DNA of 59,962 nt, counting the filler, from Ionaspis alba (taxonomy: Eukaryota), in the NCBI GenBank assembly GCA_964255285.1. It is 4 parts of 4 records of this genome, joined end to end, with 100 filler letters (N's around TTAATTAATTAA, not from the genome) between each part and the next. Parts side by side here need not be neighbours in the genome. Positions count along the whole stretch, not along the records: positions 15,036 to 29,969 come from CAXUUL010000394.1; 3 more parts are not named here. One strand, 5' to 3'. A program made the position numbers and the translations under genes. A model generated the notes under the pieces. The model ran no database searches, was not told the origin of the DNA, and saw nothing but the letters and a program-made list of their open reading frames with translations. Numbering within the stretch: the first letter of the stretch is position 1; each line of letters starts with the position of its first letter. Shown here piece after piece: positions 1 to 59,962 of the stretch.

Positions 1-3000
1 CCCCTCCCTCCTTCGCCACCTCCCCACCGCCAAAAGCCTCCCAAACACTAACCGCAATGCCCGTCCTCGCGACCCTCTCAAAACAGCTCTCCCCCAACGT
101 AACATCCAACAACGTCTCCTGCTTCCCCTTCCCAATAACCACAATCCTCTTATCATCCGCTCTCACCCCGGGCACTTTCCCAGGCACCGCAAGTCCAGGC
201 GCGAGGGGATGACTGGCGTTCGTAGGCCTCATGATCGTCAATCTCGCGCTACCGAGATCCCGCCATTTGCTGGCTGTCTCCCGGATATAGAGGCGGATTT
301 TGGCGTTGCTGAGTCCGATTGGGGCGGCGCTGTTTTTCGCGTCGTCGGCGGTCATGCCAGCGGGGATGATGCCGCCTGGGATGGGGGAGTTGGTACCGCT
401 GCCGCTCGAGTTGTCGGAGGATGTGTAGATACTGTTTGCGCGAGACCCGTTGCGGGAAGTGACGGTGGAGCGAGAGATGCTGAAGCGGGAACCAGGCTTG
501 CCGAAGCGCTTGAGAGCGGAGAAGGCGCTCGTCATGCTGCTGACGCTGCTGTCGCTGGGAGCAATGCTGGGTGTTGGGGCGCTGCTGGCACGGTAGCTGC
601 TGCGGCTATTGTGACCAAGTCCGAACCAGCTGCTGCTGCGGGAACCATGCTTGGTAGTGTTGCTACGGTCGAGGCCCATGGGCGTGAAAGCAGAGGTGAC
701 GCGGGCGTTTTGAAGGGCGATCCATGTGGGGTTGTTGATACGGGCGTGGTTGATAAGGCCGTAGAGGGCTTCGCATTCTTCTGGGTTGCGGCTGCGGAAC
801 ATGATATTCTGGTTGGAGGTTATGGTCATTTTGGATTCGGAATTGGGCGGAGAGCGGATGGAGATGTCGAGGGCGGTGCCGCGCCGGATTGGAACCAAGG
901 GTGTAAGTGGCATAGCCACGAGGGGACGGCTATCCTGAGGGTCTGTGGCCTGACTTGAGGAGTGGAGTGACAGGTCAGAATTAGTATCAGGCTCGGCATG
1001 AGACATGGATCTCTTCCCATCGTTTTGGGAATGCGCGGCGGACATTTCGTAAGCTTCAATCAGGCCTGGTGTGATAACGATGCTGCACTCATCTGGGTGA
1101 AGAGGTTGCCAAGACCCTTTGTCGGACCAGAAGAACATCGACGCGATAGTTTTAGACGCTTTGTTTGGCTGGGATGGAACTTCTCGGAAGGGTGCTTGAG
1201 ATGCTGACTGGGAAGGAGACAGTGTACCAGTCGGTAAGGAAGGGAGTGATCCCTGTGGTGAGGTCTTGGACAAGCGCTGGAGAGCACCAAGTGGCAGCAG
1301 TGGCGTCGGAGCATCTCCGTCTTCGAGCTCTTCATCTTCTGAAGAATCCGATATTGATGTCACTTCATTACGTTCAACTGTTGAGGTGTCCGAGTCCGAG
1401 GATGTTTCCGATGCAGTGGAAGGTTCGTATTCGTGCTTCAAAGGCGACGAGGATCTCCTCTTGGTTTGCCTGAGAGCCGCAGAGCAAGGATCTGGCGTTT
1501 GTGAAGCCTTGAGTTGAACAGGGCTTGGAGAGCGATGCGCTGGAGGTGGAGGAGGTTTCTCTGGTACTGGCTGCTTGTCATCGGGACGTCTTTTAGTCAA
1601 CTTTATTGGCGTGTGTGGTGAAATGTCCTTATCGAAAGCGGGAGCTGGCCATTCCGGTTCTACTTCAGGCTCATAGCTTGGTGTGGGCGGAGGGCTGTCT
1701 TTCCTGACTTTGGGAATGATGGGCAGTTCCAAGGAAGGTACGGAAGAGCGCGATCGGTGATAACCTGGCCGTGAGGGAGGTTTCTGCCGTTTCTTGGCAT
1801 CGCCGTGACCATGAGGGCTCTGGGGATCGATGGGTTGTGGGCTAGCAGCACGTAGGTCAACCACATTTAGTTCCTGCTGTTTGAGTGGCAGGTCTGTTTC
1901 TGTTGCTTGCGATTGCACTTTGTCTTGGACATACAAGGCGTTGGGCGATTGTGGACTGCTTGATTGATCGTCTGCATGCCTCGACCGCCTCTTTGCCTTA
2001 GTTCTCCTCAAGCCAGTCGACGTGCCAGCTAAACCTAGGGCTTCATTTAGACTTCTAGGTGTACGGATGACCTCAGTAGACTTCGTTTGACTTTCATGTC
2101 TTTGGCTTGGGAGAGATTGGCGATTATTGGGCTTTTCAGTCGGTGTGGCTGGAGCAGCCAGTGGTGAGCTAACGAGCGGCTCAGGGGCTTTCTTCTGTAA
2201 TCGACTTCTTTCCCTTGGTGAGGGAGATATTGGCGTATGCGGCGGCTCGTGTTTGACCGGAGATTCGACCCATGCTTTCACATCTCCTCTCGCATGTTCT
2301 CCGATTGGTACTTGTATCTCCCGAGGACTTGGCGTTCTGCTTTTCATAGGAGTACTTGGAGATTCAGGAAGTTGTAACCCAGCAGAAGATGGTGCCGTCA
2401 GAGTTTTCCTCCTTTCCTGTCGATTGAGAAAGCTCTGAGTTCTGGTGACTTTCGGAGGCACAGGCGTCAATCCTAGCATCTGCACCCACTCGAACCCAGT
2501 TTGCTCGTCTTCTGTTCGCAGAGAAAGTAACTCATGCCACTCTTGACCTTGACCGTGTATTCCACGGATCATAGCCACGATTTCACCCTTGAGATCTCCA
2601 TTACGTGCTGACACCCTTCCAAATTGTACAGGTGGCAGGAGGAGCCATCGTCCCGTTCCATCGACTTCGCAGATGAGAAGATCGCCGCTTGTTCCCACTC
2701 CGGGAGCATCATCTCGCAGGAGAAGCTCAACCCGACAATCAATCTTCTGGGCACTAGAGTGGTGCAAGGTAAGATTGAAGTAGTCTCTCGCTCGGACACG
2801 ACGTGTTTGATCGATACTGACTCCAGCGATTGGGCCAAGAGTACGTGGATCTCGAGCTCGCGTTGGATCGATACTGGCCGCAGCTTCATCTTCGAGTCGA
2901 GCACGCTCCTCGTTAGATCGATGCCGGGCATCAATCACCAGTGCTTGATATTTGGTTGCTAGGACATCCGCTTCCGCAGAAGGTTTCACGATATTGATGC

Positions 3001-5428
3001 CCTTGAAAGTTTTCGCCAAGTACTTCAATCTGACCAGCGGTCTCTTGAGTAAGAAGGCGACATCGACCCGTTCTCCGTTGGCATTGATGATGTCGCCATC
3101 CTCATTTCTTGGCAGACCTCCATCAATGCCATCAGAAGCATTAGGTGGCGATCCCGAATTAGGGCTCTTCTCACCTGCTGACGGCGCAAGATTGACAACG
3201 ACATCCTGGAAGCCCATTCGCCAAGACTTGAGGTACTCGGCGTACACTCGTGCTGCCCCTTGCGCCCAAGTAAGTAGAGCGTCCGGATCTTGCGTTGGTA
3301 TACGGTTGTGCAGTGTCTTCAATCTCTCAAGAGCGATTCCCATGTCCATAATAGGCCTGGTGATCTCCCTATTGTTTCTTGCTGCTGCTGAAGTACTGAA
3401 GAGACCTGCAGCTATGGCAGAGTCAGACTTAGACAAGACACATGTAAGTAGGACCGGGATAACCCCATCAACCAGAGTGCGGAGTTCCCTCATATATTTG
3501 CCCTCGTCCGTAGCAAGTTCATTCATGAGATCGTCCACTGTAGCTGTGGCAAGCCTGCTTCGGTTCGTCCTAATACTCCTGGCAGATTGGATGCTTCGGT
3601 TGTCGGCTTTTGGAATAGATAGAACGGATATCAGATCTGCATGGCGGGTCAAACGGCTCTTGCTAGGCCTCCGCGAGAGTGCATCGGGATCGAAGAAGTC
3701 TCGAGCTTCTGATCTAGTGTCGTCTTCTTCCACCACGACATTATCGTGCTCCTGAGAGGATTGTCGAAGTGTCGATGGAGCTGGAGGAGGGCTGTTTTGC
3801 ACTTTTGAATTAAATGTCTCAACAGAAGCTATTGTAGATAAACGGTGCCGTCCTGTTGAAGGAAATGGTCTTTTGATGTTCAAGCCAGGTGGTCGTAAGG
3901 GGGTCGATACGTCGTGAGGCTCCACAGAGGAACCACTATTGACAGAAGATACCACAGAAATCTCTTCGTCGTTGGTCAAAGTCTCATTTAGAGGAGACGA
4001 TTTCCGTCGTTCGTGCATAGGAGAAGATGAATCTCTTTTCGCACCTCTCCTCCGAAGAATAGGAGGTGACAAGTCAGGTGCATCCTGTACAAGATCGACT
4101 AGCTTGGGTGCTGAAGCACTCCCGTGGATCGACTCGCCCAATGGTGAGCTAGTGTTCAAGCTCTCTGGAAAAGGATTGTCCTCATAGAGTGCAGCACTTC
4201 GAACACGACGACGTCTTCGACTATCGTTACGACTGGTTTTGGATTTATCTTTGACATCTAGAGCCTCCCAAATTTTATTAGGATCATCTGGTATGAACCC
4301 CTGTTCAGCGAGCTCCCTCTCTTTCCTCCGTCTGGATGTTGACTTCAAAGGTGCTGGAATCTCGACCGGCGGCTCTTCAGTATCTATAAACGGGTCGGGT
4401 GTCTCTGTCAACCACGCCTCAACGCTAGGGATTCGCGTAGCCGGAATCGGTTCTGGGGTTGAGAAAGGCCTCTTCGACCCGTCAAACACATGGCTTAGAA
4501 CGTTCCCCTTCGAAGATTTTGCACTGTCACGCACATCTGAAATGGCTCCTTGCGCTGATCGAGGCGATTGTTCCAGGGAATTCTCTTGTCTCATCCTGGA
4601 TCTTCGTCGCTTGGTACCCTCCTTCGCAGCAGAAGAGCTCACCTGAGGCGACTCATCCGGCGTAGGCTCCCTACTCTGTCTTGCTGATCGAGGCTTCTTC
4701 GTCGGTGTCGATGTGTTGGATTTGGGAACGTCTACATCACTTATATCGGTCGCGCTCCCACGATGTTCTTTTCGAGGTCTTAGATGACTCGACTGTCTTC
4801 GAGATCCCGGGGGAGACGGGTATACTCTGATACCGTCGTCGATACCAGTGCTTGTCCTTTGCGACGCGTCCTTCCGTTCACGAATGCTCTGAGTCGACCG
4901 CAGTGTAGAGTCCGGGATCGCGTTCACACGTATGCCATCCTCAGGCAGTACCTTGCTGGTTGTTTTCATCTTACCCACCTCGGACGAGGTGGCGCTCCGA
5001 GGAGGGCTTCTGTTCTTCCGCCAGTGACCGTCGCTGACCACTCTTTTCCTCGGCGCGCTGCCGCTCCGATTACAGTCCCTCTCCTCCGACTCAATCCTGC
5101 TTTTTCGACGCCCACTTCGTCTTCGTGGTGTCTCTGACTCGCCTGCATCGGCTGCATCGGTTTCGGGTCTCAACGTGGTGTGGTTGTCTGCTTTGTGCAG
5201 TGTCTTCTTTTTATTGCAGCCGCTTTCCTCCGGCTCGTCCTCCACATAAATATCGGACGCAGTGACCACGCCTCCTCCTTGAGCCTGCCATTGTCGAATG
5301 CGATCGCGCACAGAATTCGAGTCGTACGGTCCTGATGGGCTTCCGATGTCTACCGGCTTCGGCTTGGTCGGAGTCGTTTTGTTAGCATGGCGATTGGAGG
5401 TCCGCCGCGGCGTGGCTAGCGAGGGCAT
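1..5428 (-). CDS. Large (>1800 aa) fungal protein, 3' end beyond the window; low-complexity N-terminal half, possibly DH/PH-like domains
   Basis: ATG at 5428 gives MPSLATPRRTSNRH...SVRDRIRQWQAQGGG. The same frame at the left edge reads ...KIRLYIRETASKWRDLGSARLTIM...LLDVTLGESCFERVARTGIAVSVWE. It is missing from the ORF track, consistent with no stop inside the window; not every codon was checked by hand. Probable 5'UTR intron at about 5436-5553. The domain call is tentative. Confidence 0.75.
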   Translation of the reverse strand, partial: MPSLATPRRTSNRHANKTTPTKPKPVDIGSPSGPYDSNSVRDRIRQWQAQGGGVVTASDIYVEDEPEESGCNKKKTLHKADNHTTLRPETDAADAGESETPRRRSGRRKSRIESEERDCNRSGSAPRKRVVSDGHWRKNRSPPRSATSSEVGKMKTTSKVLPEDGIRVNAIPDSTLRSTQSIRERKDASQRTSTGIDDGIRVYPSPPGSRRQSSHLRPRKEHRGSATDISDVDVPKSNTSTPTKKPRSARQSREPTPDESPQVSSSAAKEGTKRRRSRMRQENSLEQSPRSAQGAISDVRDSAKSSKGNVLSHVFDGSKRPFSTPEPIPATRIPSVEAWLTETPDPFIDTEEPPVEIPAPLKSTSRRRKERELAEQGFIPDDPNKIWEALDVKDKSKTSRNDSRRRRRVRSAALYEDNPFPESLNTSSPLGESIHGSASAPKLVDLVQDAPDLSPPILRRRGAKRDSSSPMHERRKSSPLNETLTNDEEISVVSSVNSGSSVEPHDVSTPLRPPGLNIKRPFPSTGRHRLSTIASVETFNSKVQNSPPPAPSTLRQSSQEHDNVVVEEDDTRSEARDFFDPDALSRRPSKSRLTRHADLISVLSIPKADNRSIQSARSIRTNRSRLATATVDDLMNELATDEGKYMRELRTLVDGVIPVLLTCVLSKSDSAIAAGLFSTSAAARNNREITRPIMDMGIALERLKTLHNRIPTQDPDALLTWAQGAARVYAEYLKSWRMGFQDVVVNLAPSAGEKSPNSGSPPNASDGIDGGLPRNEDGDIINANGERVDVAFLLKRPLVRLKYLAKTFKGINIVKPSAEADVLATKYQALVIDARHRSNEERARLEDEAAASIDPTRARDPRTLGPIAGVSIDQTRRVRARDYFNLTLHHSSAQKIDCRVELLLRDDAPGVGTSGDLLICEVDGTGRWLLLPPVQFGRVSARNGDLKGEIVAMIRGIHGQGQEWHELLSLRTEDEQTGFEWVQMLGLTPVPPKVTRTQSFLNRQERRKTLTAPSSAGLQLPESPSTPMKSRTPSPREIQVPIGEHARGDVKAWVESPVKHEPPHTPISPSPRERSRLQKKAPEPLVSSPLAAPATPTEKPNNRQSLPSQRHESQTKSTEVIRTPRSLNEALGLAGTSTGLRRTKAKRRSRHADDQSSSPQSPNALYVQDKVQSQATETDLPLKQQELNVVDLRAASPQPIDPQSPHGHGDAKKRQKPPSRPGYHRSRSSVPSLELPIIPKVRKDSPPPTPSYEPEVEPEWPAPAFDKDISPHTPIKLTKRRPDDKQPVPEKPPPPPAHRSPSPVQLKASQTPDPCSAALRQTKRRSSSPLKHEYEPSTASETSSDSDTSTVERNEVTSISDSSEDEELEDGDAPTPLLPLGALQRLSKTSPQGSLPSLPTGTLSPSQSASQAPFREVPSQPNKASKTIASMFFWSDKGSWQPLHPDECSIVITPGLIEAYEMSAAHSQNDGKRSMSHAEPDTNSDLSLHSSSQATDPQDSRPLVAMPLTPLVPIRRGTALDISIRSPPNSESKMTITSNQNIMFRSRNPEECEALYGLINHARINNPTWIALQNARVTSAFTPMGLDRSNTTKHGSRSSSWFGLGHNSRSSYRASSAPTPSIAPSDSSVSSMTSAFSALKRFGKPGSRFSISRSTVTSRNGSRANSIYTSSDNSSGSGTNSPIPGGIIPAGMTADDAKNSAAPIGLSNAKIRLYIRETASKWRDLGSARLTIMRPTNASHPLAPGLAVPGKVPGVRADDKRIVVIGKGKQETLLDVTLGESCFERVARTGIAVSVWEAFGGGEVAKEGG

Positions 5429-6399
5429 CGAGTTCTAAGGAGACATTCAAGGTCAGTAATTTGTGTCTGGTTGACACTTTTTATGGGTGTTGTTGGTATC
5501 GGAAGACCATGGGAGGTAAGAGGGACTTTGTTGAATTCTGGTGTTTACTTTACCTGCAACAAAAATCATGAGCAACTGAAACCACCGTAAAACAGCGCAG
5601 CGCACGCAGATGAAGTAGCAGTACGAGCTTGATCGCGCCTGATGAAGTCAAGACGGTCGCTATATGCCTGGAAAATCCCACGAGGAAGTCGAGGGTCCTG
5701 GAACTAGGCTTGCTGGCCAGTAACGACGAATCTTGGTAGAGCGAATCCCATAGCAACGAGGCACGCTAAGCCCAACGGCAAAACTATTTATACCTGAATT
5801 ATCCAGGAATAGCATAAAGATCAACACACTACGAGCAATGTTTGCCCCTCGAGCGATAACAGTCTACCAAGATACAGGCTGGGAATAGAGTGCTGCAAAT
5901 GCGTTGTGGCAAGCAGTTCTCCTGGTTTGGTTCTTGTCTTGTTCACGCTTGGCTCCGGTTTGCCTTTCATGCCCCATGCCGCATGGCCAGCGTCGACAAC
6001 TTCGGGGGTTTTCACGAAAACCGGATTGATATCTTTATAGTCCGAAGCACGACAAGTTGACGCCATAGAGCAAGAAGCTGGATCTAAACAAGTCTGCTAT
6101 ATGACAACTCATGCAGCACAATCAAGCAGATACACGATGATCTCCTGTCAATCAAGTGGAATTCAATCGATTAGCTAAATTTGTTATAGTATCAATATGC
6201 CCTCCATTAAGGTGTTTTGGAATACTGCGACTAGCCATCCAACACCTTGCTCAATTCTAAAGAGACCCCGCAGCCTGGATCAAAGCAAAGTTTAGCAGCG
6301 GATCAGCGAGCATAAACCCAAGCATTTCGTGACAAGTGCGCAATTTACCAATTCTGCCAACAGCCGTCGGGTAGCCTACAGCGAGAAAGCTCGGAGGGT

Positions 6400-7368
6400 C
6401 TAATTGGATTTCTTGATATGCCCGTTTGATTGCGACTCTTTCGTAGACTTTGTCATCATCGTGAAAGCCTCTGCTGTTTCAACAAAGCTTCGATAGAGAA
6501 GGTCTGTTGCAGTTGGGTAAGCTTGTGTATCTATGGTACTGCACAATTCTGAGATATATCGACTTACAGCCAGGAATCATGATCCAGATGAAGTTCACAA
6601 AGAAATAATAACCCCAGAAGTATAGAGCCTCGGGCCGAGACCAGATTATGCCCTTATAGTATAGGTCGAACATGCTCGTTGCATAATATAGGATGAGCCC
6701 GTACATCTGACCGATGCATACTAGGGATTGCACCTGGTGGCGAAATGGGTTGTTGGTGGCAATGAAGTAGACTGTCAGGTATGATAGTGGACCCCACATG
6801 AACTATGCTCTTACGTTAGTCCCTACCCTCTTCATTGGTGGGCATCAGCTACGTACGGCTGTGCAAGTTTCCATGCATAGCACGAAGGGCTCTGACACGA
6901 GGTATCGCGAATCAGAGAGGGCGTACTCCTTCCACAGTTGTCCAAAGAAAGTCATCAAGCCTCCCATCCGAGTGTGATTCAGGGAGAAATAGCCTATGTC
7001 GGTCAACGTCGTCTCCAAGGATAAATGCACATCAATCATACATACCTTCGAAGAATAAGTGAATGCTACCAGCTATCAATATCTGGTTAGCTATGCTGCC
7101 CTCTTGAAGTCTTGAGGAGAAGCGACGTACTTAGCACAAACCAATGAAGCGCAAATTTATTTCCCGATGTTAAATTAGGTAGGAATCGCTCGACAGCCAT
7201 ATAGGTGGAGCCCATCAACACCACCATGCATCCAACGAAAGCCGCCAGCATGGTAGGCACATTCCAATCGTTTGCAAGGTATCCCACGATTTCGGACCCA
7301 AGAGGATAGAATGGGTGGAGAGGGGGCACCATCTCGGTGATGTTTTTGGCAAACTCGACAGCTTCCAT
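6400..7368 (-). CDS. EBP: Emopamil-binding-protein family sterol delta8-delta7 isomerase (4 exons)
   Basis: Exon ORFs carry HPFYP, QLWKEYALSDSRY, FVLCME, GQMYGLILYY and FWGYYFFVNFIWIMIP, typical of EBP/EXPERA. Three GT-AG introns; stop at 6400-6402. Confidence 0.9.
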
Positions 7369-8090
7369 GGTGTCCGATTCGCTTTCTCACGAAGATCTAA
7401 GCAATATTTGCTGCAGGAACCTGGGGCCACGGGAGAGCAATGGGCGCAGAGAACTTATATGGATGCCTAGCAAGAATTCCAACACGATCTTGAGACCAAA
7501 AGACCGCAGCTCCGTACAAGCGAACCAACAGGGCGATGAAAGTAGATACTAGGGCGGATAGATAGTATGAACAAAAGGAAGATATTTGCACTGTGCAGAG
7601 CGCAAGCAGATTCGACAATCTGCTTTGAAGAATTAATATCGGTAATGTTGAAGATCGCGAGACCCAGCCTGTGTTATGTTTCGCAATCAAGCTTTTCCCA
7701 AAGATCCAAAACCTTTTCCAACGTCATTCTTACACCTAATTCGTCCGGTGAGATCCTTCCGAGGTCGTACGAGCCCTTCGGAGTCAGTCGCGTCCGATGC
7801 TATTTTATCATCAATCTCGGAGAAGTGACATGGATCTCACGGAGACGGTATCTTGGACTATGCAGTCTCGCTCCAGAGATACTATCAACAACCACAGCTT
7901 TAAGGGGAAGTCCTTGACAAACAACGATGTTCCCCAACAGAGCCTCGAATAATACGCAATGTGATCGATCAAGTCATTATTGAATGTTACTCTAGAGCTA
8001 TGAACAAAAGCACTCAGACCCCGAACGCCAGACGTGCTATGCTTTGAGAATCCCACCGTCGCTAAAAGGCAAATGCAGTAACTCAAATGC

Positions 8091-8978
8091 TCAAAACACC
8101 TTCGCAAACCTTCTTCCCCTAATGGCAACGGGAGCGACGGTGGCCTTTGAAGTAGTCGCCGAGCCGGTGGCCGTTCCTGTGGTCGCTGTGCCATTTTGTG
8201 CACGAGCCATATCGATGAACGTTTGCATCTGAGCGTCGGACTTGGGATTGATTCCGAAGACCATACCTGAGAAGCAATGAGTAAGTCGATGGTCAAATAA
8301 CGCACAATGAGGAGTGATCCACTTACCAGTTCCACAATGGACAGGGGGACCTTGCTGCTTGCAGTAGAACCAAGCCGGCTTCTTGCTCTGAACGATATAT
8401 TTCTCGATGATCAAACCCGTCTGGTTGTTCTTATTTGGCTGGAGCTCAGTATCGAAGCTGGGTGGCTGCTTCTTGATGCAAGGAGTCATAAACTCGGACT
8501 GCGTGACGGAGTGGGACGCTCCGAGCATGTTGAAGAGAACAACGTCTCCCTCGTTGGCTGTGATGTTGTTCGGTTTGAAGAGGAAGTCTCTCTTGGCGCC
8601 GTTGACGAAGGCGCCGACGTCGATGTGGAAGGTTTGCGTTGATCCGGCTGCCGTGGTGGTACCTGTGGCGGTCTCGGTTGCGGTGGCTGCTGTTGTTGCC
8701 GGTGGAGTGAGGCCAGCCGTCTCGGTGATTGTAACAGGGGGTACGGTCTCTGTCACTGTGACAGTCACGGTCGCACCTGATCCTGGTGGACCACTCGGAG
8801 GAGCTTCATAGGGGTGGTTTGAGCTTGGTGTCTGGCCGGGAGTACAGTCCTTGTAGACAATGACTGTCTGTGCTGGAGCGTCGGTACATAGCACACTAGA
8901 CACGCTTTGGTAGTGATCTGGGGTACTGGAAGCGATAGTGGCAAGACCTGAGAGCGCGGCAATAGCGAAAGTCTTCAT
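8091..8978 (-). CDS. Secreted Ser/Thr-rich cupredoxin-domain protein
   Basis: Signal peptide MKTFAIAALSGLATIASS, Thr-rich linker, FKPNNITANEGDVVLF, HSVTQSEF. Removing the 60-nt in-frame intron 8267-8326 gives WFYCKQQGPPVHCGTGMVFGINP, with type-1 Cu-like His/Cys/His/Met ligands. Confidence 0.85.
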   Translation of the reverse strand: MKTFAIAALSGLATIASSTPDHYQSVSSVLCTDAPAQTVIVYKDCTPGQTPSSNHPYEAPPSGPPGSGATVTVTVTETVPPVTITETAGLTPPATTAATATETATGTTTAAGSTQTFHIDVGAFVNGAKRDFLFKPNNITANEGDVVLFNMLGASHSVTQSEFMTPCIKKQPPSFDTELQPNKNNQTGLIIEKYIVQSKKPAWFYCKQQGPPVHCGTGKWITPHCALFDHRLTHCFSGMVFGINPKSDAQMQTFIDMARAQNGTATTGTATGSATTSKATVAPVAIRGRRFAKVF

Positions 8979-9993
8979 GGTGAATATAGGAAGATAAATG
9001 ATTGAAAGTAGGAGAGAGGACTGGGTTGGTTCAACAAGCTTTAAGAAATGCTAAACGCCTTCAGGAAAAAAGAAAAGAACACAAGGAAATGGATCGGAAG
9101 CTGGTACTGAAACTGAGGATAGAAGACATCTGGGAGAGATGTCACGGTATACTTATATCCAGGACATCAAAAGCTCACCTTCACCGCAATAGGACTCGTA
9201 GGCTTACATCCCTATGTTGATTAGACCAAGTGCTCACACCAACAACCAAAATCTCATATTCACCCAAAGCAGCGGTAGGATTGAGCCAAAATAAGTAATA
9301 GGATTCCATTCTTTGCATACGCCTAACCGCATCCAGACCTGACAGCTCTAGCGCAGACTGCTCTACCCAATTAACGCTCACCGCCGATCTATTTCGGTCG
9401 TTTCGGAACACCTCCTTGCAAGCCACCCGAAAAGAAACATTCGTGGTTCGCGGCGCAGCTTGGTCCATGTCCAGGATAGTGTCACACCCACATATCGCGG
9501 TAACGTTTGGATTGGCTACCAATGCTGTAGAAAGACCAGAATACTTCTAAGGCTAAACTCAGCCTGGATGATAACGTTTTCTTGGGTCTGGAGGCTGACG
9601 GCCCGAGGATGACCTACGATCGGGCTCATCGAGTCTTTCTGAACGGCTGGCACAACGTTGATATTGCTCCAGCCTTCCTTGTGCAGGCTGAGGAGAGCTT
9701 ACCAACTGCCGTAATTTCCTTATCGGGAATGACCGGGGAAACGGCTTTGACGACGACTACAGCCCGTCATTTCTTAGGGATTACTGCGTAGTATCTTGGA
9801 CGGAAAGGCACGAGGGTGTAGACACGGTGATCCTTGAAGGCAGTATTCTCCACAGTACGGGTACGCCCCGTGTGGTAGAACTCGTTCTATCAGTGGGCTA
9901 CTTTCGCTGATGGATCGTTGATCTACACCGTGGTAGTGTTCACGATCAAACAATGCATTGGATATATCATCGCCCTGTAAGCAGCTCGCCGTC

Positions 9994-11783
9994 TTACTTC
10001 TTCTGATACTGCTTGAAGACATCCACATACTCAAAGAAACTCGCCTTGTAAGCCCTCTCCTGCGTTGTGAAATTAACGTACTGCATTCCAAACCTGGTAG
10101 AAAACCCCTGTGACCATTCCAGGTTATCAACAAGCGACCAAGCCAAACATCCTACCACAGGCACGCCCTCACTCAGAGCGATGAGGATCGCCCTCATGTA
10201 ATCATGATAGTATCCACTCCGAGCATAGTCGAACTGGATGTCAGCTTTCAGCTGTTTCTCATTCTCGAAGGGTTCGGCAAATCCGAATTCCGTAACGGCG
10301 ATGCCACCCTTGGGCTTCCATGTGTCTTGGATGTAATGAAGGAATTGCGGAACCCAGTCCGTGGCCTTGTGGAGCCAGGGTGCACCAGGAGAGGCCGCGT
10401 AGCCAATGTTCCAGCCGCCGTCTTGCTGAGAATAAGTATAGCTAGTGTTGGCGCATGACGGGTAAAGAGGATTGCTTGAGTTGGAAGTGCAAGCGTCGAT
10501 GCCACCGTCAGGAGCATAATAGAACTGGGAGGTGTACGCATCGTGGGCATAGAGGTCGGCCGAGCCATTTATGGCAGTCATTTCGGATTGTGTGAAGTTC
10601 CGTAGAAATGTTGACACGTACTCTTTCAGATACTTGGGATAGTCGCCTCCTAGGTAGACTGGATTGGCGAACCATCCCTCGTTGAAGTCCCATGCTCTTT
10701 GCACAGCTATTGCATCGGCGGAAGAATTGGTAAGAGGGATTTTGTATCCTCCATTGGTCTTGAAGCTGATCGTGCCATTGAGTCCCATTGACTTACCCAA
10801 ATGGTATGCTTTACTGTGTGCAAGAAGAACAGACTGCCCACAGAAGAACGGTTGCTGTTGTGGGGGAATCGAAGTTTTCTTGAAATAGTTCAGGGGAAGC
10901 GGGTAGAAGCTGCAGAACACAATCGGCTCGTTGACGGTGAACCAGTGACTTACCCGGTTGCCATATCGATCAAAGACAACCCGGGCGTATTCGACAAAGT
11001 CATCAACGATCTCTTCGCTCAGCCAGCCACCATACAGGTTTTGCAAATACAGCGGTAGGTCCCAATGAAACAGTGTTACTTGAGGCTGCACATTGAATTC
11101 CAGGCATGTCTTGATAACGTCGTCGTAATGAGCCAGAGCTGCTTCATTGACAACACCTCTTCCAAATGGCATAATTCGACTCCAGCTGATGGAGAACGAA
11201 TAGTAAGGAACCCCAAGAGCTGCAATACGAGCTATGTCTTGTTTGTACAGATAGTATTGGTTATCAGCAACATCTCCCGTATCATTCGTCACGACATAGT
11301 TTTTCACGCGATGAGTCAAGACATCCCAGATGCTTGGTCCTCTGCCTTCATCTTTGACGGCTCCTTCTACCTGATAGGATGCACTCGCGACTCCCCACCA
11401 AAAGTCCTTGGGGAAGCTCCAGCTCTCGTTCTTCGGATACATTGGTTGCTGCTGACCGGGAGGAAAGGGCGAATAGAATAGAGGAGGGGGCGGAATCAAC
11501 TCGTTCGTTGGGACTGGTGTCGGTGAGACTGTGGTGTTGATAGCGGCCACCTCAACTGGCCCAACAAACAAATCCCACATATCTGCTGCAATCAATGAAA
11601 GATTTCGAGATCTTGAGCTTAGGGATACCCACCCTCAATGGTAATTCCAATTGAGGTTGCAGACAGTGTAGTGTTCATAGTCTTTGTTGCCGTGACTTGG
11701 GTGGAGGTTGCCATACCACTGCTCATGTCTTGGCCACTTGCCATGCCTGCACACAAGGCAAGGAGGGTGATAAAAATTTCCAT
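9994..11783 (-). CDS. Glycoside hydrolase family 1 beta-glucosidase with signal peptide
   Basis: FPKDFWWGVASASYQVEGA, YSFSISWSRI, TLFHWDLP, catalytic TVNEP and VTEFG, WSLVDNLEW. First exon MEIFITLLALCAGMASG starts at 11783; intron at about 11586-11632. Confidence 0.93.
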
Positions 11784-12339
11784 TGTGTCGGTAGAGAGCC
11801 AATACAATAAAGGGGGAGTACTCATAAAATAATTAATGAATATACAAGTGTGACAGACANNNNNNNNNNNNNNNNNNNNNNNNNNNNNNNNNNNNNNNNN
11901 NNNNNNNNNNNNNNNNNNNNNNNNNNNNNNNNNNNNNNNNNNNNNNNNNNNNNNNNNNNTAGCCTCAGACATTCATGGAGTAGTTGTCATGTCAGAAGTG
12001 AAAGTGGTAGCAAGCTCTTGCTCTGAAGGAGAAGTGCGGCGAAGGAACAAACATGGCGATAGCGTCTCGGAGAAACAACCAAGCTCATTGCACGCAAAAG
12101 GTTTGCAGATAGGAATATCATTTGGCTTTCTAGGAGGTGACAACTCCCACGAGATGGGAAGGAAGCTCTTTGAAATGTAGAGTGATGGGAATTGTGATTA
12201 GAGAAACAATTCGGGAGAACTTCGACATCTCTCGGCGGCCGCTAAGACGCGTCAGGGGTACCCCTCCGGACTTCAGCCCCCGAATACCCCACATTTTCAA
12301 ATTTGTCTGCCAAGAAAATTGTGTCACAGTTGCTTTTCT

Positions 12340-12349
12340 CCGTTGTCGG
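12340..12349. promoter_or_regulatory. Putative Leu3/LeuB binding site CCG-N4-CGG
   Basis: CCGTTGTCGG lies about 115 bp upstream of the LEU4 ATG and matches the Leu3/LeuB consensus. Confidence 0.55.
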
Positions 12350-12464
12350 CATTCTTGTCATTCCTACTATAACTACAATTTTGCGGCGAACACCTTTGGA
12401 TCAGCTTGCAAAGCCTTCGAAACAATTTTGATCATTTTTTTACTGTCAAAGGAGACGGGCCAAT

Positions 12465-14559
<2,095 letters not shown>

Positions 14560-14644
14560 CCACAGTTGAATAGAAAAGCAATTGGAGTGATGATTGTATT
14601 GTACTGGTTGACTTTGATGATAAGCAAATCCTGACCCTCATCCT

Positions 14645-14935
14645 TCAAGCACGTTTTGATTTCTGCTTTGACGTGCCATCTTTATGGATATGTATGGTAT
14701 CAACCCTTTTATCCTGAGCGTCTTTTAGTCGGACCGAGACAACGTCCTCCGGATCATCTTTATCGTCGGTTGACTTGTGGGGACGGCCCCTGAATCCTTG
14801 ATGGTTATTCTGATGCTGTACATACACCTGTCTCTGAGATGACTCACTTGATTTCTGCTTTGGTGATCTTCGGATTCTAGATCTGGATGTTAGTATTGCA
14901 GCCTGCCTTCGTGTCAAAGATATAGAAAGACAAAC
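14645..14935 (-). CDS. Small hypothetical protein, 5' end lost at scaffold edge
   Basis: Two recognisable introns (CTAAC...TAG; GTGAGT...CAG) give ...NPKITKAEIKGRPHKSTDDKDDPEDVVSVRLKDAQDKRVDTIHIHKDGTSKQKSKRA-stop. Confidence 0.55.
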   Translation of the reverse strand, partial: VCLSISLTRRQAAILTSRSRIRRSPKQKSSESSQRQVYVQHQNNHQGFRGRPHKSTDDKDDPEDVVSVRLKDAQDKRVDTIHIHKDGTSKQKSKRA

Positions 14936-15035
14936 NNNNNNNNNNNNNNNNNNNNNNNNNNNNNNNNNNNNNNNNNNNNTTAATTAATTAANNNNNNNNN
15001 NNNNNNNNNNNNNNNNNNNNNNNNNNNNNNNNNNN
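14936..15035. other. Artificial scaffold-joining linker
   Basis: N44 + TTAATTAATTAA (stops in all six frames) + N44. Confidence 0.97.
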
Positions 15036-15096
15036 ACTTCAAGCGTCACTTTCCCCAGTTCCACCTCTACTATTCCCCCTTGCGGTGGCACTCAAA

Positions 15097-15978
15097 ATGC
15101 TCGCCCCAGCCCGCCGTATCCCGTCACTCGTCCTCCGCCTTCACTCATCCCCCTTTGCCTCCCGCTCCTACGCCACAGCCGACCGGACCTCCGATCGAGT
15201 AGCAACGAACGACCCAAACCCCGTCAATCCAGCCCAAAACGTTTCCGAGACCAATGCGCTCCCAGTGAGCGCGGAGGGCAAGCGCGATGCTCCGTTGCAA
15301 GAAATGCCCGAAGACGCGGAATACCAGCGGCAGATGCAGGCGCCAAATCGGCGGTCAATCTGGAGTCGGAGCCAGGCCCCAAGGAGTCAGGCGATGAGTG
15401 GGCCGAGGTTTGAGCAGACGATTATGGAGATGCAGGTAGGTGCTTGAGAATTGGAGGATAGTAATCTGCTAGATGCTGGAAGTGGTCGATGGACTTTGTG
15501 TGCCTATTGTTTGTGAAGATGTGGGGCAGGACATGCAGTCCTGGAGCATGCTTCAATACGGCCTTGAAGTTCTACATACGTTGGCTAACCGTTTTGACTC
15601 ATAGCCGCAACCATATGCAGCAATCGATCTCATCCACAAGCAACCTGTCAGATGGACGGACGAGAGGGTGGTTTCTTGCGATGGAGGAGGAGGACCGCTA
15701 GGACATCCCAGGATATTCATCAACGTCGACAAGCCACAAATCAATATGTGCACTTATTGCGGACTCCCCTTTGTAAGTCATGTTGGGCTGTATCTCGCGG
15801 CTACGCCGAGGTTATGCCAGTGGTCAAAGGCTAACAAAAGACACGATAGGCACACAACCATCACCGGAAACACCTTGAAAGCTTGCCATCCACACCCTAC
15901 CCTCTCGAACCTACAAATGATCCTGCAGAAGTCAACGAAGCACAACGGCTGACGGATGAGCCATTCTCACAACGATGA
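15097..15978 (+). CDS. NDUFS6: NADH:ubiquinone oxidoreductase zinc-finger subunit (NDUFS6 / 18.4 kDa, zf-CHCC)
   Basis: Mitochondrial-type presequence, QAPNR..WSRSQ.PR, VSCDGGGGPLGHPRIFINVDKP...CTYCGLPF. Introns 15436-15604 and 15773-15849. Confidence 0.93.
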
Positions 15979-16136
15979 GAAAGGTGGAACAACTTGAAGA
16001 GACTGGCACTCTTAATTTGAGACCGGCGTTCATTGTATATAGCTATATATGGGGTTTCATAAGCTAAGCAAGAATTTACGGCACGCTACCCAAGTTTCTC
16101 TTCCACAAGAATTTACGCACCACATCCTTCAAGCCT

Positions 16137-16959
16137 TCACCCGCTGGCCTGAATCCAAGCCTCAGCATAAGCTATATCTGCCCTGACGCCGGCCCTCCTT
16201 CTCTCATTAGCTTGCTGCTTACCCAGCAACTCTTTTCGTTCTCTCCTCCACTCCGCAACAACCCTCTGATACTCTTCCCTCTTTCCCCATACATTCAGCA
16301 CTTCCTCCAAGACTTGTTCCCTACCAGCAGCAACATCTTCGCTGACACCTTCTGCCTCAATACGACTCGGCACCCACTCCTCCACAAACCACCTGTAGAC
16401 CTCTCTCTGTGCCATTCTCTTCCGATCATTTGCTTTCAAATCCTTGCGCACATAGACTCCCGGTCTAAAGAATCTCATACCAGCCACATACACCGCCATC
16501 TCCTCCTTCCTGCCAAAAACGCGCCAATATCGATTCTTATCAAGTTCCAAAAAACCAAGAACCTCGTCCGGCGAGGCTGTCAAGAACAGCATACTCTTCT
16601 TCCGATCTAGTCCCTCGATCTCAGCAATTCGCAAATATAGGCCAGTGTCTGTGGCCGTCAGTCCGGCGGCACGCAGGGAGGTGCCGATGATGTTCCACAG
16701 GTCGCCATGGGCATGGTGGAAGAGTTCCCAGTGGAAGGTTTCAGATGGGCAGACGTGAATGTCTAGCTGTATGTAGTCGTTTGGGGAACCAGGGTACGGA
16801 ACGGCATAGGACGTGGTGGCGCTCCCCGGTATTGTTATTGTGGCATGGGGTTCTAGGATTTGGGAAACGAGGGCGGGGGTCGTGGTTGCGCGTGGGGAGG
16901 CAACCAGGATATCCAGATCACCATGGGTAACCTTGCCGGGAGCGGGAAGCGGGGAAGAG
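16137..16959 (-). CDS. Uncharacterised nucleotidyltransferase-fold (Pol beta/X-like) protein, 5' end in gap
   Basis: The frame from the gap reads PAPGKVTHGDLDILV...YIQLDIHVC...HAHGDLWNIIG...GLYLRI...LFLTASPDEVLGFLELD and continues to the stop at 16137. Confidence 0.7.
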
Positions 16960-18252
16960 NNNNNNNNNNNNNNNNNNNNNNNNNNNNNNNNNNNNNNNNN
17001 NNNNNNNNNNNNNNNNNNNNNNNNNNNNNNNNNNNNNNNNNNNNNNNNNNNNNNNNNNNGTGCATGTACCTTACTTTGTTGCGATCAATAGAGAGTCTCC
17101 CAGCAATCAAAAGTCGCGAAAAGAATTCTTCAGATCGAACCTATGCATGAGTGCAGAGCATGTTGGGCCGTGCCAGCTCAGTACATGCACAGCAACAACG
17201 GGATCCTACAGATCCTCACAGCTATACCACCAAATCAAGACCCTAAGCGCATTCGACAGGAAGAACATCCCGATCACAAAAAAACGTACTAGCCTGCAGA
17301 AGACACTACATACGCATTGGGAGCACCAAGTGGCTCTATCGATTGTGCATCGCAAGCAGATATTGGAGTGAGATGCCGAAGTATTCTGTTCTTTTGAGAG
17401 GAGGAAGCCTTCTCATCACGATCTCCTGCTGCATATCAGATGACGGAGGGTTATGAACCAGGCTACTTTTTGCGGCGGATATGGTACAGCCTATTCGTAG
17501 TCCCACGGCTAGCATATCGATGCAGCCGGGTTGAACTGCAGTCGAGCAGTTGGTGGCTCGACCTTACGGCTCAACGACTCATCGGTGCATAAAGGTTGCG
17601 TATGTTGCCTCAGATCAGCCTACTATGGAGCACTTCGTAAGTCTCGTATGACCACGGGGCTATGAGAAAGTACCTCGTCTATCTCGTGGCGTGAGATACG
17701 AATCCGTATGAAATGTCTGCCTTGGGACATGCTGCTCCGATTTTGCCAGGATGCAGGTCACACCTGCGATCCGCAATTGCTAGGATTGTTGGTGGCGCCA
17801 TTATTACCCAGAAGGGTCGTCGGCTCCCGACTTGACCGGTGGAAGAGCTTGCGCCGTGCTAAACTCAACCAAACGACTGGGGGCTGATATTGCATAGCCC
17901 GGGCGCACGCATGCCTGGTTCGGAGTAAGCCTGCATTGTGTCATGCAGATTCGGCTCCGTCTGTACTGATGTCTATAAAAGGGATATATATCAACCTGAG
18001 TTTTCGTTGTCCTGTTTGCGCTGCCTTACCCGTCCATGTTTCCCTTAGACATATTGTACAGTCCATGATTTGTTTGCCTCTTCGTCGGGGACAGCGAGCC
18101 CTCCCGAGCGGAAGTCTGTAGTCATGCAGGTCGCCACCTTCAGCTTCGAAATCAAATTTGTGGATTCACAAGGCATGGATTTCTTCAGCTGTGTAGCCGT
18201 CATGGGAGCCTAGCGAAGGGATTACGCAACAACCAGGCGGCCTTCTTGACAC

Positions 18253-18273
18253 ATGACTCATTGCTGTATATAA
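18253..18273 (+). promoter_or_regulatory. Gcn4/CpcA (AP-1) consensus site followed by a TATA box
   Basis: ATGACTCAT at 18253-18261 and TATATAA at 18267-18273, about 270 bp upstream of the BCS1-like ATG. Confidence 0.4.
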
Positions 18274-18530
18274 TTCCCGTTACATCCTTAGCCGCAAGCG
18301 ATAGCGGTAGAGCCGCATAAGAACTCTCTACAGCTAAGTTGAAAGCGAGACTGGATATTGCCTGAGGGCTTCATTCACTGTACATATTGTTTGCTCTTTA
18401 CATAGTCTGGTTTTACTGTGAATTTCCTGTCTTTTCACTTGTCTTCATCTTGTCAAATAAGTGTCTATTGCCATAAAAAGAGGGGCCACTGCACACATTA
18501 CTCCCAAGACCAACTAAGAGCAGACCAAAT

Positions 18531-20321
18531 ATGAGCTTCAAATCCCTACCACAGATGCCCTCTACGGGCGAAAACGGCACTGGGAGCATTACTCAGCTAC
18601 CGGCCAATATTCTTGAGGCCTTCATCCCAGGATACTCCATAATATCCCGATTTCTACTCGAAGTCCTCGGTTTCGATATTACCGTCGTTGTGTCCGTCTG
18701 TTTTCTCATCTTTGGTCTAGCGACTTCGCTAAAATATCTCTACACTCATGCCTACGACCAGTTCAAGACCTTCTTCATGAGCTTCATCAGCATTGAGTCT
18801 GACGACGACATTTACGAGCACGTCATGGACTGGTTGGGAGAACAGCAGGTTTCGCAGAAAGCACAAGCTCTGATGGCCAGAACTGGCCATTATTCGTGGG
18901 ACGCAGATAATGCTGATGGAGATATGGACGACGGCGATGCTGATGAAGGAACCTATCTGAATTTCAGCAACTGGGACGCCAAAATACCTCCCAAATATCA
19001 ACCTTACTTTGGAAAGCATAGGTTCTGGCACAAGGGTAGATACTTCGAGCTGAGGAGGGAGACCAAGCAGCTTATGATGAGCACGGGCTGGGGTAACATG
19101 TTAAGGGATGAGGAGACTATCCGTTTGACTTGCATTGGGCGATCAACCCAACCAATCAAGGAGCTTATCAAGGAGTGTCAGAATCGCTATTTTGACAAGA
19201 AGTCTTCAAGAACAATCGTTCGAAGGCCAGCGACAAAGGAGATACGGTCGCGAGGTCGTAATCCCTGGACCAAAGTCGCTACTCGTCCTTCCAGACCAAT
19301 GAACACCGTCGTCCTCGAGCACGACCAGAAGGAACAGGTCTTGGCCGACATCAACGAATATCTCCATCCTGCGAGCCCCAGATGGTACGCCAATCGTGGT
19401 ATACCTTACCGGCGTGGATACCTCTTCCATGGTCCACCAGGTACAGGGAAAACGTCTCTTTCTTTCGCAATCGCTGGTATATTTGGATTGGACATCTACC
19501 TGGTGTCGCTCCTAGAGCCCACGTTGACCGAGGAAGATTTGGGACTGCTCTTCAACAATCTCCCTCGCCGCTGCGTTGTCCTTCTTGAAGACATTGATAG
19601 CGCGGGCCTGATCCGCCGCGACAACCTCCCCGAAACCACTGATCCATCACAGGATCTCAAAGACGCCAATACCCACATTGGTGTTGAAATCGCGAAAGCT
19701 TTCAAGTCTGTTCAGGACAAGAGCGATAAGAACAACAAAAACAACCAAGGAATCTCTCTTTCAGGGTTACTGAATGCAATCGACGGGGTGGCTTCTCATG
19801 AAGGTCGTGTCCTTGTCATGACAACCAATCATCCGGAAAAACTCGATGACGCCCTCATCCGCCCTGGTCGTGTCGATATGAAGGTCGGCTTCACGATGGC
19901 ATCTCACTCCCAGATCCGCGAGCTCTTCGAACGCATGTACAGCGCCGAGTCCAGCCGTATGGACTCTCCGTCCAAAACCGGTGGTGCTCACGCTCAGGAC
20001 GCCCAGCAGGCGCTGATCTCCACCCAACCCGTTGTGGTTGGCAAGCTGACTAACGGTAACGCCAAGTTACCAAATGGCACGGCGAGCCGCACACCCAGAT
20101 CAAGCACCTTTGACAAGAAATCCTTGACGAGACCGCTAGAGGATATCGCAAAAGACTTTGCAGATTGCCTGCCTGATGGTATTTTCACACCGGCTGAAAT
20201 CCAGGGTTTCTTACTAACGCAGAAGAAAGAGCCAGAAAAGGCGTTGAAGGAGGTCGGCGCCTGGAGAGACAAGACGTTGGAGGCCAAGGCGGCCAAGAGC
20301 AAGGGTATGGCTTCTCAGTGA
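18531..20321 (+). CDS. BCS1-like AAA ATPase
   Basis: Intronless 596 aa. N-terminal TM helix, BCS1_N-like region, WYANRGIPYRRGYLFHGPPGTGKTS (Walker A), VLLEDID (Walker B), SLSGLLNAIDG, MTTN, ALIRPGRVD, FTPAEIQG. Confidence 0.93.
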   Translation: MSFKSLPQMPSTGENGTGSITQLPANILEAFIPGYSIISRFLLEVLGFDITVVVSVCFLIFGLATSLKYLYTHAYDQFKTFFMSFISIESDDDIYEHVMDWLGEQQVSQKAQALMARTGHYSWDADNADGDMDDGDADEGTYLNFSNWDAKIPPKYQPYFGKHRFWHKGRYFELRRETKQLMMSTGWGNMLRDEETIRLTCIGRSTQPIKELIKECQNRYFDKKSSRTIVRRPATKEIRSRGRNPWTKVATRPSRPMNTVVLEHDQKEQVLADINEYLHPASPRWYANRGIPYRRGYLFHGPPGTGKTSLSFAIAGIFGLDIYLVSLLEPTLTEEDLGLLFNNLPRRCVVLLEDIDSAGLIRRDNLPETTDPSQDLKDANTHIGVEIAKAFKSVQDKSDKNNKNNQGISLSGLLNAIDGVASHEGRVLVMTTNHPEKLDDALIRPGRVDMKVGFTMASHSQIRELFERMYSAESSRMDSPSKTGGAHAQDAQQALISTQPVVVGKLTNGNAKLPNGTASRTPRSSTFDKKSLTRPLEDIAKDFADCLPDGIFTPAEIQGFLLTQKKEPEKALKEVGAWRDKTLEAKAAKSKGMASQ

Positions 20322-20992
20322 GGTCGAGTGGAGGTTTAGTGGAATTTTCGAAAGGTTTGGATGAAGGTGCCCGACCGTAGGGCCGGAAATTGATATTAAA
20401 TTGAATGGGACAATAGACAGGGATATCAAGATATACGACGATCTCAATGTGCAAACTATATACAGGTCGACACGAATAACAAAGAGAAATAAGGAAATAC
20501 GGGAGGGCGTTTGGTTTTCATGGGTGCATAGAAATGGGGCTCGCGCGGCATACTGGCTTGACAGTGCATCAAAACTAGATTGTTAATAGCCTTGGTTGAG
20601 AAACTGGCGCTTAGGAAATGAATCTATCAGCTTGGTGGAGCGAACAAAACCACTCGGGGTGTAGATTATCCAACTTGTTCCTCTGGTCTTTACTATACGG
20701 ACATAGCTAACGCACGACAAGCGCTCTTTGTACAAAAATGAAATCCATGATCTAGAATAGTGAAAAAGAAGTGAGAGTCATGTATGATCGAGACATCCTC
20801 CAAGACAATAAGTGTCAAGCAGTATCGAGCTTCATTAGTATTGGTTACTATCATGATCTATCGTGTAAACTCATTGCACCTTAAGCCCTAAGNNNNNNNN
20901 NNNNNNNNNNNNNNNNNNNNNNNNNNNNNNNNNNNNNNNNNNNNNNNNNNNNNNNNNNNNNNNNNNNNNNNNNNNNNNNNNNNNNNNNNNNN

Positions 20993-21345
20993 GTCTGATC
21001 TGGTACCTGCTGAGGATTTGGAAGGTCGAAGGATATATGCTCGAATAGATCCGGGATTAGTTGATACATTGATTGAATAGTATCGGAAGCTTGAGGGGGG
21101 GCCGGTGGTGCAACAGAGGGTGTCGCGGGTTTCCCAGCGTGACCGTGAGGCTTAGGGACCCCATTGGAGTGTGGCTGTGCGTGCCCGTCTCCACCGAGTC
21201 CACCACCACCGTGCCCGCCCTTGCCGTGCCTCCCGCCGCCGCCATGTCCGCTGCGAGCATCGCGAACTTCCAGATGTGGCGCTGCCACAGCAAGACTCGC
21301 TGAGCCAAGAATTGTAGTTAGAAGGACGACGCCTAGACCCTTCAT
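20993..21345 (-). CDS. Secreted Gly/His/Pro-rich protein, 3' end in gap
   Basis: Signal peptide MKGLGVVLLTTILGSASLAVAAP, then GHGGGGRHGKGGHGGGG...; the frame is open up to the N gap. Confidence 0.6.
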
Positions 21346-21815
21346 GACGACTAGTGAATCTGGAAATCTTGAAATCTGGAAATGTATTTGAATCCGGTAT
21401 GTGTGTAGAGAATGCAACGAGATGAACACTGTGCCAGACAGCTTAGAGAAGAAAGGAAATGATTGCAGTGCAGAAAATGATAAACAAGCACATCGCGAAC
21501 CATATATACCTCTTCCTGCGCGGCTTGCAGAAGCCAACTCAAAACTTGCTTATCAAACAGACAATAACTTGAGTTAGAATGCGGGAGGCGGGTAAAATCC
21601 TAGCGGCGTGCAGACGAAAGTTCGGAAAGTCGGTCCGTCTTCTGCGCCGTATGACCAATGCGCATCAGCCGCAATTAGATATCGTGATGACCAGCTGCCC
21701 TCAAATCCGGTCCGCGCGCAAAAGAACCTCAGCGAATGATGATTTTCCTATGTTTGAAAGGAAACCCTGAATGGAAGGATGAGCTACCCAATGATCAAGG
21801 AACCTAAATCGGTCG

Positions 21816-24800
21816 TTACAGAATTGCATCTATGATCGCACCCTTGATCATGCTTCTGATACTAAAATGATTCACCGGTCGTGAATTCGTAGGCTGTTGT
21901 AGATGATTCGGCAGTGGTTCGACTCTCGTCAGTGGTTCAACCTTTCCCAGTGGTTCGACTTTCGCCAGTGGTACGTCTTCCGTTGGAGATGGTATTTTTT
22001 GGGGCGCAGTAATATCCAGTATTTTCCGGCGTATGAGGAATTCCGTAAGATTTGGAACATTGTGCTTCTGAGCGAGAGAGTGCAGCGTATCACCGTATGC
22101 GTCCGGGACGTCATCAATCAACGGGGCATTGTCTAGGAGGAGTTGGATAACTGGCAGGTAGTTGCACCGCCATGGCTTGTTAGCGGTATTAGCCAAACCA
22201 TAGGCTCCTATTGCATAATGCGACGCCATCCGATTTATGTAGTCCTTCTTGAACCTTTCGGCGCCGTGTTTGAGCAGGAGTTTAGTCATTGGCAAGATCT
22301 CCCATACCAACTCGTGGTTCTCTCGGTATTGCACAATCTCCATCAGTGGAGTACTCTTGAAATCGTTTCCAGCATTGACATGGGCCCGTGCGCGAATCAG
22401 GATTTCTGCCATTTCTACGTAACCATAACGGCAGGCATAGTGCAATGGAGTGTTTCGCAAATTGTCTTCCACTCTGACACTGAAACCGGACTCGATCAGC
22501 AGAGACAGCAATCGCTTGTTTGGTGTCCGTACAGCCAAGTGAACTGGCGATTTCGTCCAGAGCAATCCGTTGGCTACCTTTCTGAATACCTTGCCGTGTT
22601 TGAGAAGGAACATAATGGACTTTTCGAAAACCGCTGCGGCATCACTGCCTTCCTCAACTGCGCAATATGCATCCAGAAGTTTATTAAACACCGTCAGACC
22701 GGAGGAGTCTTCTTGATCAATCGGAATACCGGCTGCCAGGAGGATATTCAATGTCCCTTCGTTGCATTGAACAGCGGCGCCATATAGAGCATCGCAGTCT
22801 CTATCCTGGACATCTCGATCAGAGGTGCTGGTAATCGGGGCAGACGTACGATTTCCTACAGGCGAAAGACTTTTGCGCCTCGTGCCTTTCTTTTCTGGAT
22901 TTAGTTTGTCATTTTCGTCCACGAGGAGCTGGGGAAGAAGTATTTGCCACTTTGGTTCATGAATATCGGAAGATAGTAGATCTCCCTCTTCTGCTTGATG
23001 ATACCCAGTAGTAAGGTCTGGAAGTGACACAACTCTTTTGGCTTCTGCGGTTATGGGTATTGCTAGCTGTTCTTTTGCGCCTCCAATCTTGTTGTCGGTC
23101 GAGCTCGAGTTCAAGGCACAGGGAGGCAATGCAGGCTTCCAAGACGGACGAGGGGGAAACTCGTGAAGAGCTTTAGGGGAGGAGCGATCTTTCTCAGGCT
23201 CTTCGGTTTGAGGCAATGCATGCTTCCAAGATGTACGAGGAGGGAGATACTCGTGAAGAGCTTTAGGGGAGGAGCGATCTTTCTCAGGCTCTTCGGTTTG
23301 AGGCAATGCATGCTTCCAAGATGTACGAGGAGGGAGATACTCGTGAAGAGCTTTAAGGGAGGAGCGATCCTTCTCAGGCTCTTTGATTTGAGGAAAGACA
23401 CGTCGATGAAGACTTGTTGCATTTGGACCTAGTCCTTTGTTCTGAGGCTGGTCCTTGACCGGTGTTGATAAGTCCAAGGTCCATAAAGAGTCCCTAATTT
23501 TATTCGGCACTGCAGGAGATCCAGCCAATGCAGTTATTGGGCTTGGAAAGTTGACGTCCGGCAATAACGAGTCCCATGGCTTGTTCGGGGCTACTCGAGG
23601 GGTCCCAGACGATGTGTTTGATGGGTTGGGCTCTATTATTCTCGGTATGTTAGTCGCTGTATTGTCCGACGTCTGCTCCTTTGGTCGAGGTGGCGTTGAT
23701 AGCCTTCTTGCGGAGGAACGAGGCGGCGCCGGCTCTGCTCTCAAGGTAGGAGCTATCGGTACACCCAGCGCCTGAGGTGAGGATGCCGTCTTGAGATGAC
23801 GTCTTTGCTTTCGAGATGCCAATATGTCCCTAGGCTCTAGAAATGGAGATGGTGAAGGCATTTTAGGACTGGAGGGCTCTACCTTCAGCGTCTCTTTCTG
23901 CTCAACGGTACTTTCCTTTGCATCGCCAGTCTTTGGCTTACTAGTCGAACGCCTCGGATTGGATATCGATGTGGGCTTTTTTGTAACCGAGTCGCGTACT
24001 TTCTCCTCCGTTGCCGTATTTGACGCTTCTAAATCTGAAAGTGCTAGATCAGAAGCTAAAGTCGCGGTCGGTGAAACATCAGGGCTGCCTCTCACAATCC
24101 ACGACTCTTTCAAGGCAACATCAACCTTTGGACGGTTCCGCGGTTGAACTGCCATCAGACCTCTGATGAAAGCACCTCCGTCTGAACTTATCTGCTGGGC
24201 GTGGAGAAGATCAAGCGGAAATGGAATTGTAGATCGGCAATATGAGCCAAGTGCATTGACTGAGAAGGGCACAGCTCCTACAACGAGCTGAAACAATATA
24301 CAACCAAGGCTCCACACATCCACAGCAGTTATAACTGTATCATTGGGCTCGATATCAATCAGTCCACGTATCTCGGGTGCCATGTAGTCCCAAGTGCCCA
24401 CCACAGTGTTCTGAAGGCTTTGACCGTCGAGGAATCTTTTACTCCCTCCAAAGTCCCCAATCTTGACCCACCATCTAGGCGAGGGACCAAAGACAAGAAT
24501 GTTCTGTGGTTTGAGATCACGATGCGTCCATCCCAGTGCGTGTAAATTTTGCAGTCCCTCCAAAAGCTGCTGGGCGATGTCTCTGACTTCGGTCTCAGGA
24601 AGCTTCTTATCAAGGTGTCGTTGCAGATCGCCATGTGGACAATACTGCATAGCAAGGAAGACGTATTCGAGAGACTCAAACCACCCATAGAACTGCACAA
24701 AGTACCTGTCGGCCTGTTTGTGCATTGTCAGCCAGGACACTTCTCTGAAAGTTACGCGGTCAGACAGACCTTGGACAGCCGGCTGAGGGCCAGTAGCTCC

Positions 24801-25066
24801 CTGTCATAGTCTATCGGGAGATCCTTCTTCTTGATCTGCTTCACTGCTCTTGATTTTCCCTTCGAATGCCGCTCGTGCTCGAGCCAAACGGTGCCAAATG
24901 TTCCATCGCCAATTTCTTGGATTCTTGTCCATTCCTTGACGATCCTGACGTTGCGCAAGCCCTTCTCTGGATCTGAAGTCTCGAGGATCTCCTTCGTAGA
25001 ACTGGTTACAGGATCGAAATGAGCATCCAATTTGAAGAAGCTGACAAGGTCGGACTTGAGCGCCAT
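21816..25066 (-). CDS. Ser/Thr protein kinase - disordered linker - ankyrin repeat protein
   Basis: Exon 1 has IGDGTFGTVW and AVKQI; intron 24714-24769; exon 2 has HRDLKPQNIL, KIGDFG, YMAPE and DVWSLG. C-terminal ankyrin repeats SPVHLAV, TPLHYAC, TPLMEIV. Confidence 0.92.
23124..23393. repeat. Coding tandem repeat, 90-bp unit, about 3 copies
   Basis: TCGTGAAGAGCTTTA recurs at 23161, 23251 and 23341. The repeat encodes EPEKDRSSPKALHEYLPPRTSWKHALPQTE. Confidence 0.95.
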
Positions 25067-25608
25067 TTGGCGCTGCCCTGAGACGTCCAGAGCAAAGCCT
25101 CCAAGTCTTGTACAGTCCGTTCACGCATCATACACGCCATAAAGCGTTCGAGATGAGCAAAGGTTCAACGATAGCTATTGGATCCAATCGCACATCGCGG
25201 ACAAGTGGTACCTACGATACCGACGCAGATTGAAGACCATTATCGATGTGAAGCATGCTGTAAGATATCGCATGAGACAGACCCTCAATGCGTCGAGAGC
25301 TGAAAGAGCTGCCCTAATCCTCAAAAAGTAAAGACTGTGGCGGACCCGAGTCGAGGTTCGGTGTTGCGGCCGAGGAGCGGCGGGTGGCTTGGATGGAAGA
25401 CCAAATGGGGCAGTCCAAGATTTGAATATGCCGGGAGAGAGACAACCCTTGACTGGTGGATGACTTCCTCCAAGACTTCACAGTCTCTCGCGTTGGAAAC
25501 ATAGCCTTGCCAATTAGATAATGGTATGAGAATATATTTATGCGTACCTTTATAGCACAATCAATATAGTTCTCAAGCGTACTGGATGTGTTATTCAGAT
25601 TAGGGGAA

Positions 25609-27345
25609 ATGGACGGAGTGAGCTTTGCTTTCGCGACACTAAGCGCGGTCGATTTATGCCTCAAGTACATCTCTCGTCCAACGATGAGTCCAGTAACATT
25701 GGCTGATAGAAACATGAGAGAAGGTACGGAAAAGAATTGATGAGACGATATCGAGTGTATCGGGACGCGGAAACCATCATCCATGAGCTTGTCCTACGCG
25801 TCGAGGATAGATGGCTCAAGATGGAGATTCAGATGGAGTTCCTGCGGTCCGTATGGGATACCTTAGAAGAGCGTCTGCAGCTACACCAAAATCGGGTGCT
25901 CCAGCTACTACTATCGAAGCTTCACGAAGCGCTGGCCATTTTCGACGGCACTGCTGATAGCGAGAAAGATGAGGTTGTTCGAAAAACCGTGGTTGGAAAG
26001 ATGGGTAAGTTGAAGAGAGCCAAATTCGCTATGTCCGTTCGAGACTGTCTGGTCAAGACCGTCCAAGAACTCGAACGCTGGCAAAGTGTCTTTGATCCCT
26101 CATGGTACATACTCATTCGTGTCCATCACTCTGCCATTGACAAGCAGCTTGCGCTGCGGCAGGTTGACGAGCATGCTCATGGTTCGTTATCAATCCTGGG
26201 AAGACTCCGCGCCAGTATCAATGCTCCCTCTGATACCCAGACTCAGAAGAGATCAGTGTTTGTGGAAGAAAGCATCCTGCAGCCAGAGCGATTCGCGATC
26301 CGTCATTCCCAATCTCAATCAGCGATCTTGAAGGCGAGCAAGGAGATGGTGCTCATGGATTCAATTCGCCCAGACGAGAGATTAGACATTACTGCCATGA
26401 CTAGAGACATACGGGACCTTGCAAGAAACCTGTATGAAGTAGACTGCTTTACGTTTGGATTACTCTCATGTCTCGGAGTTATCAAGGTAACTGGTACGGA
26501 GCGCAATATTACAGGCTTCGATTTTGTCTTCAGCATTCCGAAGAGTCTAAGTAATCCTCGAAGTCTTCGCAGCATTTTGCTTGCCCCCGGCTCAAAAACC
26601 TCTCTCAATGAACGTTTCGCTCTGGCAAAACTACTTGCCAGATCAGTCTTCTTTATGCATACTTCGAGCTTTGTGCACAAGAATATTCGTCCAGAGACTA
26701 TCGTTGTCTTCCAAGACGGGACATCGAAAATTGGGAAGCCCTTTCTCGTAGGCTTTGAAAAATTCCGAGTTGATACGACCCACACACACCGGCTTGGAGA
26801 CGACCTATGGGAGCGTAATCTGTACCGACATCCTCAACGACAAGGCCTGAGACCTGAGGAAGACTTCATCATGCAACATGACATATATTCCTTGGGTGTG
26901 GTTCTCCTAGAGATTGGACTACAGACTTCCTTCGTGCGGCTCACCCCGAGACCAATCGACGATAAGTCAGATACCGCTGGTAACAATGAGTCCAGTGAAG
27001 GCATAAGTCAAGCAACACCAACACCAATGCTCAAGATCGCGGATCTCTTGTCCTTGAAAAATATGCGGAAAAAGGCGGATGCTATCAAAGACCGTTTCAT
27101 AGCGATTGCAAATGAGCAACTACCGTGTGCTATGGGCCAGAGATACACAGATGTCGTGATTTCTTGTCTGACCTGCTTGGACAAAGATAACGGCTTCGGC
27201 GATCAGAGCGAGTTTGAGGATCAGGACGGGATACTTGTTGGTGTACGCTACATCGAGAAGGTAAGTCTTGAATCACGGCGATCTGCCGTCTAAGCTCACT
27301 AAGACCCTACAGATCCTTACTCAGCTCGATGGAATCTCCGTCTGA
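25609..27345 (+). CDS. HeLo-like (HET-s/LopB-type) helical domain fused to a pseudokinase
   Basis: Spliced start MDGVSFAFATLSAVDLCLKYGKEL (intron about 25666-25723) and a helical N-domain. Kinase-like C-lobe HKNIRPETIVVF, FLVGFE, LYRHPQRQG, HDIYSLGVVLLEIG. Last intron 27261-27312. Confidence 0.82.
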
Positions 27346-27808
27346 ATATTACAATTTTTGTAGAGTGACCACGAGAAGACCACCGCCTTCGAAAGCTGCC
27401 ATTAACGTGCATGGAGCATGGGCACCACCACCATGCACGAGCTGACCAGCAGCTATGTGACCATGAAGACCATCGATGCGTGGAGCCACAGTCTCAAGAG
27501 ATAGTTCCTTGGTCCGGAGCGTTATCATGCCATTTCCTGCCCAGTGAGCGAGTCAGAGCCTGAGAGTGAGAATGGACTAGGACCATGCTAGGGGCAATAA
27601 TAACAGTCACCAGCATATCACTTCTTCGGTAACGATCATGCGGTGTACAAAAGGAGTAACATCGAGTATGATTATAATATCATTATTCGTATCCTATATC
27701 TCTGGTATCTCTTTTTCCCAACTCCAGCGGCCATGCTCATCAAATCTATACCTCAATCCATGCTATGCAAAATAACTCCAAATGATTATACCATCCACCG
27801 ACCTCTCT

Positions 27809-29544
27809 TTATACTCGACCTCTTTCAAGGTCAACACTGATTTCCTTCTCAAGCTCCTTCTCTTCAGCCTCCGTAACCGGATCAGCCTGACCGGCTTTTT
27901 CTTGACCACCTTGGATCTTCGCCATTGCCTCTTCCGCCTCCCTTGCGAACTTACACATCTTTCTGATGGTGGCTCCATACTTATAGAACAAGATCGGGAA
28001 AGGAACACAAGCAAGTGCTAGGAAAGCAGGGATACTGCTTGCCCAATGGATCCCCAGTTTCTCGTACATCTGTGTGGTGAAGAGAGGGAAAGCTGCACCA
28101 AACAGAGATCGGAGGACACTGTTGGCGGCGAGAACGCTGGCAGCGTAGATGGTATACGAGTCGATGAGGTAGTTCATGATGCTGAGGAATACCATGACCA
28201 TACCAAATCCGAAGGGAGCCGTGCCAATGATCGAAACGATCCAATGAATTTCAGTGCCATTGGTCCAAGCAAACCAAAAGAGACCAATCGGGAGACAAAT
28301 TGAGCCAATAAGTGTCGGTGGTAAACGAGCCTCTGGAGGTGCGCCTCTCTCTCCAGCAGCTCTAGCCTTGGTCTCGACTCGCATATACCGTTTGTTGTCC
28401 CAGAAGGTATAAGCGACAGCGATGAGCATGCCGACAGCCACACCAAGGAAGGCCAAGCCTCCAATACCCGGAGACCAGCCTCGCTGCTGTTGATAGACAA
28501 TCGGAAAGGCGGCGAACATCATATAAAGCGTGCCATAAATGATGGCCATGTACACGCTAAGAAGTGCAACAATCGGCTCACGGAAGAGAAGGATCCATGG
28601 ACGCGACAGAGCAATTTTGAATGCTTGGATGAGCGACGGCTGAGCACTGGGCGATAGTGCGAGTTTCGAGCGATATATCCGGCCTGTCTCTTTCGACAAA
28701 GCTGCAGCCCGCTTACGGAGCAAGACTGGCGGGTAAGTCTCTGGGATCGTAAAGGTACCGATGATCCAAAGGGTACCGGAAAAGATCGCCAGAAGACCCT
28801 CGACCCAGCGCCAGCCTTTGGTCTCGCCTAGGAAGCCTCCAGCAATGGGACCGAGCTATTTAGATATATTAGCTGTCGTGTTCACAAATCGAGACGAAGA
28901 GTAGAACTTACCACCGGCCCCATAAACGGCGCCGCCGAGAAAACAGCCATTGCCAACCCGCGCTGATTCGCAGGAAACATATCCGCAATAACCCCACCCG
29001 CATTCGTCAACGGACTCGATCCAAACGCGCCCGCAAAAAACCTCATAAGCAACACCGTCTCAATATTCTTCCCTCCAGCGGCTCCGGCATTAAACGCCGT
29101 CAAAGCGCCATACGTTCCAAAAAACAAAATCTGCCTCCCATAAAGCTCGCTCAACGGCCCCCACATGAGCGGGCCAATCGCGAATCCCAGCACAAACAAC
29201 GACACCCCCAACACCGCGACCTCAGTGCCGATATGGAATTCCTGCATCAGTTGATTGATGCCACCCACATAGGCGGAGGAAACGAAGGAGACAGCGAGGG
29301 TGGCAAAGGCGACGAGGAGGGTGATGCTCCATTTTTTGAGCTGACTGAAACCCATGGGGTTGCGTGGGTCGTCGGGGATGAATTCCACGACGTAGGGATC
29401 GAGGTCTGTGCCGGAGCCGGCGTATTTGTGGGCGAGGACGGCAGGTGTGAGGAGGGAGTGCGAGGCGACGACTCGCCAGTGGGAGGGGATTGTGGGTTGG
29501 GGAGAGGGTTCGGTGAGGGTTTGGGAGGAGGTTTCCGAGTCCAT
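27809..29544 (-). CDS. MFS drug:H+ antiporter (DHA1 family)
   Basis: DDPRNPMGFS..KKW, SLFVLGFAIGPLMWGPLSELYGR, PETY, PPEARL, YLIDSY, AANSVLRS. Intron 28856-28911. Confidence 0.95.
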
Positions 29545-29969
29545 TTTGTGGGTGGGGAAGAGATTTCGGGTGGAAGAGAAGGAGGAAGGTGGAAGGGTCG
29601 TGTGGTAGAGGCCGATTCGACGGGTTGATGCTTTGTTGGTGGTTGAAGAACGTTGATGAGGAACGATGATGCTGATTAGAGTATAGGAAAAGTCCTTGGA
29701 TGTACTTGGTATGACACAATGCTAGGATGATTGAACACCAGGACAGAGCAGAAGTCTATATAGTACCTCTCTCGGATATACACGACCCACATCCAATGTC
29801 CGAGATACTCTCCTGCTCAGCTAAGGTAATCAAGAATGCGAAAGCAACGATGCAAGAACCAATACCGGCAGCCCGGTATAATAGTCGTCGATACTCTCTG
29901 CATAAAAAAACCCCGAACTCCCAATCCCCTTACCAATCCCCGCACTTTCCCCCAACGCGCAACCCGTAT

Positions 29970-30069
29970 NNNNNNNNNNNNNNNNNNNNNNNNNNNNNNN
30001 NNNNNNNNNNNNNTTAATTAATTAANNNNNNNNNNNNNNNNNNNNNNNNNNNNNNNNNNNNNNNNNNNN
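29970..30069. other. Artificial scaffold-joining linker
   Basis: N44 + TTAATTAATTAA + N44. Confidence 0.97.
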
Positions 30070-32412
30070 GGCGTGGGTGGTGAGGGTGGAGGGGTTCATT
30101 ATTGTGCGTGAGGAGGGGTGGGGGTGTAATGAGGAAGGTGTACTCGAAGAGAAAGGTAGGTAGATAGATGGTCTTGGGGGATTTGGTGGTAGGAGAGGTG
30201 GTTACTGGATCTGGTTAGGCGAGGTCAATAGTACGGAGTTTTCTCCGTGTTGGCTTCTATGGAGTGGGTTTCTATGTAGGTCAAAAGCCATGGTGTTATA
30301 TTATTACTGTACATCGGACTAGCGGTATGGTAGGCTTGAGTTGAATTCTCATAAGCTGTTCTCCCTGCACCTTTTCGAACTTCTTCCCCTTCTTGCGCGT
30401 GGTGATTTTCTAATTGATAGACTGAAGTACATGAGGTGTAGGATAAAGTTGATGAGGCGCAAGCTGTATAGATCAGTGGGCACTTAATGTAGCATGGCTT
30501 GGGTACCCCATGGGGTCGTTTGTATGCACGAATTGGAGAGTTTGAGTGGTTTGTGTTGTGGTGTTTGAGGATCCATGGAGATGAATACCTACTTGCCCTA
30601 GAAGGATGTGTATATAACTGTGCATGTGAAGGGACATAGGGATCCAATCCACTTGTTCTACTATTATTCCAACATGATTTATATATCACATCAAACGAGA
30701 ATTCAGCGTGAAAGCCTTCCGAACGAGTCACAGCAATGGCCAAGTTGAATTATGGCAAATCTTCACCATACAAAATATCAAGATCACGATCAATTCACGC
30801 AATTCCGGAGCTCCGCTGCAACAACCACTCAACCTGCGTGGAGCCTGGGGGACTCCTGCTTGGTCTCAAAGGATTAGGCCCCAAACAGGTTCATGGTGGT
30901 GCCACAAAACATGGAATTGGCCCGGCTCGTTGGTTACGTCTTAGCTCGGACTAGCCCTTCCCCTACAGCCTTAGGTAAGCTTGGCGTAATGGGTTTCAGC
31001 GGAAAGTGTCTGATTGGCGGGAAAAAGCTGTTCTCAACCACCATGTTGAAGAGAAAAAAGCATGCCAGGATTTTGGATTTTTTGAGCCCAACGAGATAAT
31101 GGAGGGCCGGAACATCAGCGTTGGAGAATTCCCTCATCTAACGAGAATGTATAGGTACCTGTTTTGAAACCAACCTGTGTACTCATAACGCTTTATGGCT
31201 CTCTTTCGATCATGACACCGCCACGGATAGGAGAGAGCCTATAGGGCTCGGCAGATCATATGTTGATCGTAGTTATGGAAAGCCGGTCCATGGGTATCCG
31301 CTCGAGTGTAAGAGTCGATAAGGATTCACGGCTGGCACGTTCTATGGTTCACATCTGCCGTCGTGCTGCGCCGATCTTCGTATAATGCAAAGCATCGTGG
31401 ACCTTGTGGACAGAAGAACCAAGGTGGTGGAAGTGCTTGTACGTACACCGCACATCCATTCTCCACTTTGAACCAATCAGTCAATCGAGTTGGTGAATAG
31501 GGGGTGATGCATGATTTGCGTCGATTCGTGCCATCCGGTCGGTTGGGACAATCAAGGCCTTTCCGGGGCAGAAGTTGGTAGGTGATGTTGAGTGTGCACG
31601 TCATACCAATGTAACCGTTCGGCATGCATTGTTTGCGGCAAGAGCTACCATGCATCGGGACGATCTACGATGATGGTTGCCAGTTCCTGCAATACTAGCG
31701 CCACAAGCTTGGCTAGGGCTTCGGGAATCCCAGTCTCCATAGGCGGGATTGACTTTCCGCCAAGTCAGGTTCTTTCCTTCTTATCTTTGGGAGCTCCCTG
31801 GCTGACGAGACATTGCCAATCAGAAGCTGCCCCAACTGCACGCTGTTTTGAAATAGACATTCCCCATCCACAGCTCTTCCCGGAAGCCTCCGAATGAGCC
31901 ACACTGAGCTCTAAAACTATCCCTGTATGTTGTGTTTCGCGCACCTTCCAGACAGCGTCTCCAGTATCAAAATAACAATTTCACTTACGTAGTGACCCCA
32001 TGGTAACTTTCTCTGGAACCTTCCTTGACGAGAACGTGACGTCGAGGGAGCTTTCCCCGGATTCCATTTATACGAATGCCATATTTTCGACTTCACCATG
32101 CATCTCATTATAAACCCCTCCGATTCACTTTTTTTTTAACACTCACTCCCATCCTCAACACTTCCTAACAAGCACCCTATAAAGCCCACACCTGTCCGAC
32201 AGCTTCTTACTTTCTTATGACTACCTCCTCTCAACGCCCACTTCAACTTTTCTTTACACCAAACAGTCATCAACCATTACCATTACCACTCCCATAGCCC
32301 TTGATCCGACCACTCAAGGCAATTCTTTCTTACCTATTACACCTTGATCTCACCGGAAACCAACATCCAAGCATACCTTTCACAGACAAGTCATCTAAAC
32401 TCAGTCTCCACA

Positions 32413-33305
32413 ATGTCTGCACAAAAGAAATATGAGATCGTGATCGCACACTACAACGAGGACCTCTCGTGGCTCAAGGATGAGCTCAAGTCTGCAACCA
32501 TCTACTCTAAGGGTGGTGACAAGAATTCGCCCTCGGTCCCATGTCACGTTTTGCCGAACATCGGGCGTGAAGGTCACACTTACCTTCACCATATCGTCGC
32601 CAACTACGACACCCTGGCCGATGTGACTATTTTTCTTCAAGGTCACATCGATGATCACATCTCCATCAGCCTGAAAGATATCAAGAAACGTTCTCTGGCG
32701 ACCAAACCTGGCCGAGTCACGACCTTCCCTTTCCGCGAACTGGAACTCTTCGACCATTGGGACGGCATCCCATGGGATAACTACCCCAGCTGGAAGAAGT
32801 GGACTTCCATGAAGTCTGTGAAGGCAGCCAAAACTCCACGCGAGTACTGGCAGCAGTTCTTTCCCAACACCCCTGTACCCGACTGTGTTGGATTCCAGCC
32901 AGGCGCACTCTTCGCCGTCCACAAAGACACCATCCGTCGACACACCCACGAAACTTACAAGGACATGCTCCAGAGCTTGTTCCTTGGTGACATGGCTGAC
33001 GTCAATCCTGAGACTGGCCACCACATGGAGCGGTTCTGGCTTGCGATGTGGGACCCGAGTGAGTACTGCTGCTTCGACAAGGAGAAGGACACCGCTATGG
33101 TGCAGCGCAATCAATTCGGGCAGCTGGCGAAGGGTCGCTGGCATGTGACTCCCATTGGTGTTGAGGTCGACCCGGGCATCGTGGATCCCAGGAAGATTGG
33201 GTACGTTGTCCTCAAACAGTCATTCTGTGAATTGGCCACTAACACAGCTCGCATTACAGGCTCGAGACGCCTCCTCCCTCCGACGAGGGCAGCCCATCTC
33301 CTTAG
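32413..33305 (+). CDS. DUF3431-like protein
   Basis: EIVIAHYNEDLSWL, IYSKG, LPNIGREGHTYLHHIVANYDTLADVTIFLQG, ALFAV, HHMERFW. Intron 33201-33259, then a short last exon GLETPPPSDEGSPSP-stop. Confidence 0.75.
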
Positions 33306-34032
33306 GCACCGGCCCGCTGTCACTGGCACATGCCTAACTGTTCTTGATTTTGCAGCGACGACGGGAGGAAATTGCTCGCGACGAGCTCTTGATTAGCAAC
33401 AAGCGAACATGGGGAGGTCTAGTGCTCACACTGAGCTTTCTTTTTTCCTAGCGACGGAGATGGCAGGATCGGCGTGATAGGCACATTTGGGGGGACACAC
33501 TTGGCTGGAAGAGCTTACGAACTCTGTCCTTTGTGATACCACTCGCACCGGCTGCAAGAAACTTGCACGACCACAGCGACTTCGAATAATTGTGAACTTT
33601 GAAATAATGGCAAACATGCTTTGACTCTTTAATCATTCATCCTTACACAATGGATATACCGTGATAATCGAGTTGCTGTAGGAATCAAAAGTAACCCCAG
33701 CATAGAGTGAAAATTATCGTAACAATCCCCATTCGCACGTCATCGCATCGAACGCGATCCCTACCTCCCACATCCCACATCCCTGCCATGACGTGCGCGC
33801 TGTTACACACGCGCGAGTCAGAGGCCAACAAGCGCTTTTTGGGCTCGGGTTTCACGATCTCACATGACAGAGACTATTATCTGATCCACCGAATTGAGTG
33901 AGAATAATAAATCCTGTTACTGGGGATAAGCAATTCCAACGTTAAGCCGAATCGCGCAGGGATTATTGTATATGCAGATGATTTAGATTTCTTGTCCTCG
34001 GGAGTCCACTACTGTGCCTTGGATAGTCGGCA

Positions 34033-36092
34033 ATGGCACCGCCGCAACAGATATGGAAAGGCCAGGCTCGCATCAAGGGCTATACGCAGACGCAGCGGAT
34101 GGCGTTGTTGACGACTAGTTTGATTGGACTTCAGTACGCCTTATATCCTTCAATCATCTCTGGTCTATCTACTAATGGTATATGTAGATTCGTCTGGGGA
34201 ATCGAAATGTCCTGTGCGCTTCCCCCAACATCATCTATCCTTTACCGTCACCAGATATCTACTCGTCCCTTACCCACCGTTCCCTCTTCTCATCCCCCGC
34301 CCGGCCTCCTATTTCCAATTCCCAAATTAACCTCCATTCTCTTCTCCAGATTTCACGCCCCACCTCCTCCAACTCGGCCTCGCCAAATCGCAGACCTCCC
34401 TCGTCTGGATCGCACCTCCCCTCTCCGGCCTCATCGTCCAGCCCCTCATCGGCACGATCTCAGATGCGTCGTGCTCACGATGGGGCAGGCGGAGACCGTT
34501 TATGCTCGGGTGTGCGGTGTTGGTTGCTGTTTTCTTGATGACGTTGGGGTGGGCGGAGGAGTGCGTGGGACGGTGGGTATGTTTTTGTGTTTCCCTTTTG
34601 TTTGGGCAGGGTAGAGGGGGGGAAGATGGGAGAGATGTGGGCTGACGCAGGAATAGGGGAAGCAGGTTACAGTCGGTTTGGCGATTTTTTGTATCTATGC
34701 GGTGGATTTTGCTATTAATGGAGGTGAGTCTGAGCTCGGGAAACTGAGCCTGAACAGAGAAGCGGTTGGGCTGATGATAAATGTGCAGTACAAGCGACAT
34801 CACGCAGTCTGATTGTTGATTCTTTGCCGGTCTCGCAGCAGCAGATGGGTTCCGCGTGGGGTACGACTCTGATCCATCTTTGATGGAATTGTTACTGATG
34901 GAACTATCCAGCTGGCAGAATGCTCGGCTTCGGGCATGTGTTGGGCTACTTTGTGGGTACGCTGGACCTTTTGAAGTTCTTTGGGACTAGACTTGGAGCG
35001 ACCCAGTTCAAGCAGGTCTGCATTGTTGCGTCTGTCATCATCAATTTGTGCATTGGCATTACCTGTTTTTGCGTAGAGGAGCGAGTTCTACTTTCTGGGG
35101 GGTGAGCGTTTCGAACAATAATTTTTGTCCTTGAGGGATGACAGCTAATACTGAGTGCTCAGAAACGGCGATGTTGGACCGGGTCCAATAGCAATGTTCA
35201 TGACTGTGGTTAAGACGACGTTGAATTTGCCGAGGAAGATCAGGGCNNNNNNNNNNNNNNNNNNNNNNNNNNNNNNNNNNNNNNNNNNNNNNNNNNNNNN
35301 NNNNNNNNNNNNNNNNNNNNNNNNNNNNNNNNNNNNNNNNNNNNNNTTACCTTGGCTTGTCGAATCGCCAGAAGATGATACACTATCGCCAGTACGAAGC
35401 AATCCTAAACCTCTTCCTTCATCAGACGGTCTGTTACAAAGGTATAGACCCGATCTCACAACTGCTTGGGGACTTTCTCAAGTCCTGTTCGGCACCTCGA
35501 TGGTCTTGGCTCCTGTTTCTAGATCATTCCAGTTTGCGACCACCCTGATGGCCTTGTGTGGAATGTAAGTCATATCAACCCCATCTAAGCAGACACAAGA
35601 ATGACCGAAGTGGCAACTAGACCATGGGCCATGTATGGATGGGCACCACTCGCTCTCATTGGCGAGGAGATCAACAAACTTGAAAACTCAACTGGAGTAG
35701 AGATGAGCTCAAGAGCCACAACTGATGGCTACGTCGAGCTGTCTCGAGCATCTGACGAGACCGTTCACGCGGCCACTGCGGAGGAACGTCCGGCCCAACC
35801 AGAAGGGCCTGCTGACGACACAGGCGGCATGGCCGGGGTGTACTTGGGTATATGGAACATCTTCGCTACTATACCGCAATTCATTGCCACATTCATAGCA
35901 ATGATCGCATTCGCTATCCTGGAGCCGGGCAAGAGTCCGGAATTGGCGGAAGGCACGACTGGGGATGATACGACGTCGACGAAGGCCATCACTCAGGGAT
36001 TGAGTGGAACTGCTCTTTGCTTGGCTATTGGTGCAATATGTTCTTTCATAGCTGCAACGCAGAGTTTTAGATTACGTAGATATCAGAATTGA
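34033..36092 (+). CDS. Sucrose / general alpha-glucoside:H+ symporter (SUC/SUT, SLC45-like MFS), interrupted by a gap
   Basis: Spliced pieces FVWGIEMS, SLVWIAPPLSGLIVQPLIGTISD, WGRRRPFML, IYAVDFAIN, RSLIVDSLP, GVYLGIWNIFATIPQF. Many introns; gap 35247-35346. Confidence 0.85.
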
Positions 36093-36574
36093 TCGACGCG
36101 GGGATTGATACCCCGCAAAGTTCTCCATGGCCGGGATATCAACGGGCTTGCGTCGCGACTTGGAAAGAGTGGAGAAGTGGTACGAATGGGACAGCCAAGC
36201 AGCGGGCCGATCGGAGCTGAATGGGGTTACCTTGTTCAGGTTCGTATGCAAAAATAGCAGGTCGTTTGCAGGTCGCCCCAGCACAGCCGGGGTTAAGCTC
36301 GGCAATACCTAAGCTGGTTGGGGGACACATACGTATTAGCCCCCTTGACTGACCTTATCAGCCATCTTCCAAAGATTGCCCCCATAGAACTTCACAGGGT
36401 TCACTCTGCACTCATCACTTTCACTCAATTTCTTCGCGCATTAATTTACTTAGTCACTCGCTATATCACACACAACTCTCTAATCACATGGAAGAAATGC
36501 AGCGATAGCAATTCTATAACAACCTTGTCCTGTCGCAATCGCATCAAGGTGATGCATGAACAGCGAACAGCTAG

Positions 36575-38916
36575 ATGGCGAAGTGTTCGTATTGTGTCTC
36601 CTGGAACCCAAGACCTGCATGCTAACATTCATCAATAGGGCGTTATGGTATAGTCGTTGATGCAGGTTGGTGTCTTGCTATTATCATTGCCATTGTGATA
36701 TGGTGGCTGACGACAGGTGTTTTGTTATGACAGGCTCATCCGGCTCCAGAATCCACGTATACCGTTGGCTGGACAGCGCACGAGCGCGCCAGGAAGCAGA
36801 TGCGCGTCAGTTACAGTCGTTACCAGTGGTGAAGACCAAAAAGAGCTGGACAAAAAAAATACATCCTGGTGGGTTCCATGTCTTGTATCAGGTTGGCCAA
36901 GGAACAGCGACTGATAAGACCCAACCAACTTTAGGTGTCTCCACATTTGCCGATAAACCAGACCTCGTCGGACCAGATCATCTGAAGACACTGTTCGATC
37001 ATGCGCTCGATATAATACCAGAAGATGCCGTACATGATACCCCAATCTTCCTCCTTGCGACAGCAGGAGTCCGGCTTCTACCGGCCCTAGAGCGCAAGGA
37101 ATTACTAAAACACATCTGCTCATACGCTCGCACAAACACGAATTTCTTACTGCCGGATTGCGATTTACACATCCAGGTCATTCCGGGAGAGACCGAGGGG
37201 TTATATGGTTGGATCGCTGCTAATTATCTGCTGGGAGGATTTGATGCGCCAGCAGAACACGACCATGGAAAAGGACATCATACATATGGGTTCCTGGATA
37301 TGGGAGGTGCCTCAGCACAGATTGCTTTCGCGCCAAATGCCACGGAAGCTGAACGACATGCCGATGACTTGAAGCTACTCCGGATGAGAACTATAGACGG
37401 AGCAGTCTCGCAATACAAGGTCTTCGTCACTACATGGCTTGGGTTCGGTGTGCACGAGGCGAGGAAGAGATATGTGGAAAGTCTGATCAAAGGCACAGAC
37501 CCTGTTGATGGGGAACTACCAGATCCGTGTCTTCCAGTGGGACTCCGTATCACTACTAAGGGGGATGTCCTAGTCCCAGACAAGGTACTCGGGAAAGAAC
37601 CACATTTGCTTGGAACTGGCCAATTCAAAGAGTGCCTGCGGTCCACCGTACCTCTATTGGACAAGGACGCACCTTGCACCAACCCGCCATGTCTTCTCCA
37701 TGGAGTCCACGTACCTGCCATTGACTTCGACGTCAACCACTTCGTTGGAGTGAGTGAATATTGGCATACCACGCACGAGGTCTTTGAGATGGGCCATAAG
37801 GAAAAGGCCTACGACGTCAACACATATCAAGAACGAGTCATGAAGTTCTGTTCCGAGGACTGGAAGACGATAGAAAAGGGTATAAAAACCCATGAATGGG
37901 GAAAGAAAGTGGATGAAGCTACTGCAGTCGAAGTATGCTTCAAGGCAAGCTGGCTCATCAACGTCCTTCACGAAGGTATTGGCATACCTCGTGTTGGACT
38001 TGAAAACACCCAGGGCAGTGGCGTCAACGGCACCAAGGAAGTCCTCGAGAATGCCAAGGCCAAGGGCTTCACAGATCCTTTCCAAGCAGTCGACAAAATC
38101 GAAGACACCGAAGTCAGCTGGACGCTTGGAAAAATGGTCCTTTATGCCGCAAGCCAGATCCCACCCAAGAAAACCAACACTCTTCCCGTAGGATTCGGAA
38201 GCAATGTCCCCGGCGTACCCCTGGACTTCCAATTCGCCGGCTCCAAGCACACCCCCACCGCAAACATCACCTACGGCCACGATGCCGACGACGTCGAAGC
38301 TGAAGGCTGGCGAGACACCCTCTTCGAAGGCAAAACTCCCCGCCGCATCCCTGGCTTCCTCCTCTTCATGCTCATCGTCTGCATCGCCGTCTTCCTCCTC
38401 TGCGGCAAAGACCGCCGCTCCCGCTTCTACCACAAGATCCTCTTCCCTTTCTCTCGCGGTGGTGGTGGCAGTCGCTTGAACAGGCGGCGTGGTATTTTCC
38501 TCAGTAAATCTCCTTTCCTTGCTTCTCGGAACGATATGAGCGCCCACGAGCGCTTGCTGGAAACTGGCATTACCGCACCTGAGGATTTCGAACTCGGCTC
38601 TATGGATGGTGCTTCCGATGACGAGGAACATTCGGATTCGTCGTCGGGCAGCAAGACCGGGAAGACGTCTGGATGGGCCACGCCGAGTATCCGCACACCG
38701 AAGATGGACAGCCACTCTGCGTCTGATAGTGGTGGGTCCGGGATTGGGTTGGGCTTGGGACCGACTTTCAATGCGATGAATCGGAGCGGCTTGATCGTTA
38801 GGACCGAGAGTCGGGAGAGGTTGCAGCTTTCTCAGGTAGGAGAAGGGAGGCGGAGTAGGAGAGGCAGCCCGACGAGGTTTAAGAGCCCATTGATGGGTCC
38901 TTTAGCGGAGTATTGA
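36575..38916 (+). CDS. YND1: Golgi apyrase (GDA1/CD39 family)
   Basis: Micro-exons give MAKWRYGIVVDAGSSGSR (ACR1); LATAGVR, GETEGLYGWIAANY, DMGGASAQI, SWTLG. One C-terminal TM helix plus cytosolic tail, as in Ynd1. Confidence 0.92.
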
Positions 38917-39444
38917 GGATAGCGGGTGGCGTTTGGATCAACTATGGTGATGGGGTGGTGGGGCGTTGAGAAGTGTGGGAGAGGGATATACCAGCTTCTT
39001 GTGGCATAGATTGGCTCCTTGGGAGGGATTTGGGGAGGACGAATATATTAATAGACAAAAAGTACAGATGTTGGCTCTCGTAACTGGCCGGATCTGACGT
39101 CGTTTTGCTTGAACTTGTGATCTGCTATACTAGCTATGCCCTCGCAATATTACATCGCATTTCTAGATAGGTCCAGTCGAATGGAAAAATCAACTTCGTA
39201 GAGCTGATCGATTGTCTTTAATGGATAGGGCCGAAATAAGCCTTGTTTTGACCAATAGAGCTGCAGAGATTTCGACAGGGGTCTCGCGTGCTCGTTGATG
39301 TCAGACTAAATTTTTCTCCTTGCTCCCTAATTGAACTGCATCGCAAACTTCATTTTTGACGCCACCTACTTCACTTTCCTCTAATAGAGAGTTTGGTGAT
39401 TGTTTGATGCTGGTAAAGCCTACTTGAATTGTTTCTACAGGACT

Positions 39445-42400
39445 ATGATAGTCCGGGCCGCGCGGAGGAAGCCATTACACCATGCCTCCAGAGCTCTTCT
39501 GCCAGCATTCGAGCAGCTTCACCTCCCCTGGCTATGTCCTGCGCTTCTGGGACAACCGGCTTCCCATCAGCCTCGAAGGAGTACCGCGACGGTATCCGAC
39601 AAGAGACCTTCAGTCCCGCTGACCTCGTTGCCACAAAGATGTCAAGCTGTTACCACACCCCCGAAGCACCAGCAAGGCAGAGGTTTTGCCTACGCTACGG
39701 TCGGCGACTATTCAAACAACGCAGAAGAATACATCCCATTCGAAAATCCAGATGCATCACGTGGATCTCCAGCGCGCTCATGGGGTCAACTAGACAGTCT
39801 CTCCACCCTACCCTCATTCGACCCTTCCTCGCCTCTCATCATGGACGACTCAACTGTGCCATCTCCACGTGTATTCAGGAATATCAATGGACTTGGGGGA
39901 GACGTATCTGAGATGCAACAGACATTAACGGCCTGCATCCAGGTTGGCCGGTGGGATCGAGCGGCAGCCACGATGCGCAGACTCAATTCGATATACAAAC
40001 CAGATGCGCAGGAGCTCACCCAATTACATAACAAATACATCAGAGCTTTAATCAGTCGGGTCATCAATACAAAGGACCAAGCGTTGTTGAAGCAGGCTCA
40101 GCGATGGTTCGAGGTTGATATGCGTGGCAAAGGTGTTAGGCCGGATGAGGTCACCTACGCTTTGATGATACGTGCAGCTTTTCAGGAAGCGAATGAGCTC
40201 AAGGTGGATCGTACTATCCGCAGATACATCGACTTGGCCGATCGGGCGGGGTTTCGTGATCAAGCCATGGAAACTACGTTAAATATGCTAAACTCACATG
40301 AGATTGGACGTCTCATTAGGGTACGTTAGAATGGCTTCCATGAAGAACAACTTGCTACGATAGAACATCACTGATATTTTTTCACACAGATTGCACCGAC
40401 TACGTTCAATACAGCTGAAGATATCGTGATCGAGAACGCCGAACAGGAGGAATCTATCGAAACACGCAAGATGGATGAAGTTCTTCCTCAAGTCTCTGGA
40501 ACCTCGAATGTTGCCCCTGTACGATCCACCGAACAAAAGGGGGTTGGACTTAGCGCTTTGAAGAAGTCTCTGGCTATCTTCTCCGCTTTACCACAAGTCC
40601 CATTTCCCGATGACACGCAAAGTACAGATGAAGATCGAAGACGAGCCTTCAACTATATGCGTCAGGAGCGTCTCGAGAAAGATACATTTGCCGCAGCGTT
40701 GGACCGTTGGCGCTTGGAGCACAGCCAGGCCCCAAGTAGGGGTGGCGTCGATGGTGTCTTGCAGACTAAGACGATCGGCGCCTTGATGTGGACATGGCAT
40801 GAAGCGCTGACACCTCTCATTCGAGAAGAGATTCGCAAGGCCAACCAAGCAGAAGGATTGGAAGAAGCGGGTGCTCTTGATCGTGAAAGATGCTCCTATG
40901 GCCCATATCTTCAATATCTGTCACCTGAGAAGCTGTCTGCAGTCACAATCATATACTGCCTAGACAAGATGGCGAAGATCGGAGTTGATCGGGGAGCCAG
41001 GGTTACACCGCTAGTTGTTCAGATTGGAAAGACGATCGAGGATGAAAGTGCTGCTGAGACCATTAAGGATTGGTATGACAACTGGTTATGGAAAGGAGCA
41101 AGAGATCGCAAGCAAAGATTGAGACATCTCATCAAGATGCAAAAGAATCCGCGCTTGAAGCGACCTTCGAGTGCAATGTCTGTGGTAAACGCTCAAGAGA
41201 CATCTACCGATCAAGCAAATGCTACATCGACCGTGCACGAACCATGGTCTTCGGCAGTCCATGCACGAGTAGGCGCGGTCCTGGTATCTCTCTTGATTCA
41301 AGGTGCAAAGATGGAAGTGGTCCGCGAGGATCCCAAAACTGGACAAACTTTTAAAGAGATCCAGCCCGTTTTTTGGAATTCTCACCAGTACGAAGCTGGA
41401 AAACGGGTCGGAGTCATTCGCCTCAATGCAGCCTTGAGCGAAAAAATGAGCAAAGAGCCTATCGGGAGTGCGCTTGCTAAGTACTTACCCATGCTGACAG
41501 AGCCAATGCCATGGACGGATTACATGAGAGGTGGGTTCCTCGAGCAGTCACTTTCTGTTGTGCGGGTTGGGACCGCCCACAAACAATCTCAACAATACGT
41601 ACGAGCTGCAGCAAACAGTGGTGACATGTCTCAAGTATTTGCTGCACTGAACGTGCTAGGCAAAACACCTTGGAGAGTCAATCGTGGAGTCTTTGATGTG
41701 ATGCTTCAAGTCTGGAATAGTGGTGAAGCCATGGCCAGCATTCCTGCGGAACATCCGAAATTCGATTATCCTCCGGAACCCTCCCCATCTGATGATCTCG
41801 CGACACGAACAAAATATGCCTATCGTATGAAAGAACTGGAAGGACGACGGGATGGCTTGCACTCTGAACGATGCTTTCAGAACTTTCAGCTGGAAGTCGC
41901 CCGAGCTTTTCTAGAAGAAACATTCTACTTTCCTCACAACGTCGATTTCCGAGGCCGGGCCTATCCTGTCCCACCACATCTCAACCACATGGGCGCCGAT
42001 AACTGTCGTGGTTTGCTTCTCTTTGGCAAAGGCAAGGAGCTTGGTGAAGCCGGTCTGGTATGGCTCAAAGTCCACCTGGCCAATGTGTTTGGGTATGATA
42101 AGGCCAGTCTCCAAGAACGACGCGATTTTGCAAAAGAACATATTGACGACGTGTACGACTCTGCCACCAATCCTCTTTCAGGTGCAAGATGGTGGCTGAA
42201 AGCCGAGGATCCTTGGCAGTGTCTTGCTACCTGTATGGAGCTGAAAAATGCTCTTGACTCCCCGGATCCGACCAAGTTCATTTCGCACCTTCCAGTTCAT
42301 CAGGATGGTACTTGTAATGGACTTCAGCATTACGCTGCCCTTGGTGGTGATGCGATTGGTGCCAAGCAGGTCAATCTCGAACCTGGTGATCGACCTTCTG

Positions 42401-43907
42401 ATATCTATACTGCAGTTGCCGAAATGGTCAAGAAAGATATCGCGAATGATGCTGCGAAAGGTGATGAAACAGCCAAGTTCATCAATGGCAAGATTACTCG
42501 AAAGGTTGTCAAGCCCACCGTTATGACCAACGTTTATGGTGTCACCTTTACTGGAGCCAAGAGGCAGGTCTTGTCCCAGCTCGAGGATCTTTATCCCGAC
42601 CTTTTCAAGGATGACTTTCTAGCTGCAACCAGATCGGCTTCGTATGTCGCGAAGAAGATCTTCTCATCATTGTCCGCAATGTTCAACGGTGCCCAAGACA
42701 TTCAGTTCTGGCTAGGCGAGTGTGCTTCGCGAATCTGCGAGGCACTTTCCCCAGCACAGATGCAGCGGATTGAAGATCAAGCCAAAGGCATAGCAGGACC
42801 ATCTCCGTACGCCAGAAAAGCCATCAACGATAGCAAGAACCAAGACGAACAGACCCGCTTCAAAACCAGCGTCATCTGGACTACTCCCTTGAAAATGCCC
42901 GTCGTTCAACCATACCGCACCTCCACCTCCCGGCGCGTTCAAACTAACCTACAACAAGTCAGCTTAACCGAACCCACCGTTGCCGACCCCGTCAGCAAAC
43001 GCAAGCAACTCCAGGCCTTCCCACCCAATTTCATCCACTCCCTCGACGCAACCCACATGCTCCTCTCGGCCCTCAAATGCGACGAGCTAGGCCTCACCTT
43101 CGCCGCCGTCCACGACTCCTTCTGGACCCACGCCACGGATGTCGACACTATGAATGCCGTCCTCCGCGACGCCTTCATCCGCATGCACTCCGAGGACATC
43201 ATCGGCCGTCTGGCTGCTGAATTTGCCGCCAGGTACAAAGGCTACATGTACTTGGCTTCGGTGAAACATCACAGCCCGCTCGGGCAAAAGATCTTCAAGC
43301 TCAGAAAAGCGACCCGCAAGTCCACGAAGCCACAGAAGAAGGTCAAGATCGATGAGCTTTTGCTTGAAAGACGACGATTGCGACTACTGGAGTCGGAGAA
43401 CGCGGAGGAGAGGGCGGAAGGCGAGGCCATGATCACGCCCGCCAAGTTGTTCGCCGAGTCTGCTTCCGAGCACGATCTCGTCTCCCTCGAGGAGACCGAA
43501 GCCCTGGCTGGTGCTATTGGCAGCATGTCCGAAGCCGCAGGCACGGAAGCCGATGGCGAGAGGGAAGCAGCCGATGAGAGCGAACTGGACGAGCCTAGCT
43601 CCGCGACCGAGATCTTGTCGCCTGTTTTGGGAAAGACGAATAGGCTCGATCGTGCAAGCATGGCGTTGGAAGAGGATGAAGAGATGACCAGTGAGGAAAA
43701 GGCCGCAAAGTTGAGGTCCGCGAAGAACGAGCTTCTGCGAGCTAGGAGGAAGGTTTGGCTTTGGTTGCCGTTGACGTTTCCGCCTGTGCCTAAGAAGGTA
43801 TGTGTACCCCTACTTGAATTGGTGCTTGTGATGGAGAGTGCTAATGCGGTGTATAGGGGAGTTTCGACGTTTCGAGGCTCAAGGATAGTAAATACTTTTT
43901 TTCGTGA
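39445..43907 (+). CDS. RPO41: Mitochondrial T7-like DNA-directed RNA polymerase
   Basis: DFRGRAYP, HQDGTCNGLQHY, RKVVKPTVMTNVYG, PPNFIHSLDA, VHDSFWT and C-terminal YFFS. Introns 40321-40389 and 43798-43856. Confidence 0.97.
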
Positions 43908-44612
43908 TCTCAGGATAGGACTACTCTACTCTTCTTGACTGTCTACATTTTTGGGGTTCTACTTGTATCATATTACAGCTTCTGTGGAGGCAGTATCGCT
44001 GTGTTATTTGACTATGTTGACGGGCATTCGGGCGTGTATCGAGCATAGCTAGCGAGGCTTACTCCATTTTCTGATGCTTATTCTGTGCATCGTTGTGCTG
44101 TATATACTTTATATTGACTAGAACTAAGATGGACAGATCCAGTTGTGATTTAAGCTTACACCTTTTCTATCTATGTTATTGAACGAGTCATCTAACCTCT
44201 GGGTAGCTGGTTCACTGATGTCACGGCAGTCGAGAAGATGCGTAGTTTGGTTCAACGACACAAACAAGCCGTCGCTGCTATTGGCATGTAAGGTATCAAC
44301 CAATGTTTATAAGACAAAACCACATAGTATTCCTGAGCTATCTTAAGCTATAAGAGGCTCTAAAGAGCGTGGAGAAGAAAATCCACCGTTCCAGTCTCCG
44401 TTAATACATCATGTCGCCATCACTGAAAATTCGTAAGGAGTGTTCTATTGCATCCGCCAGCGCACAATCGCAAACAAGATCTGGAAACAAAAGGCCGTAA
44501 TTTGAGAGAAGAGGTCCAACTTTCCGCTCAACACCTTTGCAGACCGTGTTTGGTCATTGTACTAAGTTAATTGGGCCACGAAACTGCGGATTCGAGCACT
44601 CCGAAGAACAAC

Positions 44613-44983
44613 TTAGTCACCTCCTTCTCCGCCGCCATACCCTCCACCGTATCCTCCACCATACCCCTTAGTGCTGGTCACCAAAGTGGTATACGGTTGG
44701 TAGGGAGGATAGTAGGGAGTGGTCTTTGGTGGAGGATAATAAACAGGTGTAGTGGTGGGATAGGGGTAGGGAGTGGGAGTCTCCTCTTTGGTCTTGGTCT
44801 TGGTCTTGGTCTTCTTCGTCTTGGTCTCCTCTTCCTTAGAGGAGGTGGTGTATGGAGGCGGCGGGGCGTAGGTTGGTGTGCTGTAGGGTGGTGGAGTATA
44901 GACTGGGGTTGAACTGGTATAGGGAGGTGGAGTGTAAACAGAGCTCGTGTAAGGAGGAGGAGTGTATTTAGAGCTGGAGCTGG
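44613..44983 (-). CDS. Extensin-like Tyr/Pro/Thr-rich repetitive protein, C-terminal fragment
   Basis: Open frame from the scaffold edge: YTPPPYTSSVYTPPPYTSSTPVYTPPPY...KTKTKTKTK...YYPPP...GYGGGYGGGYGGGEGGD-stop. Repeats are conserved at the amino-acid level with synonymous codon variation. Confidence 0.7.
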
Positions 44984-45083
44984 NNNNNNNNNNNNNNNNN
45001 NNNNNNNNNNNNNNNNNNNNNNNNNNNTTAATTAATTAANNNNNNNNNNNNNNNNNNNNNNNNNNNNNNNNNNNNNNNNNNNN
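44984..45083. other. Artificial scaffold-joining linker
   Basis: N44 + TTAATTAATTAA + N44. Confidence 0.97.
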
Positions 45084-46497
45084 GAGGACCTCCCATCTCT
45101 GCCTTCCAGCGCTGATACTCCGTACCACGATTCTCCGGCCATGATCGATGTAACTCTTCCAACATCGAGCTGTTCTATACGTCGTCAAGACAAATTACCA
45201 ACAACAGAGAATTCTTATCTGCATATCGGAAAGACAAGGAGGGAGATGAAGTTCGAGTCCTGGCCTTCGACTTCGAATCGCGCAACACCTGAAGCACCTG
45301 TGCTTATTGACAGAGTAGGGAGTAGAACGTTAGATCCTCAACGACTGGTGGCAGAACGGCAGAACCTAGGTCAGAGCGTAGACGAAGCTCCAGCCTCTAC
45401 CCCTCCTCCTTCATTGAGACGAGCGCGAAGAGCGAAAAGAGAATCTGCACGCGGACTCTCACATCATCTAGCCATGAAAAGGAACATACATGAAATGCTT
45501 TTCAAAGAGGAGGATATGAGTCGAGATTTCGTCGCTGCAAGACTACCAGTCTTTAGAAATTCAACGCCAGCACCAAAGGCTACTCAACTCTGCGGTATGG
45601 CCTCCTCAACTCTGGAATTTCTTGGCTCCATTGGTTCTACATCTCCTCCTAGTCTGGTCTCGAACATTGACGAGTCTAGTTTCATCGGCGGGCTCACCAG
45701 AACTATATCTTCAGGATCCAAGAAGGGCCATGGCAGAAATAGATCTTGGGCAATGAGAGAGAGCAGTTTCGGTGGTGAAGAGTTCACGTATGATGCAGTT
45801 GGATCACTGAAGACAGACTTCCAGACTAGCAGTCAGAAGAAAGGCGTCTGGTGGAACCGCTGCGTGGCGAGCTTCGACGAGAACGATTCGCCGCTAGTAG
45901 GTAAGAATATCGTTGGAGCTTCTGCTAAGAAAGATGACGTGAACGGAGTGGCCCGAGATGCTCAGACCTATCCAGGACCGACTGATGACAAGGCGGTCAA
46001 GGAAGGCAGATTATCGCTACCACAGCTTCGTTCCAGCATTCCCACAGCAATTCTTTCAGGCGCTCCAACAGACTATACAGAGAAAGGAAAGGCCAAAGTT
46101 CAATCGACTGACGGACAATCCATAAAGTGCGGCACCCCAGAGCCATCTCCAACCAAGCTAACTCCAAGTGCACTAGGCACACCAAAGGAGCATCAGGTGA
46201 GTCGCGCACATACCCTCCACTCCATGGCACCAAAAACTGACATAATCGACCGTGGAGCAAGACCAAGACGCCGCTGAGCTCTGCGACTTCCTCACCACAC
46301 CGCTCTGGATCCAAAGGTCGGAAAAAGCGTTCCAAAGGCAAGCCCCAGTGGAGTCCGGTCAAGAGCAAGAGATGGTAAATAGATCCGAGGAATCCTGGAT
46401 TATTGGAACGTTTCCTTTGCCGCGTGCTACCCCACCGCGGGCATCGTCGCGTTTCTTCTCGAATGGTTCGTGGACTTCCTTTGAGTGTGAGGAGTAG
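45084..46497 (+). CDS. Hypothetical Ser-rich protein, probably 5'-truncated
   Basis: 378-aa ORF ending near a CAG|GTGAGT donor at about 46196, with a CTGAC branch site and a plausible last exon ending at 46497. No recognisable domain. Confidence 0.45.
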
Positions 46498-47853
46498 ATT
46501 ATAGAGGACTGTATGAACTTTGAGGAGGATTTCTTGTGGGCTTGCGGAGATTGACTATCCTAGTTTTGCTGGGACGATCGACATCTTTATGGAGGGCTGT
46601 TTTGGCATGGCATGGCTACTGAAGTGGCGGCATATGTTGTCGAGGTATTTGCTTTTGACTGTTACAACGACGCATTCGGTTATCTGGTTCCTTACATATA
46701 CCCAATCCACATTGCTTAGTTGCTGCGTATTCTTGCTGATGGCGTTTCCTATGCGCTCAAATGGAGGGCCTTTGCGGGAGAGGAGGGGGTCTCGGTGCCA
46801 TGCATATCGTATTTGTACTATAGCTTTCTAGCTGAGTTTTGGTACTATATCCATGATTACAATGCTCTGTAGCATGACGATTACCTTTGATCCTTCCATG
46901 TAAAGCGACTCGTGGTGGAAAACCTTGGGGATGGTGCTTGACCTCTAGCAAAACTCAGATAAAACGGTCGCTGGTGCAGTATTTGAACTGCCCTATGGGT
47001 CATGAACGAATCCTCAGTGATTATGTGGTAGGCTGTATAGACTCATAGCCATAAGATCTGTCTCGACCGAAGACGAACTCTGCTCATCTGGTTCAGTTGA
47101 CAGGGCGGTCATACTGGGGTTGTGGCGCAGTGATATCTTCACACATTGACCCAATGCTCTACGCCATTTCAACGCATAACAGGGACCTACACATGTTGGC
47201 AACATGAACGTCACAGATCCATAGAGTACCAAATTGAAAGTAACAAAACATTCTTATGATACAATCTCCTAAATTACCCCAACTCAGCACGCATGTCGAT
47301 ACCCTCAACCGCCAACAGCTACCACAACCAGCTCCCCAACAGCGCAAGCACGATCAACAGAATGAATGCAAGCGAGCCAGCCGTCACTATTAAAATGGCG
47401 TACACCCATCACCCACAGCACAGAACGCACGAATATGTCCTTCACCTCCACATCCCCAGTCTCAGCCAGTCCCGATAGAAGCCCAGACAAGAACATAAGT
47501 CCCTTCCAGCACAGAAAACAAAAAGTAGAAGAGAACGCGAGTAATGGTGGGCACGTGTACGTGCGGAACATACCGGTATGCCAGATGCGAATCACATCGC
47601 CCCAATCTAAAGTAACGCCCAGACAGAGAAAGAAGAAAAAGGTAGCAAACTTTTAAGACATGATCTCTAGACGAAGTCGGTATGGCAGTGGATCCTGCGA
47701 AAATGCAAGCGAGCACGACCCAGAGGAACAGCGGAGCCCCACGGTTTTCTGTATACACAAGCGAAGATTAGACGCAGCCAAAAGGACCGCAGCCCGAGCC
47801 CGATAAGAGTCGAGAGCGGAATGAAATTGAGAAAGGATTCCGCACACACGGAC

Positions 47854-50800
47854 TCAGGCGACGTCCTTAGAGTCGGCCTTGCCGTCCGCAAGAGGCGACC
47901 TCGATCGCTGCCGCTGCGAGATCGTCTCGGCCCTAGCGACAGGTGGCGACGAAGTAGAGGACGGTGGGGAGGCTGGGTGGTCGTTGGTTTCGCTTGAGTC
48001 GAGGCCTGCGAGAGCACTGCAAGGCGCATTAGCAACCAGGAAATCTGGAGGTTCTGCTGCCACAGCAGAATGCCAGACTTACCTGTATGCATTTGCGCTG
48101 GTCGCAGCCTCCTCTTTGTCTTTCTTTTCTCGTCCGGCTGGAGGTGTTGCTGTGCGGCTTGAGTTGCCGGATTCTTCGCCGCCGCGTGGTGCAAGTGTTC
48201 GACGTGTGTTCGAGCCACGAGCAGCGTTGAGCATCGAAGATGGAGCGAAGGACGGGGTGCCTTGAGAACTGGCTTGGCGCCTGCCACCCCCACCTAGTCG
48301 TCGAAGCTCGTCCATGCCCACGGTATTTCCCCGGTAGTCTGGAGGTGGCATGTTTTGCCCACCACCAGAGAAGTTGCGTGCGTCACCTCGACCGAGGCCC
48401 ATGCGTGGACCACCGCCGCCTCCTCTTCGTGAATTGTCTGCTTGTCGTTGGGCTTCCTTTTCTCGTTCTGCCGCGAGAGCCTGTAGAAATGTTAGCGTGG
48501 TGTTCGAAACTTGAGCTTTGAAATGCTTACCTGAGCTCTGACTTCCTCGATCGTAGTAGGTCCCTTGGAGGCGCTGTCTTTGCCTTTCCAGCCTTTCCTG
48601 CGCATCTCGACCAAGTCCTTTGAAATGATTAGCACCGTAAACACAATGAAGTTTAGTGAAACGTACCATGAGCATGAACCTCAGTCTGCTAGGTAGACCT
48701 TCGACGTTAATCATATTACTGATACGGTCAAAGTAGGCGTCCATAGTAGGTCGCATCTTCTCCTCGCTATCAAGACTCTCTCCGATCGTCTTGAGGAGAC
48801 TAGTCAATGACTCGACTTCGGCCTCATCGGGCAAACCTTCCCAGTCCACAAGCCTTTTCACGCACATATGCATGATTCTGCTAGTGAGCATACCAAGCTT
48901 GAACAGTTCTCCGATGAACCTGACCAGTCCAAGTCCACGTCTTTTTGCAGCAGCAGCAATGTAGTACTCGTCGGACAGCATCGCGGCTTCTGACTGCTCG
49001 CCCTCGGGCTTCTCCGGAAGCTTGGATTTCCACCCAGCCTCGAAGTCTTGCTGACACCTGTTGAGTAAATACTTTCTGAACAATGTGCCGCCGGCGTTGA
49101 CGTTTCCATGCTTATCCAGAGGGAGTGTCTCGTCCTTAATCTCAGGCGTCATGTACTGGAGCATGCGACTACAGAACTGCGCGTACATCTCTGCCCAGTG
49201 TTCTTCATCAGTAGCTTTTTCGAAAGTAAGCTGGATGACTTGGCGAAGAGTTCTGCCGTCGGTCTCTTTCTTTGACTGAGCCACGATATCTAGGATTTGG
49301 CCGGTGATCTTCTCGAACGTGCTAGGAGTCATCTTGTTCAACGCTGCCTTCACTTTACGCTGTACAATATCTGGTGTCAAGTAACCGTCGCCACCAGGAG
49401 GGGGACCGGCCATTCCACTACCTGTCCCAACCGACATGGGCTTCCACCCCGTCGATGACGGCTTGATAGGCTGAACCACGAGATTCGCAGTGAGCGGCAT
49501 CGACTTGGCATCCTTATCGTTGTCTCTGTGAGACTTGCCACCTTTGCTGCCGCGACCGCCAGTTCCACGAGAGCTGGGATTATTTCGTGGCGATTGAGGA
49601 TAACCCTGTGATGTCGCAGAAGTTGTCCGCATCATAGGCTGAGCAAAGCCCATTGGAAATCCGCCAGGGGCGTTCTGGTTGTACCGTAACGGCATGGTTT
49701 TGCCGCCCTGCGATTGGGTAGCCGCAAACCGGGACTCCGACGTTGTGCCAGGAGGCAGAGTCCTCCCACCAGCACCTGAGAATTGGCCGAAAGCTCCGCC
49801 GCCGAAAGAGCCTCCTGGGAGGACGCTTGCCCTGTTCGATGGTTGACGAGAAGTCATCCCGCCTGCACGTGAAGAACCTCGTGCTGAAGCTGGCGTCTCC
49901 GAACTATCACCCACGGTCTCTTTGACTTTTTCTGTCCAGGTCTCGGATGGTTTCTCGACGAAGACACCTTGGAATTGCATGAGAAAGTTCTTGTCATATC
50001 TAAACTTTCCCATCGGAGCAGCGGTATTCAGTGCGGGATTTGGAGAAGCAATAGCTGCTGGATAAGACACGTCGTTGATGGCAGTCAGAAAGCGGGCAGA
50101 CCGGAGAGATTGAAGAGCAGCACTAGGCTGAGGGGCTTCAACTGGCTTGGAAGTTTCAATTTTTAAAGCAGCTGGGACCTTCTTGCCTCCACTAGCTCCT
50201 CGAACAGGTGGACCCATTGAAGACGTGTCAGACACAGGAGTTGCAGTGCCGCTTTCGACTGGTGTGTCGGCGGCGGCGGGGCTTGCAGCTGAACGTGAGC
50301 GTGAAAGTAGATCGTCTTTCTTGAGTTCGGCGAAAAGCTTGCTCCTTTCCTTTGTATCGTCACCTTCACTTTCTTCAAGTTTCTTGATTCGAGCGTTTTC
50401 CGCAGCCTCGGCTTCCCGCTCCGCTTTCTGCAAATCTTCGTCTAGTCGAGCAGCGGCTTCGGCCTCCCGCCGTTCCTCTTCCTCCTTTTGCGCAGCCTTT
50501 TTCTTTTGGTAAGCCTCTTCTCGTTCTTTTTCTTTGAGCTCTTCTTCTGCTTCAATACGAGCCCAATATTCGTCTTCGGTTTCCCCTGTCTCGGTCAGCC
50601 CGCCTTGCTCCGCAGCACCTTGTTCTTCCTTGTGTCTAGCTTCTTGTTTTTCCTTCACTTTGGCTTCAGCCTCGGACTTTTCTCTTGCAGCACCTGCTTC
50701 CGCCTCCGCCTTCTCTTTTGCTGCAGCTGCCTCAGCTTCGGCCTTCGCTTGAGCTTCACGAGCTTCTTGTGCTTCCTTTTCCTGCTTATCTTTCAGGGTT

Positions 50801-52798
50801 TTAGCTTCCTCCTCTTCCTTTTCTTTCAACGCTTTCGAGTCTGCTTCCTCTTTTAGTCTTCTGTCCTCTGCTTTATCAGCTTCGATCTTCTTCGCAATTG
50901 CATCTCTCATCTCATTCTTCTTCTCCTCATCCGTCTTAACATTCTTGCTATCTGTGCGACTATGGTGATTGTCAGCATGACTAGGTGTTCGAGGCGGTGG
51001 GGTAGGTGTAGATGAGATGATCGCTGGCGACTTGCTGGGAGGCGCTGGCGACGCCGGCTGTTTATCGAATTTTTTGACCGCACCACTGTTTGGATCCTTA
51101 ATCACAATACCTGCACTCTTCCTTGCAGGAATTTGGAAATTAGCGGACTTTGGAGCGGGACTGTTTCCGCCTCGGCTAGCAGTGACGGAATGGCTCGGTG
51201 CAGAAGTGATAGGTGTTTGCGGTGGTCCCAAGCTGGATGCAGGTCTGTCCGACACAGCGGAGGAAGTGCGAGACATTGTCGCCGTTTGGTGTTGATTACT
51301 GTATTGGCCAGGGGTGTACGACTGTCCTTGCGTGTTCTGATAATGCGGGCGAGGCGACGCAGGTGACTGCATGTACGGCATCGCTTGAGGCACATAGGGA
51401 TGGTTATAGTAGCCATAATTAGGGTCAAACCCTGGCATACCATACTGGTTCTGGTTTCTCAACATTAGAAATTGCTCAAAATCACCAGAGTCGGGCGAAA
51501 GATTAGGAAGGAAATGATCAAAGAAACTCTGAGAGGGGATCTTCGTCTCTCTCCGAGCCGGAACAGAAGTATTGGAAATGGACGAAGAAGATAGAGGCTT
51601 TACTTGTGGAAGGCCCATTTGTGGACCATAGCCATAAGGCGATTGTGCCACTTGTTGATTGGGCATGGGCATCTGCCCTTGCTGCGGAGGCATGGGAATT
51701 GCAGAGGTCATGGCAGGACTTCGAGCTGGTGGATTTGGTGAATGCGGGTATCCCATGGGACGGCTCTGTTGTGGGTATTGAGCCATATTCTGACCACCAC
51801 GTTGATGGTTGGGAATTGGTCGATATTGTTGGTTCGGCGAGAAAGGCGGTACCTGCTGTGGGTATTGCGGACCATAGCCTCTCCCGCGGCCACCCTGTTG
51901 CTGGAAACCTCCACGTCCGCCATTTGGACCCATGCCGGCGTTGCTCATTTCTCCATGTGCAGACTGCGATGATTCACGACGGAGATGAGCCGGCTGTAGT
52001 CCAGGAGTGAGTGAGCCTGAGGGAATACCGGGCCGAAGCTGTCGCTTCTCAAACATTAGTACAATATGAACCATGCTTAATGATCTGAGAACTCACGTTC
52101 GGGTCTTCTCCTCCCAGGCTTCCAAAGCTCAATCCATTACCTTGGCCTTGCAAGCTCGAAGGCGGTCTTCCACCACTTACTGGAGGCTGTGGAATTGGCG
52201 AGGGGGATGTCTGGGGAGATGTTATGCGTGGATTGGATAACGAGTTGACTGCCAGTGAGTTTGAAGATTGGGGGTAATGAGGTTGACTATGGACGATAGC
52301 TGGCGATCCGCCTGAATTTAACGAGCCAAATTGAATTCCATTTCCGACAGCTTGCTTACCAACTGCTGGTCCACCATTAGGCATGCGCCCACTCGTGCCA
52401 GAAGCGCTAATAGTAGCCGAAGGCTTCCGACTATGATCAGTATGTGTTGACAGTGAATTTATGCCATTATTGCCATTGACAATCGTCGGGGTGGTCAAGC
52501 TTGGTACAGCAGGAGTGACATTTGGTCTGCCATTTACCGGCGGAATCGATTCAGATCTGCCATGTACTGATCCTGCGCCTGACTGCTGCGATACAGCACC
52601 ACTCTGCGCGGATGTCGAGGAGAACTGTTTCTTGGTCGCGGTTGGGTAGCTGCGACTAGAAGCACCGGCTGGCACAGCAGCAGTCTGAGGAGAAGTCGTC
52701 CCGCTCGACGGCAACGGCACTCCTTGACCCTGAGCGATGGACGATGATACAGTGCTTGGAGCTTGCGGCGGTAGAACTGGTTGACTGATACTTGTCAT
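47854..52798 (-). CDS. TIF4631: Eukaryotic translation initiation factor 4G
   Basis: eIF4E-binding motif FRYDKNFLMQF; MIF4G domain VQRKVKAALNKMTP...FEKATDE...LLNRCQ...RGLGLVRFIGELFK...SRLRFML. Introns at about 52039-52096, 51451-51603, 48618-48666, 48481-48530 and 48017-48082. Confidence 0.95.
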
Positions 52799-54720
52799 TT
52801 GTCGGTATAGAAGTTTTTTCGGCTGTGTTGGTTGTGTGATCGTAATGGTCTCAACACACCGAATATCAAATCCGGTGTCGTGGTCGAAGATCGCGGAAAA
52901 GAGTGAGCGAATTAAAAAGGGATTTCAAGATTGTAACCTGAGGTGAAGTAGACCGGTGCCTGAAAATCTCCTGCGCTGGTCAAAGTGAGGCTGTCGGCCG
53001 ACAACCTTTGGGAGAAAGGAGTGACGTCTCAGCTGGTGAGAGAGTGGAGAGGGTCAGTGGGATCTCTGTAGAGAACCTTGAGGAGCTGCAAGAATACTCT
53101 CCTGTGTCGGGTCGTAATATGAGACCCGGGGGAGTATCGTTGAAGGGTTGTTGATGGGGTTGAATTCTGGATGATAGGAAGAAGAAAAAGTGCTGGCCGG
53201 CTGTGCGATCAAATTTTGAGAAGGGGAGGGCGCGACAGCGAATCAGCCACAAGCTAAGCAAATTAGGTAATCTATCACAAGCTGGCAAAAATTACGCGTA
53301 ATATAATGCATTCGAAGCTTGGGTGAATGGACTCTCAGCCAATCTACTACCGACTTCTAACGCTCCGTCCTGACACACACGGCAATAATCATTCGTCCTG
53401 TATCTTCATCATGTAGTCTGACTCACGTACTTCCAGCAGAAACGGAAGTGTGTATTATCTATGACACCTGTATCTGATTCACCCGCTTCGCCTCTTCTTG
53501 CGAATATTCCGAACTTAACCATCACTCCTTTTACTGATGGTCCGCGCCTCCATCTTACATCTGTGCCATGAATAGCTTTCTGCATACATGTCTTCTTCAT
53601 AAGCCACGATCTGCCGGCAGCAGCTGGGTTTATGGTCCATCCCGATCAACCATACGACTTCGGGCCATCATGCTGTGCGACTTGCGACACGAGTGAGAGA
53701 GAGCATCTCCTGTGCGACCCGATTCTTGCCGCCCTCGAGAACGAATATTGGTATTGGTGGATGAAGTAGACGACAAAATCAGGCTTATACCTCGGCCATC
53801 TGGCGCAACACTCCTCGAAGCCCAAGACGGCATTCTCTAGCATGCTGCGAAATCGCCTGGTTCTTTGTCGTACCACCACAATGTCAAGTGAATATCTCTA
53901 CCTCCCAGATTTCCAAAAACGTCTATACAACAACGGGTTTCCGGAACGATTAGGGCTTGCTGGGTAAGTGCAACACATATGCAAGTCTTGCATTAGTATG
54001 CTGCACCCGCATGAACTGGAAAAATTCTGTTTTCCGGAAGTATTGGTGACACACATGGCCATAGAGAGTGTTTTCGGAAGAACTATACTGTGGCAGCAAG
54101 AGGCTGCTAACCATCCTTCGTGATTCCTGCCGTGACTCACATCTCAGGCCTCGTTACTCTGATTGTACGTAGCCAATAGCATCATGTCCATTCAAGCCGA
54201 TATGCTGGCGGACGGCGCTCAAAACAAATCATGAACTATGCCCCCGCATTGGTCAATAATTGGGAGCAAACTAGCGTGGACGGTAGCAGAAGAAGCAAAA
54301 ATAGCAGTGCCTGCTTCCAAGTTTCTGTTCACAGATCGTCGGGATTCCCTGTTGTGATTCGAAAGTAGAATATTACTCCCTCAGCATTCGATTTGCTCAA
54401 GTGAATCTACAACTTCTAGCTAAAGACGGGAAGATCAGACGATGGAACTGCCTCCACAACTCAACGGACTGACTCTGAGGTAGACTAGGCAAATTCGGTT
54501 ATGTGTAGGAGCTCCCTGAAATGCTCCGGATTCTTTAGATTTCCGGAGTACTGGCACGGACGTCGAACACCTTCATGTCTCTCCAAAAAGATCCAGTATA
54601 ACCATCACTGCTTGTTGATCGCCCCATCGGATTATGGACCGTGTTCAAAAATCTACAGGAGTTCTGCAAGAAGAAATGAGGGAGGAGCGGACCGACAAGT
54701 ATCTAGTTTCAAAGATTACA

Positions 54721-54930
54721 TTCTGGAATAGAGCTTTGCAACGATCAAATCCGTGGGCGAGCTGCAACACATCTTNNNNNNNNNNNNNNNNNNNNNNNNN
54801 NNNNNNNNNNNNNNNNNNNNNNNNNNNNNNNNNNNNNNNNNNNNNNNNNNNNNNNNNNNNNNNNNNNNNNNNNNNTTCTGGAATAGAGCTTTGCAACGAT
54901 CAAATCCGTGGGCGAGCTGCAACACATCTT
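54721..54930. repeat. 55-bp exact duplication flanking a 100-N gap (assembly overlap)
   Basis: 54721-54775 is identical to 54876-54930. Confidence 0.9.
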
Positions 54931-55049
54931 CAAATTTCGATCCCATACTGACCATACTGGTGTCAATGGATCAATGTGAGCCATGCCTCAATGTTCTCTC
55001 CATTTCCTGAAGAATGGCGCAACATGTAGCGCCAAGCCACTTCGGCTTT

Positions 55050-55105
55050 CAAAGCGCGGTTGTCCTGGACAGGGATGCGCGTTCCGAGCATACGCGACTT
55101 TCGTG
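55050..55105. promoter_or_regulatory. Cluster of MCB/SCB-like elements upstream of POL1
   Basis: AGCGCGG at about 55053, GCGCGT 55077-55082, ACGCGA 55092-55097 and TTTCGTG (reverse complement CACGAAA) 55099-55105, all 135-190 bp before the ATG. Confidence 0.35.
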
Positions 55106-55240
55106 AGTTCCCTACCTCGTCGTCCCTCACCACTTGACTACTGCCCCCATCATGATTCTATGAAATTTTTTGGGACGTACCTATTCCCATGAAGACGCAT
55201 CTTATCGCTGATCCTATTTCAACGGCTGAAATCATTCGCG

Positions 55241-58200
55241 ATGTCTAAAGCATCCAAAGCGGCTTCTCGATACGCCGAACTTCGAGCCCTACGAGCTTCT
55301 GGCAAGACACGTCTCGAGTCCTACCAAGTACAAGATGAAGAGAAGCTGTACGAAGAAGTTGATGAGGAGGGCTATAAGAAGGTTGTGAGAGAGCGTTTGG
55401 ACCGCGATGACTTCGTCATTGATGACAATGGCGCGGGCTATGCAGACGACGGACGCGAGGAATGGATGGGTAACAGAGGATACGATAGTGCCAGTGCCAG
55501 TGAGGAGGAGCGTCCGTTGAAGGGCAAAGCAGGTATACTCTTACTCGTTCCATCCAATCCACCAAAAGTCTTACGATTCTTTCTGCACAGCGAAGCGAAA
55601 GCGAGAGGAGGACAAGGCCAAGATCGAGAAGACGAATAATAGCATCAACAAATATTTCAACAACGGGCCTGTTGCTGCAGCGCCGAAGCCAAAGGTTCGT
55701 AGTATGCTGGATGGAATTCAAAATTACTAAGACATACCCTAAAGCCTGTTGCAACCGCCGAGGATGCTGCTTTTATGGCGGACCTCCTTGGTGAAGTCGA
55801 TACCAACATTCCTTCGCGTATGCCTGCTATCTCAGTCAAGACTATCAAATCGGAAAGCCGACGGAAAGTACGAGTTCTCTCGCCGCCAGTGTCTGAACGC
55901 ACGAAAGCTCAAGCTCCCAAGAATGATCGAGATGTTGGTGCCGGACATCTTTTGAGCACGCCACCATTGGAATTGGCTTACGAGGATGACAACGACTTTT
56001 CACTAGGAAATGATGACGACCAGATCCTAATAAGTGATCCGATGCCCTCCTCACCGATAGCTAATGCTGTCGAAAGGAAGAACAACATTTCCCTGAAAGT
56101 GGAAGAGGAGGAAGACGATATAATGGAGATATCGCAAGCCGTGGGAGATCATAACGTCAAGACGACTAGTGTCAACATTTCCGGATCTCGTCCTGTACCT
56201 AAAGTCCTCAAGAAACCCTCTTATCCTACACCGGAAAGCTCTTCTCCTATCCTTCCACCGGCTGATGCTGTCAATGCGTCCACGTGGAATGATGTCACTT
56301 CGAAGCTCAACGTCCTGAGTAGTCCCGTCTCGCAACTATCTACTCCTGGAAAAGTAGACTTACAGAATGCTACGGAAGAGGACGGAAGTGTCAACATTTT
56401 CTGGACGGACTATACCGAAGTCAATGGTAGTCTGTGCCTCTTTGGAAAGGTCAAGGATAAGAGCAATGGATCTTACGTTAGTGCATTTGTCAAGATTGAT
56501 AATATCTTGAGGAAACTCTTCTTCCTGCCTCGAGAGTACAAACAAAGTGAGTCTCCCTCTACCCATACCTAATCATCTGCTGAGAATGCTTTAGAAAATG
56601 GCCGAGACACCACTGAGGAGGTTGAGATGGGAGACGTATACCAAGAAGTCGATGAGCTCATGACAAAGTTGCGAGTTGGAATGCATAAGATCAAGCCCTG
56701 CTCGAGAAGATATGCATTTGAGCTGCCAGATATACCGAAAAGGGCAGACTACCTGAAGCTGATGTATCCCTACGATAGTGAGTCTCACTTACGATTGATG
56801 TGCAATTACACTAAGAGATTGCAGAATCAACACTCCCAATCGACCTGAGAGGTGAAAACTTCTCGAATGTATTTGGCACGAACACTGGCCTCTTCGAGCA
56901 ATTTGTGCTCTGGAAGAATATCATGGGCCCTTGTTGGCTCAAGATCGATGCCGATCAGTTCTCATCTCTGAACAATGCGTCTTGGTGCAAGCTCGAATTG
57001 CAGCTTCCGTCGCCGAAGTATATTAAACCACTTTCGGAACCCGACAGTATGGATGCACCACCACTTACGATCATGAGTCTCGCTTTGAGAACAACGTTGA
57101 ATGTCAAAGAAAATAAGCAGGAGATTCTCGTAGCGAGCGCACGAGTGTATGAGAACATCTCTCTGAGTGACACCACTCCTCCTGAAAAGTTACCTTGCAA
57201 AACATTCACTGTCATACGTCCAGCAGAGAGTTCCTATCCAGTGGGGTTTGATGCCGCCTGTAAGAAAGAGCGAGGGACAATTATCCTGATGAAGAATGAG
57301 CAAATGCTTCTCTCACACTTCCTTGCCTTGCTTGAAAAGATGGATCCGGATGTTTTGATGGGCCACCAGTTGCAAGATGTCGATTACCCCATCCTTCTCA
57401 GCCGTATGCGAGAAAGGAAGACCCCTGGATGGCATAGAATTGGTCGACTAAGGCGTAGCGACTGGCCCAAGAACATGGGGAAAGGCGGCGGCAGCTTTTT
57501 CGCCGAGAGGCAATTGGTGTCAGGAAGACTTCTCTGTGATGTCGCGAACGACATGGGGAAATCTCTGATGACCAAGTGTCAATCGTGGAGCATTACCGAG
57601 ATGTGCGATCTCTATCTCGGTGAAGGAGTAACGCGTCAAGAGCTCGACAATGAAGCTGCGCTCAAGACTTGGGCGGCTACCAAGGATGGACTTGTGAACT
57701 ACATCAAACATTGCGAAGCTGACACTTACTTTATTGCTGCCATCGCCCTTCGTGTACAGATGCTCCCATTATCGAAGGTCTTGACCAACCTTGCTGGCAA
57801 TTCCTGGGCCAGAACCCTGAGTGGCACTCGAGCTGAACGAAATGAGTACATTCTGCTTCATGAGTTTCATCGAAACAAGTACATTTGTCCCGACAAAATC
57901 TATGGAAAGAACAAACAAAAGGTCGAGGAAGAAACTCCAGAAGGAGAAGAAGGGGTGGACGTCAAGAAGAAGGACAAGTTCAAGGGTGGACTCGTCTTCG
58001 AACCCGAGAAGGGTCTCTACGACAAGTTCATTCTGGTTATGGACTTCAACAGTTTGTATCCGAGTATCATTCAGGAGTACAACATTTGTTTCACCACAGT
58101 CGATAGATCCGATCAGGCAAGTCCTTCCTGTTTCTGCTTCTAGCAACAGCCAGCTAACTCATCACAGGGTGAGGATGAAGAGAAAGTGCCCGAAGTACCC

Positions 58201-59936
58201 TCAGACCAAGACCAAGGCATCTTACCAAAGCTCATTGCCACACTAGTCAGTCGTCGACGCGAGGTCAAGAAATTGATGAAAGACAAGCGTGCCACTCCTG
58301 AACAGCTTGCAACTTGGGATATCAAACAGCTTGCTCTGAAGCTGACTGCCAACTCTATGTATGGGTGTCTTGGATATACTCAGTCACGGTTCTATGCTCG
58401 TCCTCTGGCCATGCTTACGACCTTCAAAGGACGAGAGATTCTGAGGAGTACAAAAGACCTGGCAGAGAGCAATCAACTTCGCGTTATTTACGGTGATACC
58501 GATTCCGTCATGATCAACACAAATGCAGACAGCATTGAGGAAGCGCTCAAGGTTGGCAACGAGTTCAAGCGTTCAGTCAATGACCGCTACAAACTCCTGG
58601 AGATTGACATTGACAACATCTTCCGCCGCCTTCTTCTCCACGCTAAGAAGAAGTACGCAGCCATCAACCTGGTCGAGATCGACGGCAAATATGTGGACAA
58701 ATTGGAAGTCAAAGGTCTTGACATGAAGCGCCGAGAGTATTGCGCCTTGTCCAAGGAAGCCTCTTCTCGCCTGCTGAACGAGATCCTCTCCGGGGAAGAC
58801 CCCGAGGTCGTCGTTGGTAAGATTCACGAGTATCTCAGACAGCTCTCCCAGCAAATGCGAGATGAGAAGATCCCCAACCAGAAGTTCATCATATACACCG
58901 TAAGGCAGCCTTTCCTTCTTCCTCCACCATCTTTCACAGCCATACTAATCCCCTTCTCTCACAGAAACTCGGCAAAGACCCACGCTCCTACCCCTCCCCA
59001 GACTCCATGCCCCAAGTACAAGTCGCCCTTCGCGCCCTCGCAGCCGGCAAATCCGCCCGCATGAACGACGTAATCTCCTACATCACAACCGCCACGACCG
59101 CCGACTCAGTCTCTAGCTCTGCGGCCAAACGCGCCTTCTCCCCGCTCGACGTGCAGAAATCCAACGGCGCCCTCAAACCCGACATCGAATGGTATCTCGC
59201 AAAGCAGCTCTTCCCCCCCATCGAGCGTCTCTGTGCTCCCATTGCCGGCACCGATGCAGGCCAGCTGGCCGAGTGTCTGGGCCTCGACGCGAGGAAGTAC
59301 GCGCTTGGTGTTTCTGGGCGCGCTGAGAGTGGGATCCAGGATTTGGCGCCGCTGGAGAGTCAATTGCCAGATGAGGTCCGGTATAAAGACTGTCCGCGCC
59401 TGCAGCTGACGTGTTTGGCGTGCCGGCATATGTTCCCGTTCCTGGGGCTCAAGGAGTCGGCAGCTTGTGTCACGCCAAACGGGGTCGTGTGTCCGGCTGA
59501 GGGATGCGGGAAGGTGTTCCGCACGTTGACTTTAGTTGCGCAGACGGAACATGCGATTAGGAAGCTTGCGAGTGAGTATTATGATGGGTGGCTTGTGTGC
59601 GATGATCCGAGTTGTGGAGTCCGGACCAGGCAGATGAGTGTTTATGGGCATAGGTGTTTGGGCCCGAGTGGGTTGGCGAGGGGGTGTCTAGGGAGGATGG
59701 GGTGGGAGAGGAGTGGGAGGAGTGTGGGGAGTACGTTGGGTTTCTGGAAGGGCTGTTGGGATGTTGAGAAGGGGGTTGAGGGTCTCAAGGGAGAGCAGGC
59801 GGAGAAGGTGGAGGCGCTGGCGGGGTGGAATCGGGAGAGGTTTGGGACGGTGAGGGCCGTGGTGGAGGGATATGTGAAGAGATGTGGATGGGTTTGGGTG
59901 CAGATGGATGAGGTCTTTGGGTTTGCGTTGCGGTGA
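55241..59936 (+). CDS. POL1: DNA polymerase alpha catalytic subunit
   Basis: [56 protein letters not shown]-terminal zinc fingers and terminal F. Six introns, one of them GC-AG (58117-58167). Confidence 0.98.
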
Positions 59937-59962
59937 TTGAGGAGGCTAATGATGTTGTTTCT

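Follow-up and report, generated by a model that had tools for sequence, protein, structure and literature searches.

Two genes in head-to-head orientation occupy positions 21816-27293 of the window, the 59,962-nucleotide stretch of Ionaspis alba DNA (GCA_964255285.1) that was analysed, within the part derived from CAXUUL010000394.1 (15,036-29,969). A sequence-only reading had described two divergent genes sharing about 540 bp, and their start codons indeed lie 542 bp apart; the intergenic region between the two ATGs (25067-25608) presumably serves as a bidirectional promoter. The pair is on a gap-free stretch, as had been claimed, with N runs confined to ORFs at 20871-21151, which lie outside the pair. 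The span originally given, 21816-27345, starts correctly at the end of the gene 1 stop codon but ends 52 bp beyond the stop codon of gene 2.

Gene 1 runs on the minus strand from its ATG at 25066 to 21816 and encodes 1064 amino acids, interrupted by a single 56-nt intron. Exon 1 (24770-25066) encodes a conserved N-terminal extension of about 45 residues followed by the G-loop and beta3 Lys of a kinase domain, and as a tblastn query it matched partner genes in 29 loci. The predicted intron (24714-24769, GTCTGT...ACAG) has CTGAC branch-like sites, and its removal restores the register of the homologues (alignment A3). Exon 2 (21816-24713, stop codon included) completes the kinase domain and adds a long Ser/Pro-rich linker and ankyrin repeats; in the linker, Tandem Repeats Finder detected three 90-bp tandem repeats encoding 30-residue units (23123-23393; 94% matches, score 472). 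The intron-spanning catalytic domain (24096-24928) carries GDGTFG (residue 53), AVK (74), HRDLKPQN (163), DFG (186) and APE (211), and the protein matched Pfam Pkinase (2.1e-40) and Ank_2 (2.5e-15). The bounds of the ankyrin region (22305-22616; Ank_2, Ank, Ank_4 and Ank_5; residues 705-808 of the exon 2 fragment) are those of the Pfam-detected part, and the region may extend further. With all five motifs present, the description of gene 1 as a catalytically intact kinase with ankyrin repeats was borne out, and by its sequence the product is a catalytically competent Ser/Thr kinase. Beyond the fungal clade to which it belongs, it is closest to ATG1/ULK and MAP3K12/13-type kinases, so that the label "RIPK-like" in the sequence-only reading holds as an analogy only and not as kinship with RIPK. 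Neither protein of the pair had a NACHT or NB-ARC domain in the Pfam scan, in agreement with that reading, and no amyloid motif was noted in the pair.

A predicted helical bundle and a degraded kinase domain in gene 2

Gene 2 lies on the plus strand from its ATG at 25609 to 27293 and encodes 541 amino acids with a single 59-nt intron. Exon 1 (25609-25664) contributes codons 1-18 and two bases of the 19th, which form the hydrophobic start of helix 1, and the remaining ORF with its stop codon is exon 2 (25724-27293). The predicted intron (25665-25723, GTACAT...CTGAT...AAG) is the sole option that yields the CLK/YGKEL junction of the homologues, and the spliced N-terminus matches full-length homologues such as P0004. 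The family search retrieved 1882 proteins at E <= 1e-3 (8000 candidates scored), and some genomes have more than one member, with two each in Endocarpon and Toensbergia.

The AlphaFold model of the orthologue P0004 (pLDDT 78 for residues 1-200) predicts that the N-terminal domain (25609-26252) forms a four-helix bundle (helices 3-29, 36-65, 68-96 and 114-142) followed by linker, "brace"-like helices (144-198), and the hydrophobic first helix is kept throughout the family alignment. In a structure search against 48,161 chains, the MLKL four-helix bundle (4HB), AtMLKL3 and the CC domains of Rx, NRG1 and MLA13 appeared within the top 23, with AtMLKL3 (6ka4) at rank 23 (Z 7.7). Scores for MLKL and the plant CC domains (Z 7.7-9.9) were lower than those for unrelated bundles (IncA, the Cbl TKB domain and designed proteins; Z 11-13.2), and a helical-bundle Z under about 13 may reflect a common arrangement. 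Foldseek with the N-domain alone gave no match at E <= 1e-3. Pfam HeLo was absent among the matches listed in two scans of gene 2 family members (24 and 73); 25 of 44 families are listed for the second, so HeLo could match at most single members there. PigL_N/Helo_like_N matched 5 of the 97 members (best E 0.0077), and the gene 2 N-domain itself is below the Pfam HeLo and Helo_like_N thresholds. Of the earlier proposal of a HeLo/4HB-like domain, the four-helix-bundle likeness is thus supported by the predicted model, whereas the Pfam scans lend no support to membership of the HeLo family.

The kinase-like domain (26253-27290) has a predicted TK/TKL-type fold. A PDB profile search found B-Raf, LIMK1 and IRAK4 at E about 2e-8, and VIA Z scores to TK/TKL kinases were 20-22.6; the human MLKL pseudokinase (Z 20.1, 19% identity) was no closer than MerTK, HER2 and B-Raf (21-22.6). 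Pfam DUF7580, PK_Tyr_Ser-Thr and Pkinase all remained below threshold for this domain. DUF7580 (PF24476), a domain of unknown function of which we found no mention in the literature searched, matched the kinase-like domain in 20/24 and 17/73 family members at E <= 1 and is a precomputed annotation of several database homologues; the window's protein scored 23.3 bits, short of the cut-off of 27.

The catalytic motifs are degraded, consistent with the earlier description of a helical N-domain with a hydrophobic first helix fused to a dead kinase domain. HKN (in FVHKN; 26676-26684) replaces HRD in a HMMER alignment to B-Raf, with loss of the catalytic Asp; its H and K are invariant in family alignment A1, and the N is not among the conserved columns listed. 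Right after the predicted beta8 strand (358-365 in the P0004 model, preceding G367), GFE (26751-26759) replaces DFG, with G and F invariant and E in at least 90% of rows (alignments A1 and A4). GxGxxG is missing, and the predicted beta3 strand has Asp at the position where MLKL keeps Lys, indicating that nucleotide binding probably differs. Nine residues past GFE, the nearly invariant Thr373 (26784-26786) is a candidate phospho-acceptor; its equivalent in P0004, T378, is shared by at least 90% of rows and lies in a low-confidence loop (pLDDT below 50 at residues 375-379). When the full-length model was compared with 350,542 PDB chains by Foldseek, the best match was mouse MLKL (4btf, E 1.8e-7), aligned over 494 columns spanning both domains, by a narrow lead over IRAK4 (2.1e-7) and with an rmsd of 14.9. 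From these models, the gene 2 product appears MLKL-like in its hydrophobic first helix, four-helix bundle, linker helices and GFE pseudokinase.

Adjacency and co-divergence with partner kinases

The sequence-only reading had proposed that linkage to an active kinase and co-phylogeny be checked across relatives. The best 80 of 342 confirmed gene 2 relatives, on metagenome contigs and 32-52% identical to the query, formed 59 clusters at >=90% nucleotide identity, 41 of which extended 1 kb or more upstream. A gene-1-type kinase, detected by tblastn, was found head-to-head within 1.3 kb in 29/41 clusters and within 2.6 kb in any orientation in 34/41, and none was found in 7/41. Three more clusters with upstream flanks too short to count also adjoin a kinase. 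In the 325,173 bp of flanking DNA situated beyond 3 kb, used as background against 246,239 bp of near DNA, a single kinase match reached 80 bits or more, and an active kinase therefore adjoins gene 2 relatives well beyond chance. Relatives kept the head-to-head spacing, with 360-1300 bp separating the kinase match from the first residue matched in the gene 2 relative. The L006 contig, about 95% identical to the paired L010, has no kinase upstream. Among named genomes, Endocarpon pusillum carries the adjacent tags GJ744_001724 (kinase-TPR, P0129) and GJ744_001725 (P0055), and in Fonsecaea erecta the tags AYL99_08440 and AYL99_08442 lie two apart. Peltula is a further named genome with both partners of a pair. 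The two families also co-diverge: across 30 pairs the Mantel r was 0.72, reached by 0 of 2000 permutations, and the nearest neighbour was identical in both families for 13/30 pairs. Adjacency and co-divergence together strongly support a functional link, the nature of which they leave unspecified.

The partner kinases kept G59, K78, E97, HRD, N177, DFG and APE in 11/11 aligned homologues (A3), and their C-termini varied. Scanning 32 loci revealed WD40 (6), ANK (2), TPR (1), KA1 (1) and WW (1) domains, and the 20 best database homologues of the kinase had ANK (8, the window's own included), WD40 (5) or TPR (2). Such ANK, WD40 and TPR repeats are carried by fungal NLRs and gasdermin-controlling proteases, according to the accessible part of PMC12881547, and we infer that the variable C-terminus is a ligand-sensing or autoinhibitory module.

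Possible functions of the pair

The explanation that we prefer as a whole, and to which we give an even chance, is that the pair represents one instance of a two-gene cassette present across Pezizomycotina, a kinase-triggered MLKL-like cell-death cassette; it combines the observed gene structures, motifs, adjacency and co-divergence with the modelled folds. The shared 542-bp divergent promoter would co-express both genes. A signal received by the C-terminal repeats would activate the gene 1 kinase, which would dock on the gene 2 pseudokinase domain and phosphorylate the activation loop there, with Thr373 as the candidate site. Phosphorylation would free the N-terminal bundle, which might then oligomerise, disrupt membranes and kill the cell in a defence or allorecognition response.

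Compact fungal genomes often contain divergent gene pairs, and the two genes could be unrelated neighbours sharing an intergenic region by chance; this is extremely improbable and is refuted by the 29/41 and 34/41 linked clusters against one match in 325 kb and by co-divergence. A realistic, though on balance improbable, alternative is a kinase/pseudokinase signalling module that does not kill, as in the partnerships STRAD-LKB1 and KSR-RAF, with the pseudokinase as scaffold, allosteric partner or substrate-adaptor and the bundle as a protein-interaction or localisation domain instead of a membrane-disrupting one. Adjacency and co-divergence are compatible with it since they show a link and not its nature, the N-domain matches MLKL no better than it does non-lytic four-helix bundles, gene 2 has no Pfam HeLo membership, and housekeeping genes surround the pair with no NLR nearby. 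However, family-wide conservation of the hydrophobic first helix, the domain order shared with MLKL (bundle, linker helices, then GFE pseudokinase), the ANK/WD40/TPR set of the partner kinases, typical of fungal immune receptors, and the multiple family members in genomes such as Endocarpon and Toensbergia argue against this alternative.

The sign of the control could also be reversed, with the kinase binding or phosphorylating the MLKL-like protein to keep it inactive, as a guard or antidote, and death following kinase inhibition, degradation or loss, for example through a pathogen effector or fusion with a strain in which the matching kinase is missing. Co-inheritance from a bidirectional promoter would supply the matched dosage that this needs, and there is a precedent in human RIPK3, which is reported to keep MLKL inactive before activation (accessible part of PMC8608796). 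We consider it unlikely, because a strict antidote model would make gene 2 lethal wherever no kinase adjoins it, as in 7/41 clusters and L006, unless one acts in trans, and because variable sensor-like C-termini suit an activator better. We found no description of a kinase and MLKL-like gene pair in the literature searched. Since an active kinase and an MLKL-like gene adjoin in most relatives examined, phosphorylation-triggered fungal cell death is directly testable; if the kinase-triggered cassette is real, it would be a cell-death pathway in fungi triggered by phosphorylation.

Comparison with known systems

In the vertebrate RIPK3-MLKL system, whose mouse MLKL gave the full-length gene 2 model its best PDB match, physical pairing of the two genes has to our knowledge not been described, and we know of no RHIM in the fungal kinase. 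Unlike RIPK3, the fungal kinase falls outside the RIPK and TKL kinases and has ANK, WD40 or TPR repeats instead. The fungal pseudokinase differs from MLKL in lacking the beta3 Lys and in having HKN rather than HGK, and its N-domain is at most a putative homologue of that of MLKL. Human MLKL has GFE, as does gene 2, and its activation loop is phosphorylated a few residues past this motif (accessible part of PMC5104457).

Plant MLKLs share the bundle and kinase-like architecture with gene 2 by domain description and fold only, and a neighbouring kinase dedicated to their activation is not known to us. AtMLKL1-3 and wheat Pm13 combine a HeLo/4HB-like N-domain with a kinase-like domain and act in immunity, as described in the accessible parts of bioRxiv 10.1101/681015 and PMC10951266. 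In fungi, gene 2 probably belongs to the HELL/HeLo-kinase/pseudokinase fusion kind, and its homologue P0109 (Wilcoxina) bears the source label "HET-s/LopB domain protein", although the gene 2 N-domain, in contrast to such fusions, is below the Pfam HeLo and Helo_like_N thresholds. The accessible parts of the literature on these fusions do not mention an adjacent active kinase or a mode of activation.

In NWD2/HET-S, PNT1/HELLP and protease/gasdermin, the gene for a sensor bearing ANK, WD40 or TPR repeats adjoins that of the membrane-targeting executioner under its control (accessible part of PMC12881547). The Ionaspis pair differs from the NLR pairs in having no NACHT or NB-ARC domain and no noted amyloid motif, and it resembles the gasdermin pairs in that an enzyme would modify the executioner. 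Whereas the known fungal death pairs use amyloid templating or proteolysis, with NLRs or proteases as sensors, the enzyme of this pair is a protein kinase.

Anatomy of the gene pair and its surroundings

The start codons of the two divergent genes are separated by 542 bp, in agreement with the earlier reading of about 540 bp (25067-25608). The kinase-ankyrin gene (gene 1) starts with an ATG at 25066 on the minus strand and encodes a predicted product of 1064 aa through exon 1 (25066-24770), a 56-nt predicted intron with GT...AG boundaries (24769-24714) and exon 2 (24713-21816). A conserved extension of about 45 residues precedes its complete kinase domain, in which GDGTFG, AVK, HRDLKPQN, DFG and APE are all present (Pfam Pkinase 2.1e-40), and a long Ser/Pro-rich linker and then ankyrin repeats follow. 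The proposal of a catalytically intact kinase with ankyrin repeats thus stands for all five motifs. Pfam families in gene 1 are limited to Pkinase-type and ankyrin, and at E <= 0.1 neither protein contains NACHT or NB-ARC, the NTPase domains of fungal NLRs, in agreement with the sequence-only reading. Within the disordered linker, three 90-bp tandem repeats with 94% matches (23123-23393) encode 30-aa units, and an 18-bp unit occurs in 3.7 copies near the 3' end of the gene (21907-21972). The database entry for gene 1 (P0122, 969 aa) lacks exon 1.

Gene 2, which encodes the helical domain and the kinase-like domain, starts with an ATG at 25609 on the plus strand and has a predicted product of 541 aa. 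Exon 1 has only 56 nt and encodes a mostly hydrophobic 19-residue start; a predicted 59-nt intron (25665-25723) follows, whose splicing yields the N-terminus of full-length homologues, and exon 2 runs to the stop at 27293. Most automated models of the family (homologues P0002-P0121; 25609-25723 in the window) miss this short first exon. The N-terminal motif pattern was matched in only 18 of 120 homologues, with a few more carrying a variant, and several models either have their start within helix 2 or translate across the intron; P0002 (486 aa), the database entry for the window's gene 2, begins 55 residues too late. Many automated annotations therefore drop a 19-codon exon for a first helix that is presumed to be functionally critical.

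The host is a filamentous ascomycete, and the closest named homologues come from Xylographa (57% identity). The gene 2 family is large and belongs to Pezizomycotina, with 1882 proteins at E <= 1e-3 among 8000 candidates scored and named members in Lecanoromycetes, Eurotiomycetes, Dothideomycetes, Geoglossomycetes and Pezizomycetes. The genes around the pair in the window (1-59962) are housekeeping genes, encoding a RhoGEF-type DH/PH protein, GH1, isopropylmalate synthase, BCS1, an MFS transporter, GDA1/CD39, mitochondrial RNA polymerase, eIF4G and DNA polymerase alpha, and near the pair this window shows neither an NLR nor any other death-related gene. Just past the 3' end of gene 1, the product of a small minus-strand ORF (20881-21549) without a Pfam match begins with hydrophobic, signal-peptide-like residues and continues as Gly/His-rich low complexity, and the end of the ORF is cut by an assembly gap (N run at about 20890-20990).

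Conserved adjacency and co-divergence

The neighbourhood of gene 2 relatives was surveyed in metagenome contigs, using the best 80 of 342 confirmed relatives (32-52% identity, flanks of up to 10 kb), which were chosen by their similarity to gene 2. Partners were sought by tblastn with the gene 1 kinase and 20 homologues, with thresholds set for this analysis. Loci with 90% identity or more were merged into 59 clusters, and 41 of these have upstream flanks of 1 kb or longer. A gene-1-type kinase lies head-to-head within 1.3 kb in 29 of these 41, divergent at 2.4 kb in one, upstream in tandem orientation in three and downstream in one, so that 34 of 41 carry it within 2.6 kb in some orientation. 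By comparison, the 325,173 bp lying more than 3 kb from the gene 2 match yielded a single kinase match of at least 80 bits, and the expectation that homologues are linked to an active divergent kinase was borne out. Three further clusters, with upstream flanks too short to count, have the kinase alongside all the same. In the seven clusters where the kinase is absent nearby, the upstream genes encode an aldo-keto reductase, GST, JmjC or DUF1996 protein or have no match; they are mutually unrelated and no recurring substitute partner was seen among them. The arrangement is also found in named genomes, as in Endocarpon pusillum, where a kinase-TPR gene (GJ744_001724) and an MLKL-like gene (GJ744_001725) have consecutive locus tags, and in Fonsecaea erecta (AYL99_08440 and AYL99_08442).

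Some contigs record rearrangements around the pair. Two that are 93-96% identical (L018:7011-9796 and L041:7008-9761) differ by a clean 2.8-kb inversion of exactly the partner kinase-WD40 gene, which is head-to-head in L018 and tandem in L041. Another two (L006:1-8617 and L010) share 95% identity in a stretch that starts some 300 bp ahead of the MLKL-like gene and runs on through it; farther upstream, L006 carries DNA found downstream in L010 and no kinase, an arrangement that is either a partner-removing rearrangement or an assembly chimera. In three contigs (L022:20213-21141, L017:13331-14253 and L010:6044-6823) an additional Pkinase ORF, of gene-1 type or other, lies a few kb from the pair, which hints at local kinase duplication.

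Over 30 pairs, pairwise distances in the one family track those in the other (Mantel r 0.72, a value that none of 2000 permutations reached), in line with the co-phylogeny that had been proposed as a check, and the nearest neighbour is identical in both families for 13 of the 30. Part of this correlation would be expected from shared descent alone. Taken with the adjacency, the correlated distances indicate, at the level of sequence comparison, joint inheritance of the two genes, which have presumably been duplicated together too. A functional link between gene 1 and gene 2 is well supported.

Architecture of the helical domain-pseudokinase protein

Structure models were made on P0004, an orthologue 57% identical to the gene 2 product, and are predictions. 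Residues 1-200 modelled alone (pLDDT 78, pTM 0.64) form bundle helices at 3-29, 36-65, 68-96 and 114-142; a short helix separates the third from the fourth. Three "brace" helices, predicted at 144-151, 155-168 and 173-191/198, link the bundle to the first beta strands of the kinase-like domain (pLDDT 52-74). The long first helix is the hydrophobic segment at the protein start and is conserved in full-length homologues. The predicted fold of the N-terminal domain is thus a four-helix bundle plus linker helices, and the claim of a helical domain with a hydrophobic first helix holds.

The more specific claim, that this domain resembles HeLo or the MLKL four-helix bundle, held in part. In VIA, a structure search reported by Z score, mouse MLKL (4btf) matched the N-terminal domain over 99 residues, N-terminus on N-terminus, with Z 9.4 and rmsd 2.5. 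Comparable scores were obtained with the Rx-CC of potato (9.4), the NRG1.1 CC-R (8.1), MLA13 (8.1), human MLKL (6zz1, 8.2) and AtMLKL3 (7.7). In the exhaustive search several MLKL-type bundles fall within the top 23 of 48,161 chains, but unrelated bundles such as IncA, Cbl TKB and designed proteins outscore them (Z 11-13.2), and VIA itself carries a warning on helical bundles. Neither VIA list has a HET-s HeLo structure among its first 50 entries, which is absence and not exclusion, and Foldseek with the N-terminal model alone gave no match at E <= 1e-3.

Sequence profiles did not place the domain in HeLo either. An alignment profile of the N-terminal domain without helix 1 (A5) had 647 matches at E <= 1e-3 among 1.84 billion representatives, and the best 150 of these, judged by length and match position, seem to be members of the gene 2 family, whole or fragmentary; 73 of the listed matches were scanned with Pfam. 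For 24 members of the family, none of the 18 Pfam families listed is HeLo (PF14479), and for these 73 the 25 families listed out of 44 do not include it. PF17111 (PigL_N, formerly Helo_like_N) matched weakly in 3 of 24 and 2 of 73 members (5/97; best E 0.0077), none near threshold. The predicted fold is compatible with MLKL, HeLo and CC domains, and homology to them is not demonstrated; what stood of the claim is the four-helix bundle, and what did not is a HeLo assignment at the Pfam threshold or a lead over unrelated bundles.

The C-terminal two thirds of gene 2 is a kinase-like domain in which every catalytic signature is degraded, in keeping with the dead kinase first proposed. The glycine-rich loop is absent, a nearly invariant Asp occupies the Lys position of the predicted beta3 strand, HKN stands at the HRD position, and GFE replaces DFG directly after the predicted beta8 strand. 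Human MLKL likewise has GFE for DFG, and its activation loop is phosphorylated shortly after GFE, according to PMC5104457. In the gene 2 family, 90% or more of the aligned rows have a Thr nine residues past GFE (Thr373 in the window protein), in a loop with pLDDT below 50, and this Thr is a candidate site for activation-loop phosphorylation.

Profile and structure searches relate the domain to TK/TKL kinases. The 24-member profile matched B-Raf, LIMK1 and IRAK4 in the PDB at E about 2e-8 over the C-lobe, and MLKL is not among the 60 best matches listed, which are these three and similar kinases. The AlphaFold model of P0004 matched TK/TKL kinases with Z 20-22.6 in VIA, and the human MLKL pseudokinase (19% identity, the highest identity in the VIA list) with Z 20.1, tied with many kinases. 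When the full-length model was compared with the PDB by Foldseek, the best match was mouse MLKL, with 494 aligned columns over both domains, although its lead over IRAK4 is narrow (1.8e-7 vs 2.1e-7) and the rmsd is high. As modelled, the whole architecture of gene 2 is MLKL-like. DUF7580 (PF24476) is a precomputed annotation on several homologues and reaches 23.3 bits with the window protein (cut-off 27; profile positions 122-247 of 319).

Partner kinases, possible modes of control and known systems

By sequence comparison, the partner kinases are a distinct fungal clade. Gene 1 matches about 20 fungal homologues (E <= 2e-22), then a turtle protein and an algal kinase, and next ATG1/ULK, STK36 and MAP3K12/13-type kinases. 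Because these last are its nearest relatives outside the clade, gene 1 is not a TKL-group RIP kinase, and the RIPK-like label it had been given holds by analogy only. Every catalytic residue is kept in 11 of 11 aligned partner kinases. A search for HRD in six-frame translations of the partner loci found only 7 of 34, an undercount because an intron splits the motif in many loci, and spliced database proteins were used instead. The C-termini are variable. Among the 20 best database homologues, 15 carry repeats (ANK in 8, including the window's own, WD40 in 5 and TPR in 2), and 9 of 32 loci scanned have WD40 (6), ankyrin (2) or TPR (1), with single cases of KA1 and WW; the remaining loci have long ORFs without a Pfam match at E <= 1e-6, or matches likelier to come from neighbours or a second kinase ORF. 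A complex prediction for the cognate Endocarpon pair (P0055 in full and P0129 residues 1-312), run without controls, gave a score of 0.00, which speaks neither for nor against binding.

The best-supported reading, on which we are evenly poised, has the two genes as a cassette: an active kinase of sensor type would control the MLKL-like protein encoded beside it. The most likely route would be phosphorylation of the pseudokinase activation loop by the kinase, and, once freed in this way, the N-terminal bundle would act on membranes. We infer by analogy which partner controls the other, whether it activates or inhibits, that membranes are affected and that the cell dies. The intact kinase and its degraded neighbour could form a signalling pair with a non-lethal outcome, a somewhat unlikely alternative that shares the conserved adjacency and departs from the analogy suggested by the MLKL-like architecture of gene 2. 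The kinase might instead inhibit or guard the MLKL-like protein, which we consider quite improbable; here too the linkage would be the same, and the sign of control is what differs. That the genes are adjacent by chance is scarcely credible, given the 29 head-to-head pairs among 41 clusters, the near-empty background and the co-divergence of the two families.

Extending the sensor-kinase reading beyond this pair, filamentous ascomycetes might possess a NOD-less innate-immune cassette, in which interchangeable ANK, WD40 or TPR sensor kinases fire cognate MLKL-like executioners by phosphorylation, a generalization that we put forward tentatively. If it is true, fungi own a modular two-gene, kinase-to-MLKL switch of necroptosis type, which is either an ancestor of RIPK3-MLKL or a convergent counterpart; fungal signalling then has a third logic beside amyloid templating and proteolysis. 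The pair would bear on the ancient or convergent origin of the kinase-MLKL switch, and the question of phosphorylation-driven, necroptosis-like death in fungi reduces to simple pairwise experiments.

The current explanations of regulated cell death in fungi are amyloid signalling from NLRs to HeLo/HELL proteins and protease cleavage of gasdermin. The HELL domain was reportedly defined by Daskalov et al. in 2016. Fusions of HELL with kinases or pseudokinases in fungi are described as reminiscent of MLKL in a 2025 review (PMC12881547), which notes MLKL-like HELL-pseudokinase fusions with no known activator, and lists NLR/HeLo(HELL) and protease/gasdermin pairs as two-gene sensor/executioner clusters. 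No description of an adjacent active kinase for MLKL-like fusions was found in the openly accessible literature, including passages of PMC12881547, PMC9815663 and PMC10197012. A co-diverging neighbour with an intact kinase and receptor-type repeats offers a specific candidate activator for each MLKL-like protein. According to the same review (PMC12881547), ANK, WD40 and TPR are the presumed sensor repeats of fungal NLRs and of gasdermin-controlling proteases. The gene 1 clade resembles fungal NLRs in its variable C-terminal ANK, WD40 or TPR repeats, whereas gene 1 differs from them in having no NACHT or NB-ARC, and gene 2 resembles animal and plant MLKL in its predicted brace helices and C-terminal pseudokinase, with GFE as in human MLKL.

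Follow-up and report, generated by a model that had tools for sequence, protein, structure and literature searches.

Could a fungal kinase-like protein with degenerate catalytic motifs be switched by phosphorylation of its activation loop, as MLKL is in animals? In animal necroptosis this is one step, in which RIPK3 phosphorylates the MLKL pseudokinase. To our knowledge, those fungal proteins so far known to be related to the killer domain of MLKL are activated by amyloid templating from NLRs. The question is raised by a locus of the ascomycete Ionaspis alba located in the window, i.e., the whole stretch of DNA that was analysed (59,962 nucleotides, filler included). Here, a pseudokinase gene lies next to a kinase gene, and the original prediction had placed a phospho-switch, acquired by homology or convergence, at two adjacent threonines of the pseudokinase.

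The pseudokinase gene (25609-27345, plus strand, as are all its features) is spliced and encodes a product of approximately 541 amino acids with an N-terminal helical bundle followed by the pseudokinase. Exon 1 (25609..25664) encodes MDGVSFAFATLSAVDLCL, a short hydrophobic N-terminal helix, plus 2 nt, and is followed by a predicted phase 2 intron (25665..25723; GTACAT...AG). Annotated homologues start with M[ED]P[VA][GS]...DLC[IL]K, and their splice junction coincides with this one, directly before YGK. The acceptor at 25723 joins ...CLK to YGK and thereby matches these homologues; an alternative acceptor is present at 25720. The main exon (25724..27260) comprises P0001 (25725-27260, 512 amino acids), the residue numbers of which are used here; numbers in the full-length protein are those of P0001 plus 19. 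A second predicted intron (27261..27312; GTAAGT...CTAAG...CAG) precedes exon 3, which includes the stop codon (27313..27345). The spliced C-terminus, VRYIEK joined to ILTQLDGISV, agrees with that of homologue P0056 (...VRYIEKVLLRIHEISV). Structure models place the helical bundle at residues 1-122 (25725..26090) and, according to DSSP, three to four short, brace-like helices that link the bundle to the kinase fold at residues 126-174 (26100..26246). The pseudokinase domain was delimited by VIA-align and weak Pfam kinase matches to residues ~176-512 (26250..27260).

A bilobal kinase fold was predicted for this protein (model pLDDT 82.3). In VIA-align the model matched MerTK (Z 20.1, rmsd 3.4, 264 aligned residues, range ~172-512), BRAF (Z 19.7) and RIPK1 and RIPK4 (Z 18.9), and Foldseek of the full model retrieved CDK, JAK and other kinases with E values of ~1e-8. 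The best Pfam match of the C-lobe was DUF7580 (PF24476), a family without described function that is not named in the literature searched. It covers residues 278-418 of the window protein with 23.4 bits (E 5.4e-5), which is below the gathering cut-off of 27 bits, and was matched by 44/77 relatives at E <= 0.01 and by 33/73 at E <= 10.

The translation of 26676-26800, HKNIRPETIVVFQDGTSKIGKPFLVGFEKFRVDTTHTHRLG, contains the motifs that had been predicted: HKN replaces HRD (26676..26684), GFE replaces DFG (26751..26759), and in the loop sequence after GFE, KFRVDTTHTHRLG, two threonines occupy positions +6 and +7 after the GFE glutamate (26775..26780). Conservation was counted in three sets consisting of 77 sequences, 73 sequences and 62 de-duplicated metagenome loci. 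The His and Lys of HKN are invariant (77/77, 73/73 and 62/62), and its Asn is present in 69/77, 58/73 and 42/62. Likewise invariant in all three sets (77, 73 and 62) are the Gly of GFE and R348 (+3 after GFE; 26766..26768; 77/77, 73/73 and 62/62), the latter located in strand beta9 (residues 347-349 of the model). D212 (26358..26360) stands where active kinases have the beta3 (VAIK) lysine, and this site is Asp or Glu in 135/144 members of the family. The activation segment ends with the nearly invariant YRHPQRQG (26823..26846), which is aligned to IYVSPER of MLKL. The absence of a Gly-rich loop was confirmed: neither the query nor the consensus of the family contains a GxGxxG ahead of the beta3-equivalent strand. 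HKN and GFE are family features and not chance occurrences, as the counts in the three sets show.

GFE was regarded as the equivalent of DFG because of the MLKL alignment, the flanking strands beta8 (338-341) and beta9 (347-349) in the AlphaFold model, and the conservation of F344. HMMER alignments to BRAF and HRI placed DFG on K/S-P-F, five residues upstream; this placement was rejected on account of the MLKL alignment, the model strands and the conserved G343 and F344. A charge-reversed beta3/alphaC pair formed by D212 and R230 is retained as no more than an idea: Asp and Arg occur together in 111/144 family members with no covariation (Fisher p = 0.61). In the MLKL alignment the alphaC Glu falls opposite L232, two residues off R230.

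When the family profile was compared with the PDB, full-length mouse MLKL (4btf_A) ranked second of 127 (E 4.8e-7, 31.9 bits), with profile positions 16-415 aligned to chain positions 12-398. The HMMER alignment pairs VHKN with LHRN, LvGFE with LAGFE, and D212 with the Lys of VTIK. It bears out the original prediction of a pseudokinase with MLKL-type degenerate motifs and contains the HRN and GFE that the original prediction had given for mouse MLKL; the catalytic motif of human MLKL is presumably HGK. The MLKL pseudokinase domain alone (4m68_A) ranked seventh of 127, and full-length MLKL gained only ~2 bits over it. Score and E value of MLKL were no better than those of HRI (32.8 bits), TYK2 (31.3 bits), LIMK1 (30.9 bits) and BRAF (28.5 bits). 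A single-sequence search yielded BRAF as the best match, and MLKL was absent among the 60 matches listed. It was also absent among the 50 matches listed for the full model by Foldseek and by VIA-align, which says little because the kinase matches tie within ~2 Z. Both homology with MLKL and convergence are kept as explanations of the likeness, because MLKL, though second in rank, does not stand out from other kinases by its E value, Asp occupies the place of the beta3 Lys, and the partner kinase is CAMK-like and not RIPK-like.

The position of the proposed phospho-acceptor was examined in the same sets of relatives. In an ungapped count from GFE, +6 and +7 (T351 and T352) land on what we take to be T357 and S358 of human MLKL, and +7 reaches index 350 of the mouse MLKL chain, equal to S345 given a chain offset of five residues. 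That T357 and S358 are RIPK3 sites, as the original prediction had it, is stated in PMC7305131 and PMC10603135, the latter giving T355, T357, S358 and S360 as RIPK3-dependent sites. The conservation expected of +6/+7 across fungal homologues was not found. Position +6 is Thr in 11/77 and +7 is Ser or Thr in 12/77 sequences; in the other two sets, the corresponding counts are about 8 and 4 of 73 sequences and about 2 and 3 of 62 loci. The commonest residues in the family are Asp or Glu at +6 and Gly at +7, and Thr-Thr or Thr-Ser is kept only among the nearest relatives P0005, P0006, P0007, P0009 and P0017. It is therefore highly improbable that T351/T352 are both the counterpart of T357/S358 and the phospho-switch: despite the matching count and their retention in this sub-clade, they cannot be the mechanism of a family most members of which have no Ser or Thr there, although they may be accessory sites of the nearest clade.

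Instead, the loop holds its conserved hydroxyl residue at +9. T354 (26784..26786; T373 in the full-length protein) is Thr or Ser in every homologue examined (61 Thr and 16 Ser of 77, 58 and 15 of 73, 59 and 3 of 62). Hence, the activation-loop switch of the original prediction retains a conserved hydroxyl but loses its conserved +6/+7 pair. Counted without gaps from GFE, +9 corresponds to mouse MLKL chain index 352 and would fall on S360 of human MLKL. Loop residues 351-360 were modelled by AlphaFold with a pLDDT of ~61, flanked by confident strands. Position +9 is equally invariant (8/8) in loci with upstream flank that have no neighbouring kinase; its conservation is thus independent of the pairing described below, and the residue could be structural.

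The partner kinase gene is located on the minus strand at 21816..25066 (exon 1, 25066-24770; intron, 24769-24714; exon 2, 24713-21816). Its divergent start codon is separated from that of the pseudokinase gene by 542 bp (25067..25608), a gap that probably serves as a shared promoter region. Exon 1 encodes a Gly-rich loop and AVK; HRDLKPQN (24501-24524) and DFG (24447-24455) are followed by a linker with a threefold 90-bp repeat (23123-23393) and by C-terminal ankyrin repeats (~22305-22616). The best PDB relatives of the kinase domain were Rad53 (7e-25), PLK1-3, STK17, CaMK1, ULK1 and Aurora. Judged from its sequence, the partner is an intact CAMK-like Ser/Thr kinase and not RIPK-like.

The pairing was surveyed in the 62 de-duplicated metagenome loci, 35 of which include 1.5 kb or more of flank upstream. 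In 21/35 loci, the opposite strand encodes a P0002-like kinase at a distance of 746-1417 bp on the upstream side (window spacing measured in the same way, 921 bp). Such a kinase is found <= 3 kb from the pseudokinase in 27/35 loci, and in 5/35 it is downstream or shares the strand of the pseudokinase; 8/35 have none, including L001, which at 48% identity is the closest relative from the metagenomes. Kinase matches numbered 30 within 3 kb (243,756 bp) and 1 beyond (267,269 bp), corresponding to 12.3 versus 0.37 per 100 kb, a roughly 30-fold higher density (binomial p = 3.8e-9; the loci are interrelated and stem from metagenome assemblies, so their counts are not independent events). The pairing also occurs in named genomes, i.e., in Endocarpon (GJ744_001724/001725) and Fonsecaea (AYL99_08440/08442), and one kinase family recurs beside pseudokinases whose identity to the query is no more than 35-48%. 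The catalytic motifs are kept by the partner kinases (DFG in 35/38 and HRD[LIVM]K in 32/38 loci), while their repeats vary: among 27 locus groups WD40 was found in 6, ankyrin in 3 and TPR in 1, and among 17 database relatives ankyrin in 6, WD40 in 5 and TPR in 1. The active kinase encoded beside the pseudokinase is a conserved partner of it. Two contigs with 93-96% identity differ by an inversion of the kinase segment. Complex prediction for the cognate pair of Endocarpon (kinase P0269 residues 8-312 with pseudokinase P0056 residues 190-527), run without alignments or controls, gave a score of 0.00, which is uninformative either way.

For the N-terminal domain, a helical bundle was predicted by modelling. 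Pfam HeLo (PF14479) was detected in 0/77 relatives at E <= 0.01 and in 0/73 at E <= 10. An N-domain profile (A4, 45 sequences) gave a best E value of 0.19 against the PDB, with an unrelated receptor, and retrieved nothing at E <= 0.01 from database proteins of 83-324 amino acids; Foldseek of the N-domain model yielded no match at E <= 0.001. Structural matches to HET-S (Z 6.8) and to plant CC and CC-R domains (Z 7.4-8.0) lie within helical-bundle noise, and MLKL was absent among the best 50 structural matches listed. In the nearest ESM Atlas clusters (score 0.99), Pfam HeLo is found on 11%, 32% and 98% of the members, alongside DUF7580 or kinase matches. The HeLo identity of the domain is only a lead; as these sister clusters carry HeLo, a divergent HeLo is still likely. 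In fungi, bundles that target membranes typically begin with a hydrophobic N-terminus such as M[ED]P..DLC[IL]K.

With somewhat less than even confidence, we favour a two-gene module composed of a sensor kinase and an MLKL-like executioner, with a switch centred on +9. The repeat domain of the partner kinase would sense a trigger, upon which the kinase would phosphorylate the activation loop of the pseudokinase. The invariant Thr or Ser at +9 (T354; T373 in the full-length protein) would be the core acceptor, and T351/T352 may serve as extra sites in the present lineage. In RD kinases, the activation-loop phosphate is held by two basic residues, at the positions that the HKN Lys and the beta9 Arg occupy here; phosphorylated +9 might dock on this invariant Lys and on the invariant Arg at +3. 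The ensuing conformational change would release the N-terminal bundle for oligomerisation and membrane attack, as in MLKL. We infer the phosphorylation, its site, the mode of release and the cell-death output. A broader formulation, namely that Pezizomycotina possess a widespread necroptosis-like module which needs neither NLR nor amyloid, and in which a WD40, ankyrin or TPR kinase phosphorylates the invariant Thr/Ser of an adjacent HeLo-pseudokinase and thereby frees a bundle that attacks membranes, appears rather doubtful.

Other explanations of the same observations were weighed. The pseudokinase might be a scaffold or allosteric regulator of its neighbour, with helices that dimerise, a +9 residue that acts as a structural hydrogen-bond donor, and no death output. 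Conserved pairing would suit functional partners of any kind, the invariance of +9 extends to loci in which the adjacent kinase is missing, and the N-terminal domain is not demonstrably HeLo. Yet the hydrophobic N-terminus resembles the pattern mentioned above for membrane-targeting bundles, HeLo occurs on up to 98% of sister cluster members, the layout is collinear with MLKL, and the variable WD40, ankyrin or TPR tails are more reminiscent of sensor modules than of a fixed enzyme complex; on balance, we consider the scaffold unlikely.

Alternatively, the two genes might merely be co-regulated from a shared promoter, or the pseudokinase might be activated otherwise, by oligomerisation or another kinase, so that its neighbour is not the direct activator. 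The loci devoid of an adjacent kinase (8/35), those with the kinase on the same strand or downstream (5/35) and the inverted kinase segment would agree with this. The roughly 30-fold enrichment of kinases within 3 kb, and the recurrence of one kinase family beside such divergent pseudokinases, argue against it and make it quite unlikely. Finally, catalysis by an active atypical kinase would find a precedent in the HKD of 3/73 relatives and a basis in the well-predicted fold. It is extremely improbable, given that Asn replaces the catalytic Asp, Gly the Asp of DFG and Asp the beta3 Lys, and that a Gly-rich loop is missing, all of this family-wide.

An MLKL-like pseudokinase paired in fungi with a sensor-type kinase would mean that regulated cell death can be reached there by a second route, through phosphorylation. 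In the broader formulation, the logic of a kinase that activates an MLKL-type executioner would exist in fungi, either by shared ancestry with animal MLKL, which shows the same HxN/GFE degeneration, or by striking convergence. The family would also provide a data point as to an ancient or a repeated origin of the MLKL architecture. Concrete handles for testing are offered by three invariant residues, a Thr/Ser, a Lys and an Arg. A 2025 review mentions the architecture in one sentence (PMC12881547). No description of the pairing, the invariant +9 or the motif identity was found in the literature searched; subscription journals and supplements may hold one.

Comparison with known systems brings out both likeness and difference. 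As in vertebrate MLKL, a helical bundle, short connecting helices and a C-terminal pseudokinase follow in the same order. The H-x-N catalytic loop and the GFE in place of DFG are aligned residue for residue with those of mouse MLKL, and the activation segment is of similar length, with hydroxyls at the positions of the RIPK3 sites. Unlike the present family, MLKL retains the beta3 Lys and its alphaC Glu partner, according to PMC7305131, and here the candidate conserved acceptor is +9 instead of +6/+7. A dedicated active kinase partner is shared with MLKL/RIPK3, here by gene adjacency; however, RIPK3 is a RIP kinase of the TKL group, whereas the partner kinases here are CAMK-like, with WD40, ankyrin or TPR tails. 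Outside animals, the plant proteins AtMLKL1-3 combine a HeLo-type bundle, a brace and a pseudokinase, probably by convergence in the view of their authors, and their activity is altered by phosphomimetics of activation-loop serines (bioRxiv 10.1101/681015). Apart from belonging to a different kingdom, they differ from the present system, when both are set side by side by their descriptions, in that no adjacent activating kinase is described there. The fungal HeLo/HELL proteins HET-S and HELLP, which are activated by NLRs via amyloid templating, share with the present protein an N-terminal helical bundle, here of putative killer type, a hydrophobic first helix and a gene adjacent to that of the activator, here a proposed one (PMC12881547). 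They end in a prion-forming motif instead of a pseudokinase, and their neighbour is an NLR and not a repeat-bearing kinase; moreover, Pfam HeLo was undetected in the present subfamily. The two-gene cluster logic is also that of fungal gasdermin and protease pairs, in which an inactive pore-former is encoded beside an enzyme with WD40, TPR or ankyrin repeats (same source). The proteins are unrelated, and activation there is proteolytic, whereas phosphorylation is proposed here.

Translation of the window placed HKN (26676-26684) and GFE (26751-26759), followed by KFRVDTTHTHRLG, in a 527-codon open frame on the plus strand, with Thr-Thr at positions +6 and +7 after the Glu of GFE as originally predicted. 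This frame makes up the main exon of a gene with three predicted exons, whose structure was modelled on homologues. Predicted exon 1 (25609-25664) codes for MDGVSFAFATLSAVDLCL plus 2 nt and would be followed by an intron of 59 nt, the main exon (25724-27260), a second intron of 52 nt and exon 3 (27313-27345), which encodes ILTQLDGISV and a stop. Homologues start with M[ED]P[VA][GS]...DLC[IL]K, with the splice site directly before YGK, and end in ...VRYIEKV..I.V. The long exon starts at the same place or within about two residues, mostly at YGK or YGx, in each of the 44 relatives from which the N-terminal part was taken; thus, intron 1 appears to hold a conserved position in the family. Residue numbers refer to the main exon product P0001 (512 aa; plus 19 for the full-length protein), the key residues being H318-K319-N320, G343-F344-E345, R348, T351, T352 and T354.

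A protein kinase gene starts at 25066 on the minus strand, 542 bp away from the start codon of the pseudokinase gene. Exon 1 of the kinase gene (25066-24770) encodes GDGTFGTV and AVK and is separated by a 56-nt intron from exon 2 (24713-21816), which encodes HRDLKPQN (24501-24524), DFG (24447-24455) and APE, then a long low-complexity linker with a tandem repeat and finally ankyrin repeats. The repeat (23123-23393; 3.0 copies of 90 bp, 94% matches) codes for three copies of a unit of about 30 amino acids (..EPEKDRSSPKALHEYLPPRTSWKHALPQT..). The nearest relatives of the kinase domain are Rad53, PLK1-3, STK17, CaMK1, ULK1 and Aurora, and not RIP kinases. The database gene models of both window genes look truncated: P0003 (486 aa; 25609-27345) and P0263 (969 aa; 21816-25066) both begin at an internal Met; P0003 misses approximately the first 55 residues and reads through intron 2, and P0263 misses the exon of the Gly-rich loop and the beta3 Lys. 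The other large ORFs of the window are of the housekeeping type (RhoGEF-like DH/PH protein, GH1 glycosidase, isopropylmalate synthase, BCS1, GDA1/CD39, mitochondrial RNA polymerase, eIF4G, DNA polymerase alpha), and none of the large ORFs near the pseudokinase is an NLR or HET-domain gene. An MFS transporter gene (27809-29721, minus strand) adjoins a run of N (about 29970-30060) that was called an assembly gap and is seen as X in ORF translations.

The pseudokinase family is large and spread over Pezizomycotina, with 3715 representatives at 50% identity having E ≤0.001 and 435 having E ≤1e-30. Named members come from lichen-forming and other Lecanoromycetes, Eurotiomycetes, Dothideomycetes, Geoglossomycetes and Pezizomycetes; the closest are Xylographa proteins (57-58% identity). 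Conservation was scored in alignment A1 (77 sequences, 40-59% identity to the query), in alignment A2 (73 cluster representatives, 33-51% identity; 144 distinct sequences together with A1) and in 62 metagenome loci left after de-duplication of 80 at 95% nucleotide identity.

The most valuable result is that the kinase and pseudokinase genes form a conserved pair, a feature lying outside the segment to which the original prediction referred. The partner kinase domain was searched by tblastn against the 80 loci, of whose 62 de-duplicated groups 35 extended 1.5 kb or more upstream of the pseudokinase. In 21 of the 35, the opposite strand carried a kinase homologue (31-45% identity) at a distance of 746-1417 bp upstream; the window's own spacing by this measure is 921 bp. 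Elsewhere the kinase was divergent at 2.8 kb (one group), upstream on the same strand (three) or downstream (two), and in eight groups no kinase was detected within the flank. Beyond the 35 groups, two short-flank loci include the truncated beginning of a kinase, and in one locus a kinase lies downstream. Within 3 kb (243,756 bp) 30 kinase matches were counted versus one beyond (267,269 bp; binomial p = 3.8e-9), figures that denote enrichment and not independent events, since the loci are phylogenetically related and derive from metagenome assemblies. Pairs also occur in Endocarpon pusillum, where GJ744_001724 (kinase-TPR) adjoins the pseudokinase GJ744_001725, and in Fonsecaea erecta (AYL99_08440 and AYL99_08442).

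The partner kinases retain DFG in 35 of 38 matching loci (two of the three misses being contig-end cuts) and HRD[LIVM]K in 32, and share K[IL][GA]DFG[IV]SKR and an N-terminal LVxxFKLDA. Their C-terminal parts vary. The repeat scan covered 100 of 110 ORFs, the ten dropped being overlaps with the pseudokinase gene or short overlapping frames; among 27 locus groups it found WD40 (six), ankyrin (three), TPR (one) and KA1 (one), with no recognisable domain in the remaining groups. Of the 17 top database relatives, from a search restricted to proteins of 547-1742 aa, six carry ankyrin, five WD40 and one TPR repeats. Such repeats are described in PMC12881547 as usual sensor parts of fungal NLRs and gasdermin-activating proteases.

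Some loci differ in arrangement. Two contigs that are 93-96% identical (L048:6972-9757 and L060:7005-9758) differ by an inversion of the 2.8-kb partner-kinase segment; one contig has the kinase divergent from the pseudokinase, the other has both on one strand. The pseudokinase genes of loci L002 and L003 are 95% identical, but similarity ends about 300 bp upstream; L003 has a divergent kinase and L002 does not, and the far upstream region of L002 matches the region downstream of L003, which reflects either a rearrangement or an assembly chimera. Just past its partner kinase, L003 encodes a second protein kinase domain (6041-6820, minus strand; Pfam E 4.8e-27), which may belong to a tandem kinase or to a separate gene.

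Pfam gave weak, sub-threshold kinase and DUF7580 matches in the C-lobe of the window protein. An AlphaFold model based on 77 sequences (mean pLDDT 82.3) comprises long helices (residues 2-122), then three or four short ones (126-174) and a kinase fold (about 176-512). Over residues of about 172-512, VIA-align matched MerTK (Z 20.1), BRAF (19.7) and CTR1, RIPK4 and RIPK1 (18.9), and Foldseek matched kinases such as CDK and JAK with E values near 1e-8. The claim of a pseudokinase was borne out: Asn replaces the HRD Asp, Gly the DFG Asp, Asp212 occupies the beta3 Lys position, and a Gly-rich loop is absent. Judged by these motifs, the domain cannot be credited with catalytic capacity. D212 (26358-26360) and R230 (26412-26414) in the alphaC helix occur together in 111 of 144 relatives and might represent the Lys-Glu pair with its charges reversed; no covariation was found among the 144.

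Within the catalytic and activation loops, H318, K319, G343 and R348 (+3) are invariant in A1 (77/77), A2 (73/73) and the loci (62/62). N320 is present in 69, 58 and 42 sequences of these sets, F344 in 75, 69 (plus four Tyr) and 61, and E345 in 75, 44 (plus 12 Asp) and 43. Position +9 (T354) is invariably Thr or Ser (T61 and S16 in A1, T58 and S15 in A2, T59 and S3 in the loci). Conservation of Ser/Thr at +6/+7 among fungal homologues, as initially proposed, was not found in these sets. Position +6 is mostly Asp or Glu, with Thr in 11 of 77 (A1), T4 and S4 among the eight commonest residues of A2 and S2 among the six residues listed for the loci. At position +7, Gly occurs in 45, 45 and 51 sequences of the three sets, with T8 and S4 of 77 in A1 and, among the residues listed, T2 and S2 in A2 and S2 and T1 in the loci. 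Thr-Thr or Thr-Ser is restricted to the nearest relatives (DTTRT in P0005 and P0006, ETTST in P0007, DTSRT in P0009, STTMT in P0017); hence the window's clade has three hydroxyls (T351, T352, T354) and the family one.

In the AlphaFold model, beta6 (316-318) directly precedes K319, beta9 (347-349) contains R348, and T354 lies five residues beyond beta9 in a low-confidence loop (351-360, pLDDT about 61) flanked by confident segments. In RD kinases, the phosphate on the primary activation-loop site is held by the HRD Arg and a basic beta9 residue, as by R165 and K189 with pT197 in PKA. By their modelled positions, K319 and R348 would be the invariant counterparts of these phosphate-holding residues, and +9 would be a candidate acceptor.

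The N-terminal helical domain is likely a putative divergent HeLo domain. Modelled separately (residues 1-176, pLDDT 80.1), it had no Foldseek match in the PDB at E ≤0.001, and VIA-align against 48,161 chains returned generic helical bundles (best Z 11.2). Four of the 50 matches listed, all within the stated noise range of helical proteins, are the wheat resistosome CC (Z 8.0), barley MLA13 (7.8), NRG1.1 CC-R (7.4) and, from HET-S, the N-terminal domain 2wvo_A (Z 6.8, rmsd 3.7, 108 aligned). Pfam HeLo was absent from the 77 and 73 family members, and an N-domain-only profile had no match in the PDB or among short proteins. In favour of the HeLo assignment, ESM Atlas features of residues 1-170 pointed to HeLo clusters (0.92, 0.90, 0.88; eight of the ten best). 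The whole protein falls nearest (score 0.99) to clusters of ascomycete proteins about 500-640 aa long, with Pfam HeLo on 11%, 32% and 98% of members alongside DUF7580 or kinase matches; one cluster bears the name 'Het-s domain-containing protein', and the annotation of one homologue reads HET-s/LopB domain protein. A related cluster (ascomycete proteins of about 736 aa) has DUF7580 on 42% and the caspase-like Peptidase_C14 on 15% of members, a further link of this pseudokinase type to cell-death domains.

The most economical reading, held tentatively, is a pair of sensor kinase and MLKL-like executioner with an activation-loop switch centred on +9, to which T351 and T352 of the window protein might add extra sites; every step beyond the conserved neighbourhood of the two genes is one that we infer. 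The original prediction stands as an observation and in part as an interpretation: a conserved hydroxyl is in the loop, at +9 instead of +6/+7. A switch at +6/+7 itself, for which the Thr pairs of the nearest relatives speak, is improbable given the residues prevailing there in the family. It is conceivable, if somewhat doubtful, that the pseudokinase serves as a scaffold or allosteric partner of the kinase, with which the gene pairing is compatible, and rather unlikely that the two genes are merely co-regulated without direct phosphorylation. T354 is Thr or Ser equally at loci without an adjoining kinase (8/8), and a structural hydrogen-bonding role is possible for it. An atypical active kinase, which the fold would accommodate, is hardly credible, the losses of catalytic motifs (Asn, Gly, Asp212, absent Gly-rich loop) being family-wide. 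PMC12881547, in its available part, names the architecture without further analysis. In a search of openly accessible main texts, no description of the kinase pairing was found, nor of the invariant +9 residue or the fungal HxN/GFE identity; look-ups in PMC9815663, PMC10197012 and PMC12258605 likewise gave none of the three.

The single-sequence PDB search had BRAF as its best match (4.7e-7), and MLKL was absent among the 60 best matches listed. With the family profile (127 matches), HRI ranked first (2.6e-7, 32.8 bits) and full-length mouse MLKL, 4btf_A, second (4.8e-7, 31.9 bits), the latter giving the sole long alignment (profile 16-415, chain 12-398). Taken by itself, the pseudokinase domain of MLKL (4m68_A) ranked seventh (29.6 bits), so that the N-terminal part adds about 2 bits only, and the MLKL score is no better than that of several other kinases. 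In the alignment to full-length mouse MLKL, VHKNirPE faces LHRNISSS, LvGFEkfRsaegkTlrigD faces LAGFELSKTQNSISRTAKS, nLYrHPsR faces TIYVSPER, and D212 pairs with the Lys of VTIK; this confirms that mouse MLKL carries HRN and GFE, opposite HKN and GFE of the fungal family. The pair of beta3 Lys and alphaC Glu is retained in MLKL (PMC7305131) but not in the fungal family. This loss, the score tie and the small N-terminal gain limit the likeness to MLKL. Plant MLKLs are regarded as structural homologues, probably convergent (bioRxiv 10.1101/681015).

Counted without gaps from GFE, +7 falls on mouse MLKL chain index 350 and +9 on index 352. The Glu of GFE in human MLKL is presumably residue 351, which would make +9 S360. 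Index 350 corresponds to S345 with a five-residue chain offset deduced from Q343 as named in PMC7305131, and the RIPK3-dependent sites of the human domain are given in PMC10603135 as T355, T357, S358 and S360. The count that placed +6/+7 at the MLKL sites therefore holds, but the position conserved in fungi is +9.
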